A stretch of DNA of 64,000 nucleotides from an uncultured Chlamydiae bacterium. GTDB taxonomy: Bacteria > Chlamydiota > Chlamydiia > Chlamydiales > JAJFMA01. The stretch spans positions 3,776,001-3,840,000 of the forward strand of contig CAVQMM010000001.1 of the NCBI GenBank assembly GCA_963713615.1, read 5' to 3'. Positions 1 to 64,000 of the stretch are shown piece after piece. Both the position numbers and the translations under genes were made by a program. Under the pieces are notes generated by a model. That model did no database searches. It was not told where the DNA came from and saw only the letters and a program-made list of their open reading frames with translations. Within the stretch, counting starts at the first letter, position 1, and every line of letters starts with the position of its first letter.

Positions 1-1684
1 CTCTGTTTTCTTTTCGTGGAATGGTCAGGCCCTCGATCACAAGCTTCCTCTGTTGCGATCAGAAAAAAAACTGTGCGATGCTGTCCTACGCCTGCTCAAG
101 ATGACAGGAATCGAAGCGCGTACCGTTTTCTGTACGTTGGGTTTTGAACAGGAATATTTTATCATCGACCGTACCCTGCGAGATTTTCGTCCAGACTTGG
201 CCTTGGCGGGTCGAACCGTCTTTGGCGCACCTTCCGCAAAAGGTCAGCAGCTGCAGGATCACTACTTTGGAGCCGTTAAAGAGCGCGTTTTAAGCTTCAT
301 GGACGACTTTGAGACCCAGGCTTTTGAACTGGGTATCCCAGTCAAGACACGTCACAATGAGGTTGCGCCTGCCCAGCATGAAGTTGCTCCTGTCTATGAG
401 CGTGTAGCGGTGGCTACGGATCATAATATCCTGCTCATGGAGATCATGCGCAAGGTAGCTGGGAGGCATCAGCTTACCTGCCTCCTGCATGAAAAGCCTT
501 TTGCAGGTTTGAACGGCTCTGGAAAGCATGCTAACTGGTCTTTAGCGACCGACACGGGGATTAATCTATTCAATCCCACGGATACCCCAGAAAATAACTG
601 GCACTTCTTGGTGATGGTGACGGCGGTATTGCACGCTGTGCATAGCCATGCCGCGCTACTGCGAGCCTCTGTAGGGTCGGCTTCTAATGATTTGCGCCTT
701 GGTGGACACGAAGCTCCCCCAGCTATTATGTCGGTGTATTTGGGTGAGGTGCTAGATAACCTTATAGAGACCATCATCAAGGGTGGCCAGCATAAGTCCG
801 GAAAAAAAGCTGCCTATGACTTGGGCGTGCCCTTAATACCTGGATTGCCTAAGGACAACAGCGACCGCAATCGAACCTCTCCTTTCGCCTTCACAGGCAA
901 CAAATTTGAGTTTCGTGCTGTCGGCGGTAGTGCCAACCCCGCTTTCGCGGTAACTACACTCAACAGCATTGTGGCTGAGAGCTTGATCAGCATTCTTGAT
1001 GAAGTCGAGAAGGCTGGTAAGGTCCCCGCACATCCCACGCCAGCGTTCTTCAATGATGTCTTGTTGCCGGTATTGCGTAAGTATCTGAAAGCTTCTAAAG
1101 ATGTGTGCTTTTCCGGGGATAACTATAGCGAAGCCTGGGCTAAGGAAGCGAAGCGCCGTCATCTGCCCAATATTGAGAAGTCCATTGATGCCTTTGAACA
1201 GCTTATAGACCCAAAAACTGTGCAGGTCTTCAAGGGTGTCCTGTCTAAGGAAGAGCTCGCTAGTCGCTATGAGGTCGCCCTGGAGACCTATGGTCACCAT
1301 ATTGACATTGAGTCTAAGCTGATGGTTGAACTCTTTGCCACCTATGTTCTTCCTGCAAGCCTGCGTTTTCAGAAGGAACTCGCCAGCAGTATTTCGCATT
1401 GTAGCGAGGTACTTGGCAAGAAAGGACACTTCGAAGAACAGAGAGGTTTACTGCAGCGTGTCAATGAGCTGATTGAAAAAGGTTCTATCGCTGCTCGCGA
1501 ACTCGAGATCTCTCGCAATAAAGCCCAGCACTCCCAAACTCTTTCCAAGCGAGCTAAAGCTTTTTGTGATCAAGTCGTCACCAAAGGAGATAAGTTGCGC
1601 GCTGTCGCCGATGACCTGGAAATGCTCATCGATGATCAGCTATGGACCTTGCCTAAATATAGGGAGATACTCTTCTCATTGTGA
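1..1684 (+). CDS. glnA: Glutamine synthetase type III (5' part lies outside the window)
   Basis: GSIII motifs LGFEQEYF, TRHNEVAPAQHE, HEKPFAGLNGSGKH, DRNRTSPFAFTGNKFEFRAVG, C-terminal W.LPKY.E.LF; the frame is open from base 2 (SVFFSWNGQALDHKLPLLRS). Confidence 0.95.
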   Translation, partial: SVFFSWNGQALDHKLPLLRSEKKLCDAVLRLLKMTGIEARTVFCTLGFEQEYFIIDRTLRDFRPDLALAGRTVFGAPSAKGQQLQDHYFGAVKERVLSFMDDFETQAFELGIPVKTRHNEVAPAQHEVAPVYERVAVATDHNILLMEIMRKVAGRHQLTCLLHEKPFAGLNGSGKHANWSLATDTGINLFNPTDTPENNWHFLVMVTAVLHAVHSHAALLRASVGSASNDLRLGGHEAPPAIMSVYLGEVLDNLIETIIKGGQHKSGKKAAYDLGVPLIPGLPKDNSDRNRTSPFAFTGNKFEFRAVGGSANPAFAVTTLNSIVAESLISILDEVEKAGKVPAHPTPAFFNDVLLPVLRKYLKASKDVCFSGDNYSEAWAKEAKRRHLPNIEKSIDAFEQLIDPKTVQVFKGVLSKEELASRYEVALETYGHHIDIESKLMVELFATYVLPASLRFQKELASSISHCSEVLGKKGHFEEQRGLLQRVNELIEKGSIAARELEISRNKAQHSQTLSKRAKAFCDQVVTKGDKLRAVADDLEMLIDDQLWTLPKYREILFSL

Positions 1685-2331
1685 CGGTTACTTCCAAAGC
1701 TATACCACAGGTGGGCATCCTAGGAGGAACCTTCGATCCTCCGCATTTTGGCCATATTAACCTTGCCGTTAGGATCATGGAGGCGCACGACCTGGAGGAA
1801 GTCTGGTTTTGCCCGGCATGGTCTAATCCGTTTAAGCAACGGCAAGAGACGAGCTCTGCCGAGCATCGCCTAGCCATGACGCGTCTGGCCATCGAAGGCG
1901 TCCCTCATTGTCACGTATTAGACATCGAATGTGCCCGGCAAGAGATTTCCTATACTGTAGAAACGCTGCGCGAACTCGTCGCGATGGAGCAGCAGCGCCC
2001 TCAACCGCGGCAGCTGCGTCTGTTGCTAGGCACGGATACAGCGCAGCATCTTGCTGATTGGCGCGAGCCTGAAGAAATTATTGCCTTGGCCCCACCACTG
2101 GTGGGTTGTCGCTTTGGGTGCGATGAACTTTCCAATGGTTCGGCTAGCCCTGTGGTTCTTGCTGCCCTAGAGAAAGGCAAAACAACCATCCCTCTCCTCG
2201 ACATCAGTAGTACCGACATACGTCGCTGTCTTTCCAAGGGGCTGTACTATAGACATCTAATCCCTTTAAAAGTGGTAGACTACATTTGCGCCCATCATTT
2301 ATACTTTACGCTTTTAGATGGTCCATCTTGA
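1681..2331 (+). CDS. nadD: Nicotinate-nucleotide adenylyltransferase
   Basis: GILGGTFDPPHFGH (HxGH), SYTVETL and ISSTDIR motifs; GTG start overlaps the glnA stop. Confidence 0.95.
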   Translation: MTVTSKAIPQVGILGGTFDPPHFGHINLAVRIMEAHDLEEVWFCPAWSNPFKQRQETSSAEHRLAMTRLAIEGVPHCHVLDIECARQEISYTVETLRELVAMEQQRPQPRQLRLLLGTDTAQHLADWREPEEIIALAPPLVGCRFGCDELSNGSASPVVLAALEKGKTTIPLLDISSTDIRRCLSKGLYYRHLIPLKVVDYICAHHLYFTLLDGPS

Positions 2332-2431
2332 ACTTGCTGGTTATGGATGGATTCCCAGGCGCGTGCTCTTGTAAGGCGTACCCGATTATAGGCCCTGAAA
2401 GAAGGCCACCTTCTTTTCAATTAGGTTTTAA

Positions 2432-2818
2432 ATGACAAAAGAGACGACATCCCCCGTAGCGGAAATCGTCAGGGCAATACACGATAAAAAGGGCTTTAAC
2501 ATTCTAGTCTTAGATGTTCAGGATGTTTCTACCCTTACTTCCTACTTCATTATCGCTGAAGGAAGAGTGGAGCGACACCTGAAAGCTATCTCTGGTGAGA
2601 TTTTGGAACGGTTAAATAAGTTGCAGAAAAAGCCCCTTCACCTAGAAGGTGAAAGCGATGATTGGCTTGTGGTAGACTATGGTGACGTTATCATACACCT
2701 CTTCAAACCTGAGGTGCGCGAGAAGTATGCTCTTGAAGAGATGTGGCGTGAAGGCAAAATCGTCGATATTGCCATCGAGGATGATGCTGTAGACCAGGAA
2801 GATGACGGTTTCTTCTAG
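2432..2818 (+). CDS. rsfS: Ribosome silencing factor (Iojap family)
   Basis: DKKG.NI..LDV, YFIIAEG and WLVVDYGDVIIHLF...R.KY.LEEMW motifs. Confidence 0.95.
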   Translation: MTKETTSPVAEIVRAIHDKKGFNILVLDVQDVSTLTSYFIIAEGRVERHLKAISGEILERLNKLQKKPLHLEGESDDWLVVDYGDVIIHLFKPEVREKYALEEMWREGKIVDIAIEDDAVDQEDDGFF

Positions 2819-2824
2819 GAGTAT

Positions 2825-3112
2825 ATGGCAATGCCCTTCACCATAGGTGGTCAGTGGGTACCCTCTGAACCGGAACGTGCCAAAACCTCCGGGCGGCCTG
2901 TTAAAGTGCGGACTGAGAAACGCAATCAGACAGTAGTCACAGTGGTATTGAACCTCAGCCGTGAGGTAGAAGAACTAAAGGAATTGGCCTCATTTCTTAA
3001 GAAACGCACCGGTGGTGGTGGAACAGTAAAGAATGGGGTAATAGAGATCCAAGGAGACAAGGTAGCACTTGTTCAGCAACTTCTCCTGGAAAAAGGCATC
3101 AAAGCGCAGTAG
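2825..3112 (+). CDS. SUI1/YciH-family translation initiation factor
   Basis: LKK..GGGGTVKNGVIEIQGD signature. Confidence 0.9.
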   Translation: MAMPFTIGGQWVPSEPERAKTSGRPVKVRTEKRNQTVVTVVLNLSREVEELKELASFLKKRTGGGGTVKNGVIEIQGDKVALVQQLLLEKGIKAQ

Positions 3113-3155
3113 GTCATTTAGCAGTAAATGGTAATTAGCAACCTTTTGGAGACTT

Positions 3156-4403
3156 ATGGATAGGAAGCGAATCGTCGTAACGGGACTGGGAGTGGTTTCT
3201 TGCTTTGGCAACGACGTTGACGTCTTTTATAATACATTATTAGCAGGGAAGAGTGGTGTTGTACCGATCGACCGTTTTCCCTGTGACGAATATCCGACTC
3301 GGTTTGCTGCTAGCATACCAAACTTTGACGACGAGGGTTTTGTCGACAAAAAGCTTCGCCGCCGTATCGATACCTACATGGCCTATGCCATCGTAGCAGG
3401 CAAAAAAGCGTTGAAATATGGAAATATCGACGCAGAAGCGCTAGAAAAATTCGATAAAGAGCGCTGTGGCGTTCTCATCGGTTCCGGTATGGGCGGGATG
3501 TCCGTCTATCTCGATAATATCAAAACACTCTTCGATCGCGGCCATACAAAAATATCGCCCTTTTTTATTCCATATACCTTGACGAATATGGGTGGAGCCC
3601 TCTTAGCCATTGATCTTGGGTTTATGGGGCCTAACTACTGCATTTCGAGCGCCTGCGCAACAGGTAACTACGCGATTAATGCTGCGGCTAACCATATTCG
3701 TAATGGCGATGCTGACCTCATGCTTTGTGGTGGTGTAGAAGCTCCGATCAATATCGCTGGTTTAGCGGGTTTCTGCTCCTGCAGAGCGCTATCTCGCCGA
3801 AATGAGCATCCCGAAGGAGCCTCGCGTCCTTGGGACCGCGGTCGTGATGGTTTCGTCATGGGTGAGGGGGCCGGTATTGTTTTGCTTGAAAGCTTGGAAC
3901 ACGCCAAAAAACGCGGCGCACCGATTTATGCCGAATATCTTGGCGGTGGCTATTCTTGCGATGCCCATCATATCACCGAGCTTCGTCCTGATGGAGCTGG
4001 TATTGCATTATGCATGCGAAATGGTTTGAAAGATGCGCGTGTCAATGCCGAGGATGTTAACTATATTAATGCTCATGCCACATCTACGCCACAAGGCGAT
4101 GTAGCAGAGATTCAAGGCATTCGCCAAGTCTTCCCTGACCTCAACAAGATCTCCCTGAATGCTACAAAATCGATGATTGGTCACCTCCTCGGCGGAGCTG
4201 GCGGCGTCGAGGCTATTGTTTGCGTTAAAGCCATCATGGAAGGCAAGCTGCATCCTACGCTCAACCAGGAAGATCCCGAAGTTGGCGCGGATTTACATAT
4301 TCCTAAAGAAGCTATCGATAAGAAAGTAAAGGTTGCCCTTTCCAATTCCTTCGGGTTTGGAGGCCATAATGCGGCCATCTTGTTTGGTGCTTTTGAAGGA
4401 TAA
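3156..4403 (+). CDS. fabF: 3-oxoacyl-ACP synthase II
   Basis: RIVVTGLG, SACATG (catalytic Cys), NAHATST, KSMIGHLLG, SNSFGFGGHN. Confidence 0.97.
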   Translation: MDRKRIVVTGLGVVSCFGNDVDVFYNTLLAGKSGVVPIDRFPCDEYPTRFAASIPNFDDEGFVDKKLRRRIDTYMAYAIVAGKKALKYGNIDAEALEKFDKERCGVLIGSGMGGMSVYLDNIKTLFDRGHTKISPFFIPYTLTNMGGALLAIDLGFMGPNYCISSACATGNYAINAAANHIRNGDADLMLCGGVEAPINIAGLAGFCSCRALSRRNEHPEGASRPWDRGRDGFVMGEGAGIVLLESLEHAKKRGAPIYAEYLGGGYSCDAHHITELRPDGAGIALCMRNGLKDARVNAEDVNYINAHATSTPQGDVAEIQGIRQVFPDLNKISLNATKSMIGHLLGGAGGVEAIVCVKAIMEGKLHPTLNQEDPEVGADLHIPKEAIDKKVKVALSNSFGFGGHNAAILFGAFEG

Positions 4404-4406
4404 AGC

Positions 4407-4820
4407 GTGGCTGAAGAGAGTTCTTACGGGATTATTGCTTTTAGAAAGCAAGAGAGCCAGTGGCAGGTGCTGCTCGTATTGCATAATCAAGGGCACTGGT
4501 CTTTTCCCAAAGGGCGCATAGAAGCTGGCGAAGACCCTAAGCAGTGTGCCATCCGCGAATTTCGTGAAGAAACCGGATTGAAAATCTCTCGTTTTCTATC
4601 CGACCTCTCCTTTGTTGAACACTATGAGCTTTATCGCGACTCCGTGTTAACGCATAAAACCGTCACCTATTTCGTTGCCGCGGCTAGTGGAATCCCTCAA
4701 CCGCAGGAGGAGGAGGTTAGCGAATGTCGCTGGGTTTTCGTCGGTGCTGCAGAGCAACTTATCACGCATCAGGCCGCTCGGCAAGTTTTTAACGACGTTC
4801 TAGCACGTGTTTCTTTGTAG
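4407..4820 (+). CDS. NUDIX hydrolase (Ap4A hydrolase-like)
   Basis: Nudix box HWSFPKGRIEAGEDPKQCAIREFREETG; lies directly after fabF, as in chlamydiae. Confidence 0.9.
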   Translation: MAEESSYGIIAFRKQESQWQVLLVLHNQGHWSFPKGRIEAGEDPKQCAIREFREETGLKISRFLSDLSFVEHYELYRDSVLTHKTVTYFVAAASGIPQPQEEEVSECRWVFVGAAEQLITHQAARQVFNDVLARVSL

Positions 4821-4900
4821 CCTTTTTCAACAAAACACTTGCTTGTCATTGCCTTTTCATTATACAAGTTGGTGATCGGATAACGTTTTATCATATCGCC

Positions 4901-7135
4901 GTGTATGATCTGCAAGATGAGGTCGTTTTTATGTTGTTTAGCGAAATTTCCAGGAAGAACATGCCTTGGATGGCCTGCAGCGCCATTGTTTTGTTCGGGG
5001 TAGTAGTTGATGAGGCTGTAGAGGCTACCTGGGGGATATCAGAATCATCAATTGTTCTAGTTAACGCTCCAGATGTCGCTGAAGCCGGTCAAATTGGGGG
5101 GCAGGGTAGCTCACGCAATGCCCTCTTAAAGCCAACCGGGCGTGCGAATAATCCAACTAATCGTATCACCGCATCAGAGCCAGCTGGAAGTCAGAATCCG
5201 AAAAAAAGCGAGGACGTCAAGCAAAAGAATTCTGACAATGATAATGACGACGACGATGATGACGATAATGATGACAATGATGATGACGATAAGGCCAAGT
5301 CCGACAAAGATCATGTAAAAGACAAAGGGCAGGATAAGGACAAGGACAATAATGAAGATGATAATGACGATGACGATGATAATGACGATGATGATGATGA
5401 CGACGATGAGGATGATCAGGACAAGAATGACAAAAAGGGAAAGCCTGATGCCGTTAAGAAAGCTCTAGCAAGCGATGCGCTGGATAATGATGACACCTTC
5501 GAAATTGTGCTAACGGCTGATGAGGACTCTCCAGCAGCTGTCTCTAAAAAGGCTGATCCAAAAGGTGAGGCTGAGGTTGTCAATTGGTTTGAAATCGGCG
5601 ACAGATATTACTTCGGTGAAGGTGTTATCCAGGACTTTCATGAGGCCGCCAAATGGTACCAGAAAGCTGGAGAGCGTGATTATGCACCAGCGCAGAAAGC
5701 TTTGGGCTACATGTATGTCTATGGGGAAGGCGTTCCGATTGATTACAAGCAAGCCTTGAGTTGGTATACAAAGGCCGCAGATCAAGGTATTGCTGAAGCC
5801 CAAAATAATCTGGGAACGCTTTATGAGCGCGGCTGGGGGATCGATGCCCCAAATCTAAGCGAAGCGGCAAAGTGGTATGATAAAGCAGCTCAGCAGGGGC
5901 TATCCATAGCTCAAAATAACATGGGCACAATGTACCAAACTGGACGAGGTGTTCCTCAGGACCTACATAAAGCCTTATATTGGTATCAGAAGGCCGCTGA
6001 ACAAGGTGACATCTTCGGCCAATACAATCTAGGCTGGATGTATGAAAATGGCGAAGGTACCAGCAAGAACCTGGCGCAGGCGGCTAAATGGTATGAGAAA
6101 GCTGCCGAGCAGGGTTTACCTGTTGCGCAAAACAATTTGGGACGTCTCTATCAATTTGGCTGGGGTATGGAAAAGAGCCCCCATAAGGCAGTAGAGTGGT
6201 ATCGTCACGCTGCTGATGCTGGTGATCCCAGAGCACAGAGCAATATTGGAACCATGTATGAGCTTGGTGAGGGAGTCCCTCAAGATAGCCAAGCCGCAGT
6301 GGCTTGGTATCGCAAGGCCGAATCACAAGGCGATGCCTTTGGCGAGTACAATCTAGCACGCCTCTATGAGTCTGGTGTTGGTGTTGAGAAGGACCTTGCT
6401 AAGGCTGTAGACCTCTATCAACGTGCTGCTGAGCAGGATCTCGATGATGCGCAGAATAACCTTGGACGTCTCTATCAATATGGCTGGGGAGTTGACAAGG
6501 ATGACGCTAAAGCTGCTGAATGGTATCGTCGCTCTGCCAACCATGGTAATGCTCGAGCGCAGAGCAATTTAGGTGCCATGTTTGAAGTTGGTGCTGGTGT
6601 GCCTCAGGATATCGAAGAGGCCTCTAAGTGGTATGCCCAGTCTGCAGCTCAGCAAGATTCCTTTGGCTCTTATAATTTGGGACGTATGTATGAGCAGGGA
6701 ACAGGAGTACCTCAGGATTATTCTAAAGCCATAAAACTCTATGAAGCTGCTGCTGAGCAGGGCTTTGCTATGGCCGAAAACAATCTTGGTCGTTTGTACC
6801 AGGGTGGATTGGGTGTTCCTAAGGATCCAGAAAGGGCTGCTTCGCTATATCGCCGTAGCGCGGAACACGGCAATTCGCGTGGTGAGAGCAATTTAGGCAC
6901 GATGTATGAAATGGGTACGGGTGTTCCGCAAAGCTATCAGCAATCGATCTATTGGTATCGTAAAGCTGCTGACCAGCAAGACGAGTTCGGTTTGTACAAT
7001 CTAGGTCGCATGTATGAGGCGGGTTGGGGTGTAGAGCCCGATTATCAAGAGGCTCTTAAACTATACCGCGAAGCTGCCAAGCGGGGATTAGCACAGGCTC
7101 AGCAGGTCCTCAAAGAGCGAGGAGTCAGCTGGTAA
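4901..7135 (+). CDS. Sel1-like repeat protein with an Asp-rich N-terminal region (start uncertain)
   Basis: 14 SLR units (A..NLG..Y..G.GV.QD...A..WY..AA.QG); poly-Asp tracts encoded at about 5230-5420. Confidence 0.92.
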   Translation: MYDLQDEVVFMLFSEISRKNMPWMACSAIVLFGVVVDEAVEATWGISESSIVLVNAPDVAEAGQIGGQGSSRNALLKPTGRANNPTNRITASEPAGSQNPKKSEDVKQKNSDNDNDDDDDDDNDDNDDDDKAKSDKDHVKDKGQDKDKDNNEDDNDDDDDNDDDDDDDDEDDQDKNDKKGKPDAVKKALASDALDNDDTFEIVLTADEDSPAAVSKKADPKGEAEVVNWFEIGDRYYFGEGVIQDFHEAAKWYQKAGERDYAPAQKALGYMYVYGEGVPIDYKQALSWYTKAADQGIAEAQNNLGTLYERGWGIDAPNLSEAAKWYDKAAQQGLSIAQNNMGTMYQTGRGVPQDLHKALYWYQKAAEQGDIFGQYNLGWMYENGEGTSKNLAQAAKWYEKAAEQGLPVAQNNLGRLYQFGWGMEKSPHKAVEWYRHAADAGDPRAQSNIGTMYELGEGVPQDSQAAVAWYRKAESQGDAFGEYNLARLYESGVGVEKDLAKAVDLYQRAAEQDLDDAQNNLGRLYQYGWGVDKDDAKAAEWYRRSANHGNARAQSNLGAMFEVGAGVPQDIEEASKWYAQSAAQQDSFGSYNLGRMYEQGTGVPQDYSKAIKLYEAAAEQGFAMAENNLGRLYQGGLGVPKDPERAASLYRRSAEHGNSRGESNLGTMYEMGTGVPQSYQQSIYWYRKAADQQDEFGLYNLGRMYEAGWGVEPDYQEALKLYREAAKRGLAQAQQVLKERGVSW

Positions 7136-7198
7136 TTGATTTTCAAGCAAAGGTAATAAAGAAGTTATTATCCGAAAGTAGCAAGTTTGATTCCATGT

Positions 7199-7407
7199 GA
7201 CTCAAAAGGTTGGCTGGCGCAATTTCCTATGTGGCGCAGTCATTCCATGACTGCGGATGGACCTTCACCCACACAACCTCATGAAAAACAATCTTCTGTG
7301 GCGCAGTCATTCCATGACTGCGGATGGACCTTCACCCACACAACCTCATGAAAAACAATCCTTTGTGGCGCAGTCATTCCATGGGCGCCACATTGGAAAT
7401 TGCGCCA
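7199..7407. repeat. REP-like cluster, family B: three tandem TGTGG-CGCAGTCA-ttcca-TGACTGCG units (third truncated) at 67-bp period inside an outer inverted repeat
   Basis: Units start at 7230, 7297 and 7364; the two 41-bp linkers are almost identical; outer IR ggcgcaatttcc...ggaaattgcgcc. Confidence 0.85.
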
Positions 7408-7544
7408 ATCAGTCCAGTTCGTCCATATCTCTATGATTACCCAGCTAGTCAACAAGGGCAATTCCCCACGTTAAATTAATATTTACTTTATTGTGTTGTT
7501 TGTATAAAATATAATACCAATAAAGTTATATTAATTAGGTTTTT

Positions 7545-9389
7545 ATGAATATTAGTCATTTTTCTTGTTCAAATAGTACTAGTGAATCAAGCAGATCTAA
7601 TGTAGCGTTTAGAGGCATACAGGCCATGTCTCAGCCCATGCCCCCTAGCGGCCTCCAGGTGACGCAGGCCCAGCTGTTTCCACATGAGCCTACGCAAAAT
7701 ACAGCAAATCCGAAACAGCAACCCTGCACAGACTTAACACAGAGCTCAATTGTTAAATCTTCCATCTCCTTGCGAGGGGAATTTCTTTATCAAGGGGAGG
7801 TCGATGACAAGAAAAATCCTATTGGACCTGGAGAATTAGTTCACCCAAATGGAAAAAAGTATTTGATTCAGGCTGAAGATCCAGGTCGAAGAGTTCCAGA
7901 TACGGGCTGGCGCATGATGCCGCCTAATGCAAAGCCATTATATATCGCATACTCGGGTGGATACTTTGTTGCAAATGAGCTTGAAGGGCGCCTTCAGGTT
8001 CTTTGTAGCAATGGAGGCACCAAGAGCATTAGGGCCAGTTCTATTTGGAAGGAGAAAAGGATTGTTCAACCCCTCACAAGACCGACGCCGCTTCCTAAGA
8101 CGCCGCTGACCCAACAAGCAATTAAACCAGTGAATCCAGTTCCGAACCATGTGGAGCCAAATGGCAACGTCACAGTTTCCAAGAACTTTCCAAATGGACA
8201 GACATATGTTGGAGGATGGTTAAACAATCGCTTCGAGGGTCAAGGAAAGCTAACCCAACCCGATGGATTCGCATGTTCCGGTGAGTTCAAAGGCGGTAAT
8301 TTTGTTAAAGGCAAGGTAAGCTATCCTGATAAGACCACCTATGAGGGGTCAATGCAAAATGGAAAGTTTCATGGTCAGGGAACACTTATCAAGCCTAATG
8401 GCAGCGGATTCCGAGGCAATTTCAATCAAGGCGTATTCCAGGGCCCTGGTGTGTTGAAAGATCAAGGACGAATGTTTGAAGGAATGTTTGTGAAGAACCT
8501 TATTGTTGAGGGCAAGCTAACTTATCCCAATGGCGGCTGGTATAAGGGTGAGTTTCGAAGGCAGTGCCCTTGGGGTATGGGAGAACGGCTTTGGGCAGAT
8601 AAGAAAACACATTTCTTTGGCAGCTGGGTGAATGGTTTTCCCCTTAGAGGCATCCTGACTTCCCCTGGTGGAAATATCTATTCTGGGGAGTTTTTGGCTG
8701 GCAAGCCCAATGGCGCGGGTACTCTAAACTATCTCAATGGAGATGTCTATGCAGGGACATTTGCCAATGGCCAACCTGATGGTAAAGGTCGGTTAAGATA
8801 CCACGACGGGAGAGTGTACAAAGGGATATTCGCTAATGGCCGACCCAATGGTTGGGGTAAGCTAACCTATTTCGATGGGACCGTTAAAACGGGCCAATTC
8901 AACAACGGCGAAGTCCAAGGGGTTGTGTTAATCACCTATACTGACAAAGCGACATACACGGGTCCTATTGAAAATGGCGAGCCTCATGGGGATGAAGGAA
9001 CCCTTACTTTTCGGCACGGCGAAACCTATACAGGGCCATTCTTTCGTGGGCGCTACCAAACTTCGGTTGTACTGACGGATGGACGAATTTACAAAGGAGA
9101 GTTTCGAAACGGAATCATGGATGGCATCGGGAGGCTAGAGCTTTTAGATGGGAGTATCTATCTTGGGCAGTTCAAAAATGGCTTGGCTCATGGCTTTGGA
9201 GTCGTAGAACGGGCAGATGGCACCGCTTGGACGGGAAATTTTGAGGAAGGACAGCCTCTCCCGGAGACAGGAATAGAAATAACCAAACAGTCCGGCTCAT
9301 ACGCTAGTAAAAACGACCCTATGGACATGCAGAACACGATTTACTACGAGTTGGAGGAGCTAGGATACTATTGGCCCCCTCAGGAATAG
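7545..9389 (+). CDS. MORN-repeat protein, paralogue 1
   Basis: Many Y.G.F.NG...G.G.L.Y.DG repeats; Ser-rich low-complexity N-terminus. Confidence 0.9.
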   Translation: MNISHFSCSNSTSESSRSNVAFRGIQAMSQPMPPSGLQVTQAQLFPHEPTQNTANPKQQPCTDLTQSSIVKSSISLRGEFLYQGEVDDKKNPIGPGELVHPNGKKYLIQAEDPGRRVPDTGWRMMPPNAKPLYIAYSGGYFVANELEGRLQVLCSNGGTKSIRASSIWKEKRIVQPLTRPTPLPKTPLTQQAIKPVNPVPNHVEPNGNVTVSKNFPNGQTYVGGWLNNRFEGQGKLTQPDGFACSGEFKGGNFVKGKVSYPDKTTYEGSMQNGKFHGQGTLIKPNGSGFRGNFNQGVFQGPGVLKDQGRMFEGMFVKNLIVEGKLTYPNGGWYKGEFRRQCPWGMGERLWADKKTHFFGSWVNGFPLRGILTSPGGNIYSGEFLAGKPNGAGTLNYLNGDVYAGTFANGQPDGKGRLRYHDGRVYKGIFANGRPNGWGKLTYFDGTVKTGQFNNGEVQGVVLITYTDKATYTGPIENGEPHGDEGTLTFRHGETYTGPFFRGRYQTSVVLTDGRIYKGEFRNGIMDGIGRLELLDGSIYLGQFKNGLAHGFGVVERADGTAWTGNFEEGQPLPETGIEITKQSGSYASKNDPMDMQNTIYYELEELGYYWPPQE

Positions 9390-9684
9390 CTTGTCCGGTG
9401 TGTATTCCAACCCTATCCTATTAATTGTTTAAAATAAAGTTAAACCTATGACTCTGAAGATGGTGGGAGTGATCCTGCATATCATGCCGCGAAGCGAGCC
9501 TGCGCATCCTGTTAAAGTCCATTTTAGTTGTATCTACACTATGCTTCACCTATCAATGTTTTCGTGTTGGTTTTCTTGTCCGTTGTGAATCAATCACATT
9601 CTAGATTAGAGTGTACTTTATATGGTTTTTTGTGTAATTTGGTTTTTTGTATAAATAGTATATGCATAATAATTAGAGGTTTTT

Positions 9685-11829
9685 ATGGATATTAGTAATG
9701 TCTCTGGTTCAAAAGGTGTTAATGAGGTTAATGCGGCACTAAGAAATTTGCCGCCAAAACTTCCGAGCGATCTGCAAGTGGTGCAGGGACTAATCCCAAG
9801 TGGGCCTCCGCAAGACACTGCTAACCCAATGCAGCACTCCTGCATAGATTTAACACAAAGCTCAGCTTTTACAAGCTCTCTTACCTTGAATGGTGGATTC
9901 GTTTACAACGGATGCGTCGACGATGAAAGTCATCCTCTTGGGCCTGGACAATTAATTGACCCACATGGAACCCGTTATGCCATCGAGGGCCCAAATAGGG
10001 ACGGGATGAAGGCCATTTCTGGCTGGCGCATGATGCCGCCCAAAGCCATGCCTGAATATATCGCATACAAAGGGGGGCGTTATCGCGCAGGTGTGTTGTG
10101 TGGGAGCATTGATGCCCTTTGTAGCAATGGAACGATTAAAAAAATTCGCGCACTAGACATTTGGGATATCAATGCGCTTTTAGCGCAAGGGGCCCAATCT
10201 ACAAATAGCCCAGGAAGAAAATACCAGGAACAAGTGTTAGAGTTTATTCCTGTAATACCGGGGCCTCAACCTGCGAATACGCCAAAACAAACATACAAAC
10301 AAGCGTTAAAGTTTATTTCTATGCAGCACAAGTATAAATTTGAGACCAGGCCAGAACAAAAATGCCCGCAACAAGTGTTAAGGGATTGTGTACTCGCGAC
10401 AGAACCCGTAGAAGCACCTAAGACGAATAGGCTTCAACCTGCGAATAGCCCAGGAGCCGAATACGAGTCATGGTTAAGGTTTCTGGAGGGTGCGGAAAGT
10501 CCAGAACAAACATACCAGGGAAAAGGGGTTAGGTCTATTGGATCTGTAGCCGTACGTTCAAAGCCCCAACCCAGAGTTCTTAAGAAACGTTTAGAGGACG
10601 GCGCAATCGCTTATGGTCTCAAGATCCTTCCAAATGGACAGAGGTATCTTGGAGGATTGTTAAACAATCGCATCGAGGGTCAAGGAAAGCTAACAGATCT
10701 CGATGGATTCGAATGTGAAGGTTATTTCAATAACGGCGTTTTCGTTAAAGGCAAGGTCATCTCTCCTAACAAGTTCACCTATGAGGGATCAATAGAAAAT
10801 GGAAAGTTTCATGGTCAGGGAACGCTTATCCACGCTGATGGCAGTGTATACCAAGGTAATTTTGATCAAGGCGAATACCACGGGTATGGTGTGTGGAAAG
10901 ACCAAGGACAAACTTTTGAAGGAATGTTTGTGAATAACTTTATTGTTGATGGCATGCTGACCTATCCCGATGGAACCTGGTATAAGGGTGAGTTTCGATC
11001 CCAGCGTCCTTGTGGTATGGGAGAACAGCTTTTGGCAGATAAAAAAACACATTTCTTTGGCAGCTGGCTGAATGGTCTTCCCCTTAGAGGGATCCTGACT
11101 TTCCCTAATGGAAACACCTATTCTGGGGAGTTCTTGGCTGGCAAGCCTAACGGTGCAGGTACTCTAAATTATCTCAATGGAGATGTCTATGATGGGGCAT
11201 TTGCCGATGGCCAATCCGCTGGTAAAGGTCGGTTAAGGTATCGCGACGGTAGGGTATACGAAGGGATGTTTGCTAATGGCCATCCTAATGGTAAAGGTAA
11301 GCTAACCTATTTCGATGGGACCGTTAAAAGGGGCCAATTCAAAAACGGTGAAGTCCAAGGGTTTGGGTCAATCACCTATCCAGACAAAATGACATACACC
11401 GGTCCGATTGAAAATGGCGAGCCTCATGGGGATGAAGGAACCCTTACTTTTCGGAATGGCGAAACCTATACAGGGCCATTCTTTCGTGGGTGCTACCAAA
11501 CTTCGGTTGTACTGACGGATGGACGAATTTACAACGGAGCGTTTCGAAACGGAATCATGGATGGCATCGGGAGGCTAGAGCTTTTAGATGGGAGTACCTA
11601 TCTTGGAGAATTCAAAAATGGCTTGGCTCATGGCTTTGGAGCCATAGAACGGGCAGATGGCACCGCTTGGACGGGAAATTTTGAGGAAGGACAGCCTCTC
11701 CCGGAGACAGGAATAGAAATAACCAAACACTCCGGCTCATACGCTAGTGAAAACGACCCTATGGACATGCAGAACACGATTTACTATGAATTGGAGGAGC
11801 TAGGATACTATTGGCTCCCTCAAGAATAG
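9685..11829 (+). CDS. MORN-repeat protein, paralogue 2
   Basis: MORN repeats; the C-terminal ~150 aa are almost identical to paralogue 1. Confidence 0.9.
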   Translation: MDISNVSGSKGVNEVNAALRNLPPKLPSDLQVVQGLIPSGPPQDTANPMQHSCIDLTQSSAFTSSLTLNGGFVYNGCVDDESHPLGPGQLIDPHGTRYAIEGPNRDGMKAISGWRMMPPKAMPEYIAYKGGRYRAGVLCGSIDALCSNGTIKKIRALDIWDINALLAQGAQSTNSPGRKYQEQVLEFIPVIPGPQPANTPKQTYKQALKFISMQHKYKFETRPEQKCPQQVLRDCVLATEPVEAPKTNRLQPANSPGAEYESWLRFLEGAESPEQTYQGKGVRSIGSVAVRSKPQPRVLKKRLEDGAIAYGLKILPNGQRYLGGLLNNRIEGQGKLTDLDGFECEGYFNNGVFVKGKVISPNKFTYEGSIENGKFHGQGTLIHADGSVYQGNFDQGEYHGYGVWKDQGQTFEGMFVNNFIVDGMLTYPDGTWYKGEFRSQRPCGMGEQLLADKKTHFFGSWLNGLPLRGILTFPNGNTYSGEFLAGKPNGAGTLNYLNGDVYDGAFADGQSAGKGRLRYRDGRVYEGMFANGHPNGKGKLTYFDGTVKRGQFKNGEVQGFGSITYPDKMTYTGPIENGEPHGDEGTLTFRNGETYTGPFFRGCYQTSVVLTDGRIYNGAFRNGIMDGIGRLELLDGSTYLGEFKNGLAHGFGAIERADGTAWTGNFEEGQPLPETGIEITKHSGSYASENDPMDMQNTIYYELEELGYYWLPQE

Positions 11830-11858
11830 ATGTAAAGGGGTCAGTATTTTTTTGAGCC

Positions 11859-12695
11859 CTATATGATGCTCTTCAAAAACGACGTGATGGCTGGATAGAC
11901 CTGATCGGGAGCTTCGAGAAAAGAGAAGTGGCCTGTGCCTTCAATGAGTTTCTTCCGCGACGTGGTGATATTTATTAAAATATCCTCGACGCAATATTCG
12001 GGAATAATATCCTTGCTGCCTGAAATCACTAGTGTTGGCGCGTAGATTTGTGCGAGTTCCCTTCTGACATCGAAGGCGCCAAGCTGGCGCAGCATGTAGC
12101 TGTTTATGCGCGCCCAATTCTTGGCTGTACGAGGGGCTAGGCGGAAATCCAAGAGATTGACCCGAGAAGGGTCTGCCAGATAGGCCTTAAACCAAAGTGT
12201 CATAAAGGTGTTCACTGGTTCTACTTCACCAAAAAGAAATGGCTCAGAAATGGATAGTCTTGCCAGTGCCTCGCGGTCTTCAGGGCTATGCCGTTTCTGG
12301 ACATTGACAGCGAGTTCTCGCATGCCTTCATAGGTGGCCGGTGAGGGATTCATTAGGACCACAGACTTCACCCGATCAGGAAATCGGCAGGCATAGATCA
12401 TGGCCAAAAAGGCGCCCCATGAATGCCCCAGAATATGAACAGTCTCAAATCCTAGGCCTTTACGCAGGGCTTCCAAATCATGCAGAAAAGTTCCTAAAGT
12501 GATCGTTCCAAGAGTTGGGTTGCCCCCAGACTCACCCGAACAACGTTGGTCATAACAGACAACGCCGAATTGCTTAGCTAGCTGTAAATAGACTTCGTTG
12601 AGATAGGTGTGGTCTAGGCCCGGCCCGCCATGAATGACAATGACCGGTTCGCCTTCGCCTTGGTAGGAATAGTATAGATCGATGCCTTGCGTCAT
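11859..12695 (-). CDS. Alpha/beta hydrolase (proline iminopeptidase-like)
   Basis: HGGPG, YDQR.SG.S, GHSWGA nucleophile elbow, C-terminal GHF. Confidence 0.9.
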   Translation of the reverse strand: MTQGIDLYYSYQGEGEPVIVIHGGPGLDHTYLNEVYLQLAKQFGVVCYDQRCSGESGGNPTLGTITLGTFLHDLEALRKGLGFETVHILGHSWGAFLAMIYACRFPDRVKSVVLMNPSPATYEGMRELAVNVQKRHSPEDREALARLSISEPFLFGEVEPVNTFMTLWFKAYLADPSRVNLLDFRLAPRTAKNWARINSYMLRQLGAFDVRRELAQIYAPTLVISGSKDIIPEYCVEDILINITTSRKKLIEGTGHFSFLEAPDQVYPAITSFLKSII

Positions 12696-12857
12696 AATAT
12701 TTGCAGTCTAGCTGATGTCTCAGGAAAGGTGAATCTAAAATTTTAACAGAAAGACGCAAAGAACCTCTCATGCAAGGTTTTTTAACATGAGTTCTTCTTT
12801 ACGGCTTGGTGTTTAAAAAAAAAGTCACATTTGATGCGGTTTAGGAAAGGACCCTGA

Positions 12858-13149
12858 GAGGTAATTACAGAAGTCCTCTGAACGTTTTTCCTTGTTACTT
12901 GGATCGCTTGCGACCGCTCTTCGTTCGCTGCGCGCGTGTTATTTGATGGTGTATGTAGCACGAGACTTCTGGGCCTTATTCACCTTTGCGGTCAGTTTTC
13001 GGTCGACTGCAAAAGGATCGTCTGTCGCGTTTTGCTCCTCGGACATAGCTGGCGCTATGCCCTCGTCACAAACCACGACATCCGACCTTTTTCGTCCGAC
13101 CGAAATTCTGACCGTAAAGGTGAACAAGGCCGACTTCTGCAATTACCTC
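12858..13149. mobile_element. Short non-autonomous element (family F; TIR GAGGTAATTRCAGAAGTC) interrupted by a family-A MITE
   Basis: gaggtaattacagaagtc at 12858 and gacttctgcaattacctc at 13132-13149; related ends at 40693, 40927-40937, 54271 and 59907. Confidence 0.7.
12972..13131. mobile_element. 160-bp MITE (family A), copy 1
   Basis: Imperfect TIRs ggccttattcacctttgcggtcag / ctgaccgtaaaggtgaacaaggcc; 8-bp TSD gacttctg at 12964-12971 and 13132-13139. Confidence 0.92.
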
Positions 13150-13303
13150 AATCGCGTTGTACCTCTAAGTCATCACAAGAATTATAAAACACAGTTTTAC
13201 ACGCATAAAATATTTTTTTGCAGCATTAATATATAATAAAATATTTTTTATGTATAATTATTGTATGGGTCTGTCTAATTTATTGCATTACATAGGTTGT
13301 TTT

Positions 13304-15370
13304 ATGGAATTGCATAATAGTGATTATAGTTATAAACAACAAGAGGCGAGTCCAATTGGTCATTTAGAGCATTCAGAAGTAAAAGCCGAAGAAAAGCAAA
13401 ATGCTGAAGTCGCACATACACCAAAAAATACTTTAGAGGTTTCTCACGACGTTTCTAAAGTTAGTCATCCGGTTCTTAGCCAATCCTCATCTAGCCATGA
13501 ATCCATCGACTCACACCAGATTCATGTCGGGTCTAATGAGCAAGGCAAACATTGTGAAGAGAAAATGGGAAACATTGCTGAAAAAAATGGAAAGCTAATG
13601 TTGGCAAATATTCAGCGAAGTGCAGTGTTGTCGGGCACTAAAGATTTAAAAAGTTTGATTCCAGCCAAAGATATTAGCAATCATGGCAGTAATATAAATT
13701 TGGAGAAAAATCTAAATAATAGCCATGCTCAACAATTACAATCGAAGCTCAATTCGGCTGTGTTTAGTTCAAAGCTACCAAGTGCAAAGCTAGGTGTAGA
13801 GCTAGTCTCATCCGCTAGCACCGGGGGGGGGCACGCAGCCAAACTGGAGGTGGCGAACCAAAAACTGGCCAACGTGGAAAAAACAGCAAGCGATGGAATG
13901 GAGTATCTATTAGGTCCACTACCAGAAGGGGATAATAAAGAGAACTTAAAAACTAAAGTAGAGCCTATGGTTAAGGAAATTGCTGTCACCATCCAATCTA
14001 AAAAAGATGCAGCACAAGCTGAAAACGTACAGTTACAATCTATTCATGACTCGATCGATCCAAAATCTAATGCTCCCTTATCCAAACATGAAAAGGCCTT
14101 ACTAGAATCACCCGATGCTAAGGCATTTATAAATTCGGGGGGGTTTCAAAAATCCTGGGGACGCTCGCATTTTCTACCGATAAATGGTGAGTTGAGTAAT
14201 GCTAACCAGCGTGAGCTGCTATCTCAATATACACGAAGCCAGCTAGCAAATAAACCACCCGATGAACGCCGACGATTAGAAGCACTTGATGCTTCGATCA
14301 ATAAAAAACCAAACGCCCCCTTAAGTGAAAGTGAGAAGGCCCTCCTAGGATCAGAAGAATGTCAGAAATTTATAAAGAACCCTGATACTCGTGAAGCCTG
14401 GGAAGCTGCTCATCCGCTACCGATAGATGCTAACAATAACTCAGAGCAGCGTGAGGTGCTAAAGGCAGTTGTACAAAATAAAATCAACAGAAATAATGAT
14501 TTTATTGACGTTGACCCTAAGATGATGCTACCTGCAGAAATAATGGGTCTCGATTTCAAAGAAATTTTAAATGGAAAGCCGCCAGCATTCAAAAAAGACT
14601 TCAAACATAAAAGTGTTGCAACCGAATTAACAAATGCATATGTCGGAACAGTTGATACGCTATTTAGTCAGACAAATGAGACCCTAAAAAAATTAAATAA
14701 AGACGATGGTGGTGATAAGCATGAATTAAGAAGAGAGCTTAATAATAATTTTGATTCTATGACAGCTACTAATAAGCTTTTGTTTGATCCAGCAGTAAAA
14801 GAACAATATAACTCTAAAATTAAAAAGCTAGAACCAGCCGTAAATAAAGAGAGGACGGAATTCGAACAAGAACAACGGGTACGCGATCTTGCCACAAACT
14901 TAGAGAAACTATCTACCCAGACGAAGGAGAGTATACAACGCTTGCAGAATGCTCCGGATGCTGATAAACATGCAATAAGACAAGAGCTTCTAAGCAGTTT
15001 TGATGGTATGGAACAGTCTAATAAAAAAGTGGCTGATCCAGTATTAAAAGCAAAATATGCTGCTGAAATGAAAGAACTAAGGCCAATCGTAAACAAGGAG
15101 CAGGCGGAATACAATAGAGTAAACCATGACAATATGACTATACCAAGGGTGGAGAAACTATTGTCTGATACAAATGAGCTTATGGAACAGTTAAAAACAG
15201 CTCCTGATGGTGATAAGAAAGAGTTGGAAAAAAAGATTCTAAGTGACTTTAAAGAGCTGGACACATCTAATAAAAGCCTGTCTGATTCAGAAATAAAAGA
15301 AAAAAATACTGCTGAAATTAAAGAACTAAAATCTCTCATAGACCTCAACATAAATATCCCTAAGGGTTGA
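13304..15370 (+). CDS. Hypothetical helical-repeat protein, putative secreted effector (ORF-track start 13250)
   Basis: Long AT-rich ORF with a Ser/His-rich N-terminus, two PLS..EKALL repeats and three ~83-aa APDGDK-type repeats. Confidence 0.75.
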   Translation: MELHNSDYSYKQQEASPIGHLEHSEVKAEEKQNAEVAHTPKNTLEVSHDVSKVSHPVLSQSSSSHESIDSHQIHVGSNEQGKHCEEKMGNIAEKNGKLMLANIQRSAVLSGTKDLKSLIPAKDISNHGSNINLEKNLNNSHAQQLQSKLNSAVFSSKLPSAKLGVELVSSASTGGGHAAKLEVANQKLANVEKTASDGMEYLLGPLPEGDNKENLKTKVEPMVKEIAVTIQSKKDAAQAENVQLQSIHDSIDPKSNAPLSKHEKALLESPDAKAFINSGGFQKSWGRSHFLPINGELSNANQRELLSQYTRSQLANKPPDERRRLEALDASINKKPNAPLSESEKALLGSEECQKFIKNPDTREAWEAAHPLPIDANNNSEQREVLKAVVQNKINRNNDFIDVDPKMMLPAEIMGLDFKEILNGKPPAFKKDFKHKSVATELTNAYVGTVDTLFSQTNETLKKLNKDDGGDKHELRRELNNNFDSMTATNKLLFDPAVKEQYNSKIKKLEPAVNKERTEFEQEQRVRDLATNLEKLSTQTKESIQRLQNAPDADKHAIRQELLSSFDGMEQSNKKVADPVLKAKYAAEMKELRPIVNKEQAEYNRVNHDNMTIPRVEKLLSDTNELMEQLKTAPDGDKKELEKKILSDFKELDTSNKSLSDSEIKEKNTAEIKELKSLIDLNINIPKG

Positions 15371-15570
15371 GAAACTATCTGCTAATACAAATGAGCTTAT
15401 GGAACAGTTAAAAAACAGCTCCGGATGGTGATAAGAAGAAATTAAAAGAAACGATTCTAAGTAATTTGAAGAGTATGGAAGAATCTAGTAAAAATTTGTC
15501 TGATCAAGAAATAAAAGTAAAATATACCGCTGAAATTAAAGAACTAAAATCTGTCATAGAAAAAGAATGA
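15361..15570 (+). pseudogene. Frameshifted fourth C-terminal repeat of the 13304-15370 gene
   Basis: DNA repeats about 15143-15340 with two +1 insertions; restored translation RVEKLSANTNELMEQLK-TAPDGDKKKLKETILSNLKSMEESSKNLSDQEIKVKYTAEIKELKSVIEKE*. Confidence 0.8.
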
Positions 15571-15641
15571 GTAGAATACACTAAAGAAGAGAAAGTCCTA
15601 CAAAATCGGATGAACCTTAGTTTCGCGGTGTTGTCGTTTTG

Positions 15642-16253
15642 TTAGCGTGCTGCTAGGTGCTTTTTAACTGTATTGACGATCGTTTGAGTATTGCTATCAA
15701 GCTCGATATTAACGCGATCGCCGGGTTGTTTAGCGCCAAAGGTGCAGATTTTCAGAGTCTCGGGAATCAGATGCAAGGTAAAAAACGACCCTTCTGGGTT
15801 GACCTCTGCAATGGTCAGGCTTGCACCATCGATGGCTATGAAGCCCTTAGGGAGGATGTAATCCATCCACTCTGGAGGGACTCGTATGGTTAAAACTCGA
15901 TTGTTCGGACTTGTGTGAACTTTTTCGATAATTCCACAGCCAAATACATGACCTGAGAGAACATGTCCTCCGATCTCATCCCCGAAGCGTAGGGAACGTT
16001 CGATGTGAACCAGGCTCCCGGGCTTGAGATGCGCTAACGTTGTTTTGTTGAGAGTTTCTTCAATGACCTGGAAGGAGACTATATGGTCGTTGATCGCTGT
16101 AACAGTAAGGCAGACTCCATCAACAGCTATGCTGGCGCCTGTAGCGAGATTCTGAGTGAGCGTAGGATCGAGCTCTACACTAAAACACAGGAGCCCTGGC
16201 GAGGCCGACACTGCAGTGACAGGAAACGAACCCTTAACAATACCCGTAAACAT
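15642..16253 (-). CDS. ribC: Riboflavin synthase (alpha chain)
   Basis: MFTGIV N-terminus, SIAVDGVCLTV, GGHVLSGHV, KGFIAIDGASLT. Confidence 0.96.
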   Translation of the reverse strand: MFTGIVKGSFPVTAVSASPGLLCFSVELDPTLTQNLATGASIAVDGVCLTVTAINDHIVSFQVIEETLNKTTLAHLKPGSLVHIERSLRFGDEIGGHVLSGHVFGCGIIEKVHTSPNNRVLTIRVPPEWMDYILPKGFIAIDGASLTIAEVNPEGSFFTLHLIPETLKICTFGAKQPGDRVNIELDSNTQTIVNTVKKHLAAR

Positions 16254-16268
16254 TTCAGCTCCTTATTG

Positions 16269-16428
16269 GGCCTTGTTCACCTTTGCGGTCAGTTTTCGGT
16301 CGACTGCAAAAGGATCGTCTGTCGCGTTTTGCTCGTCGGACATAGCTGGCTCTATGCCCTCGTCACAAACCACGACATCCGATCTTTTTCGTCCGACCGA
16401 AATTCTGACCACAAAGGTGAACAAGGCC
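16269..16428. mobile_element. 160-bp MITE (family A), copy 2
   Basis: Same TIRs; 8-bp TSD ccttattg at 16261-16268 and 16429-16436. Confidence 0.92.
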
Positions 16429-16430
16429 CC

Positions 16431-17519
16431 TTATTGTTCCTGTAGAATATTCCTTAGCATTTCCAGTTCTGTGGTCCAATCCCCATGCTCGGTTTGACGT
16501 AGCAGGATAGAGTGTTGGCACCAGAAATTCGTGGTATTGTCTCCTACCCAACGTAGATCGGGATATTTGGGTATGAAAATGATATTTTTCTTACCAAGGG
16601 CACAAGCCAGGTGTGCACTGGCGGAATCGATGGAGACGATGACGTCCATCTGGTTCATAAATGCTGCGGTGTCGGCAAAGGTCTTACAGTATTGTCCTAA
16701 ATCGATTAAGTCATCATCCCATCCATTTGCCTCATCATGCAGTTGATCGAGTCCATTATGCGTTTGAAGTGAGTAGAAGATGACTCCTGGAATGTTCCGC
16801 AATTGTGCAAATAAATGAAGCGGAATGGATCGGTCTTTATCGTGGATATGGTTTGGATCGCCCTGCCAGATGAGGCCAACCTTCAGGCCAATGCGTTGGA
16901 GCTCTGGCAGCGGTCTGTTTGAAATTTGTAGATAGTGATCTGTAAGAGGGATGTCATAGAGACCGGCACTCACAGCGCATGGGACGCTCAGAAGGTGCAT
17001 GTGATAGTCATAATTAAGTGACGTGATGTTATCTTGGCTGACGACTTCGATGCGATCGCCTAGACTATTTAAACTGCTTTTAAATAATTCGATGAGAGGA
17101 TTTTGAGGTACAAAAAGGATTTTGGCAGGACTGTAGGCGGTGATGAGACGCGGTAGATAGCGGGAAAACTGAAGAGTATCGCCATGACCCTTTTTGTAGT
17201 ATACCAATAACGTCTTTCCCGAGATGTCCATTCCTGTAACAAACAACTTGTCGTTCGGCAACTTTACAGCACCTAAACGTGTGCTATTCTCGAACGAGGA
17301 AGGGGCGAGTTTTTTGCCGAATTGCAGGTCAATGATGTCGGGATTAGCAGCAAGCCCGGCAAAATAGGTGCGGAGAGCTAAATCATAGCGACCTTCATCT
17401 TGGTAGGTATGGGCTTGGGTGACATAATCTTGTAGTTCCATCGTGTGAGGATTGGAAGTACCAAATAGCGAAGTCGCCGCTATGAGACTGAAAACAAGAA
17501 AAAAATAACAACATCTCAT
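16431..17519 (-). CDS. TPR/GT9-like glycosyltransferase with a signal peptide
   Basis: GHGDTLQFSRY, KVGLIWQG.P.H..D..RS, TFADTAA....MD.IVSIDSA.AHLA.ALG motifs; hydrophobic N-terminus. Confidence 0.85.
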   Translation of the reverse strand: MRCCYFFLVFSLIAATSLFGTSNPHTMELQDYVTQAHTYQDEGRYDLALRTYFAGLAANPDIIDLQFGKKLAPSSFENSTRLGAVKLPNDKLFVTGMDISGKTLLVYYKKGHGDTLQFSRYLPRLITAYSPAKILFVPQNPLIELFKSSLNSLGDRIEVVSQDNITSLNYDYHMHLLSVPCAVSAGLYDIPLTDHYLQISNRPLPELQRIGLKVGLIWQGDPNHIHDKDRSIPLHLFAQLRNIPGVIFYSLQTHNGLDQLHDEANGWDDDLIDLGQYCKTFADTAAFMNQMDVIVSIDSASAHLACALGKKNIIFIPKYPDLRWVGDNTTNFWCQHSILLRQTEHGDWTTELEMLRNILQEQ

Positions 17520-17811
17520 CGTATTGCCCTCCCGTTCAGCGTGGTAAACAGAACATAATAACGGTTTGTGAAGCCGTTGTCTATTTTTAACGCAAAGGAG
17601 GGCTCATTTTCGTGTCTCACAGAATTGTCAGTTGTACGCTCGTTTTTATTCATTAAAATATAAAAAAATATAAACAGGATTGCAAACTGTAACCCTTATG
17701 TAACGTGAGTGTGAGCTCTTCTTTGCGTCTTCGCGTTAAAAAATCCTGATGTACCGAAATAGCATTCTGAAGTACAAGCAAGGGAGCAACATCCATTGAA
17801 AGGAGAAGATC

Positions 17812-18912
17812 ATGCAAAGTGCCAAAGAAAACAGTACTCTCGCCATACACGATATCGCTGAGCTATTGGGTAGTCAGGCCGATTCACTGCTCAATCACAC
17901 CTGTGGTACGATCTCTAAAAATCAACTGATTTTGCCAGGTCCAGACTGGGTCGATCGTGTGACTTTTCAAAGTGACCGTCCTGTACCAGTGATGCGAGCG
18001 TTGCAAACATTGTTTAATCATGGGCGTCTAGGCGGAACCGGTTATTTGTCGATCTTACCCGTTGACCAAGGCGTTGAACACTCAGCAGGGGCTTCCTTTG
18101 CGCCTAATCCCATCTATTTTGACCCCGAAAACATTGTTAAGTTGGCCCTAGAAGCCGAATGCAACGCTGTGGCATCTACTCTGGGTACTTTGGGATTAGT
18201 GGTACGCAAGTATGCTCATAAGATCCCATTTATTTTAAAGATCAACCATAATGAGCTACTAGCTTACCCTAATCGTTTTGATCAGACGCTTTTTGCCAGC
18301 GTTCAACAAGCTTACGACATGGGTGCTGTCGCTGTAGGTGCGACAATCTATTTTGGTTCAGAGCAAAGTACACGTCAGATCCAGGAAATCAGTCATGCCT
18401 TTGAGCTAGCGCATGAGATGGGGATGGCGACAATCTTGTGGTGCTATTTGCGCAATCCAAGCTTTAAGATAGGTGATGTTGACTACCATACGAGTGCTGA
18501 TCTGACGGGACAGGCCAATTATTTGGGAGCTACGCTAGGTGCTGATATTGTCAAACAAAAGCTACCTACGCTCAACAGGGGTTATGAGGCGCTCAATAAG
18601 CTGACAAAAGGTTATGGTAAATACAGTTCCAAAATGTATAGCGAACTCGCTACCGATCATCCCATCGATTTGTGTCGATACCAGGTCATCAATGGCTTTA
18701 TGGGCCGCGTGGGATTGATTAATTCCGGCGGTGCGTCTGAAGGGCAGAATGACAAGAATGAGGCTATCGCTACAGCTGTGATTAACAAGCGCGCCGGTGG
18801 TATGGGATTGATCAGTGGAAGGAAGACCTTTCAAAAGCCTATGAAGGAGGGGATAGAGCTCTTTCATGCGATCCAAGACGTCTATCTATGTCCTGAAGTC
18901 ACGATAGCCTAG
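17812..18912 (+). CDS. fbaB: Class I fructose-bisphosphate aldolase (DhnA type)
   Basis: [43 protein letters not shown]. Confidence 0.96.
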
Positions 18913-18966
18913 AGCTTGCGCCAGGTAGGCCGTGACCGACCGCGTTAAAATAGCTAACGAGCTGTT

Positions 18967-19995
18967 TCAGGCGAAGCTATTGATGCGGTCGATTAGTGCT
19001 CTTACCAAGCCGTGTTTTTTGCGAGTATGCGAAAAAGTGATACGTGGAAGTGTTAGGTGGTCAGATTCCTCGTCGAAAGCTTCGCGCTGTATGATTTTGC
19101 CTTCAGCAACGAGAATGCCAAATTCTTGATTGAGAATACGAACTTGGTCTTCAGTCAGGGCCGTTTTCAGGCGTATGACTAAGAAGTTGCGCACATAGCG
19201 ATAGGAATGGAAACGGTAATAGAAGCGTTGCACATGCTCTACAGCAGTTTCTACATCGGGTGCAATGTAGTAGAGGTGCTTATCTTCCGGCGAAATCATA
19301 CTTCTAGCCAGTAGATTGTCATCCACGTAACGTTGCCACTCGGACCAATAAGTCCCACCTTGACCTTCTAAGAGTACCACGGGGATAATATTTGATTTGC
19401 CAGTCTGCATGAGGGTGAGGCATTCGTTCATTTCATCATGAGTTCCGAAGCCTCCAGGAAAGACTGCTATAGCATCGGCGTGGCTAATAAACATAAGCTT
19501 GCGGGTGAAAAAATAGCGGAAGCTGATCAGCTTAGGATCGCCCTTCATCACCTGATTGGTCGTCTCCTCCGCTGGCAGGTGGATGGCGAGGCCAAAAGAC
19601 CCTTCGGCTTGGCTGCCTTCATGACCTGCTTTCATGATCCCGTCTGCAGCACCGGTGATGACCATCCAGCCATGCTGGGCTAAGCCAGCGGCTAATGCTT
19701 TGGCCTGCAAATAATCTGGATGTGTTTCAGGCGTACGTGCAGAGCCAAAAACACTAATGCAGTGGGCGTTGGGATACGAATTAAAGATGCGATAGGCGTA
19801 GCGCATCTCTTTAAGGCAACGGTTGATTAGCTTAAGTTGGCCGAGGTCATGACCTTCAAAGAGAAGTTTAAGGCCTGTCTGAATCACTTCCGTGACTAGG
19901 ATGCCTGCAGAAGAGGCCGGGTCTCCTCCGCAAGAGGTGATCAGAGATTGTATGCTTTCAAGTGTAGCAGGTTCTTTGATGTGCTTACTGTCCAT
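18967..19995 (-). CDS. LOG / lysine-decarboxylase-like family protein (ORF-track start 20103 is probably too early)
   Basis: SVFGSART, FRYFFTRKLMF, PGGFGTHDE; SD-like gagga just before the ATG at 19995. Confidence 0.9.
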   Translation of the reverse strand: MDSKHIKEPATLESIQSLITSCGGDPASSAGILVTEVIQTGLKLLFEGHDLGQLKLINRCLKEMRYAYRIFNSYPNAHCISVFGSARTPETHPDYLQAKALAAGLAQHGWMVITGAADGIMKAGHEGSQAEGSFGLAIHLPAEETTNQVMKGDPKLISFRYFFTRKLMFISHADAIAVFPGGFGTHDEMNECLTLMQTGKSNIIPVVLLEGQGGTYWSEWQRYVDDNLLARSMISPEDKHLYYIAPDVETAVEHVQRFYYRFHSYRYVRNFLVIRLKTALTEDQVRILNQEFGILVAEGKIIQREAFDEESDHLTLPRITFSHTRKKHGLVRALIDRINSFA

Positions 19996-20483
19996 TTTCC
20001 TCGTCATTGGGGTGCTAGCAATCACTGTGCCAAAAGTATTCATAAAGAACAACAGGCTCACTACCGAGTGCGGCATAACTCGTAAACTCCCGCTAGGGAA
20101 CATGCCTAGGTTGATGCGCGCGTATGGAACCTAGGCTGTCGGAAGGAAGGGGAATGTTTAGGTAATGGCAAAAAACGGTTTGTAGATGGGTCTTTAAGGT
20201 TAAAAAATAAAATAGGTAGATCTAAAAAAACAGCAAGAAAAATATTTTTATAAATTTAAAAAATATTTGTAGTTTTTTTTAGCATTTCCTGTGCGAGATA
20301 GCGGACCAACATGATTGAGTCGCATAGCTTAGCCACCCATTGATGGTTTTAGTGAACGGCTCGGATATCAAATATAGCTATCCGACGCAGAGGCATGCTG
20401 ATTTTTTTATAGGATCAGTTTTTGTTAATTGGTACCTCAATTTTTTTCTAGGAAAACGGGTATGAAATTATCGATATTTAAGG

Positions 20484-20637
20484 CATGGAATGACTGCGCC
20501 ACATAGGAAATTGCGCCAGCCAACTTTTTGAGTTACTTGGAAGTGCGGTGGCAAGCCACCGCACTTCAGAGCTTCAGAGTGCTGCGCGCGTGTTCGATGG
20601 TGTGTGTAGCACGAGACTTCTGCAAACCGGATGAACC
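20484..20637. repeat. Mosaic of repeats: inverted family-B REP, a gaagtgcggtggc-aa-gccaccgcacttc palindrome and an uninterrupted family-F right half
   Basis: 20484-20533 matches the reverse complement of 7199-7250; 20581-20625 matches 12927-12971 plus 13140 onward without the MITE. Confidence 0.8.
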
Positions 20638-20657
20638 ACAAACCAAACCATTTCAAA

Positions 20658-21725
20658 TCAGCACAGGTTAGCTCGCTGACGGCGGACTCTTGCAAGCAAT
20701 AGACTAAACAGCATGAGTGAGCCGAGGGTTAGCAAGGTCATAGGTTCCGGAACCGCCATAAAATGATGTTGGTCTTGGGAAAATCCTGTAAAGGCTCCCA
20801 CGTTTACCTGACCCGCGCCATAAAGGTTCTGCGCTACTAGATTTCCTTGCAGCAGTCCGGAGCTAAAAGAAACATTGCTATTGGGCGCTAAGAGACTGGT
20901 GTAAGTCCCACCCGAGAGGGAGAGAGTTGCTGGTCCAGTTATGTTAAAGAGCGTATCGTTAAAATTTATCCCGCCACTGAGCTGAAAACTGAGTGCCTTC
21001 ATGATATCGACACCTGGTATAAGACCGCTGATATTAAAGATAACGAAGGCGTTGCTGGGGCCATTTAAAGCAATCCCATAGCTACTATTAATATTAGCCA
21101 GAGACAAGTCAACGACGTTGCGGCCAGCGGTTAGCGTTTTTACCTGAATTTGCCCATATTGATTGGTTGTTGTCGTAGTAGGCGACAGACTGCTCCAAAA
21201 AGTGCTAGCACGTTCAAAGTACTTAGTGATATTTGGCAGGTTTACCGTAGGTGTAAAGGGTTGGTTTTGGTTTAGGCTGCCTGTAATCACAAGGCCTGCC
21301 CCGGCACTTTTTGTGCCAGCCAGGGTGACATTGCCATGAATTGTCCCATTGCTGCCCGATAAGTTCCCCCCGCCGGAAATATTTCCATCGATGGCAGCAC
21401 CATTGAGAAAAATATTTCCGCCTGACTCAATACCCCCATTGCTAACGGTACCATTGCTGAAATTGGCATTTCCACCTGTATATAAAGAATAAGGGTTATT
21501 TGGTGGCACGTTATTAAGATTGAGGCTAAATCCAGACAGATACGCATTGCCTCCAGCCCCAGCAATGCCTTGGAAGTCACTTCCATAGGCAGCAGTGGAC
21601 TTACCGATATCCTGGGTGGTGTAAACGTTTAATTCCCAAGGATTGCTGTTCACATCGGCTGTCAAATAAGAAGATGCAATAAAACTTAGAGAGACTGCAA
21701 ATAAGAATAAAATTTTCATGACCAT
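20658..21725 (-). CDS. Choice-of-anchor A-like protein with a PEP-CTERM sorting signal
   Basis: Signal peptide, Gly/Asn/Ser-rich body, C-terminal VPEPMTLLTLGSLMLFSLLLARVRRQR. Confidence 0.85.
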   Translation of the reverse strand: MVMKILFLFAVSLSFIASSYLTADVNSNPWELNVYTTQDIGKSTAAYGSDFQGIAGAGGNAYLSGFSLNLNNVPPNNPYSLYTGGNANFSNGTVSNGGIESGGNIFLNGAAIDGNISGGGNLSGSNGTIHGNVTLAGTKSAGAGLVITGSLNQNQPFTPTVNLPNITKYFERASTFWSSLSPTTTTTNQYGQIQVKTLTAGRNVVDLSLANINSSYGIALNGPSNAFVIFNISGLIPGVDIMKALSFQLSGGINFNDTLFNITGPATLSLSGGTYTSLLAPNSNVSFSSGLLQGNLVAQNLYGAGQVNVGAFTGFSQDQHHFMAVPEPMTLLTLGSLMLFSLLLARVRRQRANLC

Positions 21726-21971
21726 GCCCTTTTATTAGGTTGCCTTCATTTCAACAAAAATTTCGAGCTAGGTTGGCTGAGGCTCTTGGCTAATCTCCAA
21801 CCGTCGTCAATCACAGGGACCATGTGAATCACAGGGACAGTGTGAGTTAATATGAGAGTTTCATGCCAATAGTTATAAAAATGGTTACCAACGCGGAATC
21901 CCCTGCAAGACAAGTAAAGACTGCTCTGGCAAATCTAAATCCAAAAAACACAAGACAGAGCTGTAGAGAAA

Positions 21972-22014
21972 GAGAAGAAAGGGGGCCATCTAGACGACAT
22001 CTAGATTGCCCCTT
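21972..22014 (-). terminator. Probable intrinsic terminator of the P450 gene
   Basis: Minus-strand hairpin ggggcaatctaga-tgtcg-tctagatggcccc followed by tttcttctcttt, a few bases after the stop codon. Confidence 0.6.
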
Positions 22015-22020
22015 ATTTCA

Positions 22021-23205
22021 CTATGCCAATACACGATGGTAACAGAGGTGACCGATCACTTGAGTCACAATTTCCTTATACGCCCACCAGGCTGGGCATT
22101 GATGAGCTCCATAGCCAAAAAGAATAAGATTTTCCGGCCAAAAGCCCTTCGTGTCCTTATCAAATAGCTTGCGCATGGGACAGAATCGCTCAGGTCGTTC
22201 TCCAACAATGGCTTCATTTCGGGCCAAATCCTGTATGGAAATATAAAGCTGCTTACCTGCTTTTAGTGTCGCAAGTGGTAAATTGGCGTCCTTGCATTCA
22301 TCAACATTAAAGTCACGAGCGACTGTTCGTTTAATGTTCTTAATGACAGGAAACCTACGAAGCGCTTCTAAACAAACACGATCTAATATTTCACATTTGT
22401 GCACGGCATCTTCCAGGGGTAGGTCCCCGGTAGACATGTGCTCTTCGAGCTCTTTGTGAATGAGAGCGCAGAACTTTGGATTGCTAATGCACTCATTGAT
22501 TGTGCGCTTCAGGCCAAGTTTGGCATTTTCAAAGCCATCAATCAAGACCGCCAAATTACTGCATTTCTCAAATGAATTGAACGAGCCTGCCATCATATTC
22601 CAGACGGGAACATCATTCCCAAACGCTTCGTCTAGGGTTTTTGTTAGTTCCTCACTAGAAGGCTTGTACATGAGAGATCTTCGGAGGTCATCAGGAAATT
22701 TATCCTTAGCGAGATTTCCAAAAATGATTAACCAGCTAATCTCATTAACTAATTCCTCCTCAAACTCATCAGAATGAACGGAGGCCTTGTTTTCACCTTG
22801 ATCTTTCAAAAAATTCTTGAGTACTTGCTCGATGATCTTCTGTACATCCTTTCTGCCATTTGCGCCGAATAATTTTTGATAGATGGCTCGATATTTTTTT
22901 GAATCCTCTGGTCCGCAAGTAAAAATTGCCTCATCATAATTTCTACGATGGTCAATTTTAAACAAACTATCGTTTCTGTGGTGTTTTAGAAGTTTCTTTG
23001 TTATGCAAAGTAGCTCGATTCCCGAGAGATCTTGTGCAATGAGTGGATCTCCCGCGGGACGCGAGACAAAACCAGGATTGAAAATAAAAGTTTTAATGGA
23101 TCCTATAGCCAGATCTACCTTTCGCTTCACATAGCTAAATGGAGTAAGTAGATCACTCCACTTAAGATTCATCAAACTTGAAACTGAATTCATAGGACTT
23201 CTCAT
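22021..23205 (-). CDS. Divergent cytochrome P450
   Basis: ExxR (EALRRFP), PERF, heme-ligand motif FGYGAHQCPA. Confidence 0.88.
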   Translation of the reverse strand: MRSPMNSVSSLMNLKWSDLLTPFSYVKRKVDLAIGSIKTFIFNPGFVSRPAGDPLIAQDLSGIELLCITKKLLKHHRNDSLFKIDHRRNYDEAIFTCGPEDSKKYRAIYQKLFGANGRKDVQKIIEQVLKNFLKDQGENKASVHSDEFEEELVNEISWLIIFGNLAKDKFPDDLRRSLMYKPSSEELTKTLDEAFGNDVPVWNMMAGSFNSFEKCSNLAVLIDGFENAKLGLKRTINECISNPKFCALIHKELEEHMSTGDLPLEDAVHKCEILDRVCLEALRRFPVIKNIKRTVARDFNVDECKDANLPLATLKAGKQLYISIQDLARNEAIVGERPERFCPMRKLFDKDTKGFWPENLILFGYGAHQCPAWWAYKEIVTQVIGHLCYHRVLA

Positions 23206-23397
23206 ATTATAATGTGAATTTAATGATAGTCATCGTAAAGATTAATGCATTTTTACATTAAACTCAAATTGATCAAGAGTGTTCCGGTAAAAAGGGTATT
23301 TATACGGTTCATCCGGTTAAATTGGGGGGTTGGCAGCAGCTGCCAAAAATCTATATATTTCTTGACAACTCTATGCAAATTGCATAGATTTTAGCGC

Positions 23398-24018
23398 ATG
23401 AAGGTGAGTATCAAGAAAGCAGCTCAGGAACTTGGCGTACACGAGGCTACACTCCGTCGTTGGGAGGCTGCTGGCAAAATCCAGGTTGAGCGTACACCCA
23501 AGGGACACCGACGTTATCTATTGTCTAGCCTAAAAGGATTTAGTCCTAAAGCCACCTCCTCTAAGGTTTCTAACGGTTTGACGCTCTGTTACGCGCGGGT
23601 TTCGAGTCATGATCAAAAAAAAGACCTCGTTTGTCAAAAAGCGGTGTTAGAGTCTTTTTGTGCAGCTCATGGATGGACCCATGAAGTCATTGAGGATCTC
23701 GGCTCGGGATTGAATTATCAAAAGAAGGGTTTAAAAAAGCTCATTAAAGCGATATGCTCTGGCATCGTTGGCCGTTTAGTGATCACACACAAAGATCGCC
23801 TGATGCGGTTTGGGGCCGAACTGATCTTTTCTCTTTGTGAGAGCTTTGGTACGGAGATTGTAATCATCAATGCTAAAGAAGACACGACTTTCGAGGATGA
23901 TCTCGTCCAGGACGTGCTAGAAATCATCACCCTGTTTTCGGCAAGACTTTACGGCGCAAGAAGCCGTAAAAATCAGAAGCTGCTTAAGGCACTTAGTAAG
24001 GCTGCTAATGCCGTCTAA
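23398..24018 (+). CDS. tnpA: IS607 transposase (MerR-type HTH plus serine recombinase)
   Basis: TLRRWE..GKI...RT..GHRRY, YARVSS.DQK.DL, DLGSGLNY, THKDRL.RFG.EL. Confidence 0.95.
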   Translation: MKVSIKKAAQELGVHEATLRRWEAAGKIQVERTPKGHRRYLLSSLKGFSPKATSSKVSNGLTLCYARVSSHDQKKDLVCQKAVLESFCAAHGWTHEVIEDLGSGLNYQKKGLKKLIKAICSGIVGRLVITHKDRLMRFGAELIFSLCESFGTEIVIINAKEDTTFEDDLVQDVLEIITLFSARLYGARSRKNQKLLKALSKAANAV

Positions 24019-25651
24019 AGATGACTCTAAAACGTTTACATACCAAATGCGGCTTAATCTGGATAAGTCTTCTGCAAGCATTTTGGATGCTTGCGCGCAA
24101 CTGTTTTCCAAGCTTGAACGTAAATTGTTTGCAGATGTCTGCAAAGGGAAGACTCCTGGTGAGCTTAAAGCAAGATACATTCGGGAATATGAAATTACCG
24201 CCCGTCATTTCAATGCTCTTCGTGTTCAGATCGAGGGGAAAGTGAGATCGATACGAGAGAGACGGCCGGGGCTGATTGCTGAAATCCGGGATAAAATAGC
24301 GTCGGCTCAGAAGGTCATTGCACGTTTGGAAGAGAGAAAACTTAATTCCGAGAAGCTCCATCAAAAGAAGCGACGCTTGGGGAATCTGAAACGTGGTCTT
24401 GAGAAACTCCAAGCGGATCAAGCGACGGGAAAAGTGTCCCTATGCTTCGGATCGAAGCGTCTATTTCGAGCTCAGTTCGCCTTGCATGAAAATGGCTATC
24501 AAAGTCACGAGGAATGGCTTGCAGAGTGGCGCCAGTCGCGGAGCAACAGCTTTTTTCTTCTCGGATCCAAAGACGAATCCAGTGGAAACCAATCCTGTAC
24601 GGCTACGCTCACAGAAGAGGGCAGTCTAAGGTTACGACTCCGCCTTCCATCCGCGCTGGCAGGGCAAGAAAAGTACTTATGGCTTCCCCCGATTCGTTTT
24701 AAATACGGCCATGACAACATTGTGGAGGCTTTAAGATCCTGCGAGGAAAGAAAGCGACTACAGGCATCAAAAAGTCCTGAAGCGAGCCATTGTGGAGTGG
24801 CTCTCAGCTATCGATTCGTACGCGACGAAAAAGGATGGCGCGTGTTTATCAGCATGCCCGTTCAGAAACCCCAGACAGTCACTTCACAGCATCAGGGAGT
24901 CATCGGCGTCGACATCAATGCGAATCATCTAGCCATCACAGAAACAGATCGCTTTGGCAACCCTATCGCCAAGAAGTCGCTTCCACTAAACACCTATGGA
25001 AAAAGTCGAAACCAAATCCAAGCTATCGTTGGCGATGCCTGTGCTAACCTTGTGGAAGCTGCGAGAAGTACCGGCAAGCCCCTAGTTATCGAACAACTCG
25101 ACTTTCAAAAAAAGAAAGCAGAGCTAAAAGACCACGCAAGTCCCAAACTGGCACGAATGCTCTCAGGCCTAGCCTATAGTACCATCATAAGCGGCCTGAA
25201 CTCACGAGCTTGGAGATTGGGCGTAGAGGTCATGGAAGTGAATCCAGCCTATACTTCAATCATAGGACGCGTCAAATTTGCAAAAAGATATGGATTGTCA
25301 GTCCATCATGCGGCCGCACTGGTCATAGGCCGCCGATCCCTTAGAGCCTCCGAAAGAGTTCCTCGCGATCTGGACTCAATACCAGATGGCAAAGGAAGCC
25401 ATGTCGCTTTGTCCCTACCCGAGAGGAATCGGGATAAACACGTATGGCATACCTGGGGAATCGTCAATAGAAGGTTTAAAACCGTGCATGCAGCACACTT
25501 CCGGGCGAAAAAAAATCGATCCTCATGCTCTAAGCCAGCATGCGTGATAGAGCCCATCCCGGATGTTGCCGGTGAGATTCCGGCTGGTGAATCCGTCAAC
25601 ACAACTGCTCGGTTGGCGTCCTTAACTAGGCCTACAACGATAAATGTGTAG
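24008..25651 (+). CDS. tnpB: TnpB-like RNA-guided nuclease (long variant without Zn ribbon)
   Basis: RuvC-I IGVDIN, RuvC-II LVIEQLDF, VNPAYTS, RuvC-III position SVHHAAALVIGRR; overlaps the tnpA stop. Confidence 0.9.
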   Translation: MPSKDDSKTFTYQMRLNLDKSSASILDACAQLFSKLERKLFADVCKGKTPGELKARYIREYEITARHFNALRVQIEGKVRSIRERRPGLIAEIRDKIASAQKVIARLEERKLNSEKLHQKKRRLGNLKRGLEKLQADQATGKVSLCFGSKRLFRAQFALHENGYQSHEEWLAEWRQSRSNSFFLLGSKDESSGNQSCTATLTEEGSLRLRLRLPSALAGQEKYLWLPPIRFKYGHDNIVEALRSCEERKRLQASKSPEASHCGVALSYRFVRDEKGWRVFISMPVQKPQTVTSQHQGVIGVDINANHLAITETDRFGNPIAKKSLPLNTYGKSRNQIQAIVGDACANLVEAARSTGKPLVIEQLDFQKKKAELKDHASPKLARMLSGLAYSTIISGLNSRAWRLGVEVMEVNPAYTSIIGRVKFAKRYGLSVHHAAALVIGRRSLRASERVPRDLDSIPDGKGSHVALSLPERNRDKHVWHTWGIVNRRFKTVHAAHFRAKKNRSSCSKPACVIEPIPDVAGEIPAGESVNTTARLASLTRPTTINV

Positions 25652-25695
25652 ATTTGTTAAGGTTTTTAGGAGCGGCTGTCGTGCACTACTCCATA
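25480..25695 (+). ncRNA. Putative omegaRNA (scaffold up to 25675 plus a guide from the flank); 5' boundary approximate
   Basis: Position expected for TnpB systems; hairpin gccgg-tgagatt-ccggc near 25568-25584; inferred only. Confidence 0.5.
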
Positions 25696-25947
25696 CATGG
25701 CTTTTTTTTGGAACCGAATCAAGTTCTCTCCCATACGCATAAAATAGCTCATCTTCCTGCCATTTTAGTACATGGTGAGCAGGATGCTATCTGTCCCCCT
25801 GAACATGCCAGTTTGCTGCGTGTAGGCTGGTCGAATAGCCAGTTATGGATGGTCGAGGGAGCTGGACATTCCTGTATGGAGCCGGCAATCGTTGAGGCAC
25901 TAGCGAAGGCCAGCAGAGCTCTTTTCAATCAACTCAGCGGCTCCTAA
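25676..25947 (+). pseudogene. pip: 3' fragment of proline iminopeptidase
   Basis: HY....FFLEPNQVL...KIAHLPAILVHGEQDAICP...L.MVEGAGHS..EP resembles the Pip C-terminus; cut at the IS607 right end. Confidence 0.8.
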
Positions 25948-25965
25948 ACAAAAGTCAGTCCGGCT

Positions 25966-26184
25966 TTATACCAGTTCTTGAAGAAAGGCTGTTACAACCT
26001 CTGCGAATCCTATTGGATTATCAACATGAACAACACGCCATTCGGGAGACAATGTAGCAGCAAGAGGGGCGAATGTGATCCCTTCCATCCAGTGTGCGTG
26101 CAGAGCAATAAGCATTGGGCCATCGCCACCTGCATCGAGATAGGAAAATGTTAATTTATTGTGCTGAAATGTGTGTTTTTGCAC
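25966..26184 (-). pseudogene. Alpha/beta hydrolase with a large in-frame internal deletion
   Basis: N-terminus (SYLDAGGDGP.LIALHAHW...WRVV) is fused directly to the C-terminal HVDNPIGFAEVVTAFL; no nucleophile region. Confidence 0.75.
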
Positions 26185-26200
26185 CTGAAAAAAAATCTCC

Positions 26201-26833
26201 TTATTGGTCGTCTCTGAGCAGGCTTTTTATCAATAGTTGAGCCAGCCATTTTTCGTATTCGTCTGATGTCCAGCCCCGCTCGACAACGCACATTCGGTAG
26301 ATGTCCCGTCCCGTAAAAGCCCAAAGAATATCTCGTGCCTGGGATAAACTGAGGTCTTTGAGCAGTGCTTTGTCCTTCATCAGTGTGTTGACGAACTCTT
26401 CTTGACGAAGATAGCGGCCCTGTTCCCTTTCTTGTTGGAGCTCTTTAAATTCAGGTGCTAAAACAGAGGCTCCCTGAAAAAGATCAATTTGCGCCTTCTC
26501 GGAATCATATAATTGCCGTGAAAGTTTGGCCGTGATCATGAGCCGTTTTTTTGCTGATTTTTCCTGCTTGCCTGCCTCTACCAAAGCACTATGCTGTTCG
26601 GTCGGAAAGACCTTATCCATCAGAGCAAAGAGAACACCGCGTTTGGATTGGAACAGGGAGTAAACTGTGGGTATTGACACTTCAGCTGCTTGAGCCAATT
26701 TTTCAATCGTGACACACTCAAAACCTTCGGAATGAAAGAGCTGTCTAGCAGAGTCAAGAATACGGTTCCTGGTTTGCGCCGCCTGAGCATTTCTATTTTC
26801 GGAATTGTAGGTTCTTTTTTTTGACGTTGGCAT
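26201..26833 (-). CDS. TetR/AcrR-family transcriptional regulator
   Basis: TR.RILDSARQLF...GF...TIEKLAQAAEVSIPTVYSLFQSK HTH. Confidence 0.93.
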   Translation of the reverse strand: MPTSKKRTYNSENRNAQAAQTRNRILDSARQLFHSEGFECVTIEKLAQAAEVSIPTVYSLFQSKRGVLFALMDKVFPTEQHSALVEAGKQEKSAKKRLMITAKLSRQLYDSEKAQIDLFQGASVLAPEFKELQQEREQGRYLRQEEFVNTLMKDKALLKDLSLSQARDILWAFTGRDIYRMCVVERGWTSDEYEKWLAQLLIKSLLRDDQ

Positions 26834-26854
26834 GACATTTCCTATAGCTATATG

Positions 26855-26901
26855 TATTCAATATAGTTTACTATAAACGATATTTTCTGTCAAAAAAATG
26901 A
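26855..26901 (-). promoter_or_regulatory. Sigma70-type promoter of tetR with an overlapping candidate operator
   Basis: Minus strand TTGACA-17 nt-TAAACT; near-palindrome TATAGTTTACTATA; same motif recurs at 46778-46824. Confidence 0.65.
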
Positions 26902-27141
26902 AAAGAAAGTACACCATATCCGAGCGAGGTTTGCGTCAAGGTTTCCTTGTCCATAAGGAAAGAATGCCAGCTTTCTGTCCTTCTATAAGATGATAGAACA
27001 TGGTAAAACTCTCCTTATATGGAGGGAAACAGAATGGAGAAGTTTTGGTTCTTGGGAAGAATTGGGGCGCTTTGGAAAGGGAAACTCTGCGTAAAACTGA
27101 TAAAAGTACGTTGCGCGACTATCGATTTTCGTCAAAATGAT

Positions 27142-28395
27142 TCATCGCGGGACTGGTGGAAGTGCTATTTCATCGCTCATTCCAAACATTAAAGAATAAA
27201 TCACGGATAGATAATCGCGTAGGTGACGGGTAAGCAGAAAGTTTTTGCGAATGTACTCTCTCCCCCTAGCTCCCACTTCCTCTGCTATGCGACGGTGTTG
27301 CAGGAGATAGCGAATGCGATAGGCAGCCCCTTCCGGGGTATTCACAATGAAGCCCGTTTCCCTATCGATTACCTGCAACCTGATCCCTCCCACATTGCCA
27401 CCAATCAGTGGCTTACCCTTCCACAAGCCTTCGGTAACGGTCAAACCAAAACCTTCTTTGATGGATTTTTGAATAATAATATCAGCACTGCGCTGGAGAG
27501 CATTAATCATACGGTGTGAATCCGGTGGAAGAAGCAGAATGTGTATGTCGTGGTCATCACCAGCGGCCCGCTTGACTTCGTTCAAAACGACCTCTCCCTC
27601 AGGGTCATCCTGCGCTCCACTTCCTACTAACGCCAACTGAATTCCAGGATTGAACTTTCTGGCTAATCGATAGGCTTCGATGACACCTATCGGGTCCTTG
27701 AAATGATCGAATCGAGACACCTGTAGTATGAGTGGACGCTGCGGATCAATGCCAAAGAGTGGGCGAATCTGATCAATTTCTGCTTGCTCTAGCTCCATAT
27801 TCTTTTCACTAAGTGGATCAATGCTTGGAGGAATTAAGAACATGGGATGCGGTAGAGGATGAGTGAAATCGACTAGAGAGAATATTGAGGCATCATAGTG
27901 CTTAGCGAATCCGCTGATATACTTCCATACAGGCCAAAAAGGTCTACTGGCGTCGATATGGCAGCGCCATATCCATTTTGCTTTACGTTCGGGATAATGA
28001 GCAATCATAGCCAAAGGTTGTGGATCGTGAATGATCACTACGTCTGAGGAATCGAGAACGGGACGCAGGAGCTCTGCATTAGACTGATTGATCGATTCAT
28101 AAACCTGCAGCTGAGAGCTAGCAATCGATGTTCGGTTACCCTGAAGCGAGTTGTGAAAGTCCTTGGTGCACTGGTAGAATTCTGTCGAGCCACGGATGAT
28201 TTTCCAATGGGTTTTGATTTTAAGAGCCTCTGTCAACGGAACCATATTGGTCAGTATCTCGGCGACCCCACCTCCCAGCGGTGTGGCACTCACATGTGTG
28301 ATGGTAATATCCTTTAGTGGTGCTGCCAACTGGCAGAGCTGATCGACACTTTTATGCCCCGACACCTCTGCATATCTATCCAATAAAGAGTTCAT
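27142..28395 (-). CDS. treT: Trehalose synthase TreT-like GT4 glycosyltransferase
   Basis: GGGVAEIL, FHN.LQG, IHDPQP, WIWRCHID, QVSRFD.FKDP.GVI, QKS.KEGFGLTVTEGLWK. Confidence 0.88.
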   Translation of the reverse strand: MNSLLDRYAEVSGHKSVDQLCQLAAPLKDITITHVSATPLGGGVAEILTNMVPLTEALKIKTHWKIIRGSTEFYQCTKDFHNSLQGNRTSIASSQLQVYESINQSNAELLRPVLDSSDVVIIHDPQPLAMIAHYPERKAKWIWRCHIDASRPFWPVWKYISGFAKHYDASIFSLVDFTHPLPHPMFLIPPSIDPLSEKNMELEQAEIDQIRPLFGIDPQRPLILQVSRFDHFKDPIGVIEAYRLARKFNPGIQLALVGSGAQDDPEGEVVLNEVKRAAGDDHDIHILLLPPDSHRMINALQRSADIIIQKSIKEGFGLTVTEGLWKGKPLIGGNVGGIRLQVIDRETGFIVNTPEGAAYRIRYLLQHRRIAEEVGARGREYIRKNFLLTRHLRDYLSVIYSLMFGMSDEIALPPVPR

Positions 28396-29066
28396 GTTCC
28401 GACTTCCTTTTGGTAGAATTTCACAAAAGTATCCGTCAAGCGCTCTTGAAGGGTTGGCAAAGTAATAAAATAGGGATCAATCTTCCGCAACGCATCAATC
28501 AAAGGTTGATAGCGACCTTCAAATAACCCTAACCATGTACTGAAGTCATCGCCTCGACTTGGCAGGCGTCGTGCAGCGTCTATAACGTGATAGTAGATAC
28601 TGCTCAGTGGCAGCTGTGGAAGCAACTGGATGAAGTCACGGGGATCCGTAACACTATAGGGAGTCCAAAAGACGATGATTTTGGAGCGGATGAAGTAGAA
28701 CCGATTTTCCTTAGTTACTCCCGGAATGATATCCAGCTCTTCAACACGGTTGCTGATCAACTCGATGAGGTCATTGCGCATTATGGTGGTGTCTTCATAG
28801 TCCGTAGGATTGATCAGATCCAAGCGCTCAGCCAAGATGTCATCGTGAAGGTGGCGATGAACCCAGTTGGCGAAATCGTTATGATATTCACGTGCTTGGT
28901 AAACCGTGGTCAATTTGCCTTCCCAAAAATGGTGATGGATACACCCCGGTGGAGCCGCTGCAATACGCTCGCCAAGTTCCGTCAGCGTTTGCGCCTTGGA
29001 TCCAGTGGCGATGGTTGCTAGGGTGCAGTCTTTCACAAAAAATGGTGCTGGTTGCTCATCCGACAT
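28392..29066 (-). CDS. DUF5752-like protein, usual treT partner
   Basis: Duplicated module ..HHHF/YYH...NDF..W; stop overlaps the treT start (ATGA). Confidence 0.75.
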   Translation of the reverse strand: MSDEQPAPFFVKDCTLATIATGSKAQTLTELGERIAAAPPGCIHHHFWEGKLTTVYQAREYHNDFANWVHRHLHDDILAERLDLINPTDYEDTTIMRNDLIELISNRVEELDIIPGVTKENRFYFIRSKIIVFWTPYSVTDPRDFIQLLPQLPLSSIYYHVIDAARRLPSRGDDFSTWLGLFEGRYQPLIDALRKIDPYFITLPTLQERLTDTFVKFYQKEVGT

Positions 29067-29493
29067 TCATACCTCACCTAAAGAAGATCTCATCTAACGA
29101 GGTAACTCCCAGGGAATATAATGTCAAATATAGGGTCGAAAACTCAAAATCGGCGCAGCGCTTATTTCATGGCCTTAATTTTTTACGCAGAGGCGCAAAG
29201 AAGAATTCTCTCTCTCCCATCTGTGTCTCGGCGCCTCGGCGGTGAAAATCCTAAAAAGCCCCAATTCTTCCCAGGAGCCAAAATTTAGTCCATGCCATAA
29301 GTTCTCAGGCAGAATTCAATAACATTCAAAAACTCTCCATCTTTTGTGAAAAATTAAACAATCCCTATTTGTTTTATGTATACATCTAATAAAAGATACA
29401 TATTAAATTAAAATATTTATTATAATTATATATAACATAGTGTGAATAACTGTGTATTGCATAGTAAATGCATAGTTAAGTATTGGAGGTCAT

Positions 29494-30348
29494 ATGGATG
29501 TAAATAGAAGTGGCTCTGCGGATGATGCTCTTCCCCCAGCAATAAAACCTAAAGCAGCAGAAGATCCTAAAGGTTTACCTAAAGGCGCATCGGAACAGGC
29601 TTCTCAAAAAACGCATGATATGAAATCGCTGATCAATCCTGAAAAAACAGAAGGTGGTCAACCAATAAAAATAAGTGACCGAAAAGTCGATTTAGAGGAG
29701 CTGGTGCTAGACACTGACAAAACCGAATTAAAGGCTGATATCTCTAAGGTAATGAAGCACGTAAAGAATTTCGTACTGAATGATGAATCAGAATTAGCTA
29801 GAAATACAAGGGAAAAACTGGCCGGAAAATATGGTCGTGACTGGATGGTATACGCTCCTGTGGCAAGTTTTTCTAACGACATTTTAGGATTACTTAAGTC
29901 TTGGAATGAAGATGACTGGTCGTTGGAGCACTCAATAGGGCTCTTAACGGATGTAGCCCTTTTAACAAAAGATCTTTACGGAGGTGCAGTAGAGGACACA
30001 TTAAGCCAACCTTTGTGGGATACACGGGGAAAAGATCACGGAATAAATAAAGAGGTTCCATGGGTAAAAGATTTAAATGAATTTGGAGTGGATGTAGAGA
30101 AAGGCGGACTAAAGGCGGGCCCCTCCCTGTCGACAGCTATGACGCTTCGTTTCCTGCGTAGGATAGACGCTACCGATGGTAAAACGACTGAATCGGTAGT
30201 AAATGGGCTTGTTTTATATTGGAAGAATTCCATTCTAAAGCGTATTTCGGGTCAGTACCACACTACAGCTGAGGTATGGGCTGCATATAGTTATCACCTA
30301 GAAAAGCATTATTACAAAATGGATGTTTCAGATATTGAGAAAAAATAA
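29494..30348 (+). CDS. Orphan AT-rich hypothetical protein (putative effector)
   Basis: 284-aa ORF, SD ggagg, disordered N-terminus, flanked by repeats. Confidence 0.75.
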   Translation: MDVNRSGSADDALPPAIKPKAAEDPKGLPKGASEQASQKTHDMKSLINPEKTEGGQPIKISDRKVDLEELVLDTDKTELKADISKVMKHVKNFVLNDESELARNTREKLAGKYGRDWMVYAPVASFSNDILGLLKSWNEDDWSLEHSIGLLTDVALLTKDLYGGAVEDTLSQPLWDTRGKDHGINKEVPWVKDLNEFGVDVEKGGLKAGPSLSTAMTLRFLRRIDATDGKTTESVVNGLVLYWKNSILKRISGQYHTTAEVWAAYSYHLEKHYYKMDVSDIEKK

Positions 30349-30814
30349 TTGGTTCTTATGAAGAATCGGAGCGCAGGCTTTTTAGGCTTTTACCACAGAG
30401 AACACAGAGAACACAGAGACACCGAGATAGGAGAGAGAGGAGAGAATGTCCATTTCTTGCGCTGTACAAAATCTTGTCTGAGGATTACGTGGGAACACAG
30501 CTCTGTAGAGACCTCAGACCGGATTTTGTAGGGCACAAAAAATGCACCGGTCCTCAATTTAACAAAAAAAGTTAGATTGAGCACCTGTGCCACTTGTGTG
30601 TCCTTGGGCAAAATGCTGTCTAAGGGCATTACCAAAACGCTAACCCCTCAAGAGGCCCTTGGCCAGAGGTGTCTCGGCGCCTCGGCGGTGAAAATTTCTA
30701 ATTCTCTTAGTTTAACGCGTATGGACGCGGGCACGAAGAAGCCTTTTTAGCGTTACCTTCAGATATTGGCGACGCAATCGGCTGGGGGCTCCACACATGA
30801 GCGAACGCGTCACA

Positions 30815-33800
30815 CTATCTCCAGGGGATTTTTGCGTTAGCTTTCTCCATGACCAAATAGAGGCTAGGTGTGATGAACAGTGTGATCAGCTGGGATAGAC
30901 ACAAGCCCCCAATAATCACCAAGCCTAATGGTCTACGTTCCGCCGCGCTGGCACCAATCCCTAGAGCAATTGGCAAAGCTCCAAAAATAGCGGCCACTGT
31001 TGTCATCATGATGGGCCTAAAACGCACCAAGGCAGCATCGTAAATCGCATCTCGCGGGGACATGTCTTTTGTGCGGATATTATCTAACGCAAAGTCAACC
31101 ATCATGATTCCATTTTTCTTGACAATACCGATCAGCAGAATAATACCCAGATAAGAGTACATTGAGAGCGGCAAATCAAAGATCCATAGCGTTAATAATC
31201 CTCCTAGAGTCGCTGGGGGAAGAGTGGAGAGGACCGTCATAGGATGGATAAAGCTCTCATATAACATCCCTAGGATGATGTAGATGGCGAAAATGGCAAT
31301 GAAGAGCAGAAACCCTGCATTTTTGAGGGATTCCTGATAAGTCTGGATGGCTCCCACGGGTTGGACCTGAACCGAGGGATCCACCAATTCGCTTTGTAAC
31401 GTCTGCAATCTCGCAAGCGCACGGTCGAGGGTGACGCCTGAAGCAAGGTTAAATTCGACCGTAACGGAAGGAAATTGATCGATGTGGTTAACACTTGAAG
31501 CCCCTAATCCCTCCTCCCACTGTGCTACAGCACCCATTGGGACCAATTCATTGGAAACCGCTGAGCGCATCCATAGGTAATTAAAGATATTGGAGTCCAT
31601 TTGATACCTATCCATTAGTTCCAAAATCACGTTATATTGGTCTATAGCTGTTTCAATGCGCGTGACATAGTTATAGGAATAGCTATACATAAAGGCGTTT
31701 TCAATATCCTCCGCTGTAATGCCTAAAGAGGAAGCTTTGTCTCTCAAGATGGTCACATTGATTTGTGGCGAATTGATTTCCAGATCACTGTTCACCCCCT
31801 GGAAAATGGGGTCCTTCTGCATGGCGTCGATCAAACTTTGGGCGGATGGATAGACCTTATCATTGGCGATGCTCTGCATCGCTATTTGATAATCTCCTCG
31901 ACTTTCCTGGCCTGTTGAGAGGTCAATGAGCGGTACATTTTTGATAAATGATTGGATCCCTGGAATTTGAGATAGGCTTTCGCTGAGCTCCCTGATAATC
32001 GTCTTCAGCGATGCACGCTGATCATGGGGTTTCAAAGCCACCAGATTTTGTGCTTTGCGGTATTCGGAATAGGAACTCATGGCAACGATCTTGTCAACTC
32101 CTGGATGAGCCTTTAGAATATCTGTCACCTGCTTTTCATATGTTCTCATGCGAATGGAAGATCCGGCTTCCATCGCTTGCGTATAGACGATAAAAAAGCC
32201 TGCGTCTTCATCCGGTACGAAATCCGTAGGAATATAAAAGAACAAGAACACGGTTAAAACTAGGCAAATCAGTCCGACAAATAAGGCTTCATAGTACTTG
32301 TCGATGACCTTAGCAAGCATTCTACCATAGGCATCGCTCATTTTTTTGTTCATGCGAGCTGAAAATTGGGACAGCTTACCTTCGTTGCTATGTTCGGGAA
32401 GAAAACGACTGCACAGCATCGGAGTCAGGCTTAAAGAGATGATCCCTGAAATGATGGTGATAGCAGAAAGAGTGATGGCAAATTCGCTCAGGATTTTCCC
32501 CATTAAGCCACCCATGAGAAGCATGGGGAGAAAGACTGCGATGAGGGATAATGTCATAGAGACAATGGTAAAGCTGATTTGCCTGGACCCCTCTAGAGAG
32601 GCTTGTACGCGATCTTCACCGGCCTCCTGTCTGCGCACAATATTTTCTAAGACCACAATGGCATCGTCAATGATGAACCCGACGGCCAGCGTTAGGGCCA
32701 AAAGAGACAGGTTATCCAAGGTGAACTTATAGAGGTCCATGACAATAAATGTTCCAACGATGGACATGGGCAATACGATGGAAGGAATAATGGTATCTAC
32801 AAGCTTGCCTAGGTACAACGTGATGATGAGCACAACAAGGATAAGGGCTATGAGCAGCGTGATTTTTACATCATCGATCGAGTCGCGAATGGAGACGGAC
32901 CGGTCATAAAAGACACTTAATTCTACGGCCGCCGGGAGTTCTTTCTTTAGGTTCGTCAATAGGTCATAGATGGAATCTGAAATCGCTACCGCATTTGCTG
33001 AGGGCTCCTTTTGAATGGCCAGGATGATTGCTGCTTGTGATTTGTCTTTTTCGACATATTCAACTTGGATCTTATCATTTTGAAAGCTCTCAAGAGTCGT
33101 GCCAAGATCCTGAATGCGAAGAGGGGTGCCATTGCGATAAGCGACGATGAGCTCATCCCATGTCTCTCCTGTGACGAGCTGTCCATCGACAGAAACGTTA
33201 GGAGCCTCTATCGGACCATCCAGCTGACCGGTGGGTAAGTTCACGTTACCCAGCGCTATAGCATTCGCCAGTTCAGCTAAAGAGAGATCATTTGCGACTA
33301 ATCTAGCAGGATCTACTTGAATGCGGATGGCTAAAGGCGAGCCGAACGGGGTGACTTGAGAGACACCTGACAGCATGGAAATCCGCTGCCCAATGAAGTT
33401 GTTAGCGTAGGTGTAGAGGTCATTAAGACGCATCGTCTTTGACGTCAGCCCTATGTAGATGATAGGCAACTCTGCAGGGTTCACCTTGCGGTATGTTGGG
33501 GCATAGGGAAGATTGGGCGGAAGTTGCGGTGTGGCAGTAATAATAGCGGATTGGACATCCTGCGCTGCTTCAGTCATGCTCTTATTGATGTCGAATTGGA
33601 CGACAATGCTAGTGCTGCCTAGAGTGTTGTTTGAACTGACTAGAGTTGCTCCTGGAATAGCCATGAGCTGCTTTTCCAGAGGTAAGGCAATAGCGTGTGC
33701 CATGACGTCCGGAGTCATTCCTGGATAAGACACGCTTACAGTGATTGTAGGATAGCTCACGTTGGGCAAGTTACTGATTGGTAGTCGCAGATAGGCTAAA

Positions 33801-33877
33801 ACGCCGGCGAAAATGATTGCCACCATCAGCAACGTGGTCATGACGGGACGTTTAATAAACGGTTCAGACAAATTCAT
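30815..33877 (-). CDS. RND efflux permease (MdtB/MdtC-like)
   Basis: MNLSEPFIKRPVMTTL, GFIIDDAIVVLENI, GIVKKNGIMMVDFA, RFRPIMMTT. Confidence 0.95.
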   Translation of the reverse strand: MNLSEPFIKRPVMTTLLMVAIIFAGVLAYLRLPISNLPNVSYPTITVSVSYPGMTPDVMAHAIALPLEKQLMAIPGATLVSSNNTLGSTSIVVQFDINKSMTEAAQDVQSAIITATPQLPPNLPYAPTYRKVNPAELPIIYIGLTSKTMRLNDLYTYANNFIGQRISMLSGVSQVTPFGSPLAIRIQVDPARLVANDLSLAELANAIALGNVNLPTGQLDGPIEAPNVSVDGQLVTGETWDELIVAYRNGTPLRIQDLGTTLESFQNDKIQVEYVEKDKSQAAIILAIQKEPSANAVAISDSIYDLLTNLKKELPAAVELSVFYDRSVSIRDSIDDVKITLLIALILVVLIITLYLGKLVDTIIPSIVLPMSIVGTFIVMDLYKFTLDNLSLLALTLAVGFIIDDAIVVLENIVRRQEAGEDRVQASLEGSRQISFTIVSMTLSLIAVFLPMLLMGGLMGKILSEFAITLSAITIISGIISLSLTPMLCSRFLPEHSNEGKLSQFSARMNKKMSDAYGRMLAKVIDKYYEALFVGLICLVLTVFLFFYIPTDFVPDEDAGFFIVYTQAMEAGSSIRMRTYEKQVTDILKAHPGVDKIVAMSSYSEYRKAQNLVALKPHDQRASLKTIIRELSESLSQIPGIQSFIKNVPLIDLSTGQESRGDYQIAMQSIANDKVYPSAQSLIDAMQKDPIFQGVNSDLEINSPQINVTILRDKASSLGITAEDIENAFMYSYSYNYVTRIETAIDQYNVILELMDRYQMDSNIFNYLWMRSAVSNELVPMGAVAQWEEGLGASSVNHIDQFPSVTVEFNLASGVTLDRALARLQTLQSELVDPSVQVQPVGAIQTYQESLKNAGFLLFIAIFAIYIILGMLYESFIHPMTVLSTLPPATLGGLLTLWIFDLPLSMYSYLGIILLIGIVKKNGIMMVDFALDNIRTKDMSPRDAIYDAALVRFRPIMMTTVAAIFGALPIALGIGASAAERRPLGLVIIGGLCLSQLITLFITPSLYLVMEKANAKIPWR

Positions 33878-33916
33878 AAGATATTTCTAAAAACTCCGTG
33901 TCACTATAATAACTGA

Positions 33917-36900
33917 TCATTTCGAACTACGCGTGAACCTCTCACTTAATTTTTCCAATTCCAGATACAGCACTGGTGTGATAAAGAGGGTGATAAGCTG
34001 GGATATTAACAAGCCACCAATGATAACGAGACCTAGTGGTTGGCGAGCTCCAGAGTTCGCGCCATAGCCCAGAGCTATAGGCAGCACCCCAAATATCGCT
34101 GCCATAGTGGTCATCATGATCGGCCTAAAGCGTACCAAGCAGGCGTCGATAATCGCATCTTTAGCGACCATTCCGCGCAGGCGTATGTTTTCTAAGGCAA
34201 AGTCGACGATCATGATTCCATTCTTCTTCACAACGCCAATGAGGAGGATAATGCCCAAAAAGGAGTACATGGATAAAGGCATCCCAAAGACTAGCAACAC
34301 CAGGAGTCCACCAAAAGTTGCTGGAGGCAAGGTTGTGAGGATCGTAATCGGGTGAATAAAGCTCTCGTAGAGGATCCCCAGGATGATGTAGATGGAAAAA
34401 ACAGTGACGATAAGTAAATAGCCTGAGGATTTGATGGATTCGTTGAACGACTGTGCTGCTCCGATAGGCTGAGCTGAAACCCCGGGTGCCACTAACTCCT
34501 GAGTAAATTGACTTAATTTTGTTAAAGCAGTTTCCAGAGGAACTCCGGGTGCAAGATTAAACGATACCGTCACCGAGGGAAACTGATTGATATGGTTGAC
34601 GCTAGTGGCTCCTAAGCCTTCATCCCATTCCATCGTCGCAGATAACGGTACTAACTCTGAGTTGGAAGGATTGCGCAGCCATATTTCGTTTAAGGTTTCG
34701 GGCTCGCGCTGGTACTCAGGATAGAGCTCTAGAATGACATTGTATTGGTCGATAGGTGTTTGAATGAGCGAAATCAAATTTCCTGAATAACTCAACGAGA
34801 ATGCTGTTTCGACATCTGTGGCAGTCAATCCATATTGGGAGGCTTGATCGCGCAATAGCTTGACATTGATTTGAGGGGTATCGATTTCCAAGTCGCTATT
34901 GACGCCCTGAAACATGGTTTCATGCTTCATTTTGTCAACAAGCGCCCTTGCAGACTTGTAGATGCTCTGCGCATCGATACCTTGCAGTGCAAACTGATAA
35001 GCCGCGCGACTTTCCTGTCCTATAGCCAAGTCGATCAATGGGATGTTCTTAATGAAACATTGCACCCCGTCGATTTGCCTTAACTTCTTATAGAGTCCCT
35101 GTATGACCGTATTAATGGGCGGTCGCGTATCCTGGGATTTGAGATGAACGTAATTCAAACCCTTGCGATACTCGCTAACAGAGCTCAATGCTACAAAGGT
35201 ATCCACAGCGGGATCCTTTCGGATGATATCCAGGATTTCATTTTCATAGTGTAGCATGCGCGCGGAGGATCCCCCCTCCATTTCTTGCGTATAGACAGCA
35301 AAAAAGCCCACATCATCGTCGGGTACAAAATCAACGGGTATATAGAGAAACAAACAGACAGTGGCGATAAGTGTTAACAAGCCGACCATTAATGCTGCAG
35401 GCTGATGATCGAAAACTCTTACCAACATCCTTTGGTATGCCTCACGCATTGAAAGATTCATCCTGTTGGCAAAATCGGCCATTCTTGATCGATGTTTATC
35501 ATGATTATTTCTGGCGGGAATAAACCGGCTACACAGCATGGGGGTGAGGGTTAAAGAAATGAGCCCGGAAAGGATGGTGATCGTGGCTAGAGTAATGGCA
35601 AACTCACTGAACATCTTTCCAATGAGTCCACCCATAAACAACATAGGAATGAATACCGCCAGGAGCGACATTGTCATTGAAACAATCGTAAACCCAATTT
35701 CTCTAGACCCTTCCAAGGATGCTTCTAGAGGATTTTCTCCCATTTCCACTCGACGGATAATATTCTCTAGAACGACAACAGCATCATCGATGATAAAGCC
35801 CACCGCAAGTGTCAGGGCCAATACTGATAAGTTGTCCAATGTAAAATTAAGGACATACATCACAATAAAGGTGCCGATGACTGACATGGGGAGCACGAGT
35901 GATGGAATGATTGTATCAGCTATTTTTCCTAGGAAGAGATAGATCACAAGAACGACAAGGAGTAAAGCCAGAAGTAGCGTGACCATAGCATCGTGAATAG
36001 CTGCTCGAACAGGAATAGAGTGGTCAAAAATGATGTGTGTCTCAATGGCAGGGGGAAGCTGGGATTTCAGCTCGCTCAATAGCTTATAGATACCCTCTGC
36101 GATAGCAACAGTATTGGCTGAGGGCTCCTTTTGTATAGCCAAGAGAACTGTCGGTTGAGAACCGTTTGCATCGACAAATTGACCAAGAATCTTATTGTTT
36201 TGGAAGTTCTCAATAGCCCTTCCAATATCCCCAATACGTACTGGCGTACCATTTCGGTAGGCGATGATTAGCTTTTCATAGTCCTCGGCATGGACTATCT
36301 CCCCATCAACAGAAATGATAGGAGCTTCCAGCATGCCATCTAGCTGCCCCGTAGCCAGGAACACATTCTCCTTTTGAACAGCCGTAGAAACCTCCGCCAA
36401 AGTGATATTATGCGTGACCAGCTTGGCAGGATCGACCTGAATACGGACAGCTAAAATGGAACCGTAGGTGGTAACCTGAGAAACCCCCGACAACATGGAG
36501 ATGCGTTGTCCGATTAGAGTATTCCCGTAGGTATACAGATCGTAGCGCGGCATCGTAGGAGAGGTAATCGCGATGAATATTACAGGCTGCTGAGCTGGAT
36601 TAACCTTGCGATACACGGGACCATAGGGAATACCCGGCGGCAAGTAGGGGAGGGCTGAAGAAACGGCCTCCTGAACATCTTGAGCAGCCGTCTCCATATC
36701 CTTATCAATATCAAACTGCAAGACAATACTAGTACTACCTAAGGTATTGTTTGAACTGACAATCCGTAGCCCTGGGATAGCCATGAACTGCTTTTCCAAC
36801 GGAAGAGCCACCGAGGTGGCCATCGTCTCTGGGAGAGCACCAGGGAACGATGCCTTGACATTGATCGTCGGAAAATTGACATTGGGCATACTGCTGATTG

Positions 36901-36997
36901 GCAACAAATAATAACAAACGAGTCCGGTGAATAAAATGGCGACCATGGCCAAGGTGGTCATAACGGGGCGTTTGATAAACGGAGCGGATAGATTCAT
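33917..36997 (-). CDS. RND efflux permease (MdtB/MdtC-like), paralogue
   Basis: Same RND motifs; a tandem permease pair is typical of MdtABC. Confidence 0.95.
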   Translation of the reverse strand: MNLSAPFIKRPVMTTLAMVAILFTGLVCYYLLPISSMPNVNFPTINVKASFPGALPETMATSVALPLEKQFMAIPGLRIVSSNNTLGSTSIVLQFDIDKDMETAAQDVQEAVSSALPYLPPGIPYGPVYRKVNPAQQPVIFIAITSPTMPRYDLYTYGNTLIGQRISMLSGVSQVTTYGSILAVRIQVDPAKLVTHNITLAEVSTAVQKENVFLATGQLDGMLEAPIISVDGEIVHAEDYEKLIIAYRNGTPVRIGDIGRAIENFQNNKILGQFVDANGSQPTVLLAIQKEPSANTVAIAEGIYKLLSELKSQLPPAIETHIIFDHSIPVRAAIHDAMVTLLLALLLVVLVIYLFLGKIADTIIPSLVLPMSVIGTFIVMYVLNFTLDNLSVLALTLAVGFIIDDAVVVLENIIRRVEMGENPLEASLEGSREIGFTIVSMTMSLLAVFIPMLFMGGLIGKMFSEFAITLATITILSGLISLTLTPMLCSRFIPARNNHDKHRSRMADFANRMNLSMREAYQRMLVRVFDHQPAALMVGLLTLIATVCLFLYIPVDFVPDDDVGFFAVYTQEMEGGSSARMLHYENEILDIIRKDPAVDTFVALSSVSEYRKGLNYVHLKSQDTRPPINTVIQGLYKKLRQIDGVQCFIKNIPLIDLAIGQESRAAYQFALQGIDAQSIYKSARALVDKMKHETMFQGVNSDLEIDTPQINVKLLRDQASQYGLTATDVETAFSLSYSGNLISLIQTPIDQYNVILELYPEYQREPETLNEIWLRNPSNSELVPLSATMEWDEGLGATSVNHINQFPSVTVSFNLAPGVPLETALTKLSQFTQELVAPGVSAQPIGAAQSFNESIKSSGYLLIVTVFSIYIILGILYESFIHPITILTTLPPATFGGLLVLLVFGMPLSMYSFLGIILLIGVVKKNGIMIVDFALENIRLRGMVAKDAIIDACLVRFRPIMMTTMAAIFGVLPIALGYGANSGARQPLGLVIIGGLLISQLITLFITPVLYLELEKLSERFTRSSK

Positions 36998-38130
36998 TTC
37001 TTGCTTTTTGATGCTTCCGCGACAGTTAACCCTGGGGCAACATTGATTTGACCATCAACGATTACAGTATCCCCGGCGTGGGCTTGGGTTGATTGTATGG
37101 CTGTATACTCATCAGTTTTTGTGAGGACAGTGACTTTAGCTACCTGAGCTTTCTCATGCTTATCTACGGTATAAATATATGGACCATCCTTTCCTATGAG
37201 AACAGCCCCGGGAGGTACGGTTAATGCCTTGGGAGCCATCCTATGCAGCACCTTAACGCGTACAAACTCACCCGGCCAAAATTCTCGATTTTCGTTCGGC
37301 AATCGACCTTTCAATAAGATGGTTCCAGTATTTTGATCGAGTTGGTTATCGATGAAATAAGTCACACCATTAGCAGGAGCCTTGGGATTCTCTGGTAGCG
37401 TGACGACGAACTTCCACTCTCCGTCATCACCCTGAACATGCCTAATAAGCTCAAACTGTTGCTGAGGCAGTGAGAAAGTGATATCGATAGGAGAAAAGGG
37501 GCGTATAACAGTGATCTGAGTGGCATCATCTATAGCCAAAATATTGCCTACATCGACGTTATAGTAGCTTATTTTGCCAGAGATCGGGGCTACAATTTTG
37601 CAAAAATCCACATTGATTTGAGCCGCAGTGATAGACGCTTTATCAAGCTCAACCTGTGCGCGTGCAGCATTGGCAGTGCTCTGATATTGCTCATAATTAA
37701 GTATGGAAAGGAAGTCCTGTTCCACAACCTGCTTATACCGCTCAACGGCCTTTTCAGCATATTCAAGGAGGGCTTGATCGTGTGCCAATTGGGCCTTGGC
37801 CTCGTCCAGAAGAGCCTGATAGGGCCGCGGGTCTATTTCATAGATGACCTCGTTTTCCTTTACCAATGCTCCCTGTTGGACAAAAACTTTTATCAACTTA
37901 CCGGCAACTTGAGGCCGGATGTTCACCGTAACGGGAGGAATCACCTGTCCGATGGCATCAATATAGATAGGGACATCCTGCTCCTTTATTTTGGCAGTTG
38001 TCACATGCGGCGGAGGTGGCTTTTGCTTCTCCGCTTTTTTAAAGCAACCCATCAATACAAAGGGCAAGATGGCTATTATTAGGAAAAGGCAAGGGTGCTT
38101 CCTATGTGTTTTTAGGGTCATTAACATCAT
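36994..38130 (-). CDS. RND membrane fusion protein (MdtA-like lipoprotein)
   Basis: Lipobox LMGC, IDPRPYQA.L..AKAQL, I.APISG, IDNQLDQNTGTI.LK. Confidence 0.93.
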   Translation of the reverse strand: MMLMTLKTHRKHPCLFLIIAILPFVLMGCFKKAEKQKPPPPHVTTAKIKEQDVPIYIDAIGQVIPPVTVNIRPQVAGKLIKVFVQQGALVKENEVIYEIDPRPYQALLDEAKAQLAHDQALLEYAEKAVERYKQVVEQDFLSILNYEQYQSTANAARAQVELDKASITAAQINVDFCKIVAPISGKISYYNVDVGNILAIDDATQITVIRPFSPIDITFSLPQQQFELIRHVQGDDGEWKFVVTLPENPKAPANGVTYFIDNQLDQNTGTILLKGRLPNENREFWPGEFVRVKVLHRMAPKALTVPPGAVLIGKDGPYIYTVDKHEKAQVAKVTVLTKTDEYTAIQSTQAHAGDTVIVDGQINVAPGLTVAEASKSKK

Positions 38131-39625
38131 CTCTTAATGGCAGTTGATACAGTTGTTTAGGGGGATCTTTTTTCCAGTATCCACTTGTTTCGTGGAGCAC
38201 ACCGACCGAAAAGGCTAGATTAGCTAGCGCTGTGGCCCATTGCGTACGTGTCAACACCAGCTGAGCGCGAGCGTTAGCTAGGGAGGTCAAGGCTGTGAGT
38301 ACGTCTAGAATGGAGGAGGTGCCTGTTTTATATTGGATAATATACCCCCGGAAGGCGCGTTGAGCCGACTCGACGGCCGCTTGAGTCGAGGGCAAGGCAG
38401 CCTCCGCTGACGTATAGAGGTAGTAGTTGGTCACCACCTGCGTGGAAACTGCGGCTACCTGAACATCCAAATTCGCCAAAGCCTCTTCAATCTGAGCGCG
38501 GATCTGCCTTTGCTGGTTCATGTAGTAGTAACCTTGAAACACTGGAAAATTCAATTCGAAATAGGCTACTTCATTGTAGCCAGAAGGTTTCTTCGGGGCG
38601 ATAAAGCGTATCTGATTCCAGTTGGCGTTTGCCGTTAAAGTGGGCATGCTGTTCGAATAGACCTGGGCAAGTTGAGCCTCTTGCTGCTTAATTGCTGCTA
38701 TGGCCACACCAAGATCGGGGCGTCTTTCTTTAGCCAAGTCGAGCAATTCGCAAATATTTCCCGAGATCTCTATCACCGGTAACTCTTGGGGGAGATCTTC
38801 CACAGAAATGCAGGAATCTGGAGGCAAGCCAAGCGCTATCAGAATTTCGCCTAAGGAGGTTAATTCCGATCCTTGGGCCTGCAACAGACTGGCGCGTGTT
38901 TGCTCCAAATTCGTCTGGGCTAGCAGTATATCGGTTAATGTCGCCAGTCCCGCTGATTTCATCACCGTCGCCGCCTTTAGGGCTACTTCATAGTCTTGGA
39001 GATCTTGTTCATATGCCTTCACAAGTCCCTTGTTACCTAGCCATCCTGTATACGCTGTGAGCACGGAAAGCATCACTTGCTGCATCGTGTAGTTGTGCTG
39101 CCAATTGGATGCGTAGAGGGTCTGAAGAGCGAGCTCAGCAGTGGCACACCGATTGCCAAAATCTAACAAAAGGTAGGAGGCGTCGAAATCATTCGACAAG
39201 TTTGTCGAAGGGAATGAGCCATTTACCGCCCCAACGCCAGAGACAATACCCGAACTGGAGTTTGCGAAGGATGAACCTCTATTCAGCTGGGCATTTAGAC
39301 TGCCTTCATACAAAATAGAGGGATAAAATGTGCTCAAGGAGGCCCTATAGGCGTAGGCAGAGGCCCGTGCAGCATGCCAGCTCGCCCGGGTGGAAGGGTT
39401 ATTATACAAGGCAATGTCAAGGAGTCGAGATAAAGGCATCGTCCCAGACAGGTCTGTAACCTCAAAGGGAATTTCTACCCTCTTTTTGACAGTGAATGAT
39501 TTTTTGTCCCATTCGGAACCCGGAGAGGTTGGCACATCGTCACACCTGACCGGATCATAAAAAGGCTCACAGCTACACAAGAAGGTAAGAGCTGCTAGTA
39601 GAATGGTACCGCGGGCCATAATCAT
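38102..39625 (-). CDS. TolC-family outer-membrane efflux protein (ORF-track start 39745 is probably too early)
   Basis: LLDIALYNNP.TRA, RPDL......IKQ, Y..GTSSILDVLTA; lipoprotein-like N-terminus. Confidence 0.9.
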   Translation of the reverse strand: MIMARGTILLAALTFLCSCEPFYDPVRCDDVPTSPGSEWDKKSFTVKKRVEIPFEVTDLSGTMPLSRLLDIALYNNPSTRASWHAARASAYAYRASLSTFYPSILYEGSLNAQLNRGSSFANSSSGIVSGVGAVNGSFPSTNLSNDFDASYLLLDFGNRCATAELALQTLYASNWQHNYTMQQVMLSVLTAYTGWLGNKGLVKAYEQDLQDYEVALKAATVMKSAGLATLTDILLAQTNLEQTRASLLQAQGSELTSLGEILIALGLPPDSCISVEDLPQELPVIEISGNICELLDLAKERRPDLGVAIAAIKQQEAQLAQVYSNSMPTLTANANWNQIRFIAPKKPSGYNEVAYFELNFPVFQGYYYMNQQRQIRAQIEEALANLDVQVAAVSTQVVTNYYLYTSAEAALPSTQAAVESAQRAFRGYIIQYKTGTSSILDVLTALTSLANARAQLVLTRTQWATALANLAFSVGVLHETSGYWKKDPPKQLYQLPLRDDVNDPKNT

Positions 39626-39644
39626 GTCACATCGTGTCGAGTCT

Positions 39645-40487
39645 TCAATAGTTAAAGCAAATTTGCTTCCCAAAGGGCAAATAATATTCAAACAAAACGA
39701 GGTTAGTGTTCTTCGGAAAGTTATAGGCATATACGCGGCGAGCATATTGGAGGCTCAGAGTACCCCAGCAATCCATTGAATAGCCGTAGCGAAGTCCCAG
39801 ATCAACGGATTTATGGTTGATAGGGCCATAGCCCTTAAAGTGATCAGGACGCAGCCGTTTATTTCCTGTTCCCCACAGTGTATTCACAAGGGCACGAATT
39901 TGCTGAACGTTATCCAAGTTCACTTCACAAGCTGCATCTCCCCGAACCCATGGTGATCCTTTGTCAGCAATACCTGACCCCACTACCGTCCACCAACGAA
40001 ATAGATAGTCTGCTGTGCAGCCGTAGGTCTCCCCATATTTCTTGCCCACGGCTATTGTAGCTTCTCCTTCAATATGGCCATGGTGAAAAGAACTGATGTC
40101 ATGCAAGGCGCGAGAGAAAGGTTCAATCCCAGTTAGACCAAAGACGATGCTTAAAGGACAGCCATCAGCTTCACTCCACCATTGATAGCGTCCCGTGAGG
40201 CGAAAGCAATCCCAACCAGGCCTTTGTTTTCGGGTATGTGCTGCTGTGGCCTCAAATTCACCACAGTATCTGTGGAATGGATATGCAACGCTAAGAGTCA
40301 CGAATTCATCGTTTGCAGTGCGCTTGAGGGTATGACGATCAGGAGTAGCAAACGAGTCGTAGTTTTGATAGAGGACTGTGGCCCTTATCTCAGCTTCGTA
40401 GTCCGTTCCAAACCAAGGCTTCAGATCTGTCGCTGTGCAGAGAAAGGGAACGAACAGGAGCAGTGATAGCAATCTCGTCTTTGACAT
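39645..40487 (-). CDS. Hypothetical exported protein, possibly beta-barrel
   Basis: Signal peptide MSKTRLLSLLLFVPFLCTA, aromatic alternating strands; first gene of the RND cluster. Confidence 0.7.
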   Translation of the reverse strand: MSKTRLLSLLLFVPFLCTATDLKPWFGTDYEAEIRATVLYQNYDSFATPDRHTLKRTANDEFVTLSVAYPFHRYCGEFEATAAHTRKQRPGWDCFRLTGRYQWWSEADGCPLSIVFGLTGIEPFSRALHDISSFHHGHIEGEATIAVGKKYGETYGCTADYLFRWWTVVGSGIADKGSPWVRGDAACEVNLDNVQQIRALVNTLWGTGNKRLRPDHFKGYGPINHKSVDLGLRYGYSMDCWGTLSLQYARRVYAYNFPKNTNLVLFEYYLPFGKQICFNY

Positions 40488-40692
40488 GTCCTGAGCCACA
40501 AGAATATTTTGATAAAACAAATCTTTATAACAGCTTCGGAGAAATTAGGCTTACAAAAAAGAATTGATCAGCTAGCAGGATGGCATGATGTTCCAAGCTA
40601 TTCGAAGGGCTGAAAATTGCAACAGGCCCGGGCAATGCTTCATAGGCTTTAACCTAACAGGCCTTTTGGGCAGGTCCATTTCCATCCATAGA

Positions 40693-41125
40693 AGGTAATT
40701 GCAGAAGTCTCAAAAGGGTTGCCTTCATGAGGCCCTATTCTCTACCGCTGAGCGGTGACCTAAAGGTAGCCCGGGGTTGCTAGCGCTTCGCGCTTGAGCA
40801 CCCCTGGCTACCTTCAGGTCACCGCTCAGCGGTAGAGGATCGTTTGAGTGCTCCGGAATCGCCTTCTCGCAAAAAAAAGGTAACCTTTTTTCCCAAGAAT
40901 CGATTCTCAAGGCCTCAAATAATTTTGCAATTATCTCATTATGTCCATTCTAGCCAGAGCATAAATGGACTTTATGACGCTATGGACAGAAATGGACATT
41001 AATGGACTGCATGGACAAAATGAGATAATTGCCGAACCCACTCTTGGGCTTTCAAGAAGCAATGTTAGATTGGCAAACGGAAGCTGTTTCAACCGTTCTC
41101 GCAGTCGAGGAATGACTGCGCCACA
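40693..41125. repeat. Nested repeat mosaic: family-F ends, a 98-bp palindrome (40740-40837), an ATGGAC array with flanking IR (40927-41032) and a family-B REP (41100-41125)
   Basis: ctctaccgctgagcggtgacct...aggtcaccgctcagcggtagag; 40846-40937 resembles the reverse complement of 59907-59998. Confidence 0.75.
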
Positions 41126-41157
41126 GGGGAGCAGCTTTAGCTGGAGAAACTAGTTAA

Positions 41158-42096
41158 ATGACAATGAACGATCTGATCAATCGCCTACTGGATTTAAGCA
41201 TTGTCTTCTCTTTTGATCATTCCGGATTCAAACGCCACTGCCCTAATCCACGTGAGGTGGCCGATCTGTCGGGACGTCATGGAATCGTGACAGGAGCAGG
41301 CAGTGGCATTGGTTTGGCTGTCGCAAAAGCGCTTATTCAACAAGGAATGCACTGTCAGCTAGTAGGGCGGGATCTAGAAAAATTAGAAAATAGCTTTAAA
41401 TCTGATCAAGCCGCTTCCATTGCACAATGTCATTGTCTCGATATGGGCGATCTAAACAAGGTGCACTCTTTTGCAGTAGATGAAGTGAAAGCACCTACCG
41501 ATCTCCTTATTCACAATGCAGGGAACATGCCTGACACTCTCACAATCACCAAAGATGGGTTTGAGCAGATGTTCGCCTCTCAAGTCCTTGCTCCATTTAT
41601 TTTAACAAAGACTCTAGCTGATTTAGGCAAGCTTCGACGAGGTTGTCGCATCATCTTTGTTTCATCCGGTGGAATGTACCTACAAAAGCTTGATCTGTCA
41701 GATCTTCGTTTTGAAAAAAAACCATATAATAAATACACGGGCTATGCAAATGCAAAACGCGCTCAGGTAATTCTTTCGGAGCTGTTTTCGGAAAGATATC
41801 CGCAGTACTTATTCAGTGCTATGCATCCTGGTTGGGCAGATACCCCTGGAGTTCGTTACTCTATGCCACTCTTTAAAAAGTTGTTAAACAAGCGACTCCG
41901 TTCTGCGGAAGAAGGTGCTGATACAATCCTATGGCTTGCAACCACTCAGGGTTATCCAAATGGGAGATTCTGGTTTGACCGGAGACAAACGAAAACCACG
42001 ATTTTTAACTTAAACAAATCAAGCAAACAAGAAGACGAATTGCTGTGGAAGTACTGCGAATCGACTTTTGCTTCCATTGAGAGGCTATCCCCATGA
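41158..42096 (+). CDS. SDR-family oxidoreductase (DHRS12-like)
   Basis: TGAGSGIG, VSSGGMY, YANAKRAQV, MHPGWADTPGV. Confidence 0.92.
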   Translation: MTMNDLINRLLDLSIVFSFDHSGFKRHCPNPREVADLSGRHGIVTGAGSGIGLAVAKALIQQGMHCQLVGRDLEKLENSFKSDQAASIAQCHCLDMGDLNKVHSFAVDEVKAPTDLLIHNAGNMPDTLTITKDGFEQMFASQVLAPFILTKTLADLGKLRRGCRIIFVSSGGMYLQKLDLSDLRFEKKPYNKYTGYANAKRAQVILSELFSERYPQYLFSAMHPGWADTPGVRYSMPLFKKLLNKRLRSAEEGADTILWLATTQGYPNGRFWFDRRQTKTTIFNLNKSSKQEDELLWKYCESTFASIERLSP

Positions 42097-43017
42097 ATCT
42101 ATCATTGCTTAATAGTCTGTGCTATACAGCTGGTTGGTTTTGGTGTGTCCTTCTCGGTATTCATGATCACACCTTTTTAGCCTCAATCGGAGCTGTTTTT
42201 TTAATTTTATTTCAGCTCTATTGTACTAAAATTAATGATGTCGCTTTGTACATTCAAGACCTACTCTTAGTCATTTTTTCCATTCCCCTAGGAGGTCTTT
42301 TAGAATTTATTTTTATTCAAACAGGCCTTATTCATTATGTTAACACCACCAATATACTTCCTCCAATTTGGATTGTTTTTCTTTATCCGCTTTTTTCGCT
42401 TTTGCTCAACCATTCCTTAAAAATCATCAAAAAACACACCTTAGTATCTTTCCTATTTGGGCTTTTAGCGGCTCCTCTGAGTTATTTGGCGGGTATGTCT
42501 CTAGGAGGGTTAACTTTTCCGTATGCACTTATCCCAACATGGATCATGATCGGAATCTGCTGGGGTTTCTTCCTTTGCCTTCTTACCAAAATCGCGAATA
42601 TCTTTGAAAAAGCCACCGCAGAAACGTTAGAAGACCGTGATTCAAAAACGATGTTGGAGTTGTTGTATGATGGTGAATGCCCAATCTGTAAACGAGAAAT
42701 TTGTATCCTTCAAGAAAAAGACAGTCAAACAAGAATAGATTTCGTCAATATTTCTTCAGAGGAGTTTTCGCCAACTAAGCATCACAATATTGATTATAAC
42801 ACCGCAATGTCCCAAATTCACGCTATTGATAGTAAGGGAAATGTTTTAGTGGGTATAGCAGGCCTTCGCAGCTGTTTATGCGCGCTGTCAGCTACTCGTC
42901 ACCTCAACATTGCTACGCGTCCCTTTTATGAAGAGTATCCTTAAACCCCTGTACACACTATTTGCAAAAAAACGTCTTTGGATGACAGGAAGAACTCATA
43001 CCAACCTCAAAAAATAA
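42093..43017 (+). pseudogene. DUF2878 + DCC-family thiol-disulfide oxidoreductase fusion, frameshifted near 42860
   Basis: Membrane domain with PP.WI..L...F...LNHSL, then LYDGECPICKREI; the +1 frame continues AFAAVYA...LYTLFAKKRLWMTGR to TAA at 43015-43017. Confidence 0.75.
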
Positions 43018-43028
43018 CTGGGGGCCAG

Positions 43029-43508
43029 ATGAAACAAAAACAGTTGTGGATTTCGTTTGTTGTTTTTATCCTTCTTTGCTTTATTGTGGAGATCATTGGG
43101 GGTTTCTGGACAAGGGAAACCGTTTCGACATGGTATCCTACATTAGCCAAGCCTTCATGGACGCCACCGGATTGGGTTTTTGGGCCTGTTTGGACCTGTC
43201 TCTACATCATGATAGCTGTTTCTGGCTGGCTAATCTACCGAGCTGAATATTCGCATCAGCGGACGGTTGCATTGATGCTCTATGGTGTTCAATTCGCTCT
43301 GAATTTTATCTGGTCATTTCTCTTTTTCTCCTTACGCAGTCCTACCTTAGGATTGATCGATATCATCTTGCTTTGCTTATTCATCAGCCTAACGATCATT
43401 AAGGCTTGGTCGGTGCGGCCCATCGCTAGCCTTCTACTAGTTCCCTACTTGGTTTGGGTCCTCTATGCGACATCACTTAATGCTGGAATCTGGTTGCTGA
43501 ACAGATAA
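43029..43508 (+). CDS. tspO: TspO/MBR tryptophan-rich sensory protein
   Basis: WY..L.KPSWTPPDWVFGPVWT.LY, LNF.WS.LFF, LLVPYLVWV.YA..LN. Confidence 0.95.
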   Translation: MKQKQLWISFVVFILLCFIVEIIGGFWTRETVSTWYPTLAKPSWTPPDWVFGPVWTCLYIMIAVSGWLIYRAEYSHQRTVALMLYGVQFALNFIWSFLFFSLRSPTLGLIDIILLCLFISLTIIKAWSVRPIASLLLVPYLVWVLYATSLNAGIWLLNR

Positions 43509-43670
43509 ATGTGAAATCTCTTCGAGAGCTTTCATCTTGACTATTGGTAACCGTCCAAGGGCTCTGATATGCACGCATAAGGGGAGGTAACGGTGTCCCT
43601 CCTGTGAGCGTGCGTGATTTTGAAACAAGGTTGAGCGAAATTCGTGAGCAAACAACCAAGGAGGTTGCTC

Positions 43671-44039
43671 ATGAAAACTGCTACACTTTCGCTCGAACAA
43701 GTCGCTCAAGAATTTCATCGCGTTAGATCCCAAAAAAAGGGCCATCCACGCTTCTCCAAGGAGCTCTGGCAAGCTGCGTTCAATCTTACGATGACTTACT
43801 CTGTTGCTGAAATTGCATCTGCCATAGGCGTCTCTGTCCAGTACTTTAAGAAGCGCTTAGCGCGTGGAAAACAAACCATCCAAGATTTTGCTCAAGTACG
43901 CCCTCTACCTAGTGAATCCCATTCATTTGTTGAAATTACTCTTAAGCACCAAGCAGGGCCTCTTACTCTTCGCTGGACTGGGCCTGTTAAGGATCTGCCT
44001 GCCCTTATTAGTAAACTCTTTAGAGGGGAGTTCTCATGA
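43671..44039 (+). CDS. IS66 accessory protein TnpA-like (ORF-track start 43644)
   Basis: HTH-like ELWQAA......SVAEIASAIGVS; first ORF of the IS66 triad. Confidence 0.75.
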   Translation: MKTATLSLEQVAQEFHRVRSQKKGHPRFSKELWQAAFNLTMTYSVAEIASAIGVSVQYFKKRLARGKQTIQDFAQVRPLPSESHSFVEITLKHQAGPLTLRWTGPVKDLPALISKLFRGEFS

Positions 44040-44392
44040 TTCAAATCACCCCTCAAATGGTTATCTATGTTGCTATTGCTCCTGTTGACTTTCGTAAAGG
44101 AATCGATGGCCTTGCATCCTGTTGTAAACAAATCTTAGGCAAAGATCCCTTTGGTGGTGCGGTTTTTCTCTTTCGAAACCGGTCTGTCAACTCTCTAAAG
44201 GTTTTAGTGTACGATGGACAGGGGTTTTGGCTCTGCATTAAACGTCTTTCAAAGGGAAGGTTTTCTTGGTGGCCTAAACCAGCAAGTGGCGGTGTTGAAG
44301 TGATTTTGGAGGCTCGTGAGCTCCAAACACTTCTGTGGAATGGAGACCCGGGTCTTGCCTGTTTTTCAGATACATGGCGAAAAATTGGATGA
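44036..44392 (+). CDS. IS66 accessory protein TnpB
   Basis: PVDFRKGIDGL, FLFRNR....LKVLVYDGQGFWLC.KRL.KGRF.W. Confidence 0.95.
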   Translation: MIQITPQMVIYVAIAPVDFRKGIDGLASCCKQILGKDPFGGAVFLFRNRSVNSLKVLVYDGQGFWLCIKRLSKGRFSWWPKPASGGVEVILEARELQTLLWNGDPGLACFSDTWRKIG

Positions 44393-44434
44393 CAATATTG
44401 TTTTTTTATTTTCAAATAGATGCCCTGGGGATAG

Positions 44435-46048
44435 TTGAAGATGGTAAAGCGACCTAAACGCATAGATTTTACTACAGAAGAGATTGAATCCCTCATTCAG
44501 AGGATCGAGAGTCAATCCCTTGATGTAGACGATTTTCCCTTGCTTGCCGATCTTGTGAGGGCAATGATATGGATGGAGGGATCTCTTCGAGAGCAGTCTT
44601 TGAGTATTGCAAGGCTCAAAGCTGTATTCGGAATAAAGACGGAAAGCGCACAGAAGTTAAAGAATCTACTGCGACCAAAAAAAAATGGAAGCGAGAAAGG
44701 GAAGAACACTTCTGAGGATACTTCAAACGAGAAGCCTTCTGATGCAGGTCCGGCAAAAGGGCACGGGCATCGACCAGCAAGCGATTATCAAGAAGCGCAG
44801 CTCATAAAAGTAGCCCACGAGGTCCTTAAAAAGGGCTCTACCTGTCCTGCGTGTGATAAAGGCAAATTATTCAATCTGGCTGCCGGAACGGTGCTTCGCA
44901 TTGTGGGGCAACCCTGGTTAAATGTGCATATCTACAAACCTGAAAGACTTCGCTGTCCTATTTGCCAACAGGTGTTCACCGCTAGACTACCCGAAGAGCT
45001 CTACACTGGATCAAGAATCGATAAGTCAGCTAAGGCTATTGTCTCGATTCTTAAATATCGCGGTGGCATGCCTTTCTATCGTCAAGAGCAAATACAGACC
45101 ATTTTGGGCAACCCTATTTCAGATACGGAAATTTGGGGGATGACCCATGATGTTGCAGAGTGTATGGAGCCCGTTTTCATAGAACTTTGCCAACTCGCCG
45201 CCAACTGTGAATGCCTTCACAACGACGATACGATGGCAAGAGTGCTTAGCCTTATGAAGGAAAACGAAGTAGCCAATCCAGAAAGGAAGGGAATATTCAC
45301 AACAGGCATTCTTGGAAAAGCACACGACCAAGAGATCGCCTTGTTTTTTACTGGAAGACAGCACGCAGGAGAAAATTTAAAAGATCTTTTGGATATGCGT
45401 GACGAGACTCTTCCAGTACCGATACAAGCTTGTGACGCTTTGTCGAGGAACATTCCAAAGAACCATTCCACTCAACTAGCCTATTGTAATGCCCATGCAC
45501 GACGTAATTTTTATGAAATCGCGTCGTACTGGCCTAATGAGTGCGTTAATGTAGTCTCGTCGTTTGACTTAGTATTTCTGAACGACAAAATAGCAAAAAA
45601 AGAAAGCCTGACCCCTGAAGATAGGCTAAAGTGGCACCAAGACAAAAGTGCTCCGATCATGAACAAGATGAGAGCCTATTGCAAAGACCTTATAGACTCC
45701 AAGCAAATAGAGCCCAATAGCAGTTTTGGGAGGGCTATTCAGTATCTTGATAATCACTGGGAGGGGCTGACCCTGTTCTTACGTATTCCTGGAGTTCCAA
45801 TCTCAAACAATGACAACGAACGTCAACTCAAAAGAGCTGTCCTTAATCGTAAGAACGCCTATTTTTTCAAAAATGAAACTGGAGCCAAAATTGCTGATAT
45901 TCTGATGAGTGTCATCGAAACCTGCGCTCTAAATAAGATCAATCCCTATAACTATCTCATAACAATCCAAAAGAATACTGAAAGTGTTTTAGAGAATCCC
46001 AAGGCTTGGTTGCCCTGGAATTATTCACACAACCTTGCTCCTCCTTAA
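44435..46048 (+). CDS. IS66 DDE transposase TnpC
   Basis: CPAC/CPIC Zn finger, PFYRQE, LHNDDT, CNAHARRNF, SNNDNERQLK. Confidence 0.93.
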   Translation: MKMVKRPKRIDFTTEEIESLIQRIESQSLDVDDFPLLADLVRAMIWMEGSLREQSLSIARLKAVFGIKTESAQKLKNLLRPKKNGSEKGKNTSEDTSNEKPSDAGPAKGHGHRPASDYQEAQLIKVAHEVLKKGSTCPACDKGKLFNLAAGTVLRIVGQPWLNVHIYKPERLRCPICQQVFTARLPEELYTGSRIDKSAKAIVSILKYRGGMPFYRQEQIQTILGNPISDTEIWGMTHDVAECMEPVFIELCQLAANCECLHNDDTMARVLSLMKENEVANPERKGIFTTGILGKAHDQEIALFFTGRQHAGENLKDLLDMRDETLPVPIQACDALSRNIPKNHSTQLAYCNAHARRNFYEIASYWPNECVNVVSSFDLVFLNDKIAKKESLTPEDRLKWHQDKSAPIMNKMRAYCKDLIDSKQIEPNSSFGRAIQYLDNHWEGLTLFLRIPGVPISNNDNERQLKRAVLNRKNAYFFKNETGAKIADILMSVIETCALNKINPYNYLITIQKNTESVLENPKAWLPWNYSHNLAPP

Positions 46049-46461
46049 TGAGCGATCTCGCCAGCAATTTCTAACTCTTCCTCTTCCACATGATGGATCT
46101 TGGCCGTTAAGTCCTTTAAGATCTCCTCGACGAGTTCTTCCAGAATTTTTGCATACCGCAAAAATTCAGGCCAAAGCACCTCTTCCATCAAATTTTTAGA
46201 AATCATCACATGAGCTGTAGTGCGCTTTTGGCGTGCATATCGATAGGTTTTATAACCATGTTTGGAGCAGAGCGTTGCAAAGAGCCGTCTTTTCCATGGA
46301 CTATCCAGAGAGATCTTGTACTCGATGGGCCGACTGGTGTGTATATCGGAAATTCTGGCTAAGATTCGTTGCTTGGCAAGCTCGGCTGCGTGGCGTTCTC
46401 CCTCAGAGGAAGCACGTTGAAGGAGCGCCTCGACTTTAGCCAATTTATCCAGATAGGACAT
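46045..46461 (-). CDS. Hypothetical protein (DUF2786-like N-terminus), IS66 passenger
   Basis: KLAKVEALLQRASSEGERHAAELA; SD ggag upstream; lies inside the right TIR. Confidence 0.8.
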   Translation of the reverse strand: MSYLDKLAKVEALLQRASSEGERHAAELAKQRILARISDIHTSRPIEYKISLDSPWKRRLFATLCSKHGYKTYRYARQKRTTAHVMISKNLMEEVLWPEFLRYAKILEELVEEILKDLTAKIHHVEEEELEIAGEIAH

Positions 46462-46749
46462 GATACTCTCCTACGTTAATGAGGGGTATCATGCCATGGC
46501 GGAATATTTTATTTCACGCACGCTCACGGAAGGGACACGGTAACGACGCTAGCGTGAAAGAATCCGCGCCCGACCTAAAAACTGTGGCTTCCCACGTTGT
46601 CGATTTCGTTTCCTCCGAGCCCGAGCGCGCGTGCGCAGGCTATTACCCATAAGTAGTATTAGGATGCGCGTGCGTGCCTGGGCTCGGATTTCTTAAACGG
46701 TTGCCAGAAGCATAGAGGTAATTACCTCCCTAGGTCGTTTTTTTCTCAA

Positions 46750-46824
46750 TTGACATCATATTGCGTATACTTTAATATATTCAATATAGTTTGCTATATA
46801 TAATGTCTGATGTCAAAAAAATGA
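46750..46824. promoter_or_regulatory. Oppositely oriented sigma70-type promoters with a TetR-like operator copy
   Basis: Plus strand TTGACA-17-TAATAT; minus strand TTGACA-17-CAAACT; tattcaatatagtttgctata matches 26855-26875 at 20/21. Confidence 0.6.
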
Positions 46825-46841
46825 GAAAAGGAAATTGTTAC

Positions 46842-48191
46842 ATGGGACAAGATTCTCAAAAATCACTTCTCTTAGAGCTGACTCCTTGTGTAGAAGGACC
46901 GGTTTATCTTCCATGCAGCGAAGGTTATGCATCAGAAATTGCAGCCTACAATACCGCTGTTGTGCATACCCCGGAGATTGTTGTCGGTGCAGCGTCAGAC
47001 ACTGATATTGTCGAAACGGTGCGTTTAGCTCGGCGTTATGGTTATGCTGTCGCTGTGCAGAGTACCGGGCATGGAGCAATGGAAGCAATTACTGCAGGCG
47101 TGCTCATTTCTACTAGGCGCCTGGATCAAGTAAGTGTTGACGTTGATACATCTACAGCAACAATTGCTGCCGGGGTCAGATGGAACACAGTATTCGAAGC
47201 TGGAGCCCAACACGATTTAACCCCGATCGCAGGTTCTTCAAAGGACGTAGGAGTCGTAGGCTATATTTTGGGTGGAGGAGTGGGGCCACTTGCGCGCAGC
47301 CATGGGTTTAGTTCCGACTATCTGACTAGAATTACCCTCGTCACAAGCTCGGGCGAGCTTGTTAAAGCCAGTGTAACAGAAAATCCCGATTTGTTTTGGG
47401 CGTTGAGGGGAGGAAAAGTAGGTTTAGGCATTGTGACAGAAGTTCAGATGCGCCTCGTCAAATTAGATAGTCTGTATGCAGGATCGCTCACCTTCGAAGA
47501 AAAGGATATAGAGGCCGCACTGCGCGCTTGGGCAGATTGGACGAGGCAGGCCGATCCGCGCGTGACCACAAGCGTGGCGATTGTGTGTTTTCCTGCATTT
47601 GCCGCTATACCGGAAAAGTTTCGGGGGCGTCGTTTGCTGACACTCCGGTTTGCATTTCCGGGATCTGTGGATGAAGGTATCCGCTTAGCGGCTCCTCTTC
47701 GTGCCTGTGCGCCGGTCTATGTGGATATGTTAGGGGAATTGCCTCCATCTGAAATGGGACGAATCCACAATGACCCGAGCAATCCAATGCCTTTTTGGGC
47801 AAGTGGTGTATTGCTACATCATATCGATCAAGACGTGGTATCTGCAGTATTGGATGAAATGGGTGCGGGCAGAGATACGCTGTTTTCTGCGCTTGAGATC
47901 CGTCATATTGGAGGTGCTACCTGTCATGATGTGAAAGAAGGTTCAGCTGTTGGCGGCCGTTCAGCTGAATTTGTATTTAGCCTCGTTGGCAAGGGTCCAA
48001 AACAATTGGAGGAGGCATTTTCGACGAAAGCAGATCAGCTTTTTCATACTCTGCGTCGCTGGACTTCTGAAGAAGGTAACATCAATTTGATGGGAAAATC
48101 GATCTTGGGTAAGCATTTTACGCATATGTGGCCTCCTGAAATATTAAAAAAATTAAAAGAAGTTCAGAAAAGGTATTACTTTAATTCTTAA
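46842..48191 (+). CDS. FAD-binding oxidoreductase (BBE/GlcD-like)
   Basis: AVQSTGHG, VGVVGYILGGG.G.L.RSHG...D, NPDLFWALRGG..GLGIVT; SD aagga before the ATG at 46842. Confidence 0.92.
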   Translation: MGQDSQKSLLLELTPCVEGPVYLPCSEGYASEIAAYNTAVVHTPEIVVGAASDTDIVETVRLARRYGYAVAVQSTGHGAMEAITAGVLISTRRLDQVSVDVDTSTATIAAGVRWNTVFEAGAQHDLTPIAGSSKDVGVVGYILGGGVGPLARSHGFSSDYLTRITLVTSSGELVKASVTENPDLFWALRGGKVGLGIVTEVQMRLVKLDSLYAGSLTFEEKDIEAALRAWADWTRQADPRVTTSVAIVCFPAFAAIPEKFRGRRLLTLRFAFPGSVDEGIRLAAPLRACAPVYVDMLGELPPSEMGRIHNDPSNPMPFWASGVLLHHIDQDVVSAVLDEMGAGRDTLFSALEIRHIGGATCHDVKEGSAVGGRSAEFVFSLVGKGPKQLEEAFSTKADQLFHTLRRWTSEEGNINLMGKSILGKHFTHMWPPEILKKLKEVQKRYYFNS

Positions 48192-48302
48192 GCAAAGTCG
48201 TATGATTCCTGAGTGCTATAGAAGGTTGAAACGTGCTCTACTTCGAACCTTTTATGTAAGAAATATTAGTTCTTACAAAATATTGGTGTGTTTTTCAATA
48301 AA

Positions 48303-48559
48303 GCCCTCACAATCGTATCTCGGCGCGTAGCGCTTTGGAGCCCAAGCGATTGCGTCGTTAATATCCGAAAGTAATGAGGCTTCCTATGTGGCGCAGTCAT
48401 TCCATGACTGCGGATGGGCCTTCTCCTACATAACCTCATGAAAAGCAATCCGTTGCAAGCAAAACAACGTCCCATGTGAAGCAAACAGAAGTTGTTTCAA
48501 CTCGCAGTCATGGAATGACTGCGCCACATAGGAAATTGCGCCAGCCAACCTTTTGAGTC
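48303..48559. repeat. Family-C end (48303-48341) plus a family-B REPIN (inverted REPs at 48387-48412 and 48503-48528)
   Basis: tgtggcgcagtcattccatgactgcg ... cgcagtcatggaatgactgcgccaca; ends in ggaaattgcgccagccaaccttttgagtc, the reverse complement of 7199-7227. Confidence 0.85.
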
Positions 48560-48718
48560 GGTGATTTTCCGCTGCTCGCCAACCTTGTTAAAGCGATGGT
48601 TTGGATGGAGAGCAAGTGAAAATACAAAAACTCTGGTAAAATATTTTATTTTACCGTATGCCTTTCAACTTATGTTTTATACAGTTCTCTTTACCAAAAG
48701 CAAAAAGGGGTACCAAGG

Positions 48719-50806
48719 ATGAAACGCTTTTTCTCAAGTGTTTTTAAATGTCTTTCCTTACTCTCGCTGTCGCTCACCCTACACGTAGGTGCTGTACCGG
48801 CTGCAACGTTAACATCTCCTCTTGTACGACTCTCGGGGAATGTTCCAAACATGGCATCGATCCATGCACATTTCTTAGAAAAGCTTGATGCCAGTACAAA
48901 TGTTCCTGTGACTTTCGTTTTGCCGCTGCGCAACCAGCAGGAACTGGAAGAACTATTACAACGTATTCATGATCCTGCCGATCAGGAACATTACGGTAGG
49001 TATCTTACCTCTGAAGAGTTTATCGAGCGGTTTTCTCCCACTCAGGAAGATTATGATAAAGTTATTGCTTATGCAAAAACAGTAGGCTTGACTGTTCGCA
49101 ACGCACACTCTAATCGCACGCTACTGAATGTTGTAGGGCGAGCACGATCCATTGAAGGGGCTTTTAATCTCCGCCTTAGCAAGTATGAGACGCCTCAAGG
49201 TCGGAAATTTTATGCTCCCAATAACAACCCTGAAGTGCCAGCGGCCATTGCCTCCATCATTAGTGGAGTCGTGGGGTTGGATAACCTTGCAGTATGGCGT
49301 CCGTTTAACCAACGAAAACAGATACCAGCAGAGCTGGAGTTGGATGCAACACCCAACACATCCCCTTCGGGTCCTGGAGGAGGCTATTCTCCTGCTGATA
49401 TCGTGACGGCTTATAACCTCACAGGGGTATCAGCTAATGGATCTGGTCAGGTCATTGCTCTGTTTGAGCTTGCGGGATATCAAGTCAGCGACATCAATAC
49501 ATATACGACCCAGTTTGGTTTACCTGCCGCTAAGTTGCAGAATATTTTAGTTGATGGTGGTTCCAGCAGTGGTATTGATGGCGAAGTCACTCTTGACATC
49601 GAGCTTGCACTTGCGTTAGCACCAGAAAGTCAGATTTACGTCTACGAAGGCCCTAATTCGAATCAAGGCGTTTTGGATACATACAATCGGATTGCTACAG
49701 ACAACATTGCCAAGCAAGTGAGTACTTCCTGGGGAATGGCAGAAGATCTAGTGAGTTCTCAGTATTTTCAAGCTGAAAACGCTATTTTTCAACAGATGGC
49801 AGCACAGGGGCAGACCATTTATGCTGCTGCTGGCGATAGCGGAGCCTACGATGATCCAAACAAGACCACTCCTGTGGTCGATGATCCCGCTTCTCAGCCC
49901 TACGTTGTTGCTGTAGGGGGGACTAGCCTTACAGTAGATCCAAACACCGGAGCCTACCAAAGTGAAACGTGCTGGGATAATGGCGCGGGTAATGGAGCTG
50001 GCGGAGGTGGTGTCAGTGCCGTTTGGCCAATTCCTTCGTGGCAAGCAGGTTTATCTACTGCCTCTTCACAGACGAATCGAAACGTTCCCGATGTTTCGCT
50101 CAACGCGGATCCAAATACAGGCTATTCTATTTACTACGATGGTCAGTGGACGTTATTTGGAGGGACGAGTTGCGCGGCACCTCTTTGGGCTGCTTTTACT
50201 GCTCTTGTAAACCAAGAGAGAGTAGCCAGTCAAAAGGCGGTATTAGGCTTTGCTAATCCCATCATTTATTCGCTTGCTGCTGGACCTTCGTATGAAGTGG
50301 ATTTTAATGATGTGACAACGGGTAATAATTTATATTATTCCGCTCAGGTGGGTTATGATAATGCGACGGGATGGGGCTCTTTTAATGGTGCAAATTTGTA
50401 TGCAAGCCTAATAAATGCTGCACCAGTGTCTCAAACTTCTCAGCTTTCACCTCTTTTGAATATTGCCCTGACACACAGAGTCTCCTTTAACAAAGGACAA
50501 ATCGGTGCCTATTACATTGAAGTTTCTAATCACGGCAACGAGCCGGCCTCCGGGGTAGTAACCGTGGCGGTTACTCTTCCAAAAAGCCTTATATATCACT
50601 CATTCAGTGGTTTGGGATGGACTTTTAACAAAGCAACATTAACGTTTTCGCGCGATAGCACACTGACCCCCGGTTCAAGCTATCCACCGATAATATTGTA
50701 CGTGGATGTGAAGCATGGTGCGCCGAATTCGGTGACTACAAAAGCCGTCCTATCAGGCGGTGGGTCGGTTGCCAGCACGGTCACGAATTCAACTCCTATC
50801 AAGTAA
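48719..50806 (+). CDS. Secreted S53 (sedolisin/kumamolisin) peptidase with prodomain and a C-terminal Ig-like domain
   Basis: Signal peptide, YG.YLT.EEF.ERFSP prodomain, EVTLDIE, AAAGDSGA, RNVPDVS, GGTSCAAP, GYDNATGWGS. Confidence 0.93.
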   Translation: MKRFFSSVFKCLSLLSLSLTLHVGAVPAATLTSPLVRLSGNVPNMASIHAHFLEKLDASTNVPVTFVLPLRNQQELEELLQRIHDPADQEHYGRYLTSEEFIERFSPTQEDYDKVIAYAKTVGLTVRNAHSNRTLLNVVGRARSIEGAFNLRLSKYETPQGRKFYAPNNNPEVPAAIASIISGVVGLDNLAVWRPFNQRKQIPAELELDATPNTSPSGPGGGYSPADIVTAYNLTGVSANGSGQVIALFELAGYQVSDINTYTTQFGLPAAKLQNILVDGGSSSGIDGEVTLDIELALALAPESQIYVYEGPNSNQGVLDTYNRIATDNIAKQVSTSWGMAEDLVSSQYFQAENAIFQQMAAQGQTIYAAAGDSGAYDDPNKTTPVVDDPASQPYVVAVGGTSLTVDPNTGAYQSETCWDNGAGNGAGGGGVSAVWPIPSWQAGLSTASSQTNRNVPDVSLNADPNTGYSIYYDGQWTLFGGTSCAAPLWAAFTALVNQERVASQKAVLGFANPIIYSLAAGPSYEVDFNDVTTGNNLYYSAQVGYDNATGWGSFNGANLYASLINAAPVSQTSQLSPLLNIALTHRVSFNKGQIGAYYIEVSNHGNEPASGVVTVAVTLPKSLIYHSFSGLGWTFNKATLTFSRDSTLTPGSSYPPIILYVDVKHGAPNSVTTKAVLSGGGSVASTVTNSTPIK

Positions 50807-50816
50807 CAAATGGTTG

Positions 50817-50841
50817 TCCCGCGGTCAAAATGACCGCGGGA
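50817..50841. terminator. Hairpin after the S53 gene (possible terminator)
   Basis: Perfect stem tcccgcggtca-aaa-tgaccgcggga; no clear U tract. Confidence 0.45.
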
Positions 50842-51517
50842 TCTATACTATAGACCTGTTTTTCAAGTCTTTGCAGGTCTGGACTAGCCATAGTAGCATC
50901 ACTGCAGCCTTCCCACCGTCTTAAACATGCAGCGCGCGCTTTCATGCATCTTCTACATCTTCCTGCTGCACCAGTCACAATTTTTATCCCTAGGCTTATT
51001 CCCGTCCTAAACGACCGACTTGGATTGACTGAACAATGGGTAAAACATAGCATTATAAACAAACTGACGACATTTGTTAGCCAGAGTGTAAACTTCGACC
51101 CATGGGAATTAGTCGATGTAATTATCCTGGGGATTCTTCAGAGTGATTAACCTAAGAGTGTTAACTATTACCTGAAAAGTTCACGAACCTGCGCAGGATG
51201 GTGTGTAGAGTAGAAAAAGATCGGAGGAGGAAGGATTCGAACCTTCGTCACCAGTGCTGGTGAATCTGTTTTCGAGTCCGTGCTATTTCTACACTGTCCA
51301 ACACTGTACAAAACACAACAACAGAAAAATCAGTGAGTTACAAACTGCTCGATTGTTGCTCACGATTGCCACTTGCTGCTGCTTTTCGGCCAACATAGTG
51401 ACATGACAGAGACATCATGTCAACGCTTCAAAATCAAAGAAATGCTTCTTTGTCAAAATCGAGAATTGTGGGGATTTTTTATCATCGAGAAGAGGGACCA
51501 AACGAGAGGGCTCTGGA

Positions 51518-52108
51518 TCAGTCTAATGGAGTTTCGATTTTGCGTCTCAGGGTGTCAATCTTATCCTGAATGTTCTCGATGTGCTTTTGTAGGGATGTGC
51601 CATTGGGTTCAATATTCATCAAGCAATTTTGTAATTGCTTTTTTTGACGCTCTAAATCATCTATCCATTTAACACATAGCGTTCGGTCTTTTCGAAGCTG
51701 AATGCGTTGAGGGGCGTTGAGGCGAAGTCTATTAATGTTCCAAATCGCTGCTTTGGTCTTTGCCACCCATTCTGGATTAGTGCGATCATAGTGTTGGTCG
51801 AAATCATGGTTACAAGGATTTAGGATGAAGTGCTGAAGCAATCGCATGAGAGGAGTCGGCCAAAAGTCACTTTTGAAGATATTACATCTGCTACAAGAAT
51901 AAAATAGATTTAAATAGTTACTGCTTTCTGAGGGGAATCGTTTTTTTGGCTTGTAATGGTCGATATGGAACTTTCCACTACCGCCATCTTCCGCTTCATG
52001 AGTGTCACAATAAGCACATCGGTGGCTAAAATCGATTCTTAGAAATTGCTTGTAAGTTCGATAGTCAACGGAAAAGGGAGGTGATTGATTTCGCTTTTTT
52101 AAAGCCAT
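51518..52108 (-). CDS. HNH endonuclease with a C-terminal coiled coil
   Basis: LR.DF..RCAYC, FHIDHYKPK, YLNLFYSCSRCNIFKSD. Confidence 0.92.
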   Translation of the reverse strand: MALKKRNQSPPFSVDYRTYKQFLRIDFSHRCAYCDTHEAEDGGSGKFHIDHYKPKKRFPSESSNYLNLFYSCSRCNIFKSDFWPTPLMRLLQHFILNPCNHDFDQHYDRTNPEWVAKTKAAIWNINRLRLNAPQRIQLRKDRTLCVKWIDDLERQKKQLQNCLMNIEPNGTSLQKHIENIQDKIDTLRRKIETPLD

Positions 52109-52545
52109 TATCCAACAATATTCCTCCTAGAATTGTACTTTTGGATGAGCTCTTCATTGTCATTTATAAGGTTTTCTATAGCAGTGGCAGTTCTTTCCCG
52201 ATCATCCCTTTGAAGTGCAATTATCTGATATTCGATTTGATCAAGTTGCTTATCAATTACTTCGAGCTCTCTTTTTTTGCCAGGTCTTAGAAATAATAAT
52301 ATGGAATCCAATAATTTTGTTCTTTTTTCAATTAATTGCTGTTGAGTTTGATATAGTTCCTCAATCTTAACATGCGGGAGAGCTGGCAATGTTGTGGGGG
52401 TAAAATTGGATTCGAATGTTTGTGCCAAGTTTGGTCTTTCTGATCGTAAGTCAGCTTCTTCCCTATATAGATATCTCTGAGTGACAACGAGGTATTGTGC
52501 TTGCGGATATCGCTTAAAGGTGTCGATATTTTCAAATTCAATCAT
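52108..52545 (-). CDS. Hypothetical coiled-coil protein
   Basis: 145-aa ORF coupled to both neighbours (ATGA and TAATG overlaps). Confidence 0.8.
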   Translation of the reverse strand: MIEFENIDTFKRYPQAQYLVVTQRYLYREEADLRSERPNLAQTFESNFTPTTLPALPHVKIEELYQTQQQLIEKRTKLLDSILLFLRPGKKRELEVIDKQLDQIEYQIIALQRDDRERTATAIENLINDNEELIQKYNSRRNIVG

Positions 52546-53288
52546 GCTGGAGCTCCATCCAAAAGAACACGCATCTTTTCTTGTAGTATGCTTTCGAAAA
52601 TTTCCTTTAGCAAATCATGGCAAGCCAAGGTTTTTTCCAAAATATCCTTTGGATCTGTGATGATATTTTTTGTGATGAAAGAGTCAATATCTAAAATGAA
52701 TGCAACTCCATTCTCGTTAGGCTTAAGAGAATCGGATGCAAATCTAATTTTTGCAAAGATGTCATTAAATTCCTTTAGAAGCGTTATGTCAAATCCACTT
52801 GATCCAAAAAGCGAGTCTGGAAGAGCTAATCCAAGACGAAAGTAGTCCGTGATGGCTACGCTCTCGCTAGGAATTAGGAATCTGTTAATGCACCTAAATC
52901 CCACTTTTTTAGTTTCAAGAGGCTTTGCGCAGTCAAAATAACTACTCAATAGTAGATCAATAGATTGAGTGAATTTTTGCCAGCAAAGATACTTTGTGTC
53001 GTTAGCAGCGACAATTCCAGGTCCAATCTGCAAACAGCTGGTGCGTTCTTCATTCCACGCCTGCATCAAAGGTGCTTGAATCAGGGGTTGATCCTTAACC
53101 TGTGAAGATGTGGTCCCCACAGCAAACGTAATGACATTGAGATCGTTCTTCCTGGGGAATTTCTTGCGGATTTTATCAAAGAATTGGCCAGGTAGCGTAC
53201 TATCAAAGCTTTCCAGGGAGAATTTAGCTTCAAAGATAGCCTCTTGCAAAGGGGCGTTTTTATAATGGTATCTTTGGTATGTTCCCAT
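52542..53288 (-). CDS. TIGR04255-family protein
   Basis: YKNAPLQEAIFEAKF, LQIGPG......Y..W..F, KVGFRCINRF, FILDIDSF, H...KEIFESIL pattern recognised by eye. Confidence 0.8.
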   Translation of the reverse strand: MGTYQRYHYKNAPLQEAIFEAKFSLESFDSTLPGQFFDKIRKKFPRKNDLNVITFAVGTTSSQVKDQPLIQAPLMQAWNEERTSCLQIGPGIVAANDTKYLCWQKFTQSIDLLLSSYFDCAKPLETKKVGFRCINRFLIPSESVAITDYFRLGLALPDSLFGSSGFDITLLKEFNDIFAKIRFASDSLKPNENGVAFILDIDSFITKNIITDPKDILEKTLACHDLLKEIFESILQEKMRVLLDGAPA

Positions 53289-53502
53289 ATTGTCTAGCCC
53301 ATTACCCGCTTATTGCTCAGCATTGAACGTTCTGCTGCTTTTCGGTCACCATAGTGACATGAGAGTGGCGCGGATGTCAACCATCTAAAAACAACATTGA
53401 TACATTGGATAGCCAGGGCTTGCATATGAATCCATAATTCTATCACAGGACCGGCAAACATACAGCCATAGAAAGCATCTCAAGTGTAGAATAGAAAAAG
53501 AT

Positions 53503-53589
53503 CGGAAGAGGAAGGATTCGAACCTTCGTCACCATTGCTGGTGAATCTGTTTTCGAGACAGACGCATTCGGCCACTCTGCCACTCTTCC
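53503..53589 (-). tRNA. tRNA-Ser (anticodon CGA)
   Basis: GGAAGAG acceptor stem, anticodon arm TCTGT-CTCGAAA-ACAGA, long variable arm, GGTTCGAATCC; 87 nt, CCA not encoded. Confidence 0.95.
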
Positions 53590-53705
53590 AAGTGAAGCCG
53601 GAGTAACAGCATGCCATAGCCATCCCCAAGTTTCAAGTAATTCCGATCTCGACAAAAAAAGGGCATCGGCAGATCATTTGGAAGCCCAAACAAGCGAGGA
53701 TTGAC

Positions 53706-54272
53706 ATGAGTATTTGTGCTGACGAGTGGATTATTCAGATGGCAAAAGAGCATCAAATGATTGTGCCTTTCGAGGACAAGCAGGTGCGCTTCGTGGCCGA
53801 CAAACCCGTGATCTCTTACGGGGTCTCCTCATATGGCTATGATATTCGTGTGAGCAATCATTTCCGCATCTTTACCAATGTCCATGGAACTGTAGTAGAT
53901 CCCAAGGCTTTTGATCCAAAGGGCATGGTGGAAGTCGAAGCTGATATATGTCTTATTCCGCCAAACAGTTTTGCCTTAGCTCTCAGTGTGGAGACGTTTC
54001 GCATTCCCCGCAATGTTTTGACGATATGTGTCGGTAAATCTACTTATGCACGTTGTGGCATCATCGTTAATGTCACACCATTCGAACCAGGCTGGGAGGG
54101 GCAGGCGGTGTTGGAGATTTCCAATACCACCCCCCTACCAGCACGTGTTTATGCCGGTGAAGGCCTGGCCCAAGTGCTGTTCTTCGAAGCTAAAAACCCG
54201 TGCTTGACGTCCTATGCCGATCGTCAAGGCAAATACCAGAGCCAAAGTGGTATTACGCTGCCGACTCTTTGA
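53706..54272 (+). CDS. dcd: dCTP deaminase
   Basis: [46 protein letters not shown]. Confidence 0.97.
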
Positions 54273-54317
54273 GGTAATTGCAGAAGTCCTGTGAGATGGT
54301 CAGATGACTTTTAAAGC

Positions 54318-54603
54318 CCTCACAATCGTGTCTCGGCGCGCAGCGTTTTGGAGTGCGTGTCGCTCGCGACCGCTTTGGATTTGGGCGAGCCTATTGAATC
54401 GCGCACCGTTCTTTGGAGGCTTAAACCCCCACAGTTACCCCTAGAGCGAAAGGTTACGTTTCTTGCAATGCCTAGTTCACCCAAATCCAAAGCGGTCGCG
54501 AGCGACGCGCACTCCAAAGCGCTGCGCGCCTATTTACGAAGTTAGTTGCTTAAGTTGATGCCTATGGCTCCAAAGCGCTCCGCTCCGAGAGACTATTGTG
54601 AGG
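54318..54603. repeat. Family-C REPIN-like palindromic element, copy 1
   Basis: cctcacaat...ttggagtgcgtgtcgctcgcgaccgctttggatttggg...ccaaatccaaagcggtcgcgagcgacgcgcactccaaag...attgtgagg. Confidence 0.85.
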
Positions 54604-54675
54604 CCTCCTAAAACACCGGCAGCGATCTGATAGGAGATTGTCATGCCAGTTATACATCCAGGCTCTCACTCAATA

Positions 54676-55326
54676 TCATTCCGTCGTTACAGTATCTTCG
54701 TGAATCTGTCCTTTAAAGCGTCTGCTGGCTTGGAAATGCTCGATGACGGCGGGTCCTTGGTCTTTCATTAAATCAAAAATCAGGCAATAGGACGCCGGCA
54801 ATTCCGCTACATTGAGGTTTTTAGCTCGCTCAATGGCAATAGCGAGGTTTTTCTGGTCCCATTGATCTGGGAATTCCTTGTTAACCTGTACCCAACTTTC
54901 GACGAGTTCCCGCGCTTTGGGGGTTGCTCCAAAATACACTGTACCACTTAGGAGCTCCTTGAACCCTCTTTTTTTATTGTCGTAATGATGAACGGCGATG
55001 TCGCAGTTGAGCTCATCGAACAACGCTGGGTAACTCCTTATGACTGCGTCGGCGTCTACATAAACAACGGCTTTATCGGGATACTTTGAGAGCATATTTT
55101 GAACAAAAAGGGCCTTATATTGCGTGTTTTTTTGCCAAGAGCCTCGGTTTGGGACTCCCTGAATGTCGTGAGGTAAACCGAATTCCTCGAGGGAGGATTG
55201 AAGATGTTTGATTTCTTCTTCGTAAGGAGTCTGCACAGTATAATACGCGATATAGATAACGTCGCCAAAAATGGCATGCATGCTTATCAGCAAAGTAAAT
55301 ACTAAGGCAGTCGTAAGTTTCCGCAT
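54676..55326 (-). CDS. Secreted nucleotide-diphospho-sugar transferase (GT-A)
   Basis: Signal peptide, GSWQKNT.YKA.F, YVDADA (DxD), LLSGT.YF, WDQ..L, LPASYC.IFD, VIEHFQASR. Confidence 0.82.
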   Translation of the reverse strand: MRKLTTALVFTLLISMHAIFGDVIYIAYYTVQTPYEEEIKHLQSSLEEFGLPHDIQGVPNRGSWQKNTQYKALFVQNMLSKYPDKAVVYVDADAVIRSYPALFDELNCDIAVHHYDNKKRGFKELLSGTVYFGATPKARELVESWVQVNKEFPDQWDQKNLAIAIERAKNLNVAELPASYCLIFDLMKDQGPAVIEHFQASRRFKGQIHEDTVTTE

Positions 55327-55357
55327 GTTATCGGTCCCTAAGGATGTTGCGCAAAAT

Positions 55358-55588
55358 CCTCACAGTTGTGTCTCGGCGCGCAGCGCTTTGGAGTGCGTGT
55401 CGCTCGCGACCGCTTTGGATTTGGGCGAGCCTATTGAATCGCGCACCGTTCTACGGAGGCTGCACCCCCCCCACAGTTACCCCTAGAGAGAAGGGTTACG
55501 TTTCTTGCAATGCCAACTTCGCCCAAATCCAAAGCGGTAGCGAGCGACCGCACTCCAAAGCGCTGCGCGCCGAGTAGCAATTGCGAGG
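55358..55588. repeat. Family-C REPIN-like palindromic element, copy 2
   Basis: Highly similar to 54318-54530; nested inverted arms. Confidence 0.85.
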
Positions 55589-55626
55589 GCTCCATTTGCT
55601 GTTACCCTAAAATATCGCAGAAAGAT

Positions 55627-55713
55627 CGGAAGAGGAGGGATTCGAACCCCCGGACCCCGTAAGGGGCCTTCTGTTTTCAAGACAGACGCATTCGGCCACT
55701 CTGCCACTCTTCC
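55627..55713 (-). tRNA. tRNA-Ser (anticodon TGA)
   Basis: Anticodon arm TCTGT-CTTGAAA-ACAGA, variable arm GGCCCC-TTAC-GGGGTC, GGTTCGAATCC. Confidence 0.95.
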
Positions 55714-55889
55714 TTAGAATTTATAACTACTTTGCCATAAAAGGGTTTCTTAGTTCAAGGACGAATACCTTTTTTCCGAGGAACATGGCAGTAAATATAT
55801 TTATCAGTCATGTAAGGCTAGATATTTTTACTTGCTGTGATGGTTGGATTCGCATACACTTGTCGGGTTTTAATGAGAGGATATGTGTC

Positions 55890-56516
55890 ATGCTTAAACA
55901 TCTTTGTGTTTATTTCTATGTTGCTTCAGCTGTTCAGATGACCAGTGCCTTTGGTGCTAATGGTCCAGCGTTCAGTCAGCCGATGGTCTGTGATGGCCTA
56001 GAGCGTCTTAAGAGTTGCATGATGACGATGCAAACGGTGCCTGGAATTCGCAAGCTAATGGCGGAAATAGAGAAGGAGGGGCCGGTACACATCACTGTCG
56101 ATGATCGTCCTCTATCACAGCAGTTTGGCGCGTTCTGGGATGCCGAGCGTAGGGTGATCTGTGTGAATATTTCCTGGCATCGGTCGAATGGGGCTGTCAT
56201 TGGATCTATCCTTTTCGAAATGCACAATGCTCTGGCAGACGCTAAATTTAAAGAGCTCGACCAATTGGCGTCTATGGGGCAAATCGATAGGGAAACCTAT
56301 GTGAAAGAAATGGAACGTGTAGAGTTTGACAATTCGCATGCTGCGGCGGCATTGGCACAACAAGGGATTGACCAAGGTGCTTTTCCTAAAGATGCCCGCT
56401 TACCAACATATCCTTCGTTCGAAGAACACTATCGCATGCAGCAAATCGGTGGACATTGTTACTGGATAGCTCGCAATTATGACCAGGTCGCGCCAAGAGC
56501 CGTGCGACGAAGATAA
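55890..56516 (+). CDS. Hypothetical exported protein (ORF-track start 55785)
   Basis: Signal-like N-terminus after an SD gagagg; ILFEMHNA motif. Confidence 0.75.
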   Translation: MLKHLCVYFYVASAVQMTSAFGANGPAFSQPMVCDGLERLKSCMMTMQTVPGIRKLMAEIEKEGPVHITVDDRPLSQQFGAFWDAERRVICVNISWHRSNGAVIGSILFEMHNALADAKFKELDQLASMGQIDRETYVKEMERVEFDNSHAAAALAQQGIDQGAFPKDARLPTYPSFEEHYRMQQIGGHCYWIARNYDQVAPRAVRRR

Positions 56517-56804
56517 GCTAGTACCGGGGAAAGGATAGAAAGCGGTTGGCACTAGCGACAGCAATTTCCTATGTGGCGCAGTTATTCCATGTCTGACAAC
56601 TTCCGGTAGCTCTATTTCTAATCACACTATTTTAATTCTTCAGTCATCTTTATTTCAATAGTTAATTCAAATTACTCTTGTATTTCATTAAAATAGTAAA
56701 TTAATTTTTACAATTAAATTATTAGTTGCAATAATGAGTTTGTAGGGCCGTGGTGGTGGTGAAAGAAAGCAAAACTTGAATTGAACCTAATACATGGTTG
56801 GAAC

Positions 56805-59045
56805 ATGAGACGGCGAGAAGAAGATAGTACGTCAAACTTGACGATCGTTGATGCGGTGGAAACGCTCTCTAATATTGCCGATCTCGATCCCGAGAGAGAC
56901 ATTGGAGCAGCGGAAAAAAATGACGTGGTCGTATTGGGCAAGTCATTTACATACCGTACTGTGCACTGGTTGCAACAAACTGACGCGGACACCACCCTAG
57001 ATGTCATAAAAGACACATTTCGCGTAGTGCTGCGTTACCTACGTAGTTTTTACAAGGAAGAATATGGCTACCTGACGGATGCCCAAACGGTCGAGGGCAT
57101 TAAGACGATCATGGTATTAGTTGGTGAAGCTGCGAAGAAGTTAGATCGTTTTACCAAGTTATTCCATGGTGCCAAGGCGGCCAGTGTCACGAACCTTAAG
57201 GAATACAAACAACTCCAAGAGTTTTACCAAAAGCGCATTGCTCGCAAGATCGATGAAGGGACGCTCGGCAAGTGGGTATTGGCCCTGACGGCTCCGCGAG
57301 TGTCTAAAGATGCAACAGCAACCGCTGATGCAGTCGGCATTCATGATGAAACGCGCAAAGTCTTTGTTGATTTAGATGTGGTCAAGAAAGACATCGAGTA
57401 TGAGTTATTCTTTTTGCGAAAAGACGATGGTACGCGCTTCTTTAGCCCCTCTTTGTTGCGAAATGTGCGGTTAGTTTGCGATTTTGGCGACTATTTTGGC
57501 GAAGATAAAAGAGATGATCCCCTTGGACGACTGGATATCTGGCAAGACTGGATGTATCAGATTTCCGCTCGTAGTATCCTGCGCGTTGTTAAAAATGATG
57601 CGGACGACTTTTACCGTCATTTCGCTGGCGATCACTCTCAGGCACTGGTTTCGACGGTAAATTATGCCCTGATGGCATTATTGATGGCGGCGAATCCTCG
57701 TAATTTATCGCGCAATCGTCCTGTGAAGAGTTGCACAAAGTACTATGTTGACTTTCAGAACTTTTTAAGAGAGGCATTGACCTCTCTCGAATACCAGAAA
57801 TTGGTTACGTACCCACCGCGTAAAACGAATAGGTTGGCTTGGAGCCTTGTGAATACAATCAATACCCTCTGCGATGGATTGTATATGGATGGTGTTGGCT
57901 ACAGCGAGATGGCACCAGTGATCACGAGTTTAGTGGAAAAAGCCCGTCAGGTAGCGCAGCAGGGAGATGAAGATGAAGACATAAGTGATGCACGAACCTG
58001 GTGGGAATTGATCGCTAGCGACTATGCTGCGATGGGTAAGTTGATGCGCCGCCACCCTAATGGCCCTTTGTATAAGGTTTTGGAGTATCTAAAAGAAGAT
58101 GGTCATCAATTCTTCGATCCCATTGTACAGAACAATATTCCTAATCGTTGGTATGACCTGCAAGTTGGAGAGTCCATCATCGAAAACGTGCGATTGCCGT
58201 CTCCAATTCGGCAAGATTTCATTCATAAAGCTGTTGTGAATGACGAATTCAAGGCAGCTCTTCGCAACTACAAAGAAACTCATGAGCGTGGACATTTGCT
58301 GTTCAATTTGGAGGACAGCACTTCCTGGCTAGAGCATAGCCGCTGCGAAGTGTTAGAGCGGCTGCAAGACAAGGGAGACTTTGCCAACCACCTTAGGGTG
58401 GTAACATTCGCGACGAACACGGATTTTTATAACCAAACAGCCCCCTATCATGAAGCTAGCCATGCCGATGTGTTCATGGAACAGCTTAAGGACCAAATCA
58501 CCGGTGAGGGAGGTGGATATTTCTTTCCAGAGTCGATGCGAGAAGTCTTATTCACATCGTTTTTACCTCAATTGGTCAACGGTCTTCATGAAATGTTTTT
58601 TGGAGGTAAGAATACTCTTGTAAGACGTGAACGTTTGGATTTTATCCAGCTGGTTCAGCTGCTTTTGGCGTTGAAGATTATCGAATTGATCAAGCCCGAA
58701 ACCTTTAGCTTCACCTGTAAAGATGGTGTGGACTGTGGTAGTGCGTTTAGCGCGATGGTTTTTGCGTGTCTTAAGCTCTTCCATGGCGAAGAGATGGATC
58801 AGCGAGATCTGGATTATCTGTATGTGATGTTTTTTGGTCCGGCCTTGATTATACGCGAAAGAACGATGCTGCCAGAACGTTTTAACCGAGCCTTAGGAGC
58901 AATCAAGGTAGTCGCACAGGCTCAGGAGGAGCATGGGATCTCAGCTTTTAGACGAGATCTAGAAAGACATCTGCAACCCCTCTTTGCAACACAGATGTTG
59001 GACGCTGCGATTGCTATACCGCAACCTGTACAAATCCTGTACTAG
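56805..59045 (+). CDS. Large hypothetical protein with a phosphatase-like CKDGVDCG loop (ORF-track start 56781)
   Basis: Uninterrupted ~746-aa ORF followed by a terminator. Confidence 0.8.
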   Translation: MRRREEDSTSNLTIVDAVETLSNIADLDPERDIGAAEKNDVVVLGKSFTYRTVHWLQQTDADTTLDVIKDTFRVVLRYLRSFYKEEYGYLTDAQTVEGIKTIMVLVGEAAKKLDRFTKLFHGAKAASVTNLKEYKQLQEFYQKRIARKIDEGTLGKWVLALTAPRVSKDATATADAVGIHDETRKVFVDLDVVKKDIEYELFFLRKDDGTRFFSPSLLRNVRLVCDFGDYFGEDKRDDPLGRLDIWQDWMYQISARSILRVVKNDADDFYRHFAGDHSQALVSTVNYALMALLMAANPRNLSRNRPVKSCTKYYVDFQNFLREALTSLEYQKLVTYPPRKTNRLAWSLVNTINTLCDGLYMDGVGYSEMAPVITSLVEKARQVAQQGDEDEDISDARTWWELIASDYAAMGKLMRRHPNGPLYKVLEYLKEDGHQFFDPIVQNNIPNRWYDLQVGESIIENVRLPSPIRQDFIHKAVVNDEFKAALRNYKETHERGHLLFNLEDSTSWLEHSRCEVLERLQDKGDFANHLRVVTFATNTDFYNQTAPYHEASHADVFMEQLKDQITGEGGGYFFPESMREVLFTSFLPQLVNGLHEMFFGGKNTLVRRERLDFIQLVQLLLALKIIELIKPETFSFTCKDGVDCGSAFSAMVFACLKLFHGEEMDQRDLDYLYVMFFGPALIIRERTMLPERFNRALGAIKVVAQAQEEHGISAFRRDLERHLQPLFATQMLDAAIAIPQPVQILY

Positions 59046-59077
59046 GGTAGACGAATTATGAACTGAGGCTCGTGTGG

Positions 59078-59111
59078 AGCAGCCTGTCATGTGAATGACA
59101 GGCTGCTTTTT
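59078..59111 (+). terminator. Intrinsic terminator
   Basis: agcagcctgtcat-gtga-atgacaggctgct followed by tttt. Confidence 0.85.
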
Positions 59112-59181
59112 GTGCTGAACAAGCGATATGCATTCACAATCGCCTGTCCAGCTATATACCACGCGTGGTATATTCTAGAGA

Positions 59182-59532
59182 TCACTGTCGGCCATAATTG
59201 AGACAAGCCTGATTTGTGCAACCACCATCAAAATATTCGTGGTACGCCTGTCCACAAACAGAGCAACTTACCTATTCATGTGCATAATTAGACAAGTCGC
59301 ATGAATAATGTCCTAAGTCATCGGTGAAAATGGCATTGACCTGCAAGAATTGACGATTCCAATAAATGTACATTCCATCTTTTGTGAGATGAATTTGATC
59401 AGGTGAAATGTCGATGCGGTGCATACCGCTATTAAGATTATCGACGACAGATTCATGAGTATGTTCCGACGCAAAGCCCGAAAAAGGAATTGCCAATAGT
59501 GACATACAGACTAGACCCAATATTGTGCGCAT
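59182..59532 (-). pseudogene. Small exported protein with a Cys-rich tail, interrupted by an in-frame TAG at 59272-59274
   Basis: Signal peptide; the frame continues *VSCSVCGQAYHEYFDGGCTNQACLNYGRQ* to TGA at 59182. Confidence 0.65.
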
Positions 59533-59682
59533 ACTGTCTCCTTAGTGACGTTAGGTTAAACAAATTCAAGAATATTATTTCACATGTTGCGAAAATCGGT
59601 CAAGTTTTACCTATATCAGAGGATATCAGAGGCTTTCCCGCTGTGCGGGAATTTTGAGAACTTTTACAGAGCTCCATTTAAA

Positions 59683-59842
59683 GGCCTTATTCACCTTTGC
59701 GGTCAGTTTTCGGTCGACTGCAAAAGGATCGTCTGTCGCGTTTTGCTCCTCGGACATGGCTGGCGCTATGCCCTCGTCACAAACCACGACATCCGACCTT
59801 TTTCGTCCGACCGAAATTCTGACCGTAAAGGTGAACAAGGCC
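59683..59842. mobile_element. 160-bp MITE (family A), copy 3
   Basis: Same TIRs; 8-bp TSD catttaaa at 59675-59682 and 59843-59850. Confidence 0.92.
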
Positions 59843-60261
59843 CATTTAAAGATGCCTGTACCCCCCTAGAGTTTTAATGAAACTATTGCTTGTTTAACTC
59901 GTTAAAGAGGTGATTGCAAAATTATTTAATCTTTCGAGAATCGATTCTTGGGAAAAAGAGTTCTCTTTTTTTGAGAGAAGACGACTCTGGAGGGCTCAGA
60001 TGGCTTGGCACTATCCGGTCTCTAGAGACACACGCTTTTACCCCTTACCAGGCCCGAAGGGTCGATCATTCGCTAGGGGTAAAATAGTTTGTACGTACAA
60101 CCTAACCGAATCCCTACAATGCCGTTTAGCAAGCGCTGCGCGCCGAGTGATGATTGTGAGGTCCTAAAGCATTGTAAGATAAGCCCAAAGGGCTTGTTAG
60201 GTTGCCTATGTGGCGATGCCATGGCCTGTTGCAATATCGATCCTAGGAAGGGACTGGCTTC

Positions 60262-61794
60262 TCAAAGGCTATAGACATCATGGTATTTGCTTTCGAGATA
60301 TTTGACATATGGCTCGACGGATATCTTACGGCCGGTGATCCTCTTGATGAGGTCTGGGCTAGAGTAGCAACGGCCATGCCGATGGACATTATCCGTTAAC
60401 CAGTTTCTCACAAAGGCGAAGTCACCTTTTTCGACGCTCTTCTGCCATTTAGGGAAGTCTTTTTCGAATGCCGAAAACAGCATGCCGGCATAGATATTTC
60501 CGAGGCTATAGCTGGGAAAGTAACCAAAAGCGCCCAGAGACCAATGAATATCCTGCAAACATCCCTCAGCATAGTTGCGAGGTGTTATCCCCAGTGACTC
60601 CGTCATCTTAGCATTCCACACTTCGGGAATATCTTTAATTTTGAGTGCTCCCTCGATGAGGGCGAGTTCTATCTCGAAGCGTAGGATAACGTGGAGGGTA
60701 TAGGTAACTTCATCGGCTTCGACACGGATCATCGACGGCTCCACTTTGTTAACGGCGCGATAGACATCGAGAAGGCTGGCCTTTTTAAACTGCTTCGGAA
60801 AGACCTCCTGCATGATGGGTAAGAAGAACCTCCAGAAGGGTTTGCTGAGGCCGATACGTGTTTCCCAGAAACGCGATTGACTTTCATGCATCCCCAGAGA
60901 CACAGCTTCGCCGAGGGGTGATCCATATTCTTCGATGGGAAGACCTTGCTCATAGAGACCGTGGCCAGCTTCATGTAAAACCGCCAAGATACTGCTAGAG
61001 GGATTATTGTGATCAATACGTGTTGTGATTCTACTATCGGTGGGATGCGAGGCATTGGAGAAGGGGTGGGTAGAAATGTCTAATCTGCCGTGGTTGAGGT
61101 CATAGCCTATGGCTTTAAGCAACTGATTGGCCAGGTCGATTTGTTGCGTCGTTTCGAATTTGCCTTGGAGGACCCTGCTGTCTATCGCCTTGGCATGTTG
61201 TATATGTTTTAGGAGCTTTTGGACCGGATTTTTGAGTGTTCCGAAAAGCGGTGTTAGATCTTTAGTAGTCATGTGGGGTTCATAGAGATCCAATAAGGCA
61301 TCGTAGGGATGTTCTTGGTAACCCAACAAGTCGGCTTTTTTGCGGGAGGCATCTACAAGACGTTGTAGCCATGGTGCAAAGTTTTTAAAATCATTGCTGG
61401 AGCGTGCTTGACGCCATACTACTGCGGCATCGGAGGTGAGTTTGGTGAAGTTTCTGACGAATGCTGTAGGCAGCGCGGTAGAGATGCGATAGTCTCGATG
61501 CCATTCGCGCAGGGCGGCTCTTTGGGTTGCTGGTAGGCCTGTGGCCACAATGTTGCCGGTCTTAAGTTCTACAAGCTTAGAAAGGGCTTCGCGGTACTTT
61601 CTACTGGTACGTCGCTCGTGTGCTAACCCGGCTAGCAGCTCGCGCTGCTCGGAGCGTATAGCTGCTGCACCGGTGGGCATATACGTTTCGGTGTCCCACC
61701 CGATATGGCTGGCGATGCCTTCGATGACTTTGGCTTCACGAGAGAGTTCGAAGAGATTCTGGTAATCTTGTTTGGAGTTTGTCTTTGCTTTCAT
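60262..61794 (-). CDS. M32 carboxypeptidase (Taq type)
   Basis: HPF, RITTR, HEAGHGLYEQG, HESQSRFWE, IRVEADEVTY, GCLQDIHWS, GYFPSYSLG. Confidence 0.96.
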   Translation of the reverse strand: MKAKTNSKQDYQNLFELSREAKVIEGIASHIGWDTETYMPTGAAAIRSEQRELLAGLAHERRTSRKYREALSKLVELKTGNIVATGLPATQRAALREWHRDYRISTALPTAFVRNFTKLTSDAAVVWRQARSSNDFKNFAPWLQRLVDASRKKADLLGYQEHPYDALLDLYEPHMTTKDLTPLFGTLKNPVQKLLKHIQHAKAIDSRVLQGKFETTQQIDLANQLLKAIGYDLNHGRLDISTHPFSNASHPTDSRITTRIDHNNPSSSILAVLHEAGHGLYEQGLPIEEYGSPLGEAVSLGMHESQSRFWETRIGLSKPFWRFFLPIMQEVFPKQFKKASLLDVYRAVNKVEPSMIRVEADEVTYTLHVILRFEIELALIEGALKIKDIPEVWNAKMTESLGITPRNYAEGCLQDIHWSLGAFGYFPSYSLGNIYAGMLFSAFEKDFPKWQKSVEKGDFAFVRNWLTDNVHRHGRCYSSPDLIKRITGRKISVEPYVKYLESKYHDVYSL

Positions 61795-61806
61795 GGTAGA
61801 TCCTGT

Positions 61807-64000
61807 TTATTCGTAGATGAAAAGACGTTTGACACGAGGACCAAGGCACGATACTAGTTGGTGCGCTATGGAGTCGATGCTGTTTGCAAGGTCTTCTGGG
61901 GCCAGGAAGTGTCCTAGGGCATCGTGGCCAAATATGAGAACATCGTCGCCGATATTGGCTTGGGCTAGGTCAGTGACGTCTATCATCATATAGTCCATGC
62001 AGATGTTACCGATCATCGGAGCTCTTTGTCCACGGATAAGGACATGTCCTTTGCCGCTGTATTGGCGATGGAGTCCATCGAAATAGCCTAGTGGTAAGAT
62101 GGCTATGACTTCGTGGTCTCGCTTGGCGCGGTAGCTTCTGCCGTACCCGAGCGTCTCGCCCTTATAGATGTGGTTAATGCCTACAATGCGAGAGGTTAGT
62201 GAAACGGCAAGTTTGAGGTCGATAGCTTGACGAGTGGCTGGCGACCCATGAAGACCATAGATGGCCAATCCCACACGAGCCATATTACAGCCGGGAAGGT
62301 GATGTCGGATACTAGCGGCAGAGTTGGCAGCATGGCACCAGGGAATACTAAATCCATCGGCTTCTAGTGTAGAGATTACCTTCTGAAAACTGTGGTACTG
62401 ATGCTGTGTAAAGGCGTCTTCAGCAGGATTTTCGGCACTTGTAAAGTGTGTCATGACCCCTTCTAGCTTCAACATAGGGTAGGAACGAATGTGTTGAGCT
62501 AAGGAAAGGGCATTTTCAGGGCGGCATCCGAACCTTCCCATGCCTGTATCAATATGGAGATGGACTTTGACCGGCCTATCCTGCTTATGTGCTTCCTCTG
62601 CCAGCGCGGTAACGAGGGTAGGCTCGCTAACACCCACCTCAATATCCCATTTTACAGCCTTACTAGCTTCTGACGGTAGCGCATTAAGGGCAAAAACTGC
62701 TTGTGAGACACCCGCACGTTTGAGGTTGATGCCTTCGTCGAGAAAAGCCACCCCCAAGATATCAACGCCGCACAAACGCAGAAATTTGGCCATGCGCACA
62801 TCAGCAGTCCCATATGCCAGTGCTTTAACGACGGCCATGATGCGCATTCCGCTGGGTAAACATTGTCGAATATTTTCAAGATTGAAGCGTACGGCTTCCA
62901 AATTGATGGTACAGATATTTGGAGCGATATCCTCTCCAAAGGCCTCGACAGCTTCATGCAAAGAAGGTTTTCTGGGACCTTTGAGAAGAATGCAGTCATC
63001 AGGCTTAGAGCTGCGCGAGATTTCCTGAAGCGCTTGCCCTAGTGTGCCATAGCAGTCAATAGGGAGCGCTGATTTAGCCTTTAGACTGTCTATAAGCGGT
63101 GTGAAGTCCTCATTGCCAAATAAAACTAGGGCGTCGACAGCACTGTTTCGGATAGCCTCGCCGATGCGTCGATGACTGTTTGGGCTATTGCCTGAACGCA
63201 GGCCGCCAAAAACGAAGATTTTTCGGCTGTTCGGTGGGGATTCGTCTAGACGTCTAAGAGCGATGTCAACCGATTGAGGGTCGGCACTATAGGGACTATT
63301 GATCAGTGTAGCGCCTTTTGAGCTGTGCCACACTTCGGTACGAGTGGTTTCGAAGCGATAGTCTTGCAGGGCTTGGATGACTCGATCCGCTGGAATGGAG
63401 AGTAAATGAGCCGCTTTAGCTGCGATGGTAATAAGCTCTACATGATGGTGTGCACTGTGAGGAAGCCTACCGTTGTAGATGCGGCCATCGGGAAATGTTA
63501 GGGTATAGCCCACCGCATCTGGGGCTTGCTGGTGTGCAACATGGGCATGTGGAAGCTCTGGCGAAGCAATATTCCAATAAACCGGTTGTTTTGAAAAATC
63601 GAGTGCACGCACGGTAGGAACATCTGGAGCTAACAGCCAGCCGTGTGGTGGGAGCTGTGCCGCCAAGGAGAGCTTTTCACGGGCTATTGTTGTGAGGTTT
63701 TGGAGGGATGCTAGGTGTTGCTCGGCAATATTCGTGACGATGACATGGTCCGGGGCTATCATTGTCGCCAGTGCCGCCATTTCGCCCGGCTGGGAAATTC
63801 CCGCTTCAATAATAGCGATTTGGTGCTCCTTGGCAATGCTGAGGAGACTTATAGCGACGCCAATCTGGCTGTTGAAGGACTCTGGAGAAGCTACTGCTCT
63901 GCAGTGGCCTGTGGCTATCAAGAACAGCAGATCTTTAAGCATTGTTTTACCTAAAGAGCCCGTAATAGCCACGACGGTAGCCTTTCGTTGATTGCGATAA
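61807..64000 (-). CDS. alr: Bifunctional MurF ligase / alanine racemase (5' part lies outside the window)
   Basis: AITGSLGKT, SFNSQIGV, EAGISQPGEM (MurF); AVVKALAYG, HIDTGMGRFG, GYFDGL, GNICMD (Alr). Confidence 0.93.
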   Translation of the reverse strand, partial: YRNQRKATVVAITGSLGKTMLKDLLFLIATGHCRAVASPESFNSQIGVAISLLSIAKEHQIAIIEAGISQPGEMAALATMIAPDHVIVTNIAEQHLASLQNLTTIAREKLSLAAQLPPHGWLLAPDVPTVRALDFSKQPVYWNIASPELPHAHVAHQQAPDAVGYTLTFPDGRIYNGRLPHSAHHHVELITIAAKAAHLLSIPADRVIQALQDYRFETTRTEVWHSSKGATLINSPYSADPQSVDIALRRLDESPPNSRKIFVFGGLRSGNSPNSHRRIGEAIRNSAVDALVLFGNEDFTPLIDSLKAKSALPIDCYGTLGQALQEISRSSKPDDCILLKGPRKPSLHEAVEAFGEDIAPNICTINLEAVRFNLENIRQCLPSGMRIMAVVKALAYGTADVRMAKFLRLCGVDILGVAFLDEGINLKRAGVSQAVFALNALPSEASKAVKWDIEVGVSEPTLVTALAEEAHKQDRPVKVHLHIDTGMGRFGCRPENALSLAQHIRSYPMLKLEGVMTHFTSAENPAEDAFTQHQYHSFQKVISTLEADGFSIPWCHAANSAASIRHHLPGCNMARVGLAIYGLHGSPATRQAIDLKLAVSLTSRIVGINHIYKGETLGYGRSYRAKRDHEVIAILPLGYFDGLHRQYSGKGHVLIRGQRAPMIGNICMDYMMIDVTDLAQANIGDDVLIFGHDALGHFLAPEDLANSIDSIAHQLVSCLGPRVKRLFIYE

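Follow-up and report, generated by a model that had tools for sequence, protein, structure and literature searches.

The window is a stretch of 64,000 nucleotides from the genome of an uncultured member of the Chlamydiota, and it carries a small island in which two att-type copies enclose 2,207 bp with three genes. The copies form a 74-bp direct duplication with 3 mismatches (51203-51276 and 53484-53557, both on the minus strand), which agrees with the preliminary description of an att-type duplication around about 2.2 kb that starts in the anticodon loop. Of the 74 bp, 56 lie inside tRNA-Ser(CGA), from position 34 of the tRNA, where the anticodon loop begins (anticodon at 36), and 18 lie past the tRNA 3' end. 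The copy at 53484-53557 overlaps the 3' half of the intact tRNA-Ser(CGA) found by ARAGORN (53502-53590, minus strand), the integration target, and the copy at 51203-51276 is the displaced one. Duplication of the tRNA 3' part from the anticodon loop is a mark of tyrosine-integrase tRNA islands, while an integrase gene of its own is absent from this one. All 9 PF00589 matches in the genome lie elsewhere, with none in or near the island, and the earlier view of an integrase-less island holds. GC here is 35.8-40.3% vs 46.8% for the chromosome. Identical island pieces of 151-210 bp occur in 4 of 4 public runs compared, one of which could be the source of the assembly. No excision joints were found in four contig sets, in which cover was patchy. 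An RNA run covers the island and also a flanking gene, so it cannot show transcription.

A second, inner direct repeat that was overlooked in the earlier reading flanks the three genes. Its copies lie at about 51355-51424 (copy A, with a TGACAT-N-ATGTCA palindrome at its end) and 53313-53382 (copy B, 25 bp upstream of the start of the first gene), and 55 of 68 aligned bases are identical. An array was ruled out, as blastn finds only two copies genome-wide. Copy B might, as a guess, serve as a promoter or operator; it was not listed by a promoter scan that returned 7 sites vs 5.2 expected by chance.

The three genes lie on the minus strand and are joined by overlapping stop and start codons (ATGA and TAATG), just as they were first read. 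The first gene (52542-53288) encodes a 248-aa TIGR04255 protein, the predicted gatekeeper, which scores 117 bits against a cut-off of 30 and covers model positions 2-250 of 252. No Pfam family, SecB included, and no PADLOC family matches it at E<=0.1. The middle gene (52108-52545) encodes a 145-aa protein, here called X, the predicted antitoxin. NCBIfam, Pfam, and PADLOC searches gave no family for X apart from one Pfam row at E 0.096, and 33 proteins, X itself included, form its relatives at E<=0.001. X had been described with an extended N-terminus and a coiled C-terminus. In the alignment the N-terminal 60 or so residues are variable and of low complexity, and the C-terminal part is helical and conserved.

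The third gene (51518-52108) encodes a 196-aa HNH nuclease with a PtuB-like core and a C-terminal coiled coil, and it is the predicted effector. It matches PF01844 (25.5 bits, cut-off 21.4) and PADLOC PtuB1 (E 2.7e-17), while its score against NCBIfam PtuB (27.4 bits) lies below the cut-off of 150 for that equivalog. All 9 aligned HNH relatives keep residues C31, C34, D50, H51, N67, C72, C75, and N76 without change, and the C-terminal rows are coiled coil, which bears out the reading of an intact HNH protein with a coiled tail. A PtuB-like HNH nuclease is shared with Septu and retron Ec78 PtuAB. However, those systems include the PtuA ATPase (and, in the retron, a reverse transcriptase with ncRNA), whereas none of the three genes between the att copies encodes an ATPase or a reverse transcriptase. 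Related PtuB systems reportedly cut tRNA-Tyr, according to the cited parts of two papers (PMC12673091, PMC13096335), and the target of the HNH protein may therefore be DNA or tRNA.

The trio recurs in relatives as one HNH clade, which supports the proposal that it is a single module. A Waddliaceae genome carries it at tRNA-Ser(CGA) too, again in an island without an integrase (4.3 kb), two other loci have it at tRNA-Pro, and one has it beside an integrase. In G003, a genome of the same genus, a tRNA-Ser island carries HicAB, and the end of that island matches window positions 51214-51413 (78.5% over 200 bp), so that 51277-51413, adjoining the displaced att copy, appears as a conserved island end; a further locus gives a weaker match at its island end. 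HicAB-like and AbiE cargo is found at tRNA-Ser att sites in G003 and a second genome (G022), and the idea of a tRNA island with defence-like cargo gains from this, as the same type of site carries other toxin-antitoxin genes. Decayed cargo that no longer works in this copy would fit the missing integrase and the 3 mismatches in the att copy, but three intact overlapping frames, the retained invariant residues, and full-length matches to relatives make such decay very improbable.

The family was then surveyed at 124 non-redundant loci, picked by score or likeness to the query and including kin that are not independent; one orphan clade accounts for 13 of them, and of the remaining 111, two genes are called downstream at 101. 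At 90 of these 101 loci, neither gap exceeds 40 nt. As a control, 55 loci were read further, where genes 2 and 3 are coupled in 52 and genes 3 and 4 in only 15. TIGR04255 stands first and the effector last, so the conserved order of TIGR04255, X, and toxin that had been proposed for checking extends far wider than was guessed. Third genes were named by a Pfam hit or by clustering with a protein that has one. PIN (12), HNH (10), HEPN (7), MazF (2), and one each of Fic, GNAT, zeta, and YhaV account for 35 of 101, and DUF7689 is the third gene at 3 loci. The other 63 of 101 are without a family name, so the label of toxin is an extrapolation for most; among them is a tRNA synthetase that had been mis-called. 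The largest unnamed group has an R...S...H pattern that we take to recall ADP-ribosyltransferases; a profile search of solved structures found no match for it, so this label is unconfirmed. A search of the ESM Atlas with one unnamed effector returned only unnamed clusters.

Third genes are exchanged within the family, and middle genes change with them. Clusters of middle and third proteins correspond with an adjusted Rand index of 0.71, and 307 of 394 pairs in the same middle cluster share an effector cluster. This is as expected for cognate antitoxins, in which the middle protein changes with the toxin. On a quick tree of TIGR04255, the effector labels need 27 changes against a minimum of 14, which indicates repeated exchange of cargo, and the HNH effector appears to have arisen at least twice. 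The labels are also strongly clustered (27 changes vs 77 when shuffled), which shows that the first protein is no plug-and-play part. X and the HNH protein probably form an antitoxin-toxin-like pair.

A further common feature is found in the middle proteins. Serine and threonine make up 19.4% of their first 60 residues vs 11.5% in effector N-termini, and the value is higher in 80 of 96 comparisons. The tail of X in the window is below the family mean (13.6%, with 7.1% in the remainder of X). Such a tail on otherwise unrelated middle proteins points to a common partner. We infer a mechanism in which X, through its helical half, would keep the nuclease inactive, and the N-terminal tail of X would in turn be bound and guarded by the TIGR04255 protein; infection would break this grip and release a toxic nuclease. 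The chance that the conserved cassette acts in this whole manner, as a gated toxin-antitoxin defence system, is about even. Prediction of the complex of TIGR04255, HNH, and X scored 0.81, but substitution of the first chain in a control still gave 0.77, and the result counts neither for nor against binding.

The AlphaFold2 model of the TIGR04255 protein (pLDDT 89) is predicted to contain two repeats of a strand-helix-strands-helix unit. It resembles a doubled TBP-like fold, although searches with the whole model reach only background level (best Z 7.5-8.2). The matches include TBP-like domains, TBP itself, and a rolling-circle Rep. SecB is not among the matches listed in any of these searches, which does not exclude SecB. 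A phmmer search of solved structures gave nothing below E 0.3, and the ESM Atlas returned only unnamed or TIGR04255 clusters. Of 99 cassette members, 70-100% keep the polar residues E16, Y100, R128, R132, N/D135, D200, D202, and H224. In the model, R128 and R132 are placed on a central strand.

These matches and the two arginines, as well as the palindromic repeat just upstream of the operon, would suit a nucleic-acid-binding regulator, sensor, or substrate clamp next to a self-sufficient X-HNH pair, rather than a guard of X. RnlA offers a parallel, as its two tandem TBP-like domains bind substrate in an anti-phage nuclease, according to the cited part of the source (PMC8266594). However, they are fused to HEPN there, whereas TIGR04255 is a separate protein, and RnlA is not among the matches listed for the model. 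This regulator is unlikely, because the fold scores are at background (best Z 7.5), the upstream repeat was not found by blastn at other trio loci, and the Ser/Thr-rich tail common to unrelated middle proteins is left unexplained. The conserved polar residues could also belong to an enzyme for which the Ser/Thr-rich tail of X, or the toxin, is the substrate, and the switch would then be covalent rather than chaperone-like. Guanidino-kinase/McsB structures are at or near the top for the TIGR04255 model (Z 8.2, rmsd 3.5, 168 aligned) and for DS-42A, the first protein of a system discussed below (Z 8.1, rmsd 4.1, 164 aligned). But a Z near 8 is the stated background of the search, identity is 4-9%, and the family consensus of DS-42A is without the same polar set, so a modifying enzyme is improbable.

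The gated mechanism was earlier likened to toxin-antitoxin-chaperone (TAC) systems, such as HigBAC, MqsRAC, and CmdTAC, in which toxin and antitoxin genes are followed by a SecB chaperone, as the cited sections describe (10.1101/2024.02.24.581848; PMC11618068). The label holds as an analogy: both have a three-gene operon (predicted here from the overlapping codons), swappable toxin-antitoxin warheads with a fixed third component, and an antitoxin with a low-complexity tail. An anti-phage role is demonstrated for TAC and proposed here. The label fails in other respects. The chaperone gene is third in TAC, whereas TIGR04255 is first here and the effector last. The TAC addiction element is disordered, lies at the antitoxin C-terminus, and is rich in key aromatics, whereas the tail here is N-terminal and Ser/Thr-rich. 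The third TAC protein is a SecB homologue, whereas here a 248-aa first protein with an internal repeat gives no Pfam SecB match. The cited sections name no TAC toxin of the HNH, PIN, HEPN, MazF, Fic, or zeta type. Judged by gene order, tail position, and sequence, the trio is not a TAC member.

As a trio, the genes match no system in PADLOC (models of 2023) or NCBIfam, as stated at first. PDC-M32 and 6A-MBL were checked as known names for the cassette and set aside. PDC-M32 matches no window gene. Middle proteins from a different TIGR04255 subfamily show a weak match to the C-terminal part of the PDC-M32A model (E 3e-5 to 1e-4), while the first 250 positions of the model are matched by a 306-aa protein of another kind, encoded before a PIN-like gene.

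The nearest tested system, by a weak and remote link, is DS-42 (working name PRO1) of the DefensePredictor study. Its coupled order is the same: a first protein of about 240 aa is followed by a middle protein rich in Ser and Thr (27% over 60 aa), and the last gene encodes an enzyme, which is an MBL hydrolase in DS-42 and an HNH nuclease in the window. DS-42A appears to share with TIGR04255 the predicted strand-helix order and the top BFVD match (A0A515MGR4), but it has no TIGR04255 match, and the middle proteins of the two cannot be aligned by eye. Comparison by hhalign scored 22.8 (E 0.0075, probability 5%), above 11 of 11 controls (maximum 15.8), while neither profile finds sequences of the other at E<0.001. 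DS-42 lies on what we take to be a prophage-type contig, between lysis and Q-like genes named from their translations. In one table row of the source (PMC13092281), with the pBAD flag set, DS-42 gives modest protection against phage Bas1 (-log EOP 1.1, with plaques reduced in size). The cassette reading offers a testable mechanism for this system.

Above the cut-off, TIGR04255 occurs in 41 of 401 genomes sampled from Chlamydiota, in 47 of 401 from a proteobacterial class, and in 20 of 301 from Bacteroidota. It is also present on plasmids, and one relative is in a phage record; no relatives were found in viral contigs with A2 patterns. Chlamydiota are largely host-associated and phage pressure there is uncertain. 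With the recurrence in integrase-less tRNA mini-islands and on plasmids, this would suit a gated machine that serves to keep small islands in place, by addiction or maintenance, or that is aimed at plasmids, rather than at phage. The relative in the phage record and the reduced plaquing by DS-42, with its presumably prophage-type contig, speak for an anti-phage role, as does the DefensePredictor model, which predicts the family as defensive; Table S4 of that study (PMC13092281) includes 8 TIGR04255 proteins among its putative new defence genes. An addiction role is thus hardly probable.

The island as such is ordinary, and the finding lies in the pattern of the family: TIGR04255, which has no assigned function and is not named in any full text searched, heads three-gene cassettes of constant layout whose toxins are exchanged. 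Should its role be that of a gatekeeper, toxins would be switched on in a new manner, in parallel with TACs of the SecB type, and new toxin families could be sought through it, as most third genes are unnamed. A wider reading is tentative and, as a whole, somewhat doubtful. In it, TIGR04255 would define a second class of gated toxin-antitoxin immunity, independent of SecB, in which a protein with a doubled TBP-like fold holds the N-terminal Ser/Thr-rich tail that unrelated antitoxins carry. This protein would sense infection through competition for its groove and so control toxins of a dozen chemistries, several of them in families without a name. The class would be present in about 7-12% of sampled genomes in three bacterial groups, with DS-42 as a remote, already active member.

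Other arrangements of TIGR04255 are also found. No longer, fused forms were found among 7,994 candidates, which is weak evidence, and at one locus the domain is placed behind about 400 unnamed residues. At 13 loci of one clade, TIGR04255 is without partners and lies directly before malate dehydrogenase and citrate synthase genes, so it has a use outside cassettes. G130, D200, and D202, kept in 74-90% of cassette members, are replaced in this 13-member clade, which represents one event.

The tRNA-Ser(CGA) gene (53502-53590, minus strand) is partly duplicated; 53484-53557 recurs at 51203-51276 over 74 bp with 3 mismatches, and the duplicated part opens with the anticodon loop's first base. Between these att copies lie 2,207 bp with three minus-strand genes, which are joined by ATGA and TAATG overlaps and lie 6-11 points below the chromosome in GC. 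The first gene (52542..53288) encodes a TIGR04255 protein (117 bits against a cut-off of 30), the middle gene (52108..52545) encodes X, a 145-aa orphan and predicted antitoxin, and the third (51518..52108) encodes a predicted HNH nuclease with a coiled-coil tail. Genome-wide mapping of integrase matches placed none between the att copies. Re-measurement bore out the preliminary description of an integrase-less island with an att duplication and three overlapping AT-rich genes. Short, identical pieces of the island were found in all 4 public runs compared, one of which is possibly the source of the assembly. Septu and retron Ec78 were rejected for the trio, which has no PtuA. An element of about 70 bp is also duplicated around the trio (51355-51424 and 53313-53382), with its second copy immediately upstream of the operon. 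It carries a TGACAT-N-ATGTCA palindrome and has a counterpart in the island of the same-genus genome G003 (L011:5750-5831); its outer copy extends the island end common to G003. Just outside the island, 48719-50806 encodes a kumamolisin-type protease that looks secreted and whose tail weakly matches DUF11.

The tRNA site was compared across ten stretches from relatives and the own genome. The search for an empty site succeeded in G001 (same genus), which has an identical tRNA and no duplicate within 8 kb beyond it. G003 has a 2-kb att island at tRNA-Ser(TGA) with HicA- and HicB-like genes scoring just below the Pfam cut-offs, and in G022 an AbiE pair is flanked by tRNA-Ser(CGA) and an incomplete tRNA copy. 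The tRNA-Ser att site receives toxin-antitoxin genes as cargo. Further partial tRNA duplicates occur on the same contig at tRNA-Asn, -Met, -Thr and -Leu, forming islands of which some carry integrases; three lie in tandem behind tRNA-Leu(TAA) at 3.47-3.50 Mb.

That the island is dead cargo is very improbable. The order TIGR04255-X-HNH was found at ten non-redundant loci, supporting the earlier proposal that the trio is one module; a lack of co-occurrence elsewhere, named there as a refuting outcome, does not hold. Nine of these form one branch (SH-aLRT 100) with one proteobacterial member, and the tenth is a separate acquisition. In L021 (Waddliaceae) the whole arrangement occurs again, with the trio, tRNA-Ser(CGA), a 76-bp duplicate 4.3 kb off and no integrase, and the same proteins are encoded in L084 (genome G211, same order as the window's genome), which places the window's genome in Chlamydiota. 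Two further trios, L042 and L086, lie at tRNA-Pro, and the L022 trio adjoins an integrase.

The survey of TIGR04255 gathered 145 loci, or 124 once merged at 90% identity; it is not a random sample because at most the 30 best-scoring loci were taken per genome search. L015 (a duplicate of L002), L146 (unpublished genome), L176 (frame not found) and the DS-42 loci were excluded beforehand. TIGR04255 was tallied in 47 of 401 genomes of a proteobacterial class (43 without the unpublished G449, G551, G706 and G718). Thirteen non-redundant loci (L036, L087, L090, L092, L094, L095, L100, L101, L104, L105 and L107-L109, mostly family f5) belong to a single Chlamydiota clade in which TIGR04255 has no partner genes and is directly coupled to malate dehydrogenase and citrate synthase genes downstream. 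Outside this clade are 111 loci, ten of which end too early or have no gene call, leaving 101. Both gaps were at most 40 nt in 90 of these 101 loci with two downstream genes called; as a control, genes 2 and 3 were coupled in 52 of 55 loci versus 15 of 55 for genes 3 and 4. The third gene encodes PIN (12), HNH (10), HEPN (7), DUF7689 (3), MazF (2), or Fic, GNAT, zeta or YhaV (one each), and 63 are unnamed; several of the HEPN, two of the HNH and one of the PIN matches fell below the Pfam cut-off, and three labels were assigned through clustering. Three large unnamed groups (kin of L083/L127/L133, about 17 loci; L027/L056/L142, about 14; L085/L038/L159, about 22) matched nothing in Pfam or NCBIfam and nothing clearly in PADLOC among the members scanned, and are candidate new toxin families. 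The own genome has a second cassette of TIGR04255, an 85-aa protein and PIN at about 312160-313630 of the contig (L002, L015:6160-7632), with an AAA_14/DUF4143 ATPase gene after PIN. In L037:273-2222 (Bacteroidota), about 400 residues without a Pfam or NCBIfam match precede TIGR04255 in one fusion.

Middle-protein clusters track effector clusters (adjusted Rand 0.71, 100 loci). In the first locus set, 67 middle proteins were compared with Pfam and none passed a cut-off. Middle-protein N-termini are rich in Ser/Thr (19.4% versus 11.5% for effector N-termini, with the middle protein ahead in 80 of 96 loci); at 13.6%, X shows this mildly. On a quick TIGR04255 tree with long branches, effector labels changed 27 times (minimum 14, shuffled 77), so the cargo passes down together with the first gene yet has been exchanged many times.

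The AlphaFold2 model of TIGR04255 is confident (pLDDT 89) and consists of two copies of a unit in which a strand and a helix are followed by three or four strands and another helix. Since its fold matches (TBP, TBP-like domains, AdoMet decarboxylase, Rep initiators and guanidino kinases) do not exceed background, "doubled TBP-like" is a description and no assignment. A nucleic-acid-binding helper is an unlikely role for the protein, and a modifying enzyme a distinctly improbable one. Across 99 cassette members, the conserved residues include Y100 (100%), F231, R132 (94%), D200 (90%), R128, E16, D202 and H224; judging from strand alternation, they would line one groove. In the clade that lacks partner genes, other residues stand in place of G130, D200 and D202, possibly reflecting domestication of a defence part.

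Because the first gene is constant, the middle gene varies with the toxin and unrelated middle proteins share a tail, the trio is proposed to be a gated toxin-antitoxin system with a defence role, a reading given an even chance in which we infer that role and every binding step. The helical half of X would block HNH, TIGR04255 would hold the N-terminal tail of X, and an infection signal would displace this hold. A role in addiction or against plasmids is clearly unlikely. Two features define a toxin-antitoxin-chaperone (TAC) system: a SecB chaperone whose gene lies behind the toxin and antitoxin genes, and an addiction element at the C-terminus (10.1101/2024.02.24.581848; PMC11618068). The TIGR04255-X-toxin order suggested earlier is conserved. 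Against the TAC definition, the cassette differs in gene order and tail position and lacks sequence homology to SecB; hence the cassette is not a TAC, and by analogy it may work like one. Fold searches with the whole model, which bear on a SecB fold, gave background-level matches only.

DS-42, a DefensePredictor system of 238-aa, 190-aa and MBL proteins, gave a -log EOP of 1.1 against Bas1 in the single row found in the accessible part of its source (PMC13092281). A locus encoding these proteins was retrieved. The first protein, DS-42A, had no TIGR04255 match by NCBIfam; profile comparison with TIGR04255 was weak yet exceeded 11 of 11 controls, and its model shares the element order and the top three viral fold matches with the window's TIGR04255. 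DS-42A is a probable remote relative. Table S4 of the same source, as far as accessible, includes 8 TIGR04255 proteins among its putative new defence genes. PDC candidates (10.1101/2024.01.29.577857) were compared as represented by PADLOC models. "TIGR04255" occurred in none of the full texts searched, a set in which subscription papers are mostly missing, and the TIGR04255-X-toxin layout had no description under related wording in these texts or the PADLOC models of 2023. The cassette is real, conserved and undescribed within the searchable literature, and is possibly a three-part toxin-antitoxin defence of its own class.

Elsewhere in the window, a MITE- or REP-like palindromic repeat of about 250-290 bp lies at 54313-54600 and 55353-55600, with at least 10 further chromosomal copies at 89-98% identity. 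Other palindromic repeat families lie at 7191-7387, 20476-20542, 48376-48559 and 56561-56595. An IS66 transposase above cut-off is encoded at 44435-46461, abutted on the other strand by an orphan of 138 aa. Outside the window, L179:1483-2819 and L180:920-2262 pair a PDC-M32A-like protein with a PIN-like gene; the gene directly preceding the pair is, judging from its translation, presumably type I restriction specificity-like.
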